Shown here one piece after another: positions 1-64,000 of a stretch of DNA of 64,000 nucleotides. A model generated the notes under the pieces. It ran no database searches. It worked only from the letters and a program-made list of their open reading frames with translations, and was not told where the DNA came from. Position 1 is the stretch's first letter; each line of letters begins with the position of its first letter. A program made the position numbers and the translations under genes. Origin of the DNA: the human T2T-CHM13v2.0 reference genome, Homo sapiens; NCBI RefSeq assembly GCF_009914755.1, contig NC_060933.1. One strand, given 5' to 3'.

Positions 1-865
1 CTACCCCTATAGTATGCATGCATCATCCTTTACTCCTAATCCATAGGTGGGTAATAAAATTAGAGAGTTATGATGATAGGGACTTAAAAGCCAAGTGTTT
101 CTTACAAGGCAGGGGATAAAATGAGATTGAAACTATGATAATGCTCTCTATTCATTTGAAAAGATACATTTTTCATCTTCTCACAATGTGCCTATAACTA
201 GAGTACTATGCTTAGAATAAAATTTCCTAGCAATTCTTTACTTCTTTTCCCCAAAATAAGAAAACAATGCTTTCAAAGAAAAATCCTATCCTCTCGTAAT
301 AATCTTGAGTCCAGTAAATAAAAACTTGTATGTGCAAACAAACCAATGAACCAGAAAAGGGTACTTGTATTTTCATTCTCAAAAATATCTTCAAGTGTGC
401 TTCCGAAATCAACAAAATTTGAAGGGACAGGTGAAGAACAAGCTTTGTTGGCTGAGACTTAAAAAAGTGTGCACTAATGGTTTATAGTAAAAAAAAAGTA
501 TCGATCAACTTTGACTTATTTAAAAACTGGAAAACATAAGTTTGTAAGATTGTATGTGAAGATTTGGTAACATGAATGTCTTGTGAGCAGTAAATCACAT
601 TTGTAGGAAAGAAATGAGTTGAAATTTCAAAATATTTGCATGCTGTTAGAAATTCATAACTTTCTAAATTTAAGTTAGTTTTAAAACTTGGCTTGTGTGA
701 GTCTTCTAATTCTTTGAAAACTAAAAAAGAATGTAAAGCAAGTAAATTTCAGAGGTTTATTTTCCCTTGGAACAAATTAATGGTTCTATAAATTGCTTTC
801 AACTGATTTTACCACTCCTAATACTTAAACTAAATACTAATCGTTCTGATATATTCTTGTTCATG

Positions 866-1364
866 TGTATTAGTTTTTTATTGCTGATGTAACACATCAC
901 CACAAACCTAGTAGATGCAAATAATGTAAATTTTTAATCTTTTGGTTCTGGAGGTCATAAGTCTAAATGGTTCTATGAGACTAAAATCAAAGTGTCAGCA
1001 GGGCTGGGCTTCCTCTGGAAGCTCTAGAGAATTATCTGTTTTCATGCCTTTTCCAGCTTGTAGGAACTGATTACCTTCCTTAGCTCATGGCCCCCACTTC
1101 CTACAGCTTCAAATGAGACAACACCAGGTTGAGTCCTGCTTAGATCACATCTATCAATTTAAACCTCCTCCTAGTCATATTTCCTTCTGACTCTTTTATG
1201 CATCCTTCCTTCTCTTCAAAGGACCTTTGTGATTATAATGGGCCCTTCTGAAGAATCCAGGGTAGTCTCATCTCAAGGTGCTTAAGATAATCACATCTAC
1301 ACGATCTCCTTTTCCATGTCAGGTAACGTATTCCTAGGTTTCAGGGGCTATACTTTGCTGTCCA
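866..1364 (-). mobile_element. MaLR LTR, MLT1D-like
   Basis: Starts TGTATTAGTTTTTTATTGCTGATGTAACACATCACCACAAACCTAGT and contains CTAAAATCAAAGTGTCAGCAGGGCTG, matching the reverse complement of the recalled MLT1D consensus. Confidence 0.85.
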
Positions 1365-1410
1365 CTTTTGGAGAAATCCTTGGAAGATACTCATTTAATT
1401 TAGCATATGA

Positions 1411-1744
1411 TGTAGAGGCACACAATACTCCTCATAATCAAAAGACTTTAGCATGTAATTATATCCCAAACATTTTTAAAACTACGTTTATGGTGTTTTA
1501 CTTGGTAAAAGAGATTTTTGCGTATGTGATTGAGTTGGGAAGATCACCTAGGTGGGTAATTGCAAGAATATTTGTGAGAGAAAGAGGTAGGTATGAAATA
1601 GAGTCAGAGAAGGAGATGTGATGACAGAAGCAGAAGTCAGAGTGATGTGATTTCTGGCTTGGAAGCTGGAAGGAGGCTGTGAGCCATGGAATATGGGCAG
1701 GCTTTAGCAGATGGAAAGGCATGGAACTTGACTCTCCCCTAGAG
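1411..1744 (+). mobile_element. MaLR LTR, MLT1D-like, 3'-truncated
   Basis: GAGTCAGAGAAGGAGATGTGATGACAGAAGCAGAAGTCAGAGTGATG and TCTCCCCTAGAG are MLT1D sense-strand hallmarks. Confidence 0.8.
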
Positions 1745-2291
1745 ATAATTATTTAACTCTGCTACTGAGTCTAAAAAAGGTCTTAGCTCCATGTCTTATC
1801 TATCATCCCTGTGAGTATCAGGAGAATAGATCCTCCATACTCTCATACACAGGTTTTGTTTTCTCTTTCCCGTTAAGCAGCTTTCCTGTTGCTTACTTAA
1901 GTGGTTTTTTTCCAGATAAAGGAGGAATTATTATGTGTTATTTTGTAGATATATACCCTAAATATACATATGTGTGTACAAATACTGTGTAATTACATAC
2001 ATTCTGATGATTTCTAATTTCTTGATTGTATCACACACTGTGGTTTAGTGTCAAGCATCCAATCATTTGACTGGTCTTTCATAATGTTCTTCTCAGTGTA
2101 TACATTCACCAGCTTGTCATACTTCTTGAATTATATTTCTGTTTCCCTCAGTAGTCAACATGTTTCTAATTTATCTTAAGAATCCCTTCAAGCCATTCTA
2201 GCCTCAAATGAAAAAGTATGATCATTACTTCATTTTCTTCCGCAAACAGATATGCAGCAGGATTTTTTATTCCATATTTCTAGAATTCTCC

Positions 2292-2472
2292 CAGAGTTGC
2301 AGTTCATGATCATGTAAGTTGTACTTTGCACAGCTCCAGGGGCACTGTTTACCTCAGAGTCATTGGCATATTACCGATTGGCATATTACCAACTGCTGCA
2401 ATTTGAAGATGGTAACTAAGTACCTTAAGAATGGTCAACTGTTCCTACATTGCACAACGGTGGCATTCTGGC
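2292..2472. mobile_element. MER91-like hAT-Tip100 MITE
   Basis: GTTGTACTTTGCACAGCTCCAGGGGCAC at the left end and TTGCACAACGGTGGCATTCTG at the right end; internal 14-bp duplication ATTGGCATATTACC. Confidence 0.55.
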
Positions 2473-2539
2473 CAGTGAGTGCTACTTAAAATTTGATATC
2501 AAAAACTTATAATTTGATAAGAATGACCAAATTTTTGCC

Positions 2540-3400
2540 CTCGGGTCTGATGGAATAACAAGGACCAAGCTTACTTTTCTGAAGTAAATAACTAGACAAC
2601 TGGACTAAATATATTTATCAATTAGTTTCAGGCATTGAACAACAGAACAAAACAGTGAAAGAAAACAAACAAGGCCAGTTTTATGGTCACTACAGTTTTC
2701 TGCATAGTTACAATTTCTAAATCACAGGCACAGAAAGGAGCCCAAATAGAATTTCAAAGACTTTCTGAATTGAGGAGATAGAAACCAGAGACTGGAGAGA
2801 CAGAGGTTGCATGGCAGAGCTCCAGAAAGGAAGAAGGTATGAAGAGAAAAAGCTCCTGAAATATGCTTGGGGTACCCTTTGCATTTTTGCAGAGAACTAA
2901 TCAGTGCATGCATAGAGTTCAAGTCCATGAGACTGGCAGAGGATAACTAGGAATATGCAACCTCAACAATACCCAGAGTTCAGACAAAGAGGAAAGATAC
3001 ATGCAATCTGGCTACTGAGAGTCCCTGGTGATAGCTCATGGGGCCATGCCTTAGTAGTCAAGCTAAAGTACACCAGGAATGAAGGCCGTCATATGCCAAA
3101 CATAATAAAGCATAAAAAGAGGCCTTAAAAGATCAAACTGATCTACAAGTAACTCAAACTGCTTGCCAGAGGAAAGTGCAGCACTTTTTAAAGGAAAACA
3201 GCAACAATGCAACCACTCACATTTCCAGCATTAAAAAAAAATTACTAGACCTGCCAAGATGCACGAAAATGTGAAGCATAATCAGGAGTAAATTAGACAA
3301 TAGGAACAAAAACAGAAATATGAAGGATCTTGAAACTAGAAGATAAAAATGTTATTAGAGTTCATAAAACTATGTTAAACTATTTTAAAAGTGAATATCA
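2540..3400 (+). mobile_element. Old L1 (L1MC/MD-type) 5' region
   Basis: A-rich sequence resembling ancient L1 5'UTR and ORF1-upstream consensus. Confidence 0.55.
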
Positions 3401-3439
3401 TAAACTACTATTTTAAAAGTGAATATCTTGCTTTTAGTG

Positions 3440-4558
3440 TTAAAAGCAAGAGCAAAGTGCAAAAGAATATCCATAGTATACTATGCTTCATGTAGAAAAC
3501 GATAGCATTTAAGGAAATATGCATGTATGATCTTCTGTGCAAAATAAATACAGGGAAACAAAATCCAGAAACAAGAGATTGTTTACCTACAGAGGGTAGG
3601 TGTGAATGGGATGGAAAGAATGGGATAACAGAAACCTTATACCACAAAAGAGGGAAGAATGACACTTTGCTGAGCATTTTTTGAGCTCTAATTCTTAGAG
3701 CTATAATAATATTTCACATGCCTTCAAACAAATAAATAATTAAAATTTACCAGGATGTGGGGGAATGGAATACAAATGGTAACAAATGAACTCAACTCTT
3801 TTACAAATGATAATTACAACCACACAAATAGAATTGGGGCAGAAAAGAGCTAAACAAAGTAACCTAAAACAAAAAAAGCAAGTTTTTGACTGTATCCTTA
3901 AGGCTAAAGACAAAAAGAACTATGCACAAATATTTTACTATAGTTTACAAATGTGTTTTCACAAGGGTATGAGTTTGCAAATATGAAATTATTTTATGTG
4001 TATGCTAGGATTGAACAAAATGTAAATATACTGTGGATAATGGGAGCCAGGTTTTCCACCATCAGAGCATGGAGTTACAAATAAGGGAAAGAGAAAGGCT
4101 ATAATGCATCCTGTAGTGTTGGACTGGAATCAAAAGTATTATATGAAATCATTGTTTTTAGTATATGTGCAGATGGAAAATTGTAGAAATAAATATAGAT
4201 GTGTATAAATGTGTGAGTATACATACATACATTTTCTAGCTCTTCTAACAAAAGGGCCTAGAGACACTACCATCCCAGTAACAATGAGAACACCATTCTC
4301 CAATTAAAGGAACCAAGGCTCCTTGGAGACATGTCTGACATCAGGGTTGGGCAGGGAAAATACAAGATTAGTTTGAAATATTTTGTCATGCCATAAAGTA
4401 AGGAAATGCTCACAAAACAATGGGAAAATGTGAAAAGAAAAGGAAACAGAACCCAATTTGAATAAACTTCCATAGCCAAATTTGTGAAAATTTGGGCAAT
4501 AAAATAAATAACAATAGTGATAGATTACAATCTACAGAAGAAAAAATTCAATTAATGC
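3440..4558 (+). mobile_element. L1MC4-like 3'UTR
   Basis: GGATAATGGGAGCCAGGTTTT, AAAGGAACCAAGGCTCCTTGGAGA and GGGCAGGGAAAATACAAGAT are typical of L1MC3/4 3' ends. Confidence 0.75.
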
Positions 4559-4559
4559 A

Positions 4560-4860
4560 GGCCAGGCACGGTGGCTCATGCCTGTAATCCCAGCACTTTG
4601 GGAGGCTGAGGCGGGTGGATCACCTGAGGTCAGTAGTTCGAGACCAGCTTAATCAACATGGAGAAACCCCATCTCTACTAAAAAATAAAAAAAAAAATTA
4701 GTTGAGTATGGTCGTGCATGCCTGTAATCCTAGCTACTCGGGAGGCCGAGGCAGGAGAATTGCTTGAACCCTGGAGGCGGAGCTGTGGTGAGCTGAGATT
4801 GCGCCTTTGCACTCCAGCCTGGGCAACAAGAGCGAAACTCCATCTCAAAAAAAAAAAAAA
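4560..4860 (+). mobile_element. Alu, AluSp-like
   Basis: Full dimer with CAACATGGAGAAACCCC and GCAACAAGAGCGAAACTCC diagnostics and an A tail. Confidence 0.95.
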
Positions 4861-5229
4861 GATAGAATTTAAAGGGACCCTTCCTATCTTATTTTATGAA
4901 CCCAGTATTGCCTTGATTCCAAACCAAGACAAGGGCATTATAAGTAATACAACTTCTATGTTTAGCCCTCATAAATAGACTCAAAAGTCCTTAAAACATA
5001 ATAACAAATTAAATGTAGCAGTACATAGAATGGATAATAAACCATGAGCAAATGAAATTTCTAAGAAGATTGCAAGGTTAATTTATTATTTGAAAAATCA
5101 ATTTAATTAATTAATCAATTCTATTCATCTGGGTGATTACATCGGTAAAACTCAGCAAACTGTGCACTTAAAATAGGAGTATTTATTTTAGGTAAATTAT
5201 GGTTCAGTACAATTGATTTTTTAAAAAAA
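4861..5229 (+). mobile_element. Old L1 fragments (ORF2 piece, then an L1M 3' end)
   Basis: TTTTATGAACCCAGTATTGCCTTGATTCCAAACCAAGACAA is L1 ORF2; AACTGTGCACTTAAAA...GGTAAATTAT is an L1M 3' terminus. Confidence 0.7.
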
Positions 5230-6179
5230 GCGTTTCCCAAAGTGATCAAAGTGGAGGGCAGGAAACAGTAAACATCAGTGCTTATGTTATAGCTACTAGA
5301 AGCCTCCCAATTCCAACAATGTGCTTTCAAGCAGGTCTGATCCTTTCCCTGGAGGATACCTCTGGCCCAGGTGTGCTACAAATGCATTGCCCCCAGTTGC
5401 TTGTAACACCTTAGCGATAGAAGTGAGAAGAGGGTACTGGAGAAAGAAAAGGTGTACAGGGTTCCAAATGTACTTTCTCTTTCCAAAGGACACTCATGAA
5501 GCCAGTGGAGAGGAAACAAACTAGCTGCTAACTAAGTCACAAGCATGTTCTCATACAGTTTTGCAATTAACTAAATTAGGACATTCAACCAATAAAATTT
5601 GTTTTACATGGTTCCTCCTCTAATAGGATGAACTTGTGGATTGTGAGATATGGCTGATATAACTTGTTTTCTCTATTTGCTTCTGTTTTTTTCCCCAAGT
5701 TTTGTTTGCAATACATTAGGAAAAATATAATTGGGCTATAAAGCGAACAAACAAATTATCTATGAAATTATCACTCAGATATAGAGATTGTTACTTCCTA
5801 TTGGCCTTACATATGAATATAAATAAGTAAAAATAAATATATGAACATAAGCATGTTTATTGTATAATTATATAAATGTGTGTAACAATAAATCATGCTT
5901 ATACATAGTTTCAATTCATGCTTCTAAAAGCCATCACTCAGTGTAGTCATTATCATATGTTAATAAACAATCTCGGAAAATATGCTTGTAGTAGTTGCAC
6001 AAAATCCCATCATAAAGATTGTCATGCCCTTTTTAAGCCATACTTTTGGGTATATAAGTTATATCTGATATTTTCCTGCTACATATATACTATTATAAAT
6101 CTATTAGTAGTTGACTTCTTGTCAACACATATGATTGTTTTCTCACAACAGAGTACAAGAGTTGGTTGTAACTTTATTT

Positions 6180-8610
6180 CCTTCCAACTTTTATTTTAGG
6201 TTCAGGGGGTACATGTGCAGGTTTGTTACATGGGTAAAATGTGTGTCAATGGGGTTTGGTGTACAGATTATGTAGTCATCCAGGTAGTGAGCATAGTATC
6301 TAACTGGGAGTTTTTTGATCCTCACTCTCCCCCACCCTCCACCCTCAATAGACCTTGTGTCTATTGTTCCTTTCTTTGTGTGGACTCAATGTTTAGCTCC
6401 CACTTATAAGTGAGAACATGCAGTGTTTGCTTGGTTTTCTGTTCCTGCATTAATTCGCTTAGAATAACAGTCTCCAGCTCCATTCATGTTGCTGCAAAAG
6501 GCATTATTTCATCCTATTTTATAGCTATGTAGTATTCCATGGTGTATGTGTGCTGCATTTTTTTTAATCCAGTCTACTGTTAACAGGCATCTAGGTTGAT
6601 TCCATGTCTTTGCTATTGTGAATAGTGCTATAATGAACATATGTGTGCATATGTCTATGACAGAATGATTTATATTCCTTTGGGTATATACCCAGTAATG
6701 GGATTGCTGGGTTGAATGGAAGTTCTGTTTTAAGTTATTTGAGAAATCTCCAAACTGCTTTCCACAGTGGCTGAACTAATTTACATTCTGAGGAAACTGG
6801 AGAGTTCCCTGACTCCCTTTGCAGGATGTGCAGCAGGGGTGTGGCTTGTCTATTTGGCTATCACGTGTGGTGTCAAACCCCTTTCCAGGTGGGAGGGCAT
6901 GCAGACAGGCAGGTGCAAAAGCCAGGGCAAGTGGCCATGGTAGTGTCTAGGGGTGGGAATGCCTGTGACTCCCACAGCCCAAGTTGGTGTGTGTTACAGT
7001 GTGCTCTTTTAGCTTTGCCATCCACAGACAGCTTAAGTGTTAACCAGCTCAGTGCCCTCTTGGTACCCAGGTCTTTGTCCAGCATCCAGAAAGAATCAAG
7101 TTGCACACAGACTTGAGGATGGTGAATATGGAGGTTTTATTGAGTGGTGGAGGTGGCCCCCAGCAGGATGGATGGGGAGCCGGAAAGGGGATGGAATGGG
7201 AAGATGATCTTTCCCTGGAGCTTTGCCATCCAGAGGCTGATCTCCTCTCCAATCACTGCCAGCCAAACTCCTCTTGGCATTCAGATGCTCCTTCTCTTCT
7301 TTCTGCCACATCATTCTGCCATTCTTCTGCTCTTCTGTTCATCTCCTCATCTGTTTGTCTGCTTCTGGAGCCTGGGGTCTGGGGTTTATATGGGTACAGG
7401 ACAGGAGGGCGTGGTGGGCCAAAAGGCAACTTTTGGGTGCAAAAGCAAGAATGCCCCATTTAGGGCCATGGGTTTCCAGGCTCGAGGGTGGGGACTTTGC
7501 CAGGGAACCACCCTCTTCTACCCAGTATTTCCTTGCCTCCTGTCTGTATCACCACCAGCAGTGTATAAGCATTCCTTTTTCTCCAGAAGCTCACTGCCAT
7601 CTGTTATGTTTTGACTTTTTAATAATAGCCATTCTGACCAGTGTGATATGGTATCTCATGGTTCTGATTTGCATTTTTCTAATGATTAGTGATGTTGAGT
7701 ATTTTTTCATATGCTTGTTTGCCACATGTAAGTCTTCTTTTGAAAAGTGTCTGTTCATGTTCTTTGCCCATTTTTAATGGGTTTATTTTTTGCTTGTTGA
7801 TTTAAATTCCTTATAGATGATGCATATTAGACCTTTGTCAGATGCGTAATTTGAAAATATTTTCTCCTATTCCATAGGTTGTTTGTTTACTCTGTTGATA
7901 GCTTCTTTTGCTGTGCTGAAGCTCTTTAGTTTAATTAGGTCCCACTTGTCAATTCTTGTTGCAATTGCTTTTGGAATCTTCATCATGAAATCTTTGCCAG
8001 CGTCTATGTCCAGAATGATATTTCCTAGGTTTTCTTCGAAGGTTTTTATAGTTTTAGGTCTTACATTTAAGTCCTTCATCCATCTTGAGTTGATTTTTGT
8101 ATATGGTGAAACAAACAGGTCCAGATTCAATCTTCTGCATATGGCTAATCAGTTATCCCAGCATAATTTATTGATTAGGGAGTCTTTTCCTCATTCTTGT
8201 TATTGTCAACTTTGTTGAAGGTCAGATAGTTGTAGGTGTGTGGTTATATTTCTGGATTCTCTAACCTGTTCTATTGGTCCATGTGTCTGCTTTTGTACCA
8301 GTGCCATGCTGTTTGGGCTACTATAGCCTTGTAATATATTTTAAAGTTGGGTAGTGTAATGCCTCCAGCTTGCTTCTTTTTGCTTAGAATTGCTTTGGCT
8401 GTTCAGGTTCTTTTTTGGTTTCATACGAATTTTAAAGGTTTTTTTCTAATTCTGTGAAAAGTGTCATTGGTAGTTTGGTAAGAGTAACATTGAATCTATA
8501 AATTGCTTTGGGCAGTATGACCGTTGTAAGACTATTGATTCTTCCAATCCATGAGTATCCATACTCACGTTTGTTTGTGTTGTCTGATTTCTGTTGGCAG
8601 TATTTCTTTA
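6180..8610 (-). mobile_element. L1PA15/16-like 3' portion, interrupted by an LTR
   Basis: TTTTATTTTAGGTTCAGGGGGTACATGTGCAGG 3' end; ORF2-derived ORF 7867-8130 ([18 protein letters not shown]); L1 reads through TTACATTC|CCACCAGCAG across the LTR. Confidence 0.92.
6789..7551 (-). mobile_element. ERV1 solo LTR, LTR1/LTR27/LTR28 group
   Basis: Reverse complement begins TGATACAGACAGGAGGCAAGGAAATACTGGGTAGAAGAGGG, contains CCCATATAAACCCC (TATA region) and ends near GGGAACTCTCCAGTTTC. Confidence 0.88.
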
Positions 8611-10888
8611 GAACTTTTTATTGTATTGACTGTCACAGCACATTGCCAACTGATTTCCAAAATATTGTACATATCCACACCTCAAACAATTGTTAATAAA
8701 CATGATTATCTCATTGTAGGAATAGTGTTTGCAAACAAAAAGATTCCGCTGGTCTTGGATGCCATCCATCCTGATTTTCCACCTGTTTCATTTCACCCTC
8801 AATGACACAAAGTGCTGTCACTCAAAATTCATTTCTAAAAGGAGTGAAATAATATTTTTTATAAATTGCAAATGAAGGTGTGGATGGATAAAGGTGAACA
8901 TTTGTTTCCATGCTTATAGGTTATTTGTATTTCTTCATCCATGTATTTTTAATAATCTTTACTCACATTTTTCTTAAGGATATTAGTTTTACCACCCAAA
9001 TGGTTAAAACTCCATAGATTAATAAACAATTTAGCTAATAGAGCTCTATACAGAACTTTTCCCAATTTGTCATTTTAATGTTTACTCTTTTTGCTTTTTG
9101 GGCACAAGTTACGACCAGGCAATCACAGGAGCTGTGTCTTCTTTTCTGCCCAGGAGAGTGGGCAGAAACAATGTCCCGGTCCTAGGAGACTCCTGTAATT
9201 TTTGTTTCTTCTGTATCTTTCTGCTAACACTGTGTGAACAAATGAAGTAAAATTGATGCTCCAAAGTCATTTCAAATGAAATGAAACATCTTAAACAATT
9301 AAGAAGTAGTAGTGAAGGAAAAATGGGAAAATCATGAGAAAGGAGAATGTTGCTGGAGAAGACAAAAGGAGAGCAGAAACTGACAAAAAGTAAAACCCAT
9401 AATATTTTCATCATTTGGGAGACATGATTAATTCGGAAAATATGCAGGGGAGCTGGAACTGAATTTGGATTTGGATGTTTATAATGATAAGGAAATAATC
9501 GGATCCACTTCAATCTGTTTAGTATTGTGTGGTGTCTTTCTGGTATCTTCAATGCCTGTTGTTTAACACTTCAGTGATGAGAGCTTGAGAATTACAGTGC
9601 TACCACTGGTATTTGTTAATGAACCTTTAAATTGGCCATTACTGTTATAGCCTGTTTATGCTGGCTTGGCTATGTTGGCTCTTTTATTGAAATAGACAAC
9701 ATGATTAATTTACTTGAGTCCTCTAACATGTTTGTGTTGAATCCAGTTTAAATTACTGTCAGAAATAATGCCAGATTTTAGACTGGTGACAGAACATTCC
9801 TATGAAAATCTCCAACAAGGAATGCTACTTCTCAAAGAGCAAAAGAGGGAGAATTGGTTGGAAGAGGATGAAAGAGGGGCATGTTCATGTCAATCGCATA
9901 GGTAAGAGAAGAAAGAAATCAGATTACAAGAAAATTGTAGAAGTGTTGAGCCTAGTTACCAATACAGATTGCCTGCCCCATTATGTCAATTTTTGGTGGT
10001 GTTATGGATTAATGATTTTTTGAGAAATATATTTTATTACCTTCTGTCTACTAAAATGTCATAGAATACTAACCATCATATGAAACCAATTTTTCCATTT
10101 TTTTCCATATAAAACTTTCATGGTGCATAGCAACAACCAGACACATCCCAGACTTAAGCAGTGAAAAGCAAATACTGCAACTGGAGAAAACATAAAACAA
10201 AGTCATATTTTCCATGCCTGACAGATTTTAAGTTTAAGATGTTTTTTGGTAATTTTAATTTTCAAAAAAATACTGTCAGGTTAGCCATTGATTTTTGTCT
10301 TATGCCCCTGCCTTTAAAATAAGATGGTGAAGCAAAGGTGGTGTTGACTTAGTTTACAAAGAGACTTAATAAAATGTCACATTTGCTAGTGATTCTGCCG
10401 TTATTCTGAATGTTTGCTTTCAAAGATAAAACAGAAAACGGCCTTTGGCAAAGAGCTCAAAGTAAAAGAAAGTAAATAAAATTCTTGAAATTCTATGTGA
10501 AAGAGATATTGTTTTATCTTCTGATATCCAGCATAAAGAATTGAGAAACAAAATTTTCGAGGATTAATTTTAATTTTTAGTTTTCTATGCACATCTTCAC
10601 ATGCTTGTGGTGAATTATTTGATAGTTCAGCCTCTTTGAAGCTGAATTAGTTTGGGGGTTAAATATTGAAGTTTGGAGTAGATAAGCAGATGCATCAATG
10701 ATTCCACATAATACAAGGACACAAAAAGTTAACAAAGTTATTACATGACAAGGAAATTATGATGCTATGGATACTGTCCAGTCACTTTCAACTACCTGAT
10801 AATAAGTTAGCTTGAACAAAAGAAAGTTGGAGACAAAGTAATACTCATAACTGCTTAGATATTGTGACGTAAATTCATTTGCAAGGCA

Positions 10889-10974
10889 AATATATATATA
10901 TATGTGTGTATATATACATATATATGTGTATATATGTGTGTATATATATACGTATATATATATACACACACACA
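10889..10974. repeat. (TA/TG)n compound microsatellite
   Basis: Directly visible. Confidence 0.95.
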
Positions 10975-11349
10975 TTAGGAGATAGAAATATCTCTCTCAT
11001 AATGTGTAGAAAATTTTTTTGTTGGGGATGAAAATGATGAAATCATTTCTGAAAAGGTTTTCTGGAAATGTATGCCTCCTGCTTCCCTTCCTTCTGCATG
11101 TTTAGTGCCAAGAAAGAAACAATATTTCAGAGTTCAGCTCTGGGTATTTCTGTACAAGATTTTTATCTTTAAACAATTACACAACAGATTCATGCTCATT
11201 ATAGAAGAATTACAAAATGCAGATGAGCAAGTGGAAAATATAAATTTTACATTGCATATACTCCCAAAACACAAAAATATTCTCTCTTAATGTATTGGTG
11301 TGTATCTTGCATATGTATAGACGAGTATATGTATATGTATATGTATACG

Positions 11350-11740
11350 TATTCATTCATTAAGTGTCTACTAGGATTCAAAGGACACATCAGAGAAGGA
11401 AACAGACAAAATTTCCTGCCCTATAAAGCTTAGCTGGTCAAGCCCAACAAAAGTAAAACAAAAACAATATACAATATGTTAGAGAGTGATAAGTGCTGAG
11501 GAGTAAAATAAGGCTGGCAAGGGAGATAGGAAATGCTGGAGATGCTGTTTTAAATAGAGTTGCCAGAGAATGTTTCATTGGTGTGAGAGTTGAGCAAATC
11601 CCTTAAGGAAGCAAGGGAGCAAAGCTATAGGGATGTCTGCTGGAAGGGTTTTCTAGGCAGAAGGAACAGCTATGTCAAAGGCCCCATGATGAGAGCATGC
11701 CCAGTGAGTTGGAGTTGAAGAAAGAAAAAAGAAGCCAATA
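11350..11740 (-). mobile_element. L2 (L2a-like) 3' end
   Basis: ATTCATTCATT tail, ACAGACAAAATTTCCTGCCCT and GGCAGAAGGAACAGC...AAAGGCCC. Confidence 0.8.
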
Positions 11741-12142
11741 TCAAAATACATTTATTTATTCTTTCTATAATACCTTCTTTGACCCATGAATTATTTGAAA
11801 TGGTTTGTTTAATTTCCAAATGTTTGGAGTTTTCCTAGATATTTGATTGTTATTGATTTCTAACTTAATTTTATTGTTGGTACAGAACATAGCCCACAAA
11901 AACAATGCTGTCTTAATTTAAAACAAGTTTAGTATGTGATATGCTTGTTGGTATTGTTTCAATTTAAAAACATTATTGACTTATTTTATGGCCCAGAACA
12001 TGATCTATCTTGGTGGATATATTATGTACACTTGAAAGACAGTATTTTTGTTTGCTGTTGGATGGAGTATTTTATCAATGTCAGTTAGAATAAGGTAGTT
12101 AATAGTTAATAGTGTTGTTCAAATTACCTATATCATTACTAA

Positions 12143-12276
12143 TTTTTTTGGGGGTAGAGCTAGGGGTCTCTCTGTGTTGCCCAGGCTTGTCTTGAACCCC
12201 TGGCCTCAAGCAATCCTCCCACCACATCCTTCCAAAGAGCTGGGAGGATTACAGGCATGAGCCACCACACCCAGCC
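12143..12276 (-). mobile_element. FLAM/AluJ monomer
   Basis: GTTGCCCAGGCTTGTCTTGAACCCCTGGCCTCAAGCAATCCTCCC through GAGCCACCACACCCAGCC. Confidence 0.9.
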
Positions 12277-13720
12277 CTTTACTGACTTATAAAATTTAGT
12301 TTTTCTATTGTTTCTGAAAGAGGAGAAAATCTTTCCATTTTAAAATCTCTTTTAATTTTGTATCTATCTGTTTCTTTGCTTAATTCTGTCAGTTTTTGCT
12401 TTATCTATTTTGAACTCCTATTCATAAAAACATACATAATTATGATTATGTCGTCCCACTGGGAGAACTTGTATTATTTTCAAAACTTTCTTTATCTTTG
12501 GTAATATTCTTTGTCTTGAAGTTTGCTTTATGTATTATTAATATAGCCAATGAAACCTTCTTTTGGTTAGCATTTGCATGACATAAATTTCTTATCTTCA
12601 TTTACTTTGAATTTATTTGTGTCTTTAAGTTTAAAGTGCAACTCTCATTAACAACATATAGTTCCCATGCTTTGTCTTAGAATCTCTGCATTTTTGTAAG
12701 TATTTTTATTTAAAGTACACCTCTAACAGACAGCACATGGTTGGGTCCTGCGTCTACTTTTTGTCCAGAGTTTTTAAATTGGGTGTTTATATTCTTTATA
12801 TTTAATGTAATCATCAATATGGTTTGATTTAGATCTCCCATTTTATTGCATGTTTTCCATTTATCCCTTTTATTATTTTTTTTTCTTCCTCCATTCCTTT
12901 TTTACTCTCTATTTTGGCTTATTTGAATATTTTTCACATTTTATTTTATCTTTCATTAGCTGTTTACATTCAAATTTTATTTTATCTTTTACCTCATTAT
13001 CTGTTTCCTTTACACTCCAGGGATTACAGTACACATATTTACCTTTTATAGCCAATGTAAAGTTAATATTGCACCTCTTTACATAAATTGTAGAAGCACT
13101 GCAAGTATATAGGCCTTATTACCAAGGGCCCACTACTTACGTTAAAGTGTTTATATATACTATATGTACTCAGGTTACAACTACAATAATATAAGTTTTA
13201 ATTTTTGCTTAAAACAGATATATTTATATATATAATTGGAAAAAAGAGCATTTTGTATTCATCTGGATATTTACCATTTTAAACATTCTTCATTTCTTCC
13301 TGAGGATCCAATTTGTATCTACTACAATTTTTCTTCAGCCTCAATAAACTGATTTAGTTTCTTTAGCATTTCTTAAGATGCCAGTCTGCCGTTAATTTTT
13401 ATTCATGTATTTTGAAATTCTCTTACTGGTTACCATTAGAATTATTATAGCTTTTTGATGAGTTGACCTAGTTTTTATTATAAATGCCTCTCTTTGTCCC
13501 TGAAATTTTTCCTTGTTCTGAAGTCTGCTTTGTCTGATTTAATAGGACCATTCCAAGATTCTTTCAAGTAGAGTTTTCAGGGTACAACTTTTTCCATTCT
13601 TTAATTAATTTTTAGCTTATGTCTTTATACTTAAAGTTGGTTTCCTGTAGACAGCATACATATGTAGGTCATAGTTTCCATCCAATCTGACAATCTTTAC
13701 TTTTATTGGAGTGCTTGGAA

Positions 13721-14028
13721 CAGTGCTATCCAATAAAAATGTGAATCACAAATATAAGTCACATATGTAATTTTAAAAAAACTTTAGTAGATACACAAAA
13801 ATCGAGTGAAAAATTAATATATTACTTTATCCACACATATTCAGAATATTATCATTTAAGCATGTTATTAATGGAAAAAATATATTAATGAGATATGTAA
13901 CAATATTTTAACTTACACTAAATCTTTGAAATTCAATGAGTGTTTAACACTTATTTCACATTTTAATTTAGCCTAGCCACAAATTATACACCTAATAGCC
14001 AAATGTGACTATAGTGTTGGATAGCACA
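13721..14028. mobile_element. MER33 (hAT-Charlie)
   Basis: Terminal inverted repeats CAGTGCTATCCAA and TTGGATAGCAC; internal CACATATGTAATTTTAAA and TAGCCAC motifs. Confidence 0.8.
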
Positions 14029-15271
14029 TTATATCCAGTGTGGATATCAACTATGTGGAGGTTAATTCTTTCACCTTGCTCTATATTTTATAGTTGTTCC
14101 ATATATTCTCTACTTTTCCCCCAGTATTCCAATTGGTGAGCTTAGGAAATTAATTTAATGATTATATTGTGCCTCTGCTGTTATCTATAACACGTTTTAT
14201 TTTCAGTGATTACTCTATGGTTTATCATATACATGCTTAGCTTGTTAGTCTTTGTTAAGACACTATTATCACTTACATACAGTGTTAGACCTTCATAGGA
14301 GTGTATCTTCATTTCCACTTTTCCTTTCTGTGTTATTGTTTGTCGTATAGTTTATTCCACTAATGCTATACAGCTCACCATGCATTGCTATTATTTTTGC
14401 TTTAAACAGAAAATTATCTTCTAAAGAAGTTTTTTAAAGTAAAAAAAGTCTCTTTTTGTATATTCGCTATTTCCTGCACTCTTATCCCTTTTGCAGATTG
14501 AACTATATATTTGGTATCCATTAATTTTTGTCTGAAATTTTCCCTTTAGCATTCCTTTCAGTGCAGGTCTTCTTAAATTTTCTCAAATTTCGTTGGTCTA
14601 AAAGTCTTTATTTTGCCTTCAGTTTTGAAAGATATTGTCATGGGTGTAGCATTCTTTTTTTTAGTATCTTAAAATATCATTCCAATGTCTTCTGGCTTTC
14701 ATAGTTTCTGACAACAGGTCTCCTTTAATTTTGCCTCTTGTTTCTCTCTTAGGCATGCGTGTCTTTTTGTCTCTGGTTTCTTTTAGGACTTATTCCTTAT
14801 CACTGATTTTTCAGTGATGTTATTACCACATGCCTTGGTATTGCTTTCTATCATTATTATGTTTTTTTTTTTTCAGATTTACTGAAGCTGTATGTCTATG
14901 ATGGTCATCACATTTGTAAATTTTTTTTTACCATAATTGTATAACTTTTTTCCTGCCTTGTTCATTTCCTTCTCTCTGGAATTCTTATTACAAATCTGAT
15001 AGCATGCTTAATAATGTCATTACATATTTTTTCCTCTTTAAGTTCAATGACTTTTCCTACTCTAGTGCCTAATTTGCTTTTAATCCCACTCAATGTTTCT
15101 TTTTTTCATTCCATATATGGAATTTTTATCTCTAGCCATTCAATTTGAATTTTGTTTACAAATTCATTATGATCTTTCTTTCTGTTTAAGACCTCATTAT
15201 ATGCATGTTTTGTTTTATGCTCTTTCCCGTATTTCCATATTAATGACACCTATTTTTTAAATTCACAGGCT

Positions 15272-16002
15272 ATTTTTTAGAACTGCTTTAGGTTTATTAA
15301 AAAAAAGTAGGCAGAAAGTACAAAGTTCCTATATACCCTCTCCCCCAACATTTTAAGTTTCCCCTATTCTTAATAGTGTGGTATTAGATTAGATCAGTGT
15401 GGTTAACTTGTTATAATTGATGAACCCATATGGATACATTATTATAAACTAAAGTTCATAGTTTAAATTTGAGTTCCCTCTTGTACAGTTTTACAGTTTT
15501 TGACAAATGTATTGTGACATGTATCCACCATTACTGCTTGCTACAACATAGTTACGATGTCTTTAAAAATCCTCTTTGCTCCACTTATTCATCCCTCCCT
15601 CCCTCCTTGAATCCCTGGTAAACACTGCTCTTTCTACTTTGTCTTTAGTTTTGCCTTTTCCAGAATGTGATACAGATTGAATTATCCAATATGTTGCCTT
15701 CAATTGGCTTCTTTCACTTACAAATATGTATTTAGGACCCTTCATGTATTTTTGTGGCTTGATAGCTTATTTTCTTTTTTGCTGAATAATATCCCATTTT
15801 AAGTGTATATCACAGTTTATCTGTCCACCTATCGGTTGCTCCCAAATTTTTGCAATAAGAAAGCTATTTTAGACATTTATGTTCAGGATTCTGTGTGAAA
15901 ATCAATTTTGAATTGAATCAGGTAAATACCTAGGGCCACAGTTGCTAGATCATATGGTAAGACTATCTTTAGGATTCTAAGAAACCACCAAACTGTCTTC
16001 CA
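15272..16002 (-). mobile_element. L1MC1-like 3' end
   Basis: TTGATGAACC...ACATTATTAT...AAAGTTCATAGTTTA and AAAAATCCTCTTTGCTCCACTTATTCATCCCTCCCT. Confidence 0.85.
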
Positions 16003-16197
16003 AATAAAAATGAAGATACAACTCATCAAAATTTGTGAGCTGTAGCAATAGCACTGTTTCAAGAGACATTTACAGAAGTGAATGCATATACTAGAAAACA
16101 AGAAAAATCTCAAATCAATAATCCTAGCTTTTATCTGAGAAAACTTAACTTAAAAAAAGGAGAAAATTAAATAAAAAGTAAAGGGAAAAAAGTAATA
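16003..16197 (+). mobile_element. L1 ORF2 fragment in the opposite orientation
   Basis: AAATGAAGATACAACTCATCAAAATTTGTGAG and TCTCAAATCAATAATCCTAGCTT match sense ORF2 just after the endonuclease. Confidence 0.75.
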
Positions 16198-16204
16198 ATG
16201 CTGC

Positions 16205-18790
16205 TTGCTGCATCTGTCAATTACCTATAGAATGATAAACAGTCTCCAACTATCATAGTGGGTTTGCACATTTCTCCTTGTAGTTTTATCATTTTTGCCA
16301 TGCATATTTAGACTGTCCATTGTTAGGCACATACACATTAAAGATTTTATATATTCTTGGAGAATGGACCACTTGGTCATTATGTAATGGCCTTCTTTAT
16401 CACTGATAATTTCCCTTATTCTGATATCATCTTTGTATGAAATTAGTATAGCAACTCCAGCTTTTTTCTCATTAGTTTTGGCATAATATATCCATCTCCA
16501 TTCCATTACTTTTTATCTATTTATGTCTTGATATTTAAAGTCCTTTCTTGTAGAAAACATGTAGTTTTCTTTAATTCACTCTGATAATACTTATTTTTAA
16601 TTATTGTATTAACCGTTTATAACAAAGTGATTACTAATATGGTTGAGTTAATATCTACCATACTTGTAACTATTTTCTATTCACTCCTGTTTTTCTTTTT
16701 CTTTCTTTCTTTCTTCTTTCTTTCCTTCTTTCCTTCTTTCTTTCCTTCTTTCCTTCTTTTATCCTTTTGTCCTTTCTCTAGTTTTAATTGAGCATTTTAC
16801 ACTATTTCACTTCCTTTCCTCTCTTAGCACATCAATTATATTGCTTTTCTAAAAAAAAATTTAGTGCTTTTCCTAGATTTTGCAATATACACTTACAACT
16901 AAATACATTTTCAAATAACTCTATATCACTTCATGTGTAGTACACAAATTGTATAACAATACATTCCTATTTTTCTCCCTTCCTTATAATATGGACCTCA
17001 CTAATTTCACTTATCCTTAACCAATAATCACCATATATATTGTTGCTATTAGTGTTTGACACAAAGTATTATCTGTTAGATAAACTAAGAATAAGAAAAA
17101 AATATATTTTATTTTATTTTTTCTCTAGTGTCTGTCTTTTTCTTTCCCTCCCTCCCTTCCTTCCCATAGCTCTGTTTCCAACCTTATTTTCATTCTCCCT
17201 AAAAGTAAATATTCCAACCTATATTATTCTGACCTATATTGTATTCACTCACCCTGAAAAACTTCTTTTAATATTTCTTGCAAGGCCAGTCTCCTAGTAG
17301 CAAACGTCCTCACTTTTTGTTTGTTCGGGATTCACATTATGTATGTGTTAGCTCACCTGCAGTTGACCCACAGTTCTTTTGATCTTCTGCTCCACGGTTT
17401 TTATTCTTTATTCTCATTTCATTTCAGTTTTGGACGTTTCTGTTTACGTATGTTCAAGCCCTCAAATTTTTTCTTTTCCATATCTTGTCTACTGATGAGC
17501 TCATCAGAGGCATTCTTCCTTTCTATTATACTGTTTTGATTTCTAACATTTTTTTCTTATTCATTCTTAGAGTGTCCATCTCTCTGCTTACATTATCCAT
17601 CTTTTCTTGTATGTCATCATTTTTTTCATTAGATTTCTTAACATAGTAATTATATATTTTTTAATTCCCGGCCTGATAATTCCAGTGTTTCTGCCACATC
17701 TGGGTCTATTTCTGACGCTTTTTGCTGTATCTTCAAACTGCGTTTTTTTTTGTATCTTTTAGAATCTCTTGTAATTTTTTGTTGAAAGCCATACATGATG
17801 AACTGAGTAAAATGAACTGGGATAAAGAGGCCTTTAGTGTGAAGTTTTATGGTTATCTGGCTGAGTTAGGCTGTGTTTGTTGTTTGCTATACATATAGAG
17901 GTCAGCGGCTAGAATTCCCTTTCTTGTCCTTGTTTTTGTCTCACATGTTACCTTTGGGTTTTACTGGAGATTCCTTCTTAAAAGAGCATGTGAGCCTCAG
18001 ATTTCTTTTATCTGTAACCCACTGTTATTATACAGGAGCCTGGTTGACATGTCAGTAAACTATGGGGTTAGGGAAGTTACAATTCAATCCTATAATTTGG
18101 TTCCAGTCTTTTACTGAGCCTGTGTTTCTGGCCTATAAATTTCCCCCATGCCCTCAGGGGAGACAAAATGGCTGAGGGACTCAGGACTTGGGTATTTCCC
18201 TTCTCCCATATCAAAGGCCAGAGGGAGCTAGAATTAGATATTCCCTTTCTCTAAATTGGTTAAGCTGTGGCAAAACCCAAGGCAATTGGCTCTGTTAAAA
18301 TAGTTTATTTTGAGGGTAGTCCTTTGTTAAGTAGAACAGAATGTTCTGGACTTACTTCAGATTAAAAACTTTCCTCTTCCACTATGGAAGCAAAAGAGAA
18401 ATTTTCCCCTATGTTCACCCTGAGAAGCTGATGGGACTACTAAAGGTAAAAATGCTCATCAATGTGGGGTATCTTATAAAGCTGTTTCTCATGCAGTTTC
18501 TAACTTTCAAATTAGTCCTCACTGGGCCTCTGACAATTCATCAATTATGGTTTAAACATTCCTACCAGAACTGGGTTGCAGCGGGCTTCTGCTCTAGAGT
18601 GTCTGCTCCTAGTAAACTGTGATTCATAGGATATGACTCTCTCTCCAGTTTTCAAGTTACATTGTGGTTTATCCTGTGATCTCAATTCTCTGATGAATCT
18701 ATAAACGTTGTTGATTTTTAGCTTGTTCATCTTTTCTCTTTTTGAATGTATAAATTGACAATCCAATCTCTACACATTGGACTGGAAACT
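16205..18790 (-). mobile_element. L1MC/MD-type 5' portion (endonuclease start, ORF1 remnants, 5'UTR)
   Basis: ORF 16225-16506 (KKAGVAILISYK...DKEGHYIMTKWSI) is the L1 endonuclease; L1MDa-like 5'UTR at 17830-18790. Confidence 0.8.
16690..16778. repeat. (CTTT/CCTT)n pyrimidine tract
   Basis: Directly visible. Confidence 0.9.
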
Positions 18791-19074
18791 AGATCATAGT
18801 TTTTTAGGCCTTTGTATGTTAATTCCTTTATCTTATTTCTGCATTTGTTTCAGTTGAATTATATTTCTCCTAATCCAAGTTTGTTTTTTTCTGCTTTTTT
18901 GATTGCCTAGTAATTTTTGACTGAATTCTGGACATTGTTAATTTCTTATTTTCCAATGATAGACTTCTTGCCTTCTTTTAAAGATCCTTGTACTTTGATC
19001 AGGCAGTTACATGTAGGTGATACTTATCTTTTCAAGTTTTTTTTCTTTTTCTGAGAAAATTTAATTTTTTAAAA

Positions 19075-20010
19075 AAATCATTTATTTTAAAATAAATTTT
19101 ATTACGTATATTTAAGGTATACAATGTGATGTTATGAAATATATGTAGATTGTAAAAAGTTACCATAGTGGAACAAATGAACATATCTATCCTCTCACAT
19201 AGTTACCCATTTTTTGTTTTTGTTTTTATGGCAATAACAGTTAAAATCTATTCATTTAGCATGAATTCCATGTATGGTAAAATTTTATTTCCTATAGTCC
19301 TCCTGTTGTATATTAGACCTCTAGACTTGTTCATGGTATATATCTTATACTTTGTATCCTCTGACTTATATCTCCCAATTTTCTCCCTTCCTCCTCTGCC
19401 CCAGAACCACTGTTTTGTTCTCTTTCTATATTTGAGTTTTTAAGAATCCTCATTTAAGTGAAATCAATCATGTAATACTTTTCTTTCTTTGTCTGGTTTA
19501 TTTCATTGTCCTCCAGTCTCATCTATGTTGTGTTAAATGAGAAGATCTTGTTCTTTTTTAGGGCTGAATAATATTTCATTATTATTTTTATGGGATATAT
19601 AGAAATATACCACAGTTTCTTTATCCATTCATCCCTTGATGGACAGTTAGGCTTTTCCATATCTTAGCTATTATGAATAATGCTGCAATGAACATGGGAG
19701 TGCAGACATTTTTATGAGGTGATGATTTCATTTCCTTTGGGTATATTCCCAGAAGAGAGATTACTGAATCATATGGTAGTTTTATTTTTAATTGCTTTAG
19801 AAAACTCTATTCTCTTTCCCATAATGACTGTATCAAATTTACATTCCATCAACCATATATAAGAGTTCTTTTTTCTGCACATCCTTGCCAACATTTGTTA
19901 TCCTTTCACTTTGATAACAAGTTAAATCATCTCCTAACAGGTATGAGATGACATCTCATGGTGGTTTTGATTTGCATTTCTCTGATGATTAATGATGTTG
20001 ATTACCTTTC
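19075..20010 (-). mobile_element. L1MA9-like 3' end
   Basis: TATATTTAAGGTATACAATGTGATG, CTCACATAGTTACC and ATTAGACCTCTAGACTTGTTCAT. Confidence 0.85.
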
Positions 20011-20027
20011 AAGGCTTTTGACCTTTG

Positions 20028-20158
20028 TTTTGTTTTTGTTTTTTGAACTTTTTACCCAATCAGTAATTTATCCACTCTCATCTGCTCTCACTCTCCCCCA
20101 TTTTGTAGTTTCCAATGTCTATTAGCTCCATCTTGATGTCCATGTGTATCCATTGTTT
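20028..20158 (-). mobile_element. Short L1PB-like 3' fragment
   Basis: TTTCCAATGTCTATT...TGTCCATGTGTATCCATTGTTT, flanked by a possible TSD TTTTGACCTTTG / TTTTAACCTTTG. Confidence 0.6.
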
Positions 20159-22573
20159 TAACCTTTGCTAATGTGTTCAGAGGAACCTTGGTTTTAAGGC
20201 TAATTCTCCTTTATTACCAAGGCCCAATGTTTCTGAGTACTCTACCCAATTCCCCTATGAATTAGGTCTCTCCTGTCTGCTCTTGAGAATACAAATTATT
20301 TCCATCTTTCTGTGTGAATTCCAAAAATTCTTTACCCTCTGGCTTTTCCTATTGTTCTTTCTAGAACTTCATGACATTTTATCCAACATTTATGCAGATC
20401 AATGCTCAGCTAAAAACTCATGTTTTTTTTTTGTTTTTTTTTTGTTTTTTTAACCTTCTGCAGGTCTTTGAACCCTTCTCATCGTGCAGCTTCTGCTCTC
20501 ATATTTTTCCCCATAAGTTCTTGACACTCCAGCTTTCCAGTGCCTTGATCCCTGTCTCCTTAACTCTGTGGGATTACATGGCTCTGCTTGAGTTTCTACC
20601 CCTGGCCTCTGCTTCAGTAATCAAGCTAGGGTAATGGTAATGGTAATGGTCAATTCATACGTTTTCTTCTATCACAATTTCATGCTCCTAGAAGTCTGAA
20701 CACTCTTGTAAATTTTTTTTTCTGGTCTCTAGTTATGGCCTATTCCTATAGCAGTTAGTCCTTCACAGACCTTTGGCGATGTCTCTGTCCTCACATACAA
20801 CAACCATCTAGATGTGTGGTCATCCTGTTAATTTAGGAAAAAATGTTATTTGGAAACTGGTCTTGTCTGATAATTGTTGATAATGAATAAAGGTAATTCT
20901 TGATTCCAAACCATTTATATTCATTGTTCAAATATCAGTGAAGTTTGTCTTCATTAATGCAATGAATTCATTTAATATAATTTGCACACTGTAGAGGAAC
21001 TGGAGAGTTAGCTGCCAACCAGCCATTAGAAGATTTCTCCTTATTTTTCTTATAAGCTAGAAAATTCTAGAAATATACATTTCTTCCTTTCCTTTTTAAA
21101 ATAAAAACTTATCTGTTGTCCACTTGGGGACATATCTTTTGTTTAAGAGCATTTGTGGGACATGTAAAATCTTACCAAATCATTTTTTTCCAGAGAAAGC
21201 AAACTGAAGGTACTATTTATTTGTTATGCTCCACTATTCAATACTATAAAAAATAAAAGAAAAAGCATCTAAATTATTCTATTTTCATCAGTTATTTTAC
21301 ACAGAAAAACTATACAATTAGAGTTGAATTTCATAATTACTTTTTACTCCAAGATGGAAAATGTGTAGTTAATCAAAAGAGAGTACTGCAAGATTTATTT
21401 TTTGCTACCTATTTTCTAGCACATAAAATAGATGGAGAGGCATCCTTAAATCAGCACACCTCACCTTCCCAATCCAGTCACTACTTATTACAAGTTTGAT
21501 GTAACCCAAAATAAAGTTTACTAGCAAACTATTAAATATAGGCAAATTGTCTTTTTCAACACTGTTAGTTCAGTGATGAGAACCAAGTTTTAAAATAATT
21601 GATATTTGGCTCTAAGTTATTGCAATGGGAATGGGTAAATTTGCATCATGAATCCACAACACTTGGAGTAAAGAGTAATTATGAAATTCAAATAACCAAA
21701 TTCAGTTTACCTAGGATGGTTTTGTTATGGACACACACATCCATGCTCAAAATTCAGCATCACAGGGAAGCAATAAAGCTAGTCAAAGAAAATATACTGA
21801 AGGTGGAAAGACACGTATCAGTGACTCAATGTATCAGGTCAGCATATATGTGAAACGGTGATTTTGGACTTATCATATAGGGGACTGAAACATTTTAGCC
21901 TATCTCTCCTCAGAGTAAAATTCCACCATGGAGAGGAGGAGCTTCATGAGGAGTTCCAAAGAGCTGTAACATTGCATGAAAGATCTAAGGACGAATTTAA
22001 TATCTCACTCTCAGGTCTTGGGTACTGGGAGGAGTAGAAAGATAAATAATTGTCCTTTGACTTTAATGATCCATTGTAGATCTGCACAAAGCAGAATATC
22101 TGTAGTAAAGTATAGATAAGAAATTCAGCTCTAGGTAGATTCAGGTAAAACTTGAAATAAGCATTCTTTCATGTTGGATTGCGTTCTTCAGCGTCAAGAG
22201 TAGTTTTCTTTTTTCAAGCTCAACCTTTACATCTAGATAGACAGAAAATAAAATAAATATAATCAAAACCATTTACAAGTTGCCATTCACTAATATTGTC
22301 TATTTAGTTGAGTAGGATTATCATATCACATGCTTCTATGTCCCTTGCCATTCTGTCCTTACACAGATATGTCTTTGTTTCTTCTTTCTGTTTTTCACAG
22401 CCATCAGGTAGGCAATTGACATTTCTAGTGTAATGAAAGAGAAAATAGAGACACAATAAAAATAAGCAAGTTAAGAGAGTTTATAATCATAGCTACCAAA
22501 CTCTGTATTCCTAGTTTGTTTATTTATTCACATATTTGCACTATCTCCTGGGCATATATAAAATAGAGACAAG

Positions 22574-23199
<626 letters not shown>

Positions 23200-26100
23200 A
23201 AAAATAGAGACCTGAAAATGAAAGATGACATATACATTCATTACCAAATATAGAGACAGAATAGACTTATTACAGATTACGACTGCCTCCTCCTCTCATC
23301 CCTCCTTAGTAAATGTAGTTCTTATATAGAGGGTACAGTTATCTCATCCTAAATGTTTAAGTCTAACTCATGAGAAACACAGATTTGGCATTAAGAGTAA
23401 TAACAACATTTTTTTCTAACATTCAATATCATTTCCCATCAATTATCTTACTAAAGTTTGCTTTGCAACTATATTACTCTCACTTTTTAAATATCACTGG
23501 CAAACTGTAATATAATTCCTGGACCTTGGTTCAAAGCTTTACAGAAATCTACTCATGAAAATCTCTTCTGCATAATACATAACATGTGGATTTCTTGGCT
23601 TAGGAAGAGACCTTTAGAAGGCATGATTCTTTAATAATGTACCATAAAGAAAATGTTTTCAAAGTATGTTTAAGATAAAAATAATCTAATTATATAATTA
23701 TGGATAGAGAAAGAAAGAGCTCTATGTGGTTAGCCTGGCTCTAACTATGAAAATATGCTTTTCATGGAATTGGCATAGTTTACCAACTAAGACCACAAAT
23801 ATTAAATTGCTCATCATAGGTGGGCTTTCTGTAAGATTTTAATTATGGACAGCCAATGACTGCTCACATATCAATTCAGCTTGAAATCAAACATGGCTGT
23901 ACTTCCTATATTAAGTGCAATTTAAAGAAAGATCACATTTGATTCATATGTAAATTGCTGGCAAAAATTCTAAAGCTACTTGTTGGCCCATTCTTCTTCT
24001 TTGGTAGCCAGGGTAGGAACACATTTTGCCAATGTGAGAAGTTTCTCCATTTTCATGGATTGGGAGATTAATTCCAAACTTAGGAAATACTTTTGGTTTT
24101 TTATGTTGTTTACACTTAACAAAGCACAATTTCCAGTTTCGACAAAAAAATATGGACTTAAATACTTTCTGAGCAAATAAACACATAAATATTAAAAAGA
24201 CTTGCAGGACTAAAAAATAAGAAAGCCATATAAATCTCTTTTGGTTGCACAAGTATACATAACTTAGAAATTTAAGGATCTAGTTTTCTTTAATATATGC
24301 CTGGATTTAAAGATTACAGGGAAAAAAAGTATTGAAAAAATAAATTTGATGTTTTATTTTAACTATTATTTATAAAATAATTTATGAAGACATGACTTCA
24401 AAACATAGCTGTGTCATCCTTTTCTAATTCATGTATAACAAATGGCAACACTTTAAATATGTCTGTCTTTCATAACATGATGCATGTTTTCCCTCCCCAT
24501 AAAAACCTCAACTCATGTATAACAGTATTTTTAACTAATAAAACTGCAGTAATCCAAAGAAATTTAGACATGTATAAACTAACTAAATAGATACAGTTTT
24601 TCATTTGACATTACTTCAAAATTAAGGTTAGCAAAATATCACCTGGGACTAATTTTCTGAGGCTCAGACTGTTCCGCTCTATGTTTGTAAGGAATGAGAA
24701 ATGAATGAAGAATTTTTTCTCTCTCAAAGATTTTCAACTGGGCAGTGGCTAAAAAAGAATCAGTCATAGGAAGCCATTTTGAAAATTAACAATCTTTTCA
24801 GTGGAAAGTGATGTTTTAGTTTATCTCTTTGGATTTTATATATCTAATGCATATGTATAGACCCAAGAAGCCTACTTGTGGGTGTAGAACAATTTTAGAG
24901 CTTGTTTTTTAAAGTATAAAATTCCTAGTGTAGAAATTTATATAAAAATAAACAGATGGAAGGCAAAAGAACATGTGGCCCACAATTTTTAAAATTGGAA
25001 AAAAAATTATTTTTCTTGATTCATATTGGAATAGCAACCATAAATGAGGACAATTAGCAGCTTTTCTTTTCCCTTTGATTCAGTAAAATGTTTGTTTGGC
25101 TGAAGTAATCAGAATATAAATTTTCCCTGTAAGGGAGTTGCAGAGAATAGTGTATTGGAATTTTATTTTCAACATTTTTTTCTTTTGCAAAAGAAAGACC
25201 AACAGAAAATTGTTGTGGTTAATAAAATAGGATTCATAGTAATAGTGATATCACATGTCTAATGTGAACCATAGCAGCTTTATCCAGGGCAATAACCCTT
25301 CTCCTTTTTTGTACACTTATTTTGTTCTATACCATCCAAATAAATATGCCTCACTGCAATTCCACTTTCCTTCAAATATTGTTTTCTACAGATCATTTCC
25401 AGAGAGCTATATAGCTATTTTTTGCCACTGATTAGAAAGAATAGGCACAACTTTTTTCCCACTGCTATGTTTTATTTGCTTTGTAAGATTTTTCTTGTGA
25501 CCAAATATGCCAAAGTATTGTATAATATTGGCATGTTAAAATCTAAATATTTGAACAAAATTTGAGCAATATTTAAAATGAATCAATTTGTAAATTGTCT
25601 AGATATTGGAGAAAAACAAGGTGAAGGATTAGCTTTCCAATTTATATCAGGATACAAATGAAAACCACTAGGTCTTCTCAAAACTTACACCATTTCTCCA
25701 TGATCAAGATAGCTGACCTGTTAGTTTACTTCTGATTTCAGTTTTAGCAATGTCTTAATTGGAAAATGGCAAAACAATGTTGTCATTGCAAGACTTCCAG
25801 GAGTGCATCTGTTTCTAATGTACAGTGCATAATTTAATGACGAGACACTTCAGTGGTCTACCCACTGCAAATCTCAGTTGTTAAATATGTCTGGAGCAAG
25901 ACGTCTTTAAATAGTAGGCACTTTTTTGGTACATTAATTTCCTCACACTCAGAAGCAGAAAATGTGATTCTAGCTGTCACTTTGTGTAAAGCTCTGTTTA
26001 CTTTAAAATACTATTTACAGCCTAAATGTCTTGTTCAAACTGATTAACTACAGTGGAATTTAAACTTTTATAAAACCTGTTTATTATGGTTAAGGGTTTC

Positions 26101-27374
26101 AGAATTTTTTCTTTCCCTTCAGACTATGAATTAAGGAATCTCTCTAATCAGCATTAAAACGCAGAGCTCTCAAGGCAAATCTTGAAAAAGATAAACCAAC
26201 AGTACTCCAGAAGAGATTAAAATTTTAAATGTAGCCACAACTTGGTGTAGAGCTTGGACTATAATCATAGGATGTAAACACTTTTTTAAATTCTCCAAGA
26301 GATTAGGAATGAAGAGACAAAGCCAGAAAAACCATCCTCACGCCACAATACCAAAGCAATTATCAAACATTATCTTCATTGATGATTCATCTTGACTAAC
26401 CACATGCTTGCTGACTAGCTTGGTATCCATCAAATCTTCTTTTACAATGCATAACATCCCATTATATGTGGTTAAATGTGGTTGTCCTATTTAGAGCTAG
26501 TCTAACCAGTATTACTAAGAGATAACAAATGTTGAATGATAATCCCATATTTTACCAGCAGGGTAAGGAAAAAATTCATACTAAGGAAATATAAATTGAA
26601 CTTTTATTAAAATTGTTAAAATACTATTATAAGCCCCTATTTCAGCTATGGAAAGATAGTACCTTAAAACAATCAACTTCACTCCTCATTTAGAATATCA
26701 AATAACTCCTGAAGTTAATTCCATCCTATTTAGAGTTGAAAAATAATATTTCCCCACAAGAACTTGTTCTTTTTGCATTAGGTGATTGTGAGATAAATAG
26801 GACTCTACTGATTAACGTAAAGAGTGTGAAGATAGCTTTACAATTAAGTTAATAATTTTATATAGCGAACATAACTTCACAAGAAAAATGTTAGAACTTT
26901 TAATCCTTGAGTCAACAGAGACGATTGCAATCAGCAGTTTCTTAAGAAAAATTATGGAGATGATGGATAACGTGACGTCAAAGATTTATTTTGTCATTAC
27001 TTCTCTAATTCAGTCTCAAACTCCTATTTTAAGGGAATTATAAGAATATCTTCCATATATTATTGCTTCTAAATGCCTGGGGCAAACATTTTTTCTGTAG
27101 TCAGATCTTTCCCAACAACTTAGTTTTCTCCTGATATCTTTTTCCTGACTCTCAACCACTGTGTACACAGAAAATATAGGAAACTTGTAATAAATGAATA
27201 AATTCTCACTTCAGAAACTTAACTTTGCTGGGAAAATACATAATAATTATTCAGTCAAGTTTAAATTATTATTTGATATATCTTCTTTTTTGGGTGACTG
27301 CTACAAAGATGATTACATGAAAAGGGACACAACTGTGGACTTTTGATTGGCTATTTTTATTGAACCTTGAAAAT

Positions 27375-28760
27375 TTAATTCAACACATCATGGTGGATTA
27401 CCTGCTATCTGTTGGAAGCTTTTATAAGTATTTTGGATAAATAAGTGAAGACACATACAAATAGGAATTTCTTGCCATATCCAAGTGAGGAGATAGAAAA
27501 CAAACAATAAACAGAATAAGAAAAATATAAAATAGGCAAGAAAATGAAAAGTGCTACATATAAGAAAAGGAAAACAGAGAATGGGGAATCAAGAGTGGGG
27601 CAGGTTGGAAAAATAAGATGCATGTTGTCGTATGAAATAGAGTGGGCTGGCCAGGCTTTATTGAAAAAGTGAAATTTAAGCAAAGACTTGAAAGAGATTT
27701 TGGAGTTACCTAAATGAGCATATTTGAGGAAAGAACTTTTCAGGGGGAGGAAATAGCTAAAGCAATAGATGAAGAAAGGTGAATAAAATAGGAATGATGA
27801 GGATGTTTGGGGGTTTCTGGCAATGGTGGAGTAAGTGAGAGACCCATAGGCAAGGTCAGAGTGGTATTGGTGGGGTTTGCAGAGTATCACGCAGGGTCTT
27901 TGGGCATATTCAAGGACTCTCCCTTTTTCTCCAAGTACAATAGGAAGTCGTTTCAGAGTCTAGAGCAGAGGCGTGCTATGACATGACTCACATCTTCAGA
28001 AGAGCACTTGAGCTCTTGAGAAGAGACTGCTGGGAAACAAGTGTAGAACCAGGGAGCCTAGTTGAATGAATATTGCGGTCACCCAGGTGAGAAATAATAA
28101 TGGCTTAAAACAGAGTGATAGCCAAGGAGTTGGTGAGAAGTGATCAAATACAGGACATATTTTAAAGAAAGACCCAACAGAATTTTGTAATGGGAGATGA
28201 TGCAAAGGTCTTGAACAATCAGAATGTAGTTGCCATCGGCTGAGTTGGATAAGGCTATGCTCAGTTTGGAGGGCACAGATGAGGCCGTCATATTAAGGAA
28301 GATGGAGTAAGCAAGCCTGTGAAATGGTACTGTGAGGTTAAGTAACATGAGAACCAAAAATTGACCATTTAGCCTAGTGATGTGAAGGTTATAGGTAAGC
28401 TCAACAGTATCATTTTTTTGTGGAGTAGTGGGAGTAAAAGCTCAAATTGAGTGGATTTCAGAGATGATTGATAGGAAAAGAGAACTTGGAGACAATACAT
28501 CTGCATATCTCTTCTGAAGACCTTTACAGTGAAGGAGAGCAAAGAAATGTGATGGTAGTCATTAGGGGAGAGGTGGTTAAGAGACATTCTTATTTAAGAT
28601 GAGAGCAATGATAGCATGAAAATAATAGAGAAGAGGGGATAATTTATGAACCCGTCTGAGTGGACATAAGGAGGTTGATATCTAGTGCACAAGTTGAAGA
28701 ACTGCATTTGGATAGGAAGATGGAAGGAAAAGCACACAGAGACAGCTCTGGTGGATGGGA
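27375..28760 (-). mobile_element. L2 (L2a-like)
   Basis: Purine-rich antisense L2 pattern: GGCCAGGCTTTATTGAAAAAGTGAAATTTAAGCAAAGACTTGAA and GGTGAGAAGTGATCAAATACAGGACATATTTT. Confidence 0.8.
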
Positions 28761-28878
28761 ATATGGCAGTAGAAGCCTACAGAAATTCTCTTAGAATTGA
28801 TTTAAATGCTCTAGGGCTGAGAATAAAGGTGAAAAGGGAGGTTTTGAGACAAAAGCATAAGGTATTAGTTTTTGAAGA

Positions 28879-29190
28879 GACTGGGTGCAATGGCTCATGC
28901 CTGTAATTCCAACACTTTGGGAGGTTGAGGTGGGAGGATCACTTGAAGCCGAGAATTTGAGATCAGCCTGGGCAATATAGCAAGATCTAATCTCTACAAA
29001 ATTAAAAGTTAAAAAAAATAGCTGAGCATGGTGGCATGCACCTGTAGTACCAGTTACTTGGGAGGCTGAGGCAGGAGAATTGCTTGAGCTTAGAAGTTCA
29101 GGGTTACAATGAGCCATCCGTGATCACACTGCTGCACTCCAGCCTGGGGAAAAGAGTGAGATCCTGTCTCTAAAAAAACATAACATAAAT
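28879..29190 (+). mobile_element. AluJ
   Basis: Dimer with J-type GGGAGGATCACTTGAAGCC and CCTGGGCAATATAGCAAGA. Confidence 0.92.
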
Positions 29191-29319
29191 GAACTAGAGA
29201 TTTGTCTTAGTGCCTGGCAAACTGGTTTGAACAGAACTGAAAAAGTGCCTCCAGTTTAAGAAAATCTTCAAGATTAGAGAGTTATAAGAAGCCTAACTCT
29301 ACTATAAAATTAGAGACTG

Positions 29320-30400
29320 TTTTATTTTTTGTTTCAGTTTTATAATAGAATATGTCAAAAATATAAAAAGTAGAGTAACTAATATAATGAATGGTTATGC
29401 ATTGATCACTCAGCTTTAATAATTATCAACTCAAGGCTAATTGTGGTTCATTATACAACTATACCCTCTTTTTTTCATTGAATATTTTAAAACAATCAAT
29501 ATATATAATCTTTTAACCTATCATTTTATTTAAGCTGCAAACATTTCAAGATGTATCTCTAGATGACAGGCACTCATTTTTATAAATATGCCACTATGAT
29601 ACCTAAAATATAATAACAATGATTCTTTATCATTGATTTACTGCTCATTGTTCACATTGTACCAATTTGTTTGCTTCAGTGGGGATCCAATTAAGATCAC
29701 AGCTTTGCCATTGAATGATTTTTTAATATATCTTTAATTCTATAGTTTGCCATCCATCTTATTATATTTCTTTGCAATTTGTTTCTATTATTGTTAAAGA
29801 AACTGGATTAGTTTGTCACGCTCTGAAATTTGCTGATCACTGCATGTTCATGGTGGGTTTCATATCTTCTTCTGTTTCCTTTATTTTTTATAAATTGATG
29901 GGTAGATCTGGTGGTTCGATCATATTTTGGTTTATTTGAGTAATTTGTTTTCATAGGTGGTGTTGTATAACCAAATCAGGATTTGCATATCAGTGGTCTC
30001 TCATTTTGTTATTTTTTTTCCAGCAATTTGTGATAATTGCCTAGATCTGTTAACTTTATAGGAGTTATAAAATCTTGACATTCCACTACTTATTTCTCAT
30101 GTATTAACTGAAATAATCCCAGAGCAAAATGTAACCTACATTATAAACTAGTTTCTCATCCTGAAGTATAGTTCATTCAGAAAAAGTTGAAAAAAAATCT
30201 TGACTATTTTTTATTATATGGGAGTTTTCAAAATAATAAGTTGGTTCCTTAGTATCCTCAAAGGTCACCTACCAATGTTGATTTTAATACTGTTATAAAC
30301 AAATGGATGTAAATAAATATGATGGATTTCAACCCATTACATTATTTTTAATGATTCCCAAATTTCCCCTCTGACTAAGGCTGTTCAAATTGATTCTGAG
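29320..30400 (-). mobile_element. L1MC4/5-like 3'UTR
   Basis: TCACTCAGCTTTAATAATTATCAACTCAAGGCTAAT, GGATCCAATTAAGATCAC and GAAACTGGATTAGTTTGTC. Confidence 0.65.
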
Positions 30401-30567
30401 TCTTATTAACCTAATTTTTTACTGAATCACAATAATTTTCAAACATTGAAAGAATAACTTCTCAAAATTTTGTGCTATTCACTTTGTAATAGCTACAAAT
30501 ATGGCACATTTTTAGTTTAATCAGCATGATTAACAAACACTTTTCTATTGCTTTCTTTGGTTTAGAC

Positions 30568-30775
30568 CAGCCATAGGCAAACTATGGCCAGTGGGCTGAC
30601 CACTTGGTTTGAAAATGCAGTTTACTGGAACACGGTCATGCCTGTTTATTTATGTATTGCCTACGACTGCTTTCACTCAACAGCAATACAGTAGTTGTAA
30701 TAAAGACCAACTGCATAGTCATCAAGCCTTAAATATTTACTATCTAGTACTTTACAGAAAGTTTGCTAGCTCATA
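30568..30775 (+). mobile_element. MER58A (hAT-Charlie)
   Basis: GGCAAACTATGGCCAGTGGGC...TTTACTGGAACAC...AAATATTTACTATCT...TTTACAGAAAGTTTGC; 8-bp TSD GTTTAGAC/ATCTAGAC. Confidence 0.88.
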
Positions 30776-31025
30776 ATCTAGACAATCAACATAATAAATC
30801 ATGCCTTTATTATTTCCAATTTCTGTGATGTAAACACGTTATGCCAATTACAAATCACTAACATAATATCACTGAAGGCAGAGTTGGGAAGAAATGCACA
30901 TCAACATATCATTATATACTGTTTTCAACATATAGATACAAATGGCATAAATGACTTCAAGAACATAGATGAAAGCAAATTTAGTGAAATAATTAAGAAT
31001 TTGTGAGTATTAAAAATGTATTTTT

Positions 31026-31324
31026 GGTCAGGAGCAGTGGTTCATGCCTGTAATCCCCGCACTTTTGGAGGCTAAGACAGGCTTGAGCCCAGAAGTTTGT
31101 GACTGGCCTGGGCAACATGGAAAAACCCTGTCTGTACTAAAAATACAAAAATTAGCTGGGCATAGTGGTGTCTGCCTATAGTCCCTGCTACCTTGGAGGC
31201 TGAGGTGGGAGGATTTCCTGAGTCTGGGAGGTTGAAGCTGCAATGAGCTGTGATTGCACTACTGCACTTCAGACTGTGACAGAGTGAGACTTTGTCTCAA
31301 ACAAAACAAACAACAACAAAAACA
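31026..31324 (+). mobile_element. AluJ
   Basis: Dimer with J-type right arm (GGTGGGAGGATT...GAAGCTGCAATGAGCTGTGATTG). Confidence 0.9.
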
Positions 31325-31641
31325 GCTGGGCAAGGTGGCTCAAGCCTGTAATCTCACCATTTTGGGAGGTCAAGGCAGGTGGATCACCTGAGGTCAGGAG
31401 TTCGAGACCAGCCTGGCCAACATAATGAAACCCCATCTCTACTAAAAATACAAAAAATTAGCTGGGCGTGGTGGCGGGTGCCTATAATCCCAGCTACTTG
31501 GGAGACTGAGGCACGAGAATTGCTTGAGGTGGAGGTTGCAGTGAGCCAAGCTTGCCCCCATTGCACTCCAGCCTGGGCAACAGAGTGAGACTCCATCTCA
31601 AAAAAACAAAAAACAAACAAAAAAACCCAAACAAACAAAAA
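31325..31641 (+). mobile_element. AluSx-like, in the tail of the preceding AluJ
   Basis: GGATCACCTGAGGTCAGGAGTTCGAGACCAGCCTGGCCAAC. Confidence 0.92.
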
Positions 31642-31814
31642 GAACGTATTATTTTTATTTTAAAGACCATTTACTGTTACAAGTTTCTACAATTGAATGT
31701 TTAATAAGGGCTGTGTTTAATAACCTGCTCACAATAGTGCTGATAATTTAGCAATCAGTTCTCACAAGTTAATGCAAGCTGGTTCCAATGAACCACTTCT
31801 TATATTCCCACTAG

Positions 31815-32132
<318 letters not shown>

Positions 32133-33971
32133 TAGTTTTGATTTTGAGCCCTGAGTAGAGACACAGCCATTATCTTATTGGTAGAGTTGGCTGGGAAGTT
32201 AGCTATGAATTAATAGCCTCAAATATTAAGCCTTACATAGAAAGACTTTAAAGAAAAGACTTACTAAATACCTTGGTATGATTAAATATTAAAACTAAAT
32301 ATAATCATAAAAGTGACTCTTGTAGAAGAAAATCAATTTAGCTAAATCTAAAGAGTGTTTAGGAATTGAGGACACTATTTGAAAAGGAGGCACTAGTAAA
32401 TTTAAGACAAAAACAACATGTATTTGACCTTCGAAATGCTGGCTTTATCAGCTGCTTACCATATGTACTTCACCAAGTCCAATCATAAGTGGCTTCCTAG
32501 GGTCAGAGTGGACACTATGGGGACATGAGTGTGTTATTCTCACCTTTGGCCAAAATGACAAACATTAATGATTTATCAAAAAATTTCTACCTTTAGAGTT
32601 TGGCTACAACCTCACCATCCCTCTCAACATGGAGTTCCAAGCAAGTCACTAGCAACTGATTATAATTAAATGTGAGTTAAGCCCCAAAGCCATTTTTGAT
32701 TTAATATTTCACATATATAATATATATATTCTTATTTTCAACATGCTTCAGTGTACTTCCAGAATAACTTTTAAAATATCTTAAGCTTTCATTTCTATAA
32801 GTAGAATAATACTCAAAGTTCCTGAATTTAAAAACACCAGGCAGGTATAGACTGTAAACCTAATATTTTGGAAATGCAGAGTGTAACTGAAGCCTGCAAA
32901 AGGAAGTATTACTAAAATTTATCAGAGATTTGATTTATGAGGGGTTACGCTGAGTCTACCCAGTTATTTTTCTGCTTGTTAAACAGCACTTAAACTAAAG
33001 AAGATTTGGGCTGATAGAATTAAGGAGCTTTTTCCCTTGTTATATTGTCAGTAATATTCATCAGACAAAATGTGAGAAACGTTTCTACATTATGGCTTGT
33101 GATCCAGGAAAATCAGGGGGCAGTACCTTCATTCTGAAGTCCCAGTAAATGATCTTCTTTGATCAAAAAAGTGAGCCAGACACTAAAATATTGTCACGGA
33201 AGAACTGAAGGCAGGGAGATGCTCAAATCCTCCCAAGTCTGGCATTCAGTGCACCACCTGAAAAGAAGTTATTCAAATACAAAGGAATTACCATGTGAAT
33301 GGTGTTTCCGCACAATTTCTGCATATGCTGCCTTGCATTTTTATCAAGATGACAAACATAAACCAGCGTGAGAAAGCAGGTGCCTTTTTCCACCATATCT
33401 TTTGAACATCAGTATTTCCCAGCAGTTAACTGCATGTGATAATGGCCAGAGCACAGAAACGTATTGATTTGGATCCAAACTCTTCACCCAGAAGCAGCTT
33501 TTTGTTGTATATTTTAAGCTTGGCGCTTTTGATCCAGATTCATTAGATGGCAGATGATTTAAATAAGAAGGCAACGAGGCTGATTGAGGGGAAACTTCGT
33601 AAGATGTTGAAGTCTCAAAGAATATTTCAGCTCAGAGGGATTTCTTTCGTGGAGCCAAATTCAGATCCCACCTACAGAGTTAAAGCCATTAATTATTAAC
33701 CACAGTATTACATATTAAAATTACAAGATATCAGGTTGACAGCACATTACAACGAGCCTTCAGATTGTGATTTCCCATCCTAATGATGATGATAAGATAG
33801 GACTGAATGGCAAATTGCTATTGCTTTCAGTTGAAAATTTGAAAGAGCTGTGCCCTGATCCCTCGTTACAGAGAACTGCTATTCATTCAGCAGCACTCCT
33901 AGCAGAAATAAACCCAGGGTCTAGTGCGGTGGCGGCAGAGATGTTAATTCACAGGACAGCAAGCAGAGAGA

Positions 33972-34300
33972 AGCTGCTAAATGGCACAGTGGGTTAATGA
34001 CGCACTACAGTGCTTCACCATGGGAGACATATGGGTCGAATTCTGGCATTGTTCACAAGTGAAAATTGGTTTACCAATCTTAGCTTGGTCCCTGGTGGAC
34101 AGTTATCCTTGTCCTAGCCCTCCTCAGATGTTGTCCTAATTTTCTGCACAGGAGAGGCTCAAGTCTGCAAGAGGAGGAAAGTTACTTATAAGAGTGAAAA
34201 TGGCTTAGCAGAGTTAGAAGAGTAAATGGGCCCAATATCTTCCTTCTTTTAATTCCGGTTGCTGCCAGTATCTCATTTTCACAAGCATGAAAATCCACTC
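33972..34300 (+). mobile_element. Ancient tRNA-derived SINE (AmnSINE2/LF-SINE-like)
   Basis: Pol III A box TGGCACAGTGG (33982-33992), B-box-like GGGTCGAATTC (34033-34043), then blocks GTGAAAATTGG...CCTGGTGGACAG, CTTAGCAGAG...AATGGGCC and TTTCACAAGCATGAAAATCCACT, colinear with the recalled LF-SINE consensus. Confidence 0.7.
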
Positions 34301-35204
34301 AGGGCCGCAAAAGAAAGGCCATAAACAAGGCCAATTTCCTGTCTGCTACAACTACATCCCCAAAGAGCTAAGCAGGCTTAGCACTAATTTATTAAAAAGA
34401 GGATACTTATCTGAAACAGGCCTTGCCCTCAGTAGAGAATCTTAGGACTACCAGCTTAAGAGCAGAATAGCTTAGTCAAAAACTTATACGCATTTTAAGA
34501 AATAGTGTAAGATATAAAATAATTAATAGGATTCTATAACTCTTCTTATGCACATGTTCTTAATAGCAAGAGAATGTGTGGAATACTTTTTATAATGTAT
34601 TTGTGTATTTTACAGTACCTTTTTTTACGTTAAATAAAAGCCTTTCCTTTAACAGAAAGACATTCACTTATCTACTCTCCTATGTGAAAAACTAGTCACT
34701 GGTAATAAACATTTAAAAACTGCAAATGAAATAAAATGATGAGAGACAATGTTTAATAAAAACTTTAAAGAACTAAAATGAGAAATAAAAGGAAATTACA
34801 GAAGTGAATAACACTATCTTATTTTCTAATTCAAAAAATAACAAAGGCTATGGTGACAGAGACTAAAGCGTTGAGAGATTAATGAAATGAAAGATTTCAG
34901 AAAGTAGGAAGAAACAGCTATGGCCTATAAAAAGGAAAGAAGATTTAATAATTAATAAAAATTAAAGACAAATATCTACAAAAGATTTTTGAAAGTGACA
35001 AAGAAAAAATAAAAAACAAAATGCTGAAATAATTAGTTCTTGTGAATTTCAGGCTATTCAGATATTTTCCATCTCTACAATCATTATTTTCTGGGATTAT
35101 TTAATAGATTCTCTCATTAATTCTGCCTTCAATCACTCATTCCTTCTCATCTATCTTTTTTTAACTTTTAATTGGTTTTGAGGATAGCTAATATTCATTA
35201 TTAA

Positions 35205-35707
35205 CTCTTTTCCCGTTTAGGAAAAAAAAAAAGTACAGCTCGTTGCCAGTGATCATTTAATTTTACATAAACACACTCTTTGAGGCTGAAGCAAATCTGA
35301 CTGAGTTTCAATGTAAAACTAAAATATAAAAACTGTTGTTTTTGGAGTTATTTCTAAACAGAACAAACATCAGAATCATCAGAATCGTCTAGTTTGGAAA
35401 TATCGAGTTCATCAAATTCAGCCAACAATTGTTTGAGAATGATGTTAATATCACACATAGGAATGCTACATTTTCTAGGATTTGACGTTATCATCCCTCG
35501 AGAATTACTATATTTTGTAAGTGGAAATACGACTACTAAAAACAGAATACTGTAAATAGAATGATGTCTTTTGTTTCCAAAGTTGACATACTAGAGTGAT
35601 GTGAAAATAATTATAAAAGCCAGATATTTTGTGGCAAAGTTCTCAGGGTAAATGATGCAGCCACAAGCACTGTTGGTGGGTATTCTTGGGGCAAAAAGGG
35701 AAAAAGG
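35205..35707 (-). mobile_element. MER75 (piggyBac non-autonomous element), essentially full length
   Basis: TTAA target sites at 35201-35204 and 35708-35711; TIRs CTCTTTTCCCGTTT / AAAAAGGGAAAAAGG. Confidence 0.92.
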
Positions 35708-37008
35708 TTAAAAATGTGTACTCAGTAGCCAAACACTTTGGCAGAGGAATCAAACAGAAAGGGAGAGATTTATAAACATCACATTAAAGTAAAAAACGAG
35801 AGAAAAACTCAAATGCAAACGCATTTGTTTAAACAAATAATTTACTTATTTCACAACTCATGATCCTTAAAGATGGTAGAGGCATCCAGTCCACATTTCC
35901 CTTCTTTTGGAAATCAGTCTCATCCTCTCTAAAAATAGTCAGCTTCATGAAGCTAACGTCATCCCTTATTTACTTCCAACAAGACTCATTTGTTCATGGT
36001 CTGTTTGTCTTTCAATTCCCATTCCTCTTCCTATACCCACAGCTGATTTTCAAAATCCTCTTCTTACCTGTGTTTTGTTCTCTGTTTACATTGCCTCCAC
36101 TCTCCTGGCCTGCTCAAATCTAATTTGTCTCTATTTCCTTCCTATAAAGCTTTCATTGATACCTTTGGTCCATAGCAATCTCCTCTTCCCCTAACAATAA
36201 ATGACTGCTCCTCATTAGGAATTAGAAAGCAGCCAAATCCCTGACTTGGCATTTCCTATTTGATTTTATATGACTATGAATTTTTCAGGAGTCTTTTTCT
36301 AGTTTCTCCAAACAGATTTTAAGATTATTAAAACATGACTTTGTACATACAAGTTATTTTTCTTAAATATAGAAGTATCTGTGTGTATGTATTCCTCTTC
36401 TGACTTTACGTATTTATTTTGATATTTCAAAATACCTAACACTGCTTTACTCAGAGGAGTAGCTTAATAAATATGTTTGAATGAATGCCCACCATAAAAT
36501 AATTACAACTTATTTTTCTCTGTTAACAGATTATCCTCCCCAATTCTAATCAGCTATTTAAAACCTTCGTAAAATTTAAATGGAACACAAAGGAGAATCA
36601 TTTAATTCTTAGCTATTAAGGTGATAATGACAGATTTTGAAAGTAATGAGACAGCATTTTGATTTTAAAATACTCCATTTAATACTTTTAAAATTATGAT
36701 ATGATTCATGTGCAATTTTGGATACTTTTAAAATAAATTGTGACAAATTTGAAATTCTTTAAAATCCTTTAAGAACTTTCCTACATAGAGCATTAGATAA
36801 GGCCAGTTTTTATTTAATTTTAGGGAAAGTAGCACGTTCAATTAGAAATATTTATGTATAAAAGAACTTGCACTGCCAATTTGACTAAATATACCTAAAA
36901 TTTAAATTACTACATTGAGACTTTAAGAACCTGTAGCTCTGTCAGTGGGACTGTGGTCCACCTGCTTTCTTCTGGTACAAACGATTTTGAATAGAAAGTA
37001 ACTACGGA

Positions 37009-37326
37009 GACCAGGCGCAGTGGCTCACACCTGTAATCCCAGCACTTTGGGAGGCCGAGGCGGGTGGATCACCAGGTCAGGAGATCGAGACCATCCTGGC
37101 TAACATGGTGAAACCCCGTCTCTACTAAAAATACAAAAAACAATTAGCCAGGCGTGGTGGCGGGCGCCTGTAGTCCCAGCTACTCGGGAGGCTGAGGCAG
37201 GAGAATGGCGTGAACCAGCAGGCGGAACTTGCAGTGAGCCGAGATCGCGCCACTGCACTCCAGCCTGGGCCACACAGCAAGACTCCATCTCAAAAAAAAA
37301 AAAAAAAGAAAAAGAAAGAAAGAAAA
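37009..37326 (+). mobile_element. AluY
   Basis: GAGATCGAGACCATCCTGGCTAAC and GAATGGCGTGAACC; TSD AGAAAGTAACTAC at 36993-37005 and 37327-37339. Confidence 0.95.
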
Positions 37327-37339
37327 AGAAAGTAACTAC

Positions 37340-37450
37340 CGAGCATGGTGGCTCACACCTGTAATCCCAGCACTTTGTGAGGCTAAGGCAGGAGGATTGC
37401 TTGAGCCCAGGAGTTTGAGACCAGCCTGGGTAACACAGCAAGACCTCATC

Positions 37451-37483
<33 letters not shown>
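37340..37483 (+). mobile_element. FLAM/AluJ left monomer with A29 tail
   Basis: GGAGGATTGCTTGAGCCCAGGAGTTTGAGACCAGCCTGGGTAACACAGCAAGACC followed by 29 A. Confidence 0.9.
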
Positions 37484-37487
<4 letters not shown>

Positions 37488-37488
37488 C

Positions 37489-38017
37489 TAAAATCACCTT
37501 CACAGAGTTAACAAGAATTCTAGACAAAAATATAGTTATAATTAAGCATTAACCAAGGCTGTACTTTGACCCACTTTTTTGTAATCAAAAGTCACATAGC
37601 CCTAGATACTGACCATTTGCATCCTAATTGTTCTTATAAATAGGATTTCTGATTATAGAATCATAAGGTGTTTAAGAATTGCTTAAGCAGATTCTGAATT
37701 TCAGAGAAAGAGCTGACACTTAACCAGTTTGAAGACCCTCACAGAAGAACCGAATCAGTTTGAAAATATAGTTTCTTCATCTCCCTTTCCCAAGACTTCA
37801 CCGTGCACTTTTCAACCATTCAACAATCTCCACACTTTGGTCCACTCCAAAACCCTTAAAATCCCTAGCCTCAGACTCCTTGGGGAGATGGATATGAGGT
37901 TTCCTCCCATGTCCTCATTCAGCAGCCCTACGATTAAACCTCTTTCTCTGCTGCCACCCAGTGTCTCGGCGTATTGACTTGCTCTGCACATAGGGCAATG
38001 AACCTATTATGGTTATA
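37489..38017 (+). mobile_element. ERV1 solo LTR, LTR26-like
   Basis: AATATAGTTATAATTAAGCATTAA and CTAGATACTGACCATTTGCATCC; ATTAAA polyadenylation signal near 37933. Confidence 0.75.
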
Positions 38018-38335
38018 CGACCATAGAAAGGTAATTTTGCTGTAATAAAAGAATGGCACAAATAGCATAAGGAAGACACTCAAGGGGAAAATTTGTAACC
38101 ACTAGCAGCACAACAATCCACAAGGAGAGCACTATAGCTGGGGACAGTGGACAACAGATGAAGCCAAAGGGTACACTTAATTCTGTCTATGGACCAGCAC
38201 CTGGTCTGGATGGATGTCTTCATTCAAGAATCTATTGTCATTTAAAAAAAAAAAAACAGCAGTAACAACTATAAGACAGGCTATAAAATGTCTGCAAAAT
38301 AGAAAAAAAATTATCTGAAATGATTTTCTAGAGCC

Positions 38336-38530
38336 AAGGTTACTAGCCAGTGTACTGTGGCACACCTGGAGGCTGCAGATAGGTCCACAGGTGACTGAAA
38401 TTTAATCTTCTTAGCTCTCAAGGTAACCAGAGAGAACCTGGGGTAGCTGGGACCCATGCAGCAGTCCAATCAGTTTGCCCTGGGACATCATCAAATGTTA
38501 CCCTTTTTCTGCATGTGTAAAGAATCGTGC
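38336..38530 (+). mobile_element. MER112-like hAT-Charlie element
   Basis: CCAGTGTACTGTGGCACAC...ACAGGTG...CCTGGGGTAGCTGG...TTTTCTGCATGTGT. Confidence 0.6.
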
Positions 38531-39329
38531 AAAAAAAAAAATTTTTTTTTAATTATTTATCATTCTCATTAGTACCCAACTTGACAAGACTTCTATGAAA
38601 AAGAAGCAGGAAGTTGATAAGTTTTGAATATCTGCATTTGTTTATATGATTCTAAATGCAAACATAAGGTTACGGGATCAAGGTAGATTGTAACCATAGA
38701 AGAAGCTATATCTGTTCCCTACACTTCAATTTCTTTCCCCCTTCTGGAAAGAAGAGCCATATGGATAGGCTGGCAAGTATGTGTGTCATACAAGAGAAGA
38801 GCCCTATAATTAAGAATCTGGGAGTTAATATACATGCTGTCCAGCTGACGTTCTTACCTCCTGAGAGAAGAGGAAATAATCTCTCCAATGTAAACAAAAT
38901 ATTGGGTAGAGAAGGGGAAGATTCCTAGGTTCTTACCTTTGGCATTCAAATAAATGTCTCTAGATGAGGGATAAGACAAGTGCTTTCAGGTTTATATCTC
39001 CTGGAAACTATCCAAGGATCCTGGTTTCATGCCCCTTGGAATATAAATATACAGACATGTTCAAACAAACAAGGACGTCATCAGGTAAAATTTGAAAAGC
39101 TGAAATAAGACCTCCACATGAAAACAGAGTTTTTCTGCATTAGAAAACCTAAAATAAAAAAAGAAACTTGATCCTAGGCATAAATTGGCACATGCCCAAA
39201 ATTAAATTATCAAGGCAAACAAGAAATCTCATAGGCATAAGGGACAAAACAAAGGTTAGAACAAGGTAGCCATTGCTACAGCCAGTGTTTTCAGAGTGGT
39301 TACAATGTTTCAAGACTTTTGATATGAAC

Positions 39330-40250
39330 TTCAGGAACTTATTCAGATGTGGGATTCAGACAGATAATGACAAGACAGAGAATAAGTTCTAGGAAGGGGA
39401 AAATTAAACAGGGCAGCAATCTCAGTAAGTTTTTGAAAATGGTCTGAGATGGCTGATTCTGGAATGATGAGTTGGAGTGAGTCAGTATAAAGACCAGGAA
39501 AGAATGTTCCAGAAGGGGATGGAAACAGGGGCGTATGATTTGATGGGAAGGGTTTGTTACTGTAAATGAAGGCAGAACCCTACGGATAAAACAAATTATG
39601 GCATGCTGCAGTGTTAAATAAGTTCACTGTGGTTGAACTGCAGGGTTTAATCAAGACAGGGTCAGGACATAAAGCTGGAGACATATACGTAGTTACGATC
39701 CTGCAAATGCTTATATGACAGGTCAGAAATTTGTATTTTATCCTTATAGCAAGAATTGCTTTTGAAGGATTTTAAGCAGAAGAGTGATCTATGAGAAATT
39801 TTCATTTTAGTCCTTTATGGTTCAAATCCTATGTCTACCATTTGACCTTGGGCCTAATAGATATTTCCTCCATGTCTTGGTTTCCTTATCTGTAGCATAG
39901 AGATAATAACAATACTTAATAAAGTTGTTGTAAGGATTAAAGGAGAATTATTTGGCAAGTGCATGACACATAGTAAATTTTCTACAAATAGCTATTATTA
40001 TTAAGGGATTTTAAACAGAAGAATAACATGATTGGAATTTAGGGAAGTCTTTCTGGCTGAATTGTGGAGGCAGATTCAGAGGTGTAAAATTGCAGGTAGA
40101 AAGAACAGTTAAGAAGCTGTTACACAAGAATCCAGAAAAGAGAAGAAGATCCTTTGAGATAGAGTATTAGCAAGGCACACAGAAATAGACACATACAAGC
40201 TATATTTAGAAGGAAGAAGCCATAGACAGAATGATTAAATGAATATAAGG
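39330..40250 (-). mobile_element. L2 fragments with a nested MIR
   Basis: TTTGAAGGATTTTAAGCAGAAGAGTGA resumes after the MIR as GGGATTTTAAACAGAAGAATAACATGATT. Confidence 0.6.
39815..40000 (+). mobile_element. MIR
   Basis: GGTTCAAATCC...TGACCTTGGGC...GTTTCCTTATCTGTA...GTTGTTGTAAGGATTAAA. Confidence 0.8.
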
Positions 40251-40387
40251 ATTGAGTTATTGAACCCCATACTTCTCTATAGCATTGAAAATTGTAATTC
40301 AATAATTAAACATTTGATGATGATTTTTATTGTTTCTGATTAACTGATTGATTGACTTTGTCTTTCCCTATCAGACCCGTTAGGTAT

Positions 40388-40677
<290 letters not shown>

Positions 40678-40739
40678 ATTTTCATCATTGTGTTATAGTG
40701 CATAAAAATAATAGACACGTTTTAATATGTTGAGTATTT

Positions 40740-42400
40740 TGTGTGGTAAGATGACTAATTTGGCTCTGGGAATATAAATGTGAGTATGATTTTATACTAC
40801 AAGATAGCAATCATCTGTACAGGGGTTGTACATGAAAATTTTAGCTGTTGGAGTGAGTGTGGTTATCTAGGAGGTAATATGCAGTGAGAAGACAGTGGGT
40901 TGGGCATAGAACCCTGAAGAACATGGACAGGTTGGGCAGGTAAAGGAAGAAAAGCCTTGAAAGGATTCTAAGAAAGAATGTCTGAAAATTGGAAGAAAGA
41001 CATGGAATTTGTGGTGTCAACAAAAGTGGAAAATGTTTTAAAAAGCAACAGCAATATAAAACAGTCTTTCACGCAATTAAACAGTAGGAAATGTTAAGAG
41101 GTCAAGTATAATAAATAGTAAGATACTGGCTAGCGAAGTTTACATAAATTACAGGATGAGGAATATAAGATTGAATTCAAGTAGCGACAATAAAATTTAA
41201 CTTTTTAGAAGTTACTGAGCTACAAAAAAAAAAAAAAGGTAGAAATAGGTAAGTAATTGGAAAGAGAAATTGTGTTGTGCAGATATGTGTGAAACTCCCT
41301 AAGTGTTGACAGGATAATTAGTAGAGTAAGAATCCTGAAAAGGTCAGGATTGGAGCTGGCATATGGAGAAATTATCACTGGGCAGGAGGAGGAATCCTTC
41401 TTCCACTATAAAAGAAGAGGAAAGGATGATCCAGGTACGTTTTCAGGTTCAGGGGCAGAAATTTGAGAGACTTATTTTCTCCATGCATCAGAAGGGGGGC
41501 CAAGATGGACACATGGGAATCCTAAAGAATGTGGATAACTATTAAAAGAGATATTGTGGAGAATAGAGGAGTGAAACAGGAACAAAGAAAGTTTGCTAGG
41601 TGGTAATGAAATTGGAAACCATTGTGTCATTTCCCTAAGCATTGCTTAAAAACCCAGGAATAGGGATAAAGAAGATAGACAGTAGGGCTGTTCAGGATTG
41701 GTGTGCCTCCAGGCTATTGTGATGGGTGGACAATGCATAAATCAGTAAGAGGACAATGTAAGAAAAAAAAACGAGTTAATGTTACAGGTTTTCATAAGAA
41801 GCAATTTTGGCCCCCAAACCCCAGGGGATATTTGACAATGTCTGGAGACCTTTTTGGTTGTCACAACTTGGGAGGGAGGTACTAATAGAATCTAGGGAGT
41901 AAAGGTCAGGAATTCTTCTAAACATCTTATACTACACAGAACAACCCCTCACAAAAAAGGATTTTTCTGGGTTAAAAAAATCTAAATTGGTTTGGGAATC
42001 AAGGAGAGGTAGAAGGGAGCTTACAGGGAAAAATAAGAGAATCAAAGTACAGAATGCCTTGTGTGGTAAAGAGCATAATTATATCAAGTGGAGAGAGGGA
42101 GGGAGAGAGAAAGACAGTGACAGAGGGTATGTGAATGAGAGGGAGAGAAGAAGGTCATGGTCTGAGAGTGGTTTATCATTGTTAGTGTTTCATTACATAA
42201 CATTTCAGAGTTGGAGCAGTCTGGGATGACAACAAATGTGTGCCCATAGAAATGAATGGCTGAAGCAGAGTGGAAGTGAAAATCACTAGAGATGAGTAAT
42301 TCAAGGATAATTTACATCACTCAGAATAATGGCTAGCCTAGGGAGAGGGACAAGGATATCAGTATAAGTGATAAAATCTTTAGTGAATAAGGTCTTGGAG
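40740..42400 (-). mobile_element. Degenerate L2 fragments
   Basis: GA-rich antisense L2-like segments such as GGGCATAGAACCCTGAAGAACATGGACA. Confidence 0.5.
41800..41987 (+). mobile_element. MER20 (hAT-Charlie)
   Basis: CCCCAGGGGATATTTGACAATGTCTGGAGACCTTTTTGGTTGTCACAACT. Confidence 0.88.
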
Positions 42401-42719
42401 GAAAGATTGTGACCCAGCAAATCTATTTGTATGTATAAAGTCTACATAAATAACACACAGGTCATCTATAGAAAAAAAAAGAATGAAAAGGAAATTGTAA
42501 AATATACTTAAAATATTTTCTAAAGGAGAAGAAAAATAGTGATTTTTCACTGGGTGGCATTTTTTCTATACTTTCTTAAATAAATATTTGTCCATGATAA
42601 GAATAAAAATTAGTAAACCTGAGAATAAAATACTTTAAAAAGGAAAGAAACAGTGAAATGTTGGTGTATAGTTCCCTCATAGCCCATCAGCTGAAATCTG
42701 CATAGTTGCTGCATTTAAA

Positions 42720-42836
42720 ATTATTATTTTGGATCCAGTCATTGCCTCATTTTACCTTAAAAAAGTATGTTTTGCTCTAAAATATAAAGGGAATATAAAG
42801 AGGTTCTGCAACTAGCTTATCAGAGCTGATATCATA
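42720..42836 (+). repeat. Local duplicate of a Gypsy pol segment (paired with 43903-43983)
   Basis: 42737-42814 is a near-identical direct repeat of 43903-43983; translates LDPVIASFYLKKVCFALKYK. Confidence 0.8.
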
Positions 42837-43319
42837 AATAACTTCCAATCTAAAAAGATGAGAATGTAGAAAACAAAACATACAGGATTCTGAGAAGAAA
42901 AGAGTGCCAAATTGTCAGAAAGGCCAAACATGCTATAAAATTATATTTAATTGCCCACCAAATATAAAACTAAGATTTTAATGAAACATGATTATCAGGG
43001 GGAAAAGGGCAATGCGTCACTAGCACAAAATTTACTGTTTAGATATGAAATTGTATGAGGAATGTATTGTACTTGTGTGGTAGAATTATGTATTTGTAAC
43101 TATTTGTATCTATTTTCCTGCTGTGGAATTCTAATGATCAATCCCATAGTCTTGAATAAGTAGCTTAAGATAAAGCCCTCCACTAATGTCATTCATTGTA
43201 ACTATATTTGCCATTCGTTGCTGTCTCCAAAACCTATCTAGCATAAGGACAATGACTACATGGCTCAAAAATTAGAGGAAAATTTTCTAATTATAATTAT
43301 CCACATAACAGTGCATCTT

Positions 43320-45280
43320 GTCAATGAGTCAGAAGAATGGAGGATATATGTTCTCTGCCCTCTCTTCATTTCAGCATAAATTCATCAATTCTTTGCACTA
43401 CTGATTAGAAGATGCAGAGTGAAGATTCAAGAGCATGCTAATTTGAGTCCTTCGTGATGCCCAGAAACATCTAGTGACATTAATTATCTAATAGAAAAAT
43501 TACTTATATCATGTTAAGATGATTTTGGGAATGATGCTTCTGCACCCCACAGGATTTTGCAGTAGTTAGCTTACGTGGCCTTGACCTACGGTTTTCTGCC
43601 TAGTAGCGATAATCAACAAAGGTATGTTCTGTAATACTTTCTTTTTATGTAAACTCTTTCCCCAAATTGTCAATTTCCCAAACTGTGGCCTCATTCTTGT
43701 AAGCCCTACTATGAACAAGGAGCATGGTTCCTTCACAGAAAAGTTTCCACTCACTCCTGAAAAGTGGAACATGAAAGGTATTTGGTAAGATATTTTGGAT
43801 ATGATGTCAAAAGTATACCTACCATTAGACTAGCCTAGCTAAAGGAATATGTTGACTAAATCACTGAGATATTCTCCAAGGAACTGGAGCTTATAAATAT
43901 CTAGTCATTGCCTCATTTTACCCTAAAACAATGTATATTTTGCTGTAAAATAAAAAAGGAAATATAAAGAGGTTCTGCAACTATTTATACAAGATTATCT
44001 TGAATCAGTTGTAATACTAACAGGGATTAATGCAGTCTGTGAAAATTGTTGTGGAGAATATGATCAATAGGTGAATAAACACAGTTGCTATTTATCTAAA
44101 CTGTTTAAACCCAGATAGTATCCTCAGTGATTGAAAAATGATTCTTTGATTTTTCTGTTTTTAAATGTAGTCCCTGACCACAAATTCCTTAATCTCACGG
44201 GAGGTAAATAAACCCCAACATGACACCAAAATCATATTTAGTGCTTAGAATCTATCTACTCCTTGCTATTTCTGAGAGGAAAATGTGTTTGCCAAACTTG
44301 ATCTAGACCAGGCTTATCAATAGGACAGTGCCCATAATAACACTGAAGAACCCCAAATAATCATCATTCATCATAAGACATTTGTTTCTTAGAGACCTTA
44401 TATTCTACTGTTAAAAGTATTTACCAGATATAATTTTAGGTATATCATTAATGCAACCAAAAGTTAATACATTTCTTAGAATTTATTTTACATCCAGAAA
44501 AATATATCCACCTGTGAGCAACCTCTCGAAAAAGCATCACACTGATTTCTAGATATTATTATTTGTGACAATAAATTTCCCTTTCCTTACTTTAAGAAGT
44601 TTATAAGATGTACATCTTCTAGTTTATAACCCTTATGAAGGCCAGGTTGAAAAGACAGTGCTATAGTTTGATAATGTTCTGAAACTGGTCATTGCAACAT
44701 CCTAGATTTGCCAAATATCTCAGCAGTTAAACATTCTAAAAAATAAGAGTCTAGCTCTGCCCTCTAACATATTATCTAGAGTTAATGGAATAACTTCAAG
44801 TCAAATAAAATATTTCGAATTCCAACTTAATCTGCCTCATCTCCTGTGTGTTTATGTATGTCACACATAAACACACAGAAATATCAAATTTTTGTCTCTT
44901 AAGGCAATCATTGCAAACCACAATCTTTATTTAGTTTTGCTAATAACTAAAGAGTTACATACAATGGCTAGGGTGTAGAGAGGCGATATGATATCTTCAG
45001 TCTCATAGATGGTGAAGAGGTCCTTCAGGGTGATGTGACAACCACAGAACATTTAGATGCACTTTTTATGAAGCCAACTGGGTATGAGTATTCGATAATA
45101 TCTCAGGGGATTTATCTGAATGACAATATGATAAAAACAGTAGCTCTTTAATGTCCAACACAACTGACAATATGGGATCACTTGCTATCCTTACATTTAC
45201 TAAAATTATATAAACACATACTTTATAAGTGGTACATAATTGCTGACTAAGGCTATATTAGCTAAGAAAGGAAGGGATTT
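43320..45280 (+). mobile_element. Decayed Ty3/Gypsy LTR-retrotransposon internal region (gag-RT-IN relic, Mag/K02A2.6-like)
   Basis: Hand translation: RT VFAKLDLDQAYQ*DSAHNNTEEPQIIIIHHKTF (44285-44383); integrase ASH*FLDIIICDN (44534-44572) and YNPYEGQVEKTVL*FDNVLK (44625-44684); motifs fall in Gypsy domain order. Confidence 0.75.
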
Positions 45281-46443
45281 TAATCCATGTCAAGGCAGCG
45301 TAGGTTTACATTTTTTAGTTCATGTGTTTACTTTTTTACCATAAGCAAGTTTATTAGCAAAAATTGTTTTGTTGAAATACATAATTCATTTAGAAGTCTT
45401 CCTCATCCCTTTGTAATGCTACAAGAATTTATACATATGCTTTTTTGTGCAAAATTTTAAAATAATGTGTATAAGTGAAAGTTATTCTGCACTAATTAAT
45501 GGAGTGTTACTTCCTATAAAAAGAAGACTAAAAATTAAATATTAAAATTATTAGAATAAAGTTCCATATATCTCGAAGCAACATTAGTAACTATTATAAT
45601 TAAGTATGACTAGACACAGTCAATACACTAAAATCTGAACCACAGTGTGTCTGGTCACCTTTGTATTTTTTCCTTTGCACATTACTAGATATCTAGTTAG
45701 TACATAATAAATGCTTATTAGAACAGGTTAATTATGGACACTTAAGGTCAAGCTATGAGATAAGTACATGAAAAAAATTGAACCAATTGCCTTATTATCA
45801 CACATTGTATTATAATAGTAGACATATTTTTGAAGAACTCTAGATTATTGTAGGCAATGATTTATCAGGAATGTTCTTTCTTCTAAAGGTTAATCAAATG
45901 AAAAGCTAGTGTCACTCTGTAGTAGAGAGATGATCCTAGAATGAAGGCAAGGTGTAGAATGAGGGTGAATAGCTTGCAAAATTGCTGCTTATGAAAGTTC
46001 CCACAAATATTCTGAGACAATGACACTTTAAATTGTAGGAAATTAAGACCTCTGAAATTTCTTTTGATCTCTGCTTCAGAGATGGAATAATACATCAGGA
46101 CTCTAATACCTCAGGATTTCAAAATTTACATATTATAATAGGGAAGACAATAAACTTAAAGCACATATAATTATGATTGCCCATAATCCAACTTTAAAAA
46201 AGAATAAACTATGGTATGAAGCAATTTGAGCATATTGCTTGCATTGGCTGCATAAAATATCAGAAATAGGGTGTTACCTTAAATTATAGCTCTTCCATTA
46301 ACTTTAATACAAAAACTTGAGATAACTGTTAAAAGAACTGCCAAAGGGCATAAAGTGTTTTTATCCAATTTTAGGCTTACCCTGATAATCAAAAGGGATT
46401 CTTTAGATGAAAGCACATGTTAGACCTTCAAAAATCAGTCTAA

Positions 46444-48470
46444 TTTCCATATATTTGTGAATTTTCTAGAATTCCTCCTGGTATTGATTTCTAGCTTCTT
46501 ATCACTGTGCTCAGAAAGTATTCTTAACATAATTTCAACCTTCTTAAATTTGCTGAGGCTTCTTTTGTGCCCTAACGTGTGGTCTATCCTAGAATTAAGA
46601 AACAGTTCCATTTACAATAGCTATGAAACAATGAAGTGCTTGGGAATAAATTTAACCAAGGAAATGAAAGGCCTGTACACTGGAAACTATACAATATTGA
46701 TGAAAGAAATTGAAGGAGACACAAATAAATGTCCGGTGTTCATGGATCAGAAGAATTAATGTTGTTAAAATGTCCATACTACTGAAAACAATATACAGAT
46801 TCAATGTAACCTCTATCAAAATTCCAATGTCATTTTTCATAAAAATAGAATAAACTATTTATTTTATAATTCATATGGAGCCCCAAAAAGAACCAAATAG
46901 CAATAGCAATCATGAACAAGAAGAGCAAAGCTAGAGATATCACATTACCTGATTTCAAACTATACTATAGAGCTGTAGTAATTAAAACAGCATGGTACTG
47001 GCAAATAGACACATTGACCAATAAAACAGAATATAGAGAGTCCAGAAATGAACCCACGCATGTTGGGTCCATTTATTTTCAACAAAGGAGCCAAGAACAC
47101 ATGATTTGAAAACATGAGTCTCTTCAATAAATAGCATTGGGAAAGCTGAATATTCATATGCAGAAGAACGAAATTGGACCCTTACCACACAACATATTAA
47201 CAAGTCAACTTAAAATGGATTAAAGACTTAAATGTACGACCAGAAACTGTAGAACCATTAGAAGTAAACATAGGAGAAAAACTATATCACATTGGTCTAG
47301 GCAATGAATTTTTGGATCTGATCCCACAAATGCAGGCAACAAAAGCAAAAATAGATGAAACTACATTAAACTAAAAAGATTCTGTACAGCAAAGGAAACA
47401 ACAGTGTGTAGAGACAATCTACAGACTGGGAGAAAATTTTTGCAAGCCATACATTCACTAAGGGATTAATATCCAAAACATACAAAAAACTCAAACAACC
47501 CAATAGCAAGAAAACAAAACAAAACAAAAAAAAACTCAATTAAAAAATGGGTAAGAGACAAGATTAGATATTTCTCAAGAAATGCTCAACATTGCTAATC
47601 ATAAGGGAAACACAAATTAGATACACAATTAGATATCATACCTGTCAGAATAGGTATTATCAAAAAGATGAAAAATAACACATGTTGGCAAGGATTTGGA
47701 GGAAAGGGAACTCTGTACACTGTTGATGGGAATGCAAATTAGTACAGCAATTATGGAAAACGATATGAAGATTTCTCAAAAAGCTAAAAATAGAATTACT
47801 ATATGATCCAGCAATCCCACTTCTGGGTATTTACCCAAAGGGTTTGAAATCAGTTTGTCAAAGAGAAGTAAGCTCTCCTATGTTCATTGAAGCACTATTC
47901 ACAGTAGCCAAGCTGTGGAATCAACCTGTGTCCCTGAACCGATAAAGGAAGAAAGAAAATGTGGTATACATGCATAAGGGAATACTAATCAGCCTTTAAA
48001 AAGAAGGAAATTATCTTAGTTGCTGCAACATGGATGGAATTGGAGAACATTAAGTGAAATAAGCCAGTTGTAGAAAAACAAATGTAGCATATGTTCTCAT
48101 TTAAATGTGGCATTTAGAACAATCAAACTCATAGGAGCAGAGTGTAGAATGTTGGTTGCTGAGGTTGGAGGTGGGAGGAATAAAGAGATGATGGTCAAAA
48201 TGCACAAAATCTCAGACAAGAAATACGTTTGTTTTAGTTCAACTTCAAGCATAATGAATATAATTAATAATAGAGCATTATAAATTTCAAAATCACTGAG
48301 ATTAAATTTCAAATGTTCTCACCACAAAAAATGTTAAGTAGGTGAGATGATGAATATGTTAACTAGATTGATTTAATTATTCCACATTGTATTAATAAAT
48401 CATAACGTCACTCAGTACCCCATAAATGTATATACATTGTCAATTTATAATTAAAAGAGAAAAACAAAAG
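46444..48470 (+). mobile_element. L1MA (MA4-8-like) with 5' inversion
   Basis: Antisense ORF2 46444-46590 joined to sense ORF2-3'UTR 46591-48470; 15-bp TSD CAAAAAT(C/T)AGTCTAA at 46429-46443 and 48471-48485. Confidence 0.9.
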
Positions 48471-49244
48471 CAAAAATTAGTCTAAAAAGTAGTTAAGAAT
48501 AAAGGTGCACTCACATATAGACATGGTTTCCCTACTCTTCTGAACCTCCCTCTTCTGATTAGTCTCTTTGTAGAAAGATTTACACTTCTATATACCAGAG
48601 GAATGTGTGATGCATTTATTTACTACCACAGACCATAATTTTCTGTTGCTTTTGCAAATAAAATGCCACAGATTATTTCTGTTGGATGAACCTCTTTGTT
48701 ATTCCTTCTGAAAAGCTTTGAAGAAAGGGTCATTTCATCTAAAGACAGAAAAAGAAACATAACATTGAACCGGATTCAACCATGATAGCTGTTTCTAAGG
48801 CAGAATTAAAATAGCATAATTTCAGCAATTTTCTTTTTTACACTAATACCATAGTTCATTATTTTATACATTGAGGCACTTTAGAAACACTCATATGCTT
48901 TTAATCTATCACTTACTAGTTGGCAATTACTACTTCATCTTCAGTCTTTATGCTCTTAAGAATTTTAACTCATAAAATAACATTGTTCTTATAATTGTGT
49001 AAAAACCACAGGAAAAGAAAAATTCCCTGTCTTTATCGGGCCCACTTGTGAACATTTTTATGTTCATTATGCTTATTATACTGTAACATGTTTTAAAATT
49101 AAGATGGATTTGCATGATCTCTTTGGAAAAAAGAGAAGAAATCAAGATATCGTTCTCACTGGACTAAATGGGGAAAGTACATTTAAAGGGGTTTCAAGAA
49201 AATTGAGGTCACTGCCCAGATTGCAAAATGAAGTTTAAAAAGTG

Positions 49245-49620
49245 TGCAGCCCTAAAAAAGGATAAGTTCATGTCCTTTGTAGGGACATGAATGAAGCTGG
49301 AAACCATAATTCTGAGCAAACTACCGCAAGGACAGAAAAGCAAACACAGCATATTCTCACTCACAGGTGGGAATTGAACAATGAGAACACTTGGACACAG
49401 AGCAGGGAACATCACAGACTGGGGCTTGCTGTGGGGTGGGGGGAGGGGGAGGGATAGCGTTAGGAGAAATACCTAATATAAATGACGAGTTGATGGGTGC
49501 AGCAAACCAACATGGCACATGTATACATATGTAACAAATCTGCACATTGTGCACATGTACCCTAGAACTTAAAGTATAATAAATACATAAATGAACAAAT
49601 AAATAAAATAAATAAAATAA
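49245..49620 (+). mobile_element. L1PA5/6-like 3' end
   Basis: AGTTCATGTCCTTTGTAGGGACATG through CCTAGAACTTAAAGTATAAT plus (TAAAA)n tail; TSD-like AAGTGTG on both sides. Confidence 0.92.
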
Positions 49621-49722
49621 AATAAGTGTGTGAACTAAAAGTTTGTACCACCTGGGGCTCATACCCAGGTGGAGTGGAGTGGTCCTGTATTATGCTTGCT
49701 ATGTGAGAAAAATCAAGGGACA

Positions 49723-49723
49723 A

Positions 49724-49786
<63 letters not shown>

Positions 49787-50162
49787 CGTGTATATGTGTA
49801 TATATGTACGTGTATATGTATATATATACGTGTATATATACGTGTATATGTGTATATATACATGTATATATGTATATATATAGTGTATATATATACGTGT
49901 ATATATGTATATATATACGTGTATATATGTGTATATATACGTGTATATATGTGTATATATACGTGTATATATGTGTATATATGTGTATATATACGTGTAT
50001 ATATACGTATATATACACGTATGTATATATACGTATATATACACGTATGTATATATACGTGTATATATACACGTATGTATATATACGTGTATATACACGT
50101 ATGTATATATACGTGTATATATACGTATATATACGTGTATAAACACGTATATCTACACACAC
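49723..50162. repeat. Compound (TA)n(TG)n plus TATATACGTG-type minisatellite
   Basis: Directly visible; produces the overlapping Y/I/V/T-rich artefact ORFs. Confidence 0.97.
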
Positions 50163-52483
50163 TTATGAGGAGCCTTTATAAATTAAGCCAATGGGCAGTT
50201 GAAAAAAAATTAATGGAAGGGAAAAGAAAGCCCAAGAAACAGAAGACAACACGTAGTGAAATCCGTATCTATGTGTACAAAACATGACATTAAAGAATAC
50301 TGAATGCTGAAAATCTTGAAGCAGAACATCAGAAACAGTTCTTTCAAAAGCAAGCTGGTTATCTGTAAAAGTGGAGTCTTTATAAGGAACATCTAATGAA
50401 TACTGATTTTCTGCAAAGGCCTACTTTTCAATGGGTCACTTACATACTTTCCTATAGACCAGGAGCATAGTTTAAAAAGGGCCAAGGCCCTCTAAAAAGA
50501 AAATCTCATAGATTGAATACATCTTAATTCTATGTTAAGAGTATAGCGTCAGAACTGTTGAGAAGGGCAAATTTAATCCATATTATTAACTAATTTTTAA
50601 TATACTTTTTAAGAAGACTACATTTATTTTTAGTACTATGGAACTTTGCCTTAAAAGCTTGAAAATTTAAACATTCATTCATGTAACAGTCAACAATGTT
50701 TGTTGATTTCTTCCTTGATGGACACTGAGTTAAGGTCTAGAAAATATAAGAAAAAAATGACATGATCATGTTTTCAGTTATCTTACTGGCCAGAGACGAA
50801 AATAGACATTTAACAAACAATAAAACAGGTAACTATTGTAAGTATAATCTCGATGTTATGAGGAAAAAATCACAGTCTACTTCTAACTTAAAATTATGAG
50901 TGGGCTGCACATTATTTAGGGCTATAAGCCCATTTCCTATTTTTGAACTTTTAAACAAAATAATCTCTTTAATAAATCATGTGATTCCGTATAATGATAG
51001 TATGAGATAGGTGCACCATCCTTTATTTCTGAAGATGCTCTGTTTCAAAAGTAAATACTTTGAAGTTTGAGAAACATTAAAAATCAAGGAAAAATCATAA
51101 GAGAATATCTTTGACCTTTTGTTTCCCCTAACAAAAAAAAGAATCCTATTATTAATATGTTTCAAGGTAGTAATGGCACTGAAAAGTATATGTTGGCACT
51201 TTTTCACTTACAATAAGTTTATAGAATATAGTCTTTGTGTTTTTTTATCCTTATTTGAAATGAAATGTAGAAAGGTCCAACAATAATCAGGCAGTTTGCC
51301 ATTGAGCCTGTAGCATTTCAAGAACCACAAAGGAAAAATGAATCATTCCTATATACTCTCAAACCACAGTTTCATATCTAGCAATAATTTTTATAGCACT
51401 TGGGATTTGTTAATAGCTCATTGAAATGATTTCAGCATTCAAACCTCCCATTTTCAATTTTTGATACTTCATTATCCCAAAATGACCAGTTAGTCTTGCC
51501 AAATCTTGATTCACATCCTACCACAAAAGATATCTATTTCCACTCACTTTTGCTGGTTTGCATCATTCTTAGTGACTGACTATTGCTTTAACAGGTCCAA
51601 TTGTCATCTGTACTTGCCTTGATTTAGTCAATACAGATACTTAGATAAGGTGGTGAACTTGGCAAAAGAGCACCTCCATTGAAGAATCTGGACAACATGA
51701 GAAGATGTAAAGGATGTGTTAAATTATATACAAAACCATGAAAAGCCATGGCTGTTCATTGTCTGAGATGCATACCGATAGGAAAATTGAGACAAAATGC
51801 AGTAGGGCTGCATTTCAAACTAGATGATTTCAAGCCATACCAATGTCTGGCATCAATGTGAAATTCCTTAAATACAGCCACATGATTTCAGTTTTAAAAA
51901 GGTCTATCACTTTAATGATCCAAATGAAACCTTTGATTCAAATCCCAAAGGTCAATTTATTGAAAACCCTACAGTATTTTTTCAGTCTAAAACCAAGAAT
52001 TGGGAAGCAATTAATGATAATAAAGTGGGCATGCTATTAAATCCTTATATTTCAATTATATTTCAAAATAGTGTGTTTTTAAAATGAGGTTGTCATAGGG
52101 AGCCCTCAGTAAAAATGGAAAGCCCTGAAAAACGAATTAGTTTGAGTCTTATCCTTCTAATATAGAAAAAAGGAAAACAAATATGTATGTAAATACATGA
52201 AATTGGTATTATTATTGTACACAGCATCTGGGCCGTACATCATACACATCATCTTCAATAGCAATAGTATCTTGGAGTTCTATGGTGATACGCCTCCAGA
52301 TAGCCAAAAATTATCCTTTATATTAAAGAGTAAATTATTACTATTAGTAGCAATCATGTTTATAGATGAAGATTTAATGCAGAAAAATACATAATTTACT
52401 CAAGGCCACAACTTCATCAACATTAAAGTCAGGTAAGAATCTAAGATTGCTGTTTATAATCAAGTGTCCTATTCATTTGATTA

Positions 52484-52632
52484 AGAGCTCTTAACCTGGA
52501 GCCAAGAGTTTCAGGGACCTTTGAACATCTTGAAATTAGATGCAAAATGACATATATGTATGTTTTTCTCCCCTTGTGAAGAGGATCAGATTATCAAAAA
52601 GGGTCATGATACAAGGTAAATTAAATATTACC
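52484..52632. mobile_element. MER103C-like hAT element
   Basis: CTCTTAACCTGG...TGAAATTAGATGCAAAAT...ATCAGATTATCAAAAAGGGTC. Confidence 0.55.
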
Positions 52633-53310
52633 TTATTTGACTAACCCACTTATGTACCAGATTTCTATAAAAAAAAGGATTATATTCATTTCCGTAATAC
52701 ACTTGAAGTTCAGCCAGTGTTTTCAAATGGTATGCTAGTAGTTGGATTAAATTAATGTAGCTTGTAAATAACTTTGCAGGAAACAAGTTAGATGATGAGG
52801 AACTTGAATTCTTAGTTAACTTCTACATGCCTTGACATTTAGTCTTATTGCATCACAGAATTCACATAGCAAATGCTGTACTTAAGCAGTTAAATGTATT
52901 TAGATTATCATTTGATTTATAACTTTCAGTAAATAATGAGAACTTCATGTTTTGCATGAAAATTGTTCAAAACAGGAGGCAATATTTTTCCCCACATATG
53001 TGTAACATCAAATCAGCTGTTCCTTTCTCATGAAAATACAACCCAATTTTCTTTATTTTCTATTTTACCTTTTGGAAATTTAAACACACACAAATACTCT
53101 AATTCAGAACATAATATAATATTAAATATATTTTATCTAATTTTCAGAGTAGAAATGTCACAGTCTATATTTGCATTTATTTTAATGCTAAAAAATAAAA
53201 GTTAAAAGCAGTTTAAATATTGATTTTCATGTGCACTTACAGGTAATTTGGATTTGGCTCTAAGTTGAGTACATTTACCATTGCTCCATTAGAAATAAAA
53301 TGGTGCAGCC

Positions 53311-54304
53311 CAGCAAAAGAAACTACCATCAGAGTGAACAGGCAACCTACAGAATGGGAGAAAATTTTTGCAATTTACTCATCTGACAAAGGGCTAATAT
53401 CCAGAAACTACAAAGAACTCAAACAAATTTACAAGACAAAAACAACCCCATCAACAAGTGGGCGAAGGATATGAACAGACACTTCTCAAAAGAAGACATT
53501 TATGCAGCCAACAGACACATGAAAAAATGCTCATCATCACTGGCCATCAGAGAAATGCAAATCAAAACCACAATGAGATATCATCTCATGCCAGTTAGAA
53601 TGGCGATCATTAAAAAGTCAGGAAACAACAGATACTGGAGAGGATGCGGGGAAATAGAAACACTTTTACACTGTCAGTGGGAGTGTAAACTAGTTCAACC
53701 ATTGTGGAAGACAGTGTGGCGATTCCTCAGGGTTCTAGAACCAGAAATACTATTTGATCCAGCAATCCCATTACTGGGTATATACCCAAAGGAATATAAA
53801 TCATGCTGCTATAAAGAAACATGCACACGTATGTTTATTGCAGCACTACTCACAATAGCAAAGACTTGGAACCAACCCAAATGTCCAACAATGATAGACT
53901 GGATTAAGAAAATGTGGCACATATACACCATGGAATACTATGTAGCCATAAAAAGGATGAGTTCGTGTCCTTTGTAGGGACATGGATGAAGCTGGAAACC
54001 GTCATTCTCAGCAAACAATCGCAAGGACAAAAATCCAAACACCGCATGTTCTCACTCATAGGTGGGAATTGAACAATGAGAACACTTGGACACAGGAAGG
54101 GGAACATCACACACCCGGGCCTGTTGTGGGTCAGGGGAAGGAGGGAGGGATAGCATTAGGAGATATACCTAATGTAAATGGTGAGTTAATGGGTGCAGCA
54201 CACCAACATGGCACATGTATACATATGTAACAAACCTGCACGTTGTGCACATGTACCCTAGAACTTAAAGTATAATAAAATATATATATATATATATATA
54301 GAAA
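53311..54304 (+). mobile_element. L1PA4-like 5'-truncated L1 of about 1 kb
   Basis: ORF 53471-53977 is the ORF2 C-terminus ([32 protein letters not shown]); perfect 20-bp TSD AGAAATAAAATGGTGCAGCC at 53291-53310 and 54305-54324. Confidence 0.96.
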
Positions 54305-55617
54305 AGAAATAAAATGGTGCAGCCTTTATATGAAATCTTCATATATCTTCAAATGGGATTGTATCAACACAAAACATTCAAACTGAGTGTTTGGACTGAG
54401 TCATTCAAGCAATTCAATAAAACAACCTGTTTGATAATCTCTACACAGATTTACAGAAAATTTTTGATTAATCTTGAATATTATTAAAAGTCATGCCATG
54501 ACATTCAAGACAAGAAAGTCACCAACACCAAGCTATGCTTGGTTTGAACTACGAACTGCATTTCATGCCTTCCAGTAACTTCTCAGACTTGGATATAATC
54601 TCAGCACCTACTAATTTACAAGTCAACAGGCTGGAATCCATAGGATTTCCACACAGCTTATGTGTCAGAGATCTCTAACATGTTTCTTCCTAAGACATAG
54701 AAAGTGTTTGACGACCGTAATCAGGAGGTTTGCCCAGGTTCTCAGGAGAAAAATGGAATAGATACTACTAGAGATAGTAGGTATGTACTAGAGCAGATAT
54801 TCAGCTTACCCACTAAGACACATCAGGACGTGTGAGTCAGGAGGTTCTTGTCCAATGGAGCACACGATTTGCTTCTTGGTAGCTAGCTGGAGGGTGAAGT
54901 TTTACTCTTGTCTCCATTCATGACTAATGCAAAGTTTCCCAGGGGTATGCAGCTCCTGCGTACTGGCTTGCAGTTAACAGAGAAAAGGGTCATTTCCCTC
55001 CACCCAAAATCGCGTGGACCAGTTTTGTCCCTTAGAAAATTTATGGAAATGAAAAAAATCACTTTTCTATTCTTGAGTGGTGGGGCTAGAGGGTAGCTAT
55101 TAGCTTAAACGAAAGGTTGAAATTCAACATCAAATCAGTCCTAAGTGTAAAGATGATCAAGACTGGGCTACTTCCTTGAGTCTTATGACTTATGTTAGTT
55201 CTGCTCCAAACTTTTCTCTGCTGTGACAAAGAAGAAAAGTATGAGACCTGCTGTGCAGTTTTAAGAATATGTCCTATTTCAGTTGCTGAAATCTGTTACT
55301 TCCTGAACAACACATGAGCCAATGTTTCTTGCCTATGAAATCAATGGCTGAACCATAGAAATCAATAGATAGAATAATGATTAATAATGTTTATGGTCAA
55401 TCTCACGAGTAGGGGAGAAACAAAAACAGCACCTAGAAATCATAGGTTTTCCTATTCTTTGATCAAGGGATGCCTCACACAAAACAGGGAATAAAGGAAA
55501 CCAGAATAGAGGCATAGAAACCATTTATTGGTGAAACTGACTACAAAGAGGCAACAGAAATGGAAGGCAGATTTCATTGGTGCACTTTTGAGAGCTGGAC
55601 TTTCTCTGTTACATCAT

Positions 55618-55834
<217 letters not shown>

Positions 55835-57134
55835 ATCAGAGATGAAAAAAAAAGTTTCTCTGGATAAAGGCAGTCTTCTTAGAATGAAATAAAAACAAAA
55901 TATGTCTGCTTTTGTGCAGGTGGTTGCAGAACAGGTACACTCTCCTTCGATGTGGGAGTACTTATTCATAAAGCAAGTAGTCCCAGAAAGACCAAATGAT
56001 ACTAAACCAATCCAAATGAACAGAGATGTGTCTTTTGCCACAGATGACTTCACTAGGACATCTAGTCTATCAAGGGTAACATGAACAAATTATGCCAGGT
56101 ATGTTTGAGTAGTAAGTCTGATTATTGCATTTGCAGTCTCTAGTTTGCCATATAATATTTCTATTCTATTAAGCAAGACACATACCATTTCTGTTCTTTA
56201 ATCTCCTTGTTGATAAAATGAAAAAAAATTCTTTTATTTTTAGGAGAAATATTAGATCTGCAAATTAAGTTAGGAACAAATAGAATTTATTGTCATTATC
56301 ATCAATGTTGCATTTTTAGTGCTTTAGCTATTTTCTATCTAGATCATTAGCACTTTTGGAACAATATTCTGGAATAAATAGCCCTCCTCTGTGCTTCCTT
56401 AATGCCTTTATTCAAGTCTTTTCTTTCACTTATGACAATTTAAGGAACTTTTTGTGTGTCTATTTCTCTCAATATACTAAAAGCTCCCAAAGCTGAATCT
56501 ACATCGTACTTACCCTGAATCTCCAGCACTTACTACCTGGCAAATGATATACTTCCAAAATGTGATATGCTGAAACAAATTACTGTATGTGTCTTTCTCA
56601 CACGGCACAATGCTTTGTATGTAGTAGGTGTAAGTTGCTTTTCTTATTGACTAATTAAACTAGAAAACATTCATCACCCCCAGATTATCTTAGTTTCTTC
56701 TTGCTCTAGATCAGTTTATTGACATATGTAGTATACATATGTCAATAAACATATATATACTACATATACATATGTTTTTTTGTTTTTGCAAAACAAAAAA
56801 GCAAAACAACTTTTTTTACAGCGAATCAAGCACTTTGAAAACAACGAGAAAATTATTTGCCTATATAACTGTGGCACATAATTACAAACAATTATAAAAT
56901 ATCCCAAATGGCATGCTAATATATAAAAGAAAGTCAATACCTAGACGTAGTTCAAACTCATGGCCAATATTTAGTTTATGAGAATATAAAAGTTGTACCA
57001 TAAACTCTTTGCTGAGAGTTTGCATCTTTGAATTAGACAAAGACAATAAATTACAAAATATAACAAGAATCCCATTCTCTAGCTCCTTTCTTATAACTCT
57101 GATCACCTCATCAAATCACACCCTTCACCTTACT

Positions 57135-57620
57135 GTTAGAAAACCTGAGAATAGACATAGTAATGCCTGTACAAAGCCCTAAATTTCACTTTGGTTTGAA
57201 GAAGTAACAAGGAGCAACTTCTGCATAGGGGAAGGTAGTCAACTTCAGCCCCATCTAGCCTTCCATGTGGGACAGGAAAATACCAAACTCCATCCCCATC
57301 TAATCCTTCTTGTCTCACCTAAGGTGAACCACCTGTGAAGATCACAGCCCAGGGCACAGGCTCACTAAAAGACTGAGACTAAATCATACAACTATAGAAT
57401 GTTTCTCCTCACCCACATCTTATCAACGTATTACTTAGAGACCTAAGTAACTCACTTCCTTTTGTGCAGTACATCATATCAAGCTTTCAACAACAACAAA
57501 AATTATAAGGTATACTAAAAGGCAAAAAATAAATAAAAAAATAAATAAAACCCACAGTTGGAAGCAAGCAAGCAAACATTAGAACCAGACTCGAATATGG
57601 CAGGGATGTTAGAATTATCT
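57135..57620 (+). mobile_element. L1MD/MC-type 5'UTR fragment
   Basis: CAGGCTCACTAAAAGACTGAGAC and AGAACCAGACTCGAATATGGCAGGGATGTTAGAATTATC; same family as the antisense 17.8-18.3 kb segment. Confidence 0.7.
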
Positions 57621-57624
57621 TGAT

Positions 57625-58400
57625 TGGTATGTTTTGCTCCCTATTCTATTGATTATTAACAGAGAAATTTTGAAGTCTCTAAGTATACTTGTGAATTTGT
57701 GTATTTCTGTTTTCAGTTGACCAGTTTATTTTTTGTTTGTTCTTGCGTGGGGAAACCCTCTTAGGTAGAAATACATTTAGCATCTTCATGTTTTCTTTGC
57801 TATTTCGACCACAGTTTTCGTATTTGATATCCTTTTTTATTTCTGTTAATATTTTATGTTCTAAATTTTAATTTGTATTTTATTAATATAGCCATTATAG
57901 CTTTATTTTTAGTAATCATCACATCATATATCTTTCATCATATATTTACTTTTAACTTGCCTACATCTTTATATTTAAAGTGGTTTTCTCTTAGACATCT
58001 CATAGTTAGGTCTTGCATTTTATACAGGTTGACAAGCTCAGCTGTTTAATTGCCTAGTTAATTTGCATTTAAAGTAATTATTAATATTGTTACATTTAAA
58101 TCTACCCTTTTAAAATTATTTTATTGTGTCAAACCATCCTATGTTCCTTTTACTCCTCTTTATCTGCCTTTTTTATTTAGTATTTTTTATTATTCCATTT
58201 TATATTTATGCTTGGTGCATTATTTATACCTCTTTTAAGAAAATTCTTGCTAAATGTTTTCCAATATACTTCATTCTACAATCTATAGTCTTTTTTCATG
58301 TCTAGTAAAAAAAAGAAGAGCCTTAAAATTCCCAATTTATTGCCACTATCTTTTGAATTAATGCTGTCACACTTTCATTTTTTTCTTATTTTTGTTACTA
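57625..58400 (-). mobile_element. Ancient L1 (L1ME-type) endonuclease-region fragment
   Basis: TGAAGTCTCTAAGTATACTTGTGAATTTG and ATATTTAAAGTGGTTTTCTCTTAGACA. Confidence 0.65.
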
Positions 58401-58469
58401 TAAGTGAAATAATTTTCCCTTGTTATATTTACTAAGCAGCAACAACAATGATAATTAACTTACTAGCAA

Positions 58470-58680
58470 ATTAGCATTTATTAATATTTAGTAAGTGCCA
58501 CATGCTTTGCTAATTTACATGAATCACATCATTTAATATACAGACCTCTATAAGGTAAATACTATTATTACTTTAATTTGATAGCTCAAGGGAGTGAAGC
58601 ATAAGGAATATAAGTGACTTATCCAAAGTTATATATCTTTGTGGTATTATGAAACAGCCAGTCTAATTCCAGCATTTGCA
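58470..58680 (-). mobile_element. MIR
   Basis: TAGCATTTATT...GTGCCA...TTTACATG...CTATAAGGTAAATACTATTATT...AAGTGACTTATCCAAAGT. Confidence 0.7.
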
Positions 58681-58734
58681 ATCTCTATAAATATTTTACA
58701 GTTGCTGCCACATGCTAAATTTATTAAATTGTAA

Positions 58735-59043
<309 letters not shown>

Positions 59044-59486
59044 AAAATTGCTCGTATTTTCAGTTTGTTTTCTAAGATTCCCTACAGAAAATGTTATTTT
59101 GTATGCAAAAGGCAACTTGTTCATCTTTTTATATTAATCTACTAGCTAATATTTTTGTTTACTATTTCATTGTATTTTTACCACCTCCGGAAAAAGTAAC
59201 AAGAATGGTAAAAATAAACATGTATTTTATTTTTGATTTTATAGGGAATGTTTCTATGTTATCTTCAGTTTATTAGGATTTTTAACAGTAAAAAATGAGT
59301 ATATTTTAAAATATTTAACAAATATTTTAAATTATTCCTTTTCTTTGTTTTTAATCTTTTATAATCACATATGGCATTATTATGGTAACCAACAAAAATT
59401 TCTAAAGAGAAGAAAAGTTATTAGGGCCAAGTAAAACAAAAATTTTCTAACTCAATGGAAAAAAATCATATTCACCAATAAATATA

Positions 59487-59842
59487 CAGTAGTTCCCCCT
59501 TATCCACAGTTTTGTTTTCCATGATTTCAGTTACCCACAGTCCACTGCAGTCTGTAAGTAAGTTAGTACAATATACTAAGATATTGTGTGTGAGAGAGAG
59601 CACATACGAGAGAGAGAGAGACCACTTTCACTTAGTCTTTATTACAACATATTTTTGTCTGTTTTGGTCTATTTTAGTAGTTGTTGTTAATCTCTTACTG
59701 TGCCTGATTTATAAATTAAACTTTATCATAGGAATATCCATATAGGAAAATCATATTATATATAGGGTTGGCACTATCCACGGCTTCAGGCATCCACTGG
59801 GGGTCTTGGAATGTATCCCTTCTGGATAAAGGGGGACTAGTG
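59487..59842 (+). mobile_element. MER44A (TcMar-Tigger)
   Basis: TA target sites; TIRs CAGTAGTTCCCCCTTATCC / GGATAAAGGGGGACTAGTG. Confidence 0.92.
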
Positions 59843-60127
59843 TAGTGGTGAATAATTTGAACATTCTTTCTAGTAGACATGATATGATAACATTCAATAA
59901 ATTTTTACTACGTACCTATTATGAACCAAAGGATTTTCACAGTTCATAATGACTATCATTTTCCATATGTCAAGTGCCACAAAGACAGAATTTTCCCAAC
60001 ATTCAAATAATGGCACTATATTGCTGCAACCTGTTTGGATTTGGTATCCAAATCCAAAAGTTGATTTAATAATTTTAGTGAAGTACAGTGCTGAGTCCAG
60101 AGCATTATATCATCAAATGCGTTTAAT

Positions 60128-60575
60128 CTTTCTCTTTATTGAGGTATAATTGACATGCAACATTGCATAGATTTATGGTGCACGATATGATGTTTTGATA
60201 TATGTATACCTTGTGAAATGATTACCACAATCAACTAATTAACATCTCCATCACCTCACATAGTTACTTTTTTGTGGTGAGAACATTTAAAATGTACTCT
60301 TAGTGATTTTTGAGTATATAATAGTATATTGTTATTAACCATAATCACCATTCTGTACAATAACTCTCTAGAACATATTGTATCTAACTGAAACCTGGTA
60401 CCCTTTAACCAACATCTCCCATTTTGCTTTCACCTCCAACCTCTGACAACCACCATCCTACTATCTGCTTTTATGAGTTCAGCTTTTCTTGATTCCCTGT
60501 GTAAGTGAGATCATGCAGTATTTGTCTTTCTGTACTTGGCTTATTTCACTCAGCACAATGTCTTCCATTTACTTG
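60128..60575 (-). mobile_element. L1MA8/9-like 3' end
   Basis: TTTATTGAGGTATAATTGACA...TGTGAAATGATTACCACAATCAA...CACCTCACATAGTTAC. Confidence 0.88.
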
Positions 60576-60834
60576 TTTTAAATGCAGCCAGTGTATTACC
60601 ACGTGTCATCTAATCCATTCAAAAGGTTAAATGCCAGATTCTGAAAATACAATTATATTTGTAGGATACCAGAAGTTCTAAGGGTTAGGGAAACTCAGGT
60701 ACAAGTTCTCATGTAGTAAAAGAATCTCCTTGATTTTTGTCTTCCAAATATCAACCTACTGATGAACACATTTTATATACAGAAATTCTCTTTCATCTCT
60801 CTATCACTACCGATAGCTCCCTGAAAGGTAATTA

Positions 60835-60855
60835 CACACACACACTCACACAAAC

Positions 60856-60910
<55 letters not shown>

Positions 60911-60932
60911 GATAGAGATAGATAGACAGATA
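60835..60932. repeat. (CA)n plus (GATA)13 tetranucleotide STR
   Basis: 13 perfect GATA units at 60857-60908 followed by degenerate units. Confidence 0.97.
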
Positions 60933-61059
60933 TTTTCTCTCAGTCATTATCACCATACTATGGCTAAAAATCAGTAATACAAATCCCAATATTAAATAGA
61001 GCTACACAGATAGATTCCAAAACAAATTTCTGGACAAATTTTCTGGTTATCCTCTAAGG

Positions 61060-61248
61060 CTGCATTATTGAATATTGCAGCCCCTAGCCATAACTGTCTA
61101 TTTAAATCATACTTAGGTTAATTAAATTAAATAAAACAAGTGACACTTCAGGTGCTCAATAGCAAATGTGGCTGGTGGCTACCATCCTGGACAGCACAAA
61201 TATAGAACAATTTCATCATCCCAGAAAGTTCTATTGAACAGTGCTGCT
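61060..61248. mobile_element. MER3 (hAT-Charlie)
   Basis: GTGCTCAATAGC...TGGCTACCATCCTGGACAGCAC...AGAAAGTTCTATTGAACAGTGCTG. Confidence 0.85.
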
Positions 61249-63684
61249 GTAAAGATCACAGATGGTCCTTCATCACTCAAAAAGAAGAACTACCACAAAA
61301 ATTCTACAAACTTTCAAATTCTTCTTTATACAGCTCTGACCATGAAGCCTCAAGTCTCACTAAACATAAAGGGCCTTCAGCCACAGGACAATGGATGTTT
61401 CACAATAACAGGTGGAAAGTGTTAAAGAAATAATGTCCTGAGTCATGTCAGAATTGTGACTGCCAAGGAAATATTTAATAATGCTAAAGAAGCAATCTCA
61501 CAATGGTAAAAAGATGGAGGATCAATTTTTTGTTTGCATCTTAAATAGGCAGCAACTCTTTGTACGAAAAGGGGTTCAAAATTCTACATCATCACCAATG
61601 TAAATCAAATATATGTTGAGCATAAATAATACAGTTGCCAAAGAGAGCAAGAGCTGAAACATCTCTCAACTATGGCCAGCATCCTGCAGAGCTTATTAGA
61701 AAGGAGCAAAATCATGCATGAGCATAAATTAATTAAGACTCATTACTTGAAAACAAGTAAGATGTACTTTTAGCAAGTACATAAGTAATACATACATACA
61801 TACATATGATTTAGTAATACAGTCCTAAAGCAAGAAGTCATCCCAGCAAAGTAGATGACTGGAACAAAAACAACATAGGATACAATCTAAAAGTTCAGCA
61901 GTTTGTAAGCCATGTGGTTTAAGGTTTATCATTTTTTCTTAAGCAAAGTCAGCAAGTTGACATTAAAAAGAAATATATATCCATTTTACTTTTATTTATG
62001 GGTAGATATTTGTAAAATTCTATTTTTTTGAATTGGGTTTTAGTCTTTGCAAAAAATCTCCCTTTTTTCATCTTTACACACTTCTTAAAGAATATCTAGC
62101 TGTTACCATCTGAAAAGACTCGATTAAATGGAATCCACCTGTCTATAGGAGTCAGCATGCTTGTTTCTAGAGTAGAAAAGCAAACCGAAGTCCTTTCTCT
62201 CTTTATAAAATTCTGCTGAGGCTTATTTCTGTGTATTTATGTGTGAGCACATGTGTATGTGTTATACATTACAATCATTTAGATTTTCATGTGATGTGTG
62301 ATGACATCACTCATTTTTTCTAGCTGAAATGGGAAGCAGGTCAAACTTTCAGGAAGAGGTTACACATCTACTGAGATTATTATTTAGGAACAATAAGAAT
62401 TACTGTTATATGTAGGTTCCTTCTCAAGGTGTAAGTTATTTAAAAATATGTCAGAGGATGTCACCCTTCTTATGCTCAAGAAAATGTTGTGTTCCCCTTG
62501 CTTATTTCTTGCATGTGACTATAACAATAAAATACAGTGGATAAAAATTTTAAAAAATCAAGGACAGCACACCAAATTCACCTTCATTAGTTGAAAAATA
62601 ATTCAAAGCAGTTGTTACATGATATATTACAGTTCATTATTTGGTATTATATGATAAATATGATAATAGTAACACCAGTTTCAATACAACAGTAACTTTA
62701 AAATACTAATAGGTTAATAACTTAAATGTTGTAGGCACAAATTGTAAAACCTCTTAAATGTTTTACATTTTGTAATTTGTAAATTATAAATTTGTAAAAC
62801 ATTTCATGCACATTCAACTTCCAAATGGCTATCAAATAAACCCAAGAATGATGTATAATATTATTCAGTGCCCTTTCAGGTAGGTATGATTTAATATCTG
62901 CAAATTTTATTCCTTTTTATTTACTACGCTCTATAGCTGTATTCTTGGCACTAAACTGCTCCTCCTTCTGAGGTCAGACAGTATGATTTAGAGCATGACT
63001 TTCTCCTCATTCCCTACAGTAATTAGTCTGCCTAACTCCAGAAAGTTGCTTGCCAAGGAATATTTTAATTGGGCACTAGTTTCCATAATGAACTAAAAAT
63101 CAAGGTTGGTGGCCCTGAAGTTTGATGCTGAAACACCCAGATAACTCAATATCATCGGGCCTAGATCTGGTTGGAAATTTTAGTTTCTCCTAATGGCTGT
63201 TGAATTAACTTAGTTCTTTATACTAAGAAGCATTATCTATTATCTTAGAGTCATTAAAGTCTATATCCAGTGCCCACACAAACCTCCCAGTAATTATGAA
63301 AACCTACACAGTAACCCCAGACTGTTGTTAGATTAGGGTTTTATAGGACGTAGTTACCTGCTCTGCTTAGTTTCTTTAAAAACCCTAATTCACCAAAAGC
63401 TCACAAAAGTGAATGTGCCTTTATTGAATTAGCGTTAACTATTAACAGTAGCAGCAACACTATCAAAGCATCTATTCATGTATATTGTAGTAAGTGCTAT
63501 ACACTTAGGATATTTGATATGTAATAATTATAATTTCAAAATCGTAACAAGCTACAATCTAAGAAAATACACCTATGTACTTGTAGTTAGGAAAACACAA
63601 ATTTTTATTTGTCTATAATCAGTTATTTTACATGGCATGGAGAATCATAATTCTCTCTTAGAAGGCTTTCTGCATTCTGAGGAG

Positions 63685-63905
63685 AAAATACACTGACTTT
63701 GGAGCTAAATTGAAATAGGTTTTAATTATGCCTCTGCTACTTAGTAACTGTGTGACATTGAGGATTTTTCTTAACCTCCCTGAGCCCTTTTCCTTATCTG
63801 TAAAATAAGAGAATAAAATCTTACCTCACGTAGTTTGTAAAGAGAAAGCAGACCATACGTGTGTCATGACTGAAATACACTGTGGCCTCTACTAAACAGT
63901 CAATT
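63685..63905 (+). mobile_element. MIR
   Basis: CTCTGCTACTTAGTAACTGTGTGAC...CTTAACCTCCCTGAGCC...TCCTTATCTGTAAAAT. Confidence 0.8.
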
Positions 63906-63955
63906 TATGAATGCCCTTGTTGTTCCTTGAAAGTACCAATAAACACATAGATAAA

Positions 63956-63957
<2 letters not shown>

Positions 63958-64000
<43 letters not shown>
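63958..64000. repeat. (CA)n microsatellite running off the window end
   Basis: Directly visible. Confidence 0.97.

What the first reader, a model, noticed from the sequence alone, without database searches (positions are those of the whole stretch)
33972..34300. Near full-length ancient amniote SINE (AmnSINE2/LF-SINE-like), candidate exapted element
Seen: a perfect A box (TGGCACAGTGG), a two-mismatch B box (GGGTCGAATTC) at tRNA-like spacing, and three downstream blocks colinear with my recollection of LF-SINE (GTGAAATGAG...CCTAGTGGACAGGTGTCC; CTCAGCAGAGAGG...TGAATGGGCC; CTTTCACAAGCACTAAATTCACT). The segment right after the tRNA head seems absent, which fits AmnSINE2 better. Knowledge: these families predate the mammalian radiation, and surviving copies are often constrained (an LF-SINE enhancer of ISL1; AmnSINE1 enhancers near FGF8 and SATB2). 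Inference: survival from head to tail suggests purifying selection.
Basis: partly seen in the sequence, partly recalled or inferred. Interest (0 to 1): 0.7.

Follow-up and report, generated by a model that had tools for sequence, protein, structure and literature searches.

The report
Decayed LF-SINE relic near TLE1
This 330-base stretch is a worn, internally shortened copy of LF-SINE, a very old jumping-DNA family, lying in a gene desert between two TLE-family genes; it likely survives in part as regulatory DNA and hosts an exon of a predicted non-coding RNA, but neither conservation nor activity is shown.

Summary
The feature is real. Window 33972-34301 (+) has an exact A box and a two-mismatch B box. 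It aligns head to tail to a profile built from 46 other human LF-SINE copies: 64.9 bits, against a maximum of 44.3 in 1263 background tiles and 37.0 in 300 shuffles. It is not a MIR. It lacks about 41 nt after the head and has no recognisable uc.338 core; none of the 46 copies shares the 5' loss and no short sibling was found, in low-power searches. 'Near full-length, therefore constrained' is weak: 4 of 46 copies also span head to tail, and this copy is 65% identical to the profile, no better than nearby MIRs (median 67%). Extra observation: the middle exon of predicted lncRNA LOC107987085 lies antisense inside the relic, with a donor that the SINE itself likely supplied. Conservation across species and enhancer activity could not be tested. 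Verdict: new member of a known kind, modest interest.

The parts
33972..34301 (+). Whole LF-SINE relic, head to tail, about 120 nt shorter than the 451-column profile
   Evidence: model 6-447 aligned, 158 of 242 columns identical, 64.9 bits; the 5' start is extrapolated by five bases
33977..34076 (+). tRNA-derived head plus following LF-SINE segment (model 6-106)
   Evidence: 63 of 97 identical, 30.4 bits, 0 of 1000 shuffles; scores 30.4 against the LF head and 19.4 against the MIR head; 26 of 2000 when boxes are fixed and the spacer is shuffled
33982..33992 (+). Pol III A box, no mismatch to the consensus used
   Evidence: none of the 15 listed LF-SINE heads has a mismatch-free A box
34033..34043 (+). 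Pol III B box with two mismatches, at positions normally invariant (recalled), so likely weak or dead
   Evidence: 3 of 15 listed heads also have 2 mismatches, none fewer
34078..34163 (+). LF-SINE body block (model 148-242), joined to the head across a loss of about 41 nt
   Evidence: 52 of 86 identical; block score 27.6 bits, 0 of 1000 shuffles; nhmmer E 0.006 in the 64 kb
34164..34253 (+). Middle that does not align reliably; holds one short LF-like block (about 34204-34232) and no recognisable uc.338 core
   Evidence: short block 12 of 1000 shuffles, core 671 of 1000; 14 of 2000 and 1711 of 2000
34254..34301 (+). LF-SINE 3' tail (model 400-447)
   Evidence: 33 of 46 identical, 24.7 bits, 0 of 1000 shuffles
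34075..34164 (-). Middle exon (90 nt) of predicted lncRNA LOC107987085, antisense and wholly inside the relic; AG acceptor with pyrimidine tract in the unaligned middle, GT donor in the LF-homologous head segment
   Evidence: hub annotation; (splice ends); 12 of 20 LF-SINE copies covering that column also have GT on the antisense strand

Best explanation
The stretch is a decayed LF-SINE copy with its tRNA-like head and its tail, about 120 bases shorter than the family profile, lying between two TLE-family genes; it is likely dead as a retroposon and likely kept in part as distal regulatory DNA for TLE1 or TLE4. Steps: (1) shown: homology to human LF-SINE copies in head, first body block and tail (about 0.9). 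(2) Inferred: it inserted as a normal LF-SINE and lost the two segments in place, rather than belonging to a short subfamily (about 0.75). (3) Inferred: Pol III transcription is lost, because the B box is broken and three T4 runs lie inside (about 0.8). (4) Inferred: decay has been slower than neutral, so parts are likely under mild constraint, most plausibly as binding sites of a long-range enhancer as in the ISL1 copy (constraint about 0.55, real enhancer activity about 0.3). (5) Inferred: a Pol II transcript crossing the desert splices in an antisense exon using a donor that the SINE carried ready-made and an acceptor in the altered middle; this exon is likely incidental.
For: Homology: (top three nhmmer hits in the 64 kb, one tied with an unrelated hit at E 2.5, lie in the element, colinear, same strand), and 84 (54.6 bits, 0 of 1263 tiles, after dropping the 11 copies reached through a motif-guided search). 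uc_338 overlaps the LFSINE_Vert 3' end (PMC4233971). Copy-specific losses: every copy with both flanks covers at least 27 of the 41 columns that the element lacks; sibling searches returned only the element. Slower decay: simulation puts the score at about 0.5-0.7 substitutions per site; at 0.8, 0.9 and 1.0 only 5%, 1% and 0% of 150 runs fell in 55-75 bits; MIR copies sit near 0.45 and MIR is the younger family (recalled). For ancient families the surviving copies are mostly the selected ones (PMC3428314); LFSINE_Vert is enriched in DNase peaks in over 30% of epigenomes (PMC6904449). Place: TLE_N exons at C9:91.73 Mb and 93.84 Mb; tested TLE1 element Hs240 lies in the same desert. Exon.
Against: Identity is only 65%, at the low end of LF-SINE copies (7 of 46 as low) and within the MIR range (10 of 29 as low). 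Large losses are what neutral decay gives. Plain nhmmer gives no single hit better than E 0.006-0.09 in 64 kb; the strong score needs an alignment that allows jumps. The element was not among the 28 uc_338 hits. The age contrast with MIR is recalled and copies are seen only if they score well, so the slower-decay argument is soft. The element holds few notable factor motifs and the head has no stable fold (z 0.03). The nearest coding promoters are about 0.81 and 1.30 Mb away. No cross-species or chromatin data were available. The copy sample is biased to copies that carry the queried segments.
Confidence: 0.5

Rival explanations
1. The same LF-SINE relic, but a neutral fossil: it is simply in the still-recognisable tail of decaying copies, and the antisense exon is splicing noise in low-level desert transcription.
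For: 65% identity, like MIR copies; two large losses; broken B box; lncRNA is a predicted model with no ATG frame of note, no poly(A) signal seen and a 3' end inside a donor-like site, and no paper names it. Over 95% of ancient TE insertions evolve neutrally (PMC3649676).
Against: Simulated divergence of 0.8 or more rarely gives this score; ancient families survive mostly as selected copies; the A box is better kept than in any of 15 listed heads.
Confidence: 0.33
2. A member of a separate short SINE family related to LF-SINE, either AmnSINE2 as the reader preferred or an undescribed subfamily that spread with the two losses already in place.
For: Both ends are kept while two internal pieces are gone; the 56-90 nt middle is unassigned; none of 46 sampled copies has this layout, which a distinct family would also explain.
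Against: AmnSINE2 is filed under Deu and vertebrate DeuSINEs share a 330-bp domain for which there is no room; sibling searches found only the element or unrelated repeats. These searches are weak: the matching long-gap control found 1 true LF-SINE among 7 hits.
Confidence: 0.08
3. The relic is kept for an RNA- or Pol III-related role: either the antisense exon of LOC107987085 is the selected unit, or the A and B boxes bind TFIIIC as a chromatin boundary.
For: Exon with canonical AG/GT ends, pyrimidine tract and a donor shared with 12 of 20 copies; LF-SINE has supplied exons 19 times in tetrapods (PMC9148063); exact A box and a CpG kept in the B box.
Against: Predicted model only; B box has two mismatches and 3 of 15 other heads do as well; head and tail outside the exon are kept as well as the exon block.
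Confidence: 0.07
4. Chance: a tRNA-like box pair followed by unrelated sequence that a flexible alignment strings together.
For: Single blocks are weak in nhmmer; block windows for the per-block tests were chosen after seeing the alignment.
Against: Whole-element score exceeds all 1263 tiles by 20 bits with penalties fixed; holds with reduced and Rfam-only profiles.
Confidence: 0.02

Closest known systems
LF-SINE (LFSINE_Vert, SINE2/tRNA; Rfam uc_338 RF02271 covers its 3' part)
   Same: tRNA-like head with 40-nt box spacing, first body block and 3' tail, colinear, 65% identity to a profile of 46 human copies
   Different: About 41 nt missing after the head, uc.338 core not recognisable, 56-90 nt unassigned middle; more diverged than 39 of 46 sampled copies
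LF-SINE enhancer of ISL1 (Bejerano 2006, seen only through reviews PMC9148063, PMC3649676, PMC8143547)
   Same: Same family, non-coding, far from a developmental regulator gene
   Different: That copy is conserved in mammals, chicken and frog and was tested in mice; here neither was testable
LF-SINE-derived exons such as the one in PCBP2
   Same: Exon formed inside an LF-SINE copy; the uc_338 model runs antisense to the SINE, as does this exon
   Different: This exon is in a predicted lncRNA, uses the 5' half of the SINE, and the relic lacks the core that uc_338 models
AmnSINE2 and AmnSINE1 (Deu family)
   Same: Ancient amniote SINEs, often in open chromatin
   Different: Defined by the Deu domain, which was not seen; AmnSINE1 has a 5S head
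MIR (CORE-SINE)
   Same: tRNA-derived head; similar percent decay
   Different: No nhmmer hit at E 10 to a MIR profile of 28-29 copies; 25.8 bits against 64.9 for LF-SINE

Membership tests
LF-SINE (LFSINE_Vert) | tRNA-derived head with A and B boxes, LF-type sequence | tested here: met
   63 of 97 identical, 0 of 1000 shuffles, better than the MIR head
LF-SINE (LFSINE_Vert) | 5' body block (model about 105-245) | tested here: met
   model 148-242 present (52 of 86); model 107-147 missing
LF-SINE (LFSINE_Vert) | uc.338 core (model about 256-399) | tested here: not met
   no significant match; read as a loss in this copy. Some other copies also cover little or none of it, for example L034 and L072, so it is common but not required
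LF-SINE (LFSINE_Vert) | 3' tail | tested here: met
   33 of 46 identical, 0 of 1000 shuffles
LF-SINE (LFSINE_Vert) | Hit to the curated Dfam/Repbase model over threshold | not testable with these tools
   no Dfam library; a profile of human copies reached from Rfam uc_338 stood in
AmnSINE2 | Deu domain (family Deu; 330 bp in vertebrates, 70-120 bp minimal core) | tested here: inconclusive
   family label; sizes; no room for 330 bp, longest unassigned stretch 56-90 nt; bivalve core motifs miss by 5 of 15 and 3 of 11, but they also found no human Deu copy, so that test had no positive control. Leans not met
AmnSINE2 | Match to the AmnSINE2 consensus | not testable with these tools
   no consensus in the two papers that name it (passages); SINEBase supplements not readable
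MIR / CORE-SINE | CORE domain and L2-type tail | tested here: not met
MamSINE1 | Match to MamSINE1 consensus, RTE-type tail (recalled) | not tested
   no copies or model obtained
tRNA gene or pseudogene | Cloverleaf detectable by ARAGORN or Rfam tRNA | tested here: not met
Exapted TE enhancer | Conservation above neutral across mammals or amniotes | not testable with these tools
   no vertebrate genomes; only the indirect divergence estimate
Exapted TE enhancer | Open chromatin or reporter activity | not testable with these tools
   no chromatin data; Hs240 and Hs752 lie elsewhere

The most novel reading that the evidence does not exclude
The relic is an exapted long-range enhancer of TLE1 or TLE4 that also gave a desert lncRNA its middle exon through a built-in antisense donor, and its layout (head and tail kept, two inner pieces gone) marks an undescribed short LF-SINE subfamily that spread in early amniotes.
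Probability: 0.04. Interest if true: 0.6.

Novelty: new member of a known kind. Interest (0 to 1): 0.27.

Why it matters
LF-SINE is the textbook case of jumping DNA turned into enhancers and exons. One more copy is ordinary: 46 others turned up in a few searches. It would matter if it proved to be a constrained enhancer of the Groucho/TLE co-repressors, or if its layout marked a second, shorter LF-SINE family. It also shows a ready-made antisense splice donor in the LF-SINE 5' half (12 of 20 copies), which predicts where other copies can be exonised.

Tried and rejected
tRNA gene or known RNA family: ARAGORN found none in 64 kb; Rfam gave only chance-level hits; no stable fold of the head. Coding: 6 ATG frames of 34-57 aa overlap 33100-34500, nothing notable; the spliced lncRNA has stops in all three frames. 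Pairwise alignment to single LF-SINE copies was not significant. The head-only LF profile gave no nhmmer hit at E 5; the head showed only in the full profile and the jump alignment. Direct DNA searches with the element found only itself. Patterns were ill-formed and could not match the element, so they say nothing. One search gave the element and one chance-level locus (control 1). One search gave 2 LF-SINE copies among 7 hits; one search gave 0 among 18. Searches hit mostly another repeat, Tigger-like by recall. A model of the element itself could not be run over the genome, which leaves the sibling question open. The MIR identities printed were wrong (column offset) and were redone. No target-site duplication. 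The competing tiles at 57100-57450 and 6700-7100 look like L1 and LTR sequence by eye (names recalled). The donor tRNA species was not determined. Not in print, as far as searched: LOC107987085 and LF-SINE together with TLE gave 0 papers in the open library; subscription papers and Bejerano 2006 were not searchable.

Full report
Observation. The A box (33982-33992, exact) and B box (34033-34043, two mismatches, 40 nt later) are present; of 2 exact A-box matches in the window only this one has such a B box. The box consensus used was recalled. There is no tRNA gene, no Rfam match of note and no stable fold. A DNA search of the genome with the element finds only itself.

Building a reference from real copies. 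[quoted passage not shown] It gave 28 human loci; the element was not among them. A motif search added L034 and L035 (2 of 7 hits). DNA searches with L035 and then L065 added 9 and 7 further copies, which carry the 5' part and head. The two sets are linked: 7 of the 18 added copies hit the Rfam-only profile at E 0.01 and 11 do not, and 5 Rfam hits match the head profile. The full profile has 451 columns from 46 copies.

Test of homology. With only the 28 Rfam copies and without the head, the 300 nt after the B box scored 41.3 bits in a local alignment that allows long jumps; shuffles gave 20.0 +- 3.6 (0 of 300 reached it) and 2 of 2520 window tiles reached it. With the full profile and the same penalties the element scored 64.9 bits; shuffles 23.1 +- 4.1, maximum 37.0; tiles maximum 44.3, 0 of 1263; fitted tail probability about 1e-5 per tile. 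After dropping the 11 copies reached through the motif-guided route, 54.6 bits, again 0 of 1263 tiles (the seed of that rebuild still came from all copies). Plain nhmmer is much weaker: best pieces at E 0.006 and 0.064 with the body profile and 0.094, 0.61 and 2.5 with the full one, colinear on the + strand. A MIR profile built the same way gives no nhmmer hit and 25.8 bits, reached by 14 of 300 shuffles.

Anatomy. Model 6-106 = 33977-34076 (63 of 97 identical); model 148-242 = 34078-34163 (52 of 86); model 243-255 = 34220-34232 (10 of 13); model 400-447 = 34254-34301 (33 of 46). Head, first block and tail each beat 1000 of 1000 shuffles; the short block was reached by 12 and the core by 671 of 1000. 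These block windows were chosen after the alignment was seen. About 41 nt are missing after the head; whether the loss lies before or after 34059-34076 cannot be told (247 and 301 of 2000). The middle, 34164-34253, is 90 nt where the model has about 158 and does not align reliably. No target-site duplication was found.

Which family. All aligned parts are LF-SINE. AmnSINE2 is labelled family Deu in a supplement row of PMC6904449; vertebrate DeuSINEs share a 330-bp domain, with 70-120 bp cores in invertebrates (PMC4824008, passages). There is no room for the long form. The motif test for the core lacked a positive control, and no AmnSINE2 model could be run, so exclusion is indirect. A short LF-SINE subfamily is not excluded: none of 46 copies shares the 5' loss (least coverage 27 of 41 columns among copies with both flanks), and junction searches found only the element or unrelated repeats, but the sample is biased and the searches are weak (1 true copy in 7 hits).

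Constraint. No other vertebrate genome was available. Four of 46 copies also span head to tail. The element is 65% identical to the profile (158 of 242); leave-one-out medians are 70% for LF-SINE copies (7 of 46 at or below 65.3%) and 67% for MIR copies (10 of 29). The element's figure comes from the jump alignment and the others from nhmmer alignments, so the comparison is rough. Simulated decay with the same losses fits about 0.5-0.7 substitutions per site and rarely 0.8 or more; 67% identity corresponds to about 0.45. If LF-SINE stopped moving in our lineage about twice as long ago as MIR (recalled, not checked), neutral decay would give about 0.9, so decay was probably slowed. Detection bias and unknown early rates weaken this. 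Family-level priors point both ways: survivors of ancient families are mostly selected copies (PMC3428314, section 8) and LFSINE_Vert is enriched in DNase peaks (PMC6904449, passage), yet over 95% of ancient insertions are neutral (PMC3649676, passages).

Setting. TLE_N exons lie at C9:91.73 Mb (+) and 93.80-93.84 Mb (-). The names TLE4 and TLE1 are recalled, and their spacing agrees with the coordinates in a supplement of PMC3541358. The element is about 1.30 Mb and 0.81 Mb from their 5' ends. The tested element Hs240 lies about 230 kb nearer TLE1 by my rough offset, and Hs752 beyond TLE1; neither is this element.

The exon. The hub's predicted exon 34075-34164 (-) sits inside the relic, with a pyrimidine tract and AG before it and GT after it. 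The donor falls in the LF-homologous head segment; 12 of 20 copies that cover this column have GT on the antisense strand, so the SINE likely carried it. The acceptor lies in the unaligned middle. LF-SINE gave 19 coding exons in tetrapods (PMC9148063, passages). The lncRNA is a predicted model, has stops in all frames, ends one base into a donor-like site without a poly(A) signal in the 90 nt viewed, and is named in no paper searched.

Pol III. The A box is better kept than in any of 15 listed heads, but the B box is no better than the best three, and T4 runs start at 34140, 34247 and 34276. A full-length Pol III transcript is unlikely.

Papers seen. Passages only: PMC5753468, PMC8143547, PMC3531059, PMC10257727, PMC11444175, PMC3649676, PMC11353194, PMC4233971, PMC9148063. 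Passages plus supplement rows or part: PMC6904449, PMC3541358, PMC4824008 (part 1 of 4). Passages plus one section: PMC3428314. Bejerano 2006 and the AmnSINE papers of 2006 and 2009: not seen. Supplements of PMC3531059 (SINE consensus alignments) and PMC3428314 (possible lists of exapted elements) could not be read and may bear on family and constraint.

Verdict. A real, decayed LF-SINE copy with two internal losses; family about 0.9, some constraint about 0.55, enhancer activity about 0.3. New member of a known kind; interest 0.27.

Noticed in passing
window 33126 (-): The predicted 3' end of LOC107987085 falls one base into a donor-like site and no poly(A) signal is seen nearby; the model is probably cut short and the transcript may splice on towards TLE4.
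   Followed up: partly
window 33001-34500: Unmasked stretch upstream of and over the relic has CpG observed/expected 0.31-0.32 against 0.18 for the window, with several homeodomain-type motifs at 33440-33790; it may be a larger conserved element that the relic borders. 34501-36000 is as high, so the signal is weak.
   Followed up: no
L065 (G000:C10:8017676-8017836) and L073 (G000:C10:8323605-8323695): Two LF-SINE copies with heads about 306 kb apart on chromosome 10, in the GATA3 region by recall; L065 has one of the best-kept heads (80% identity).
   Followed up: no
L013, L019, L061, L066: Four LF-SINE copies that span head to tail with 381-397 aligned columns; better candidates than this element for 'near full-length'.
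   Followed up: partly
L025 (G000:C9:87173264-87173431): Another LF-SINE copy on chromosome 9, about 5.9 Mb before the window.
   Followed up: no
window 49717-50143: A TA/TG/CG-rich microsatellite explains the CpG peak of the window; an L1-like 3' end lies just before it (name recalled).
   Followed up: yes
window 34058-34066 and 34193-34201: A 9-base word occurs twice inside the relic, 135 nt apart; it may mark an old internal duplication that made the unaligned middle and the exon's acceptor.
   Followed up: partly
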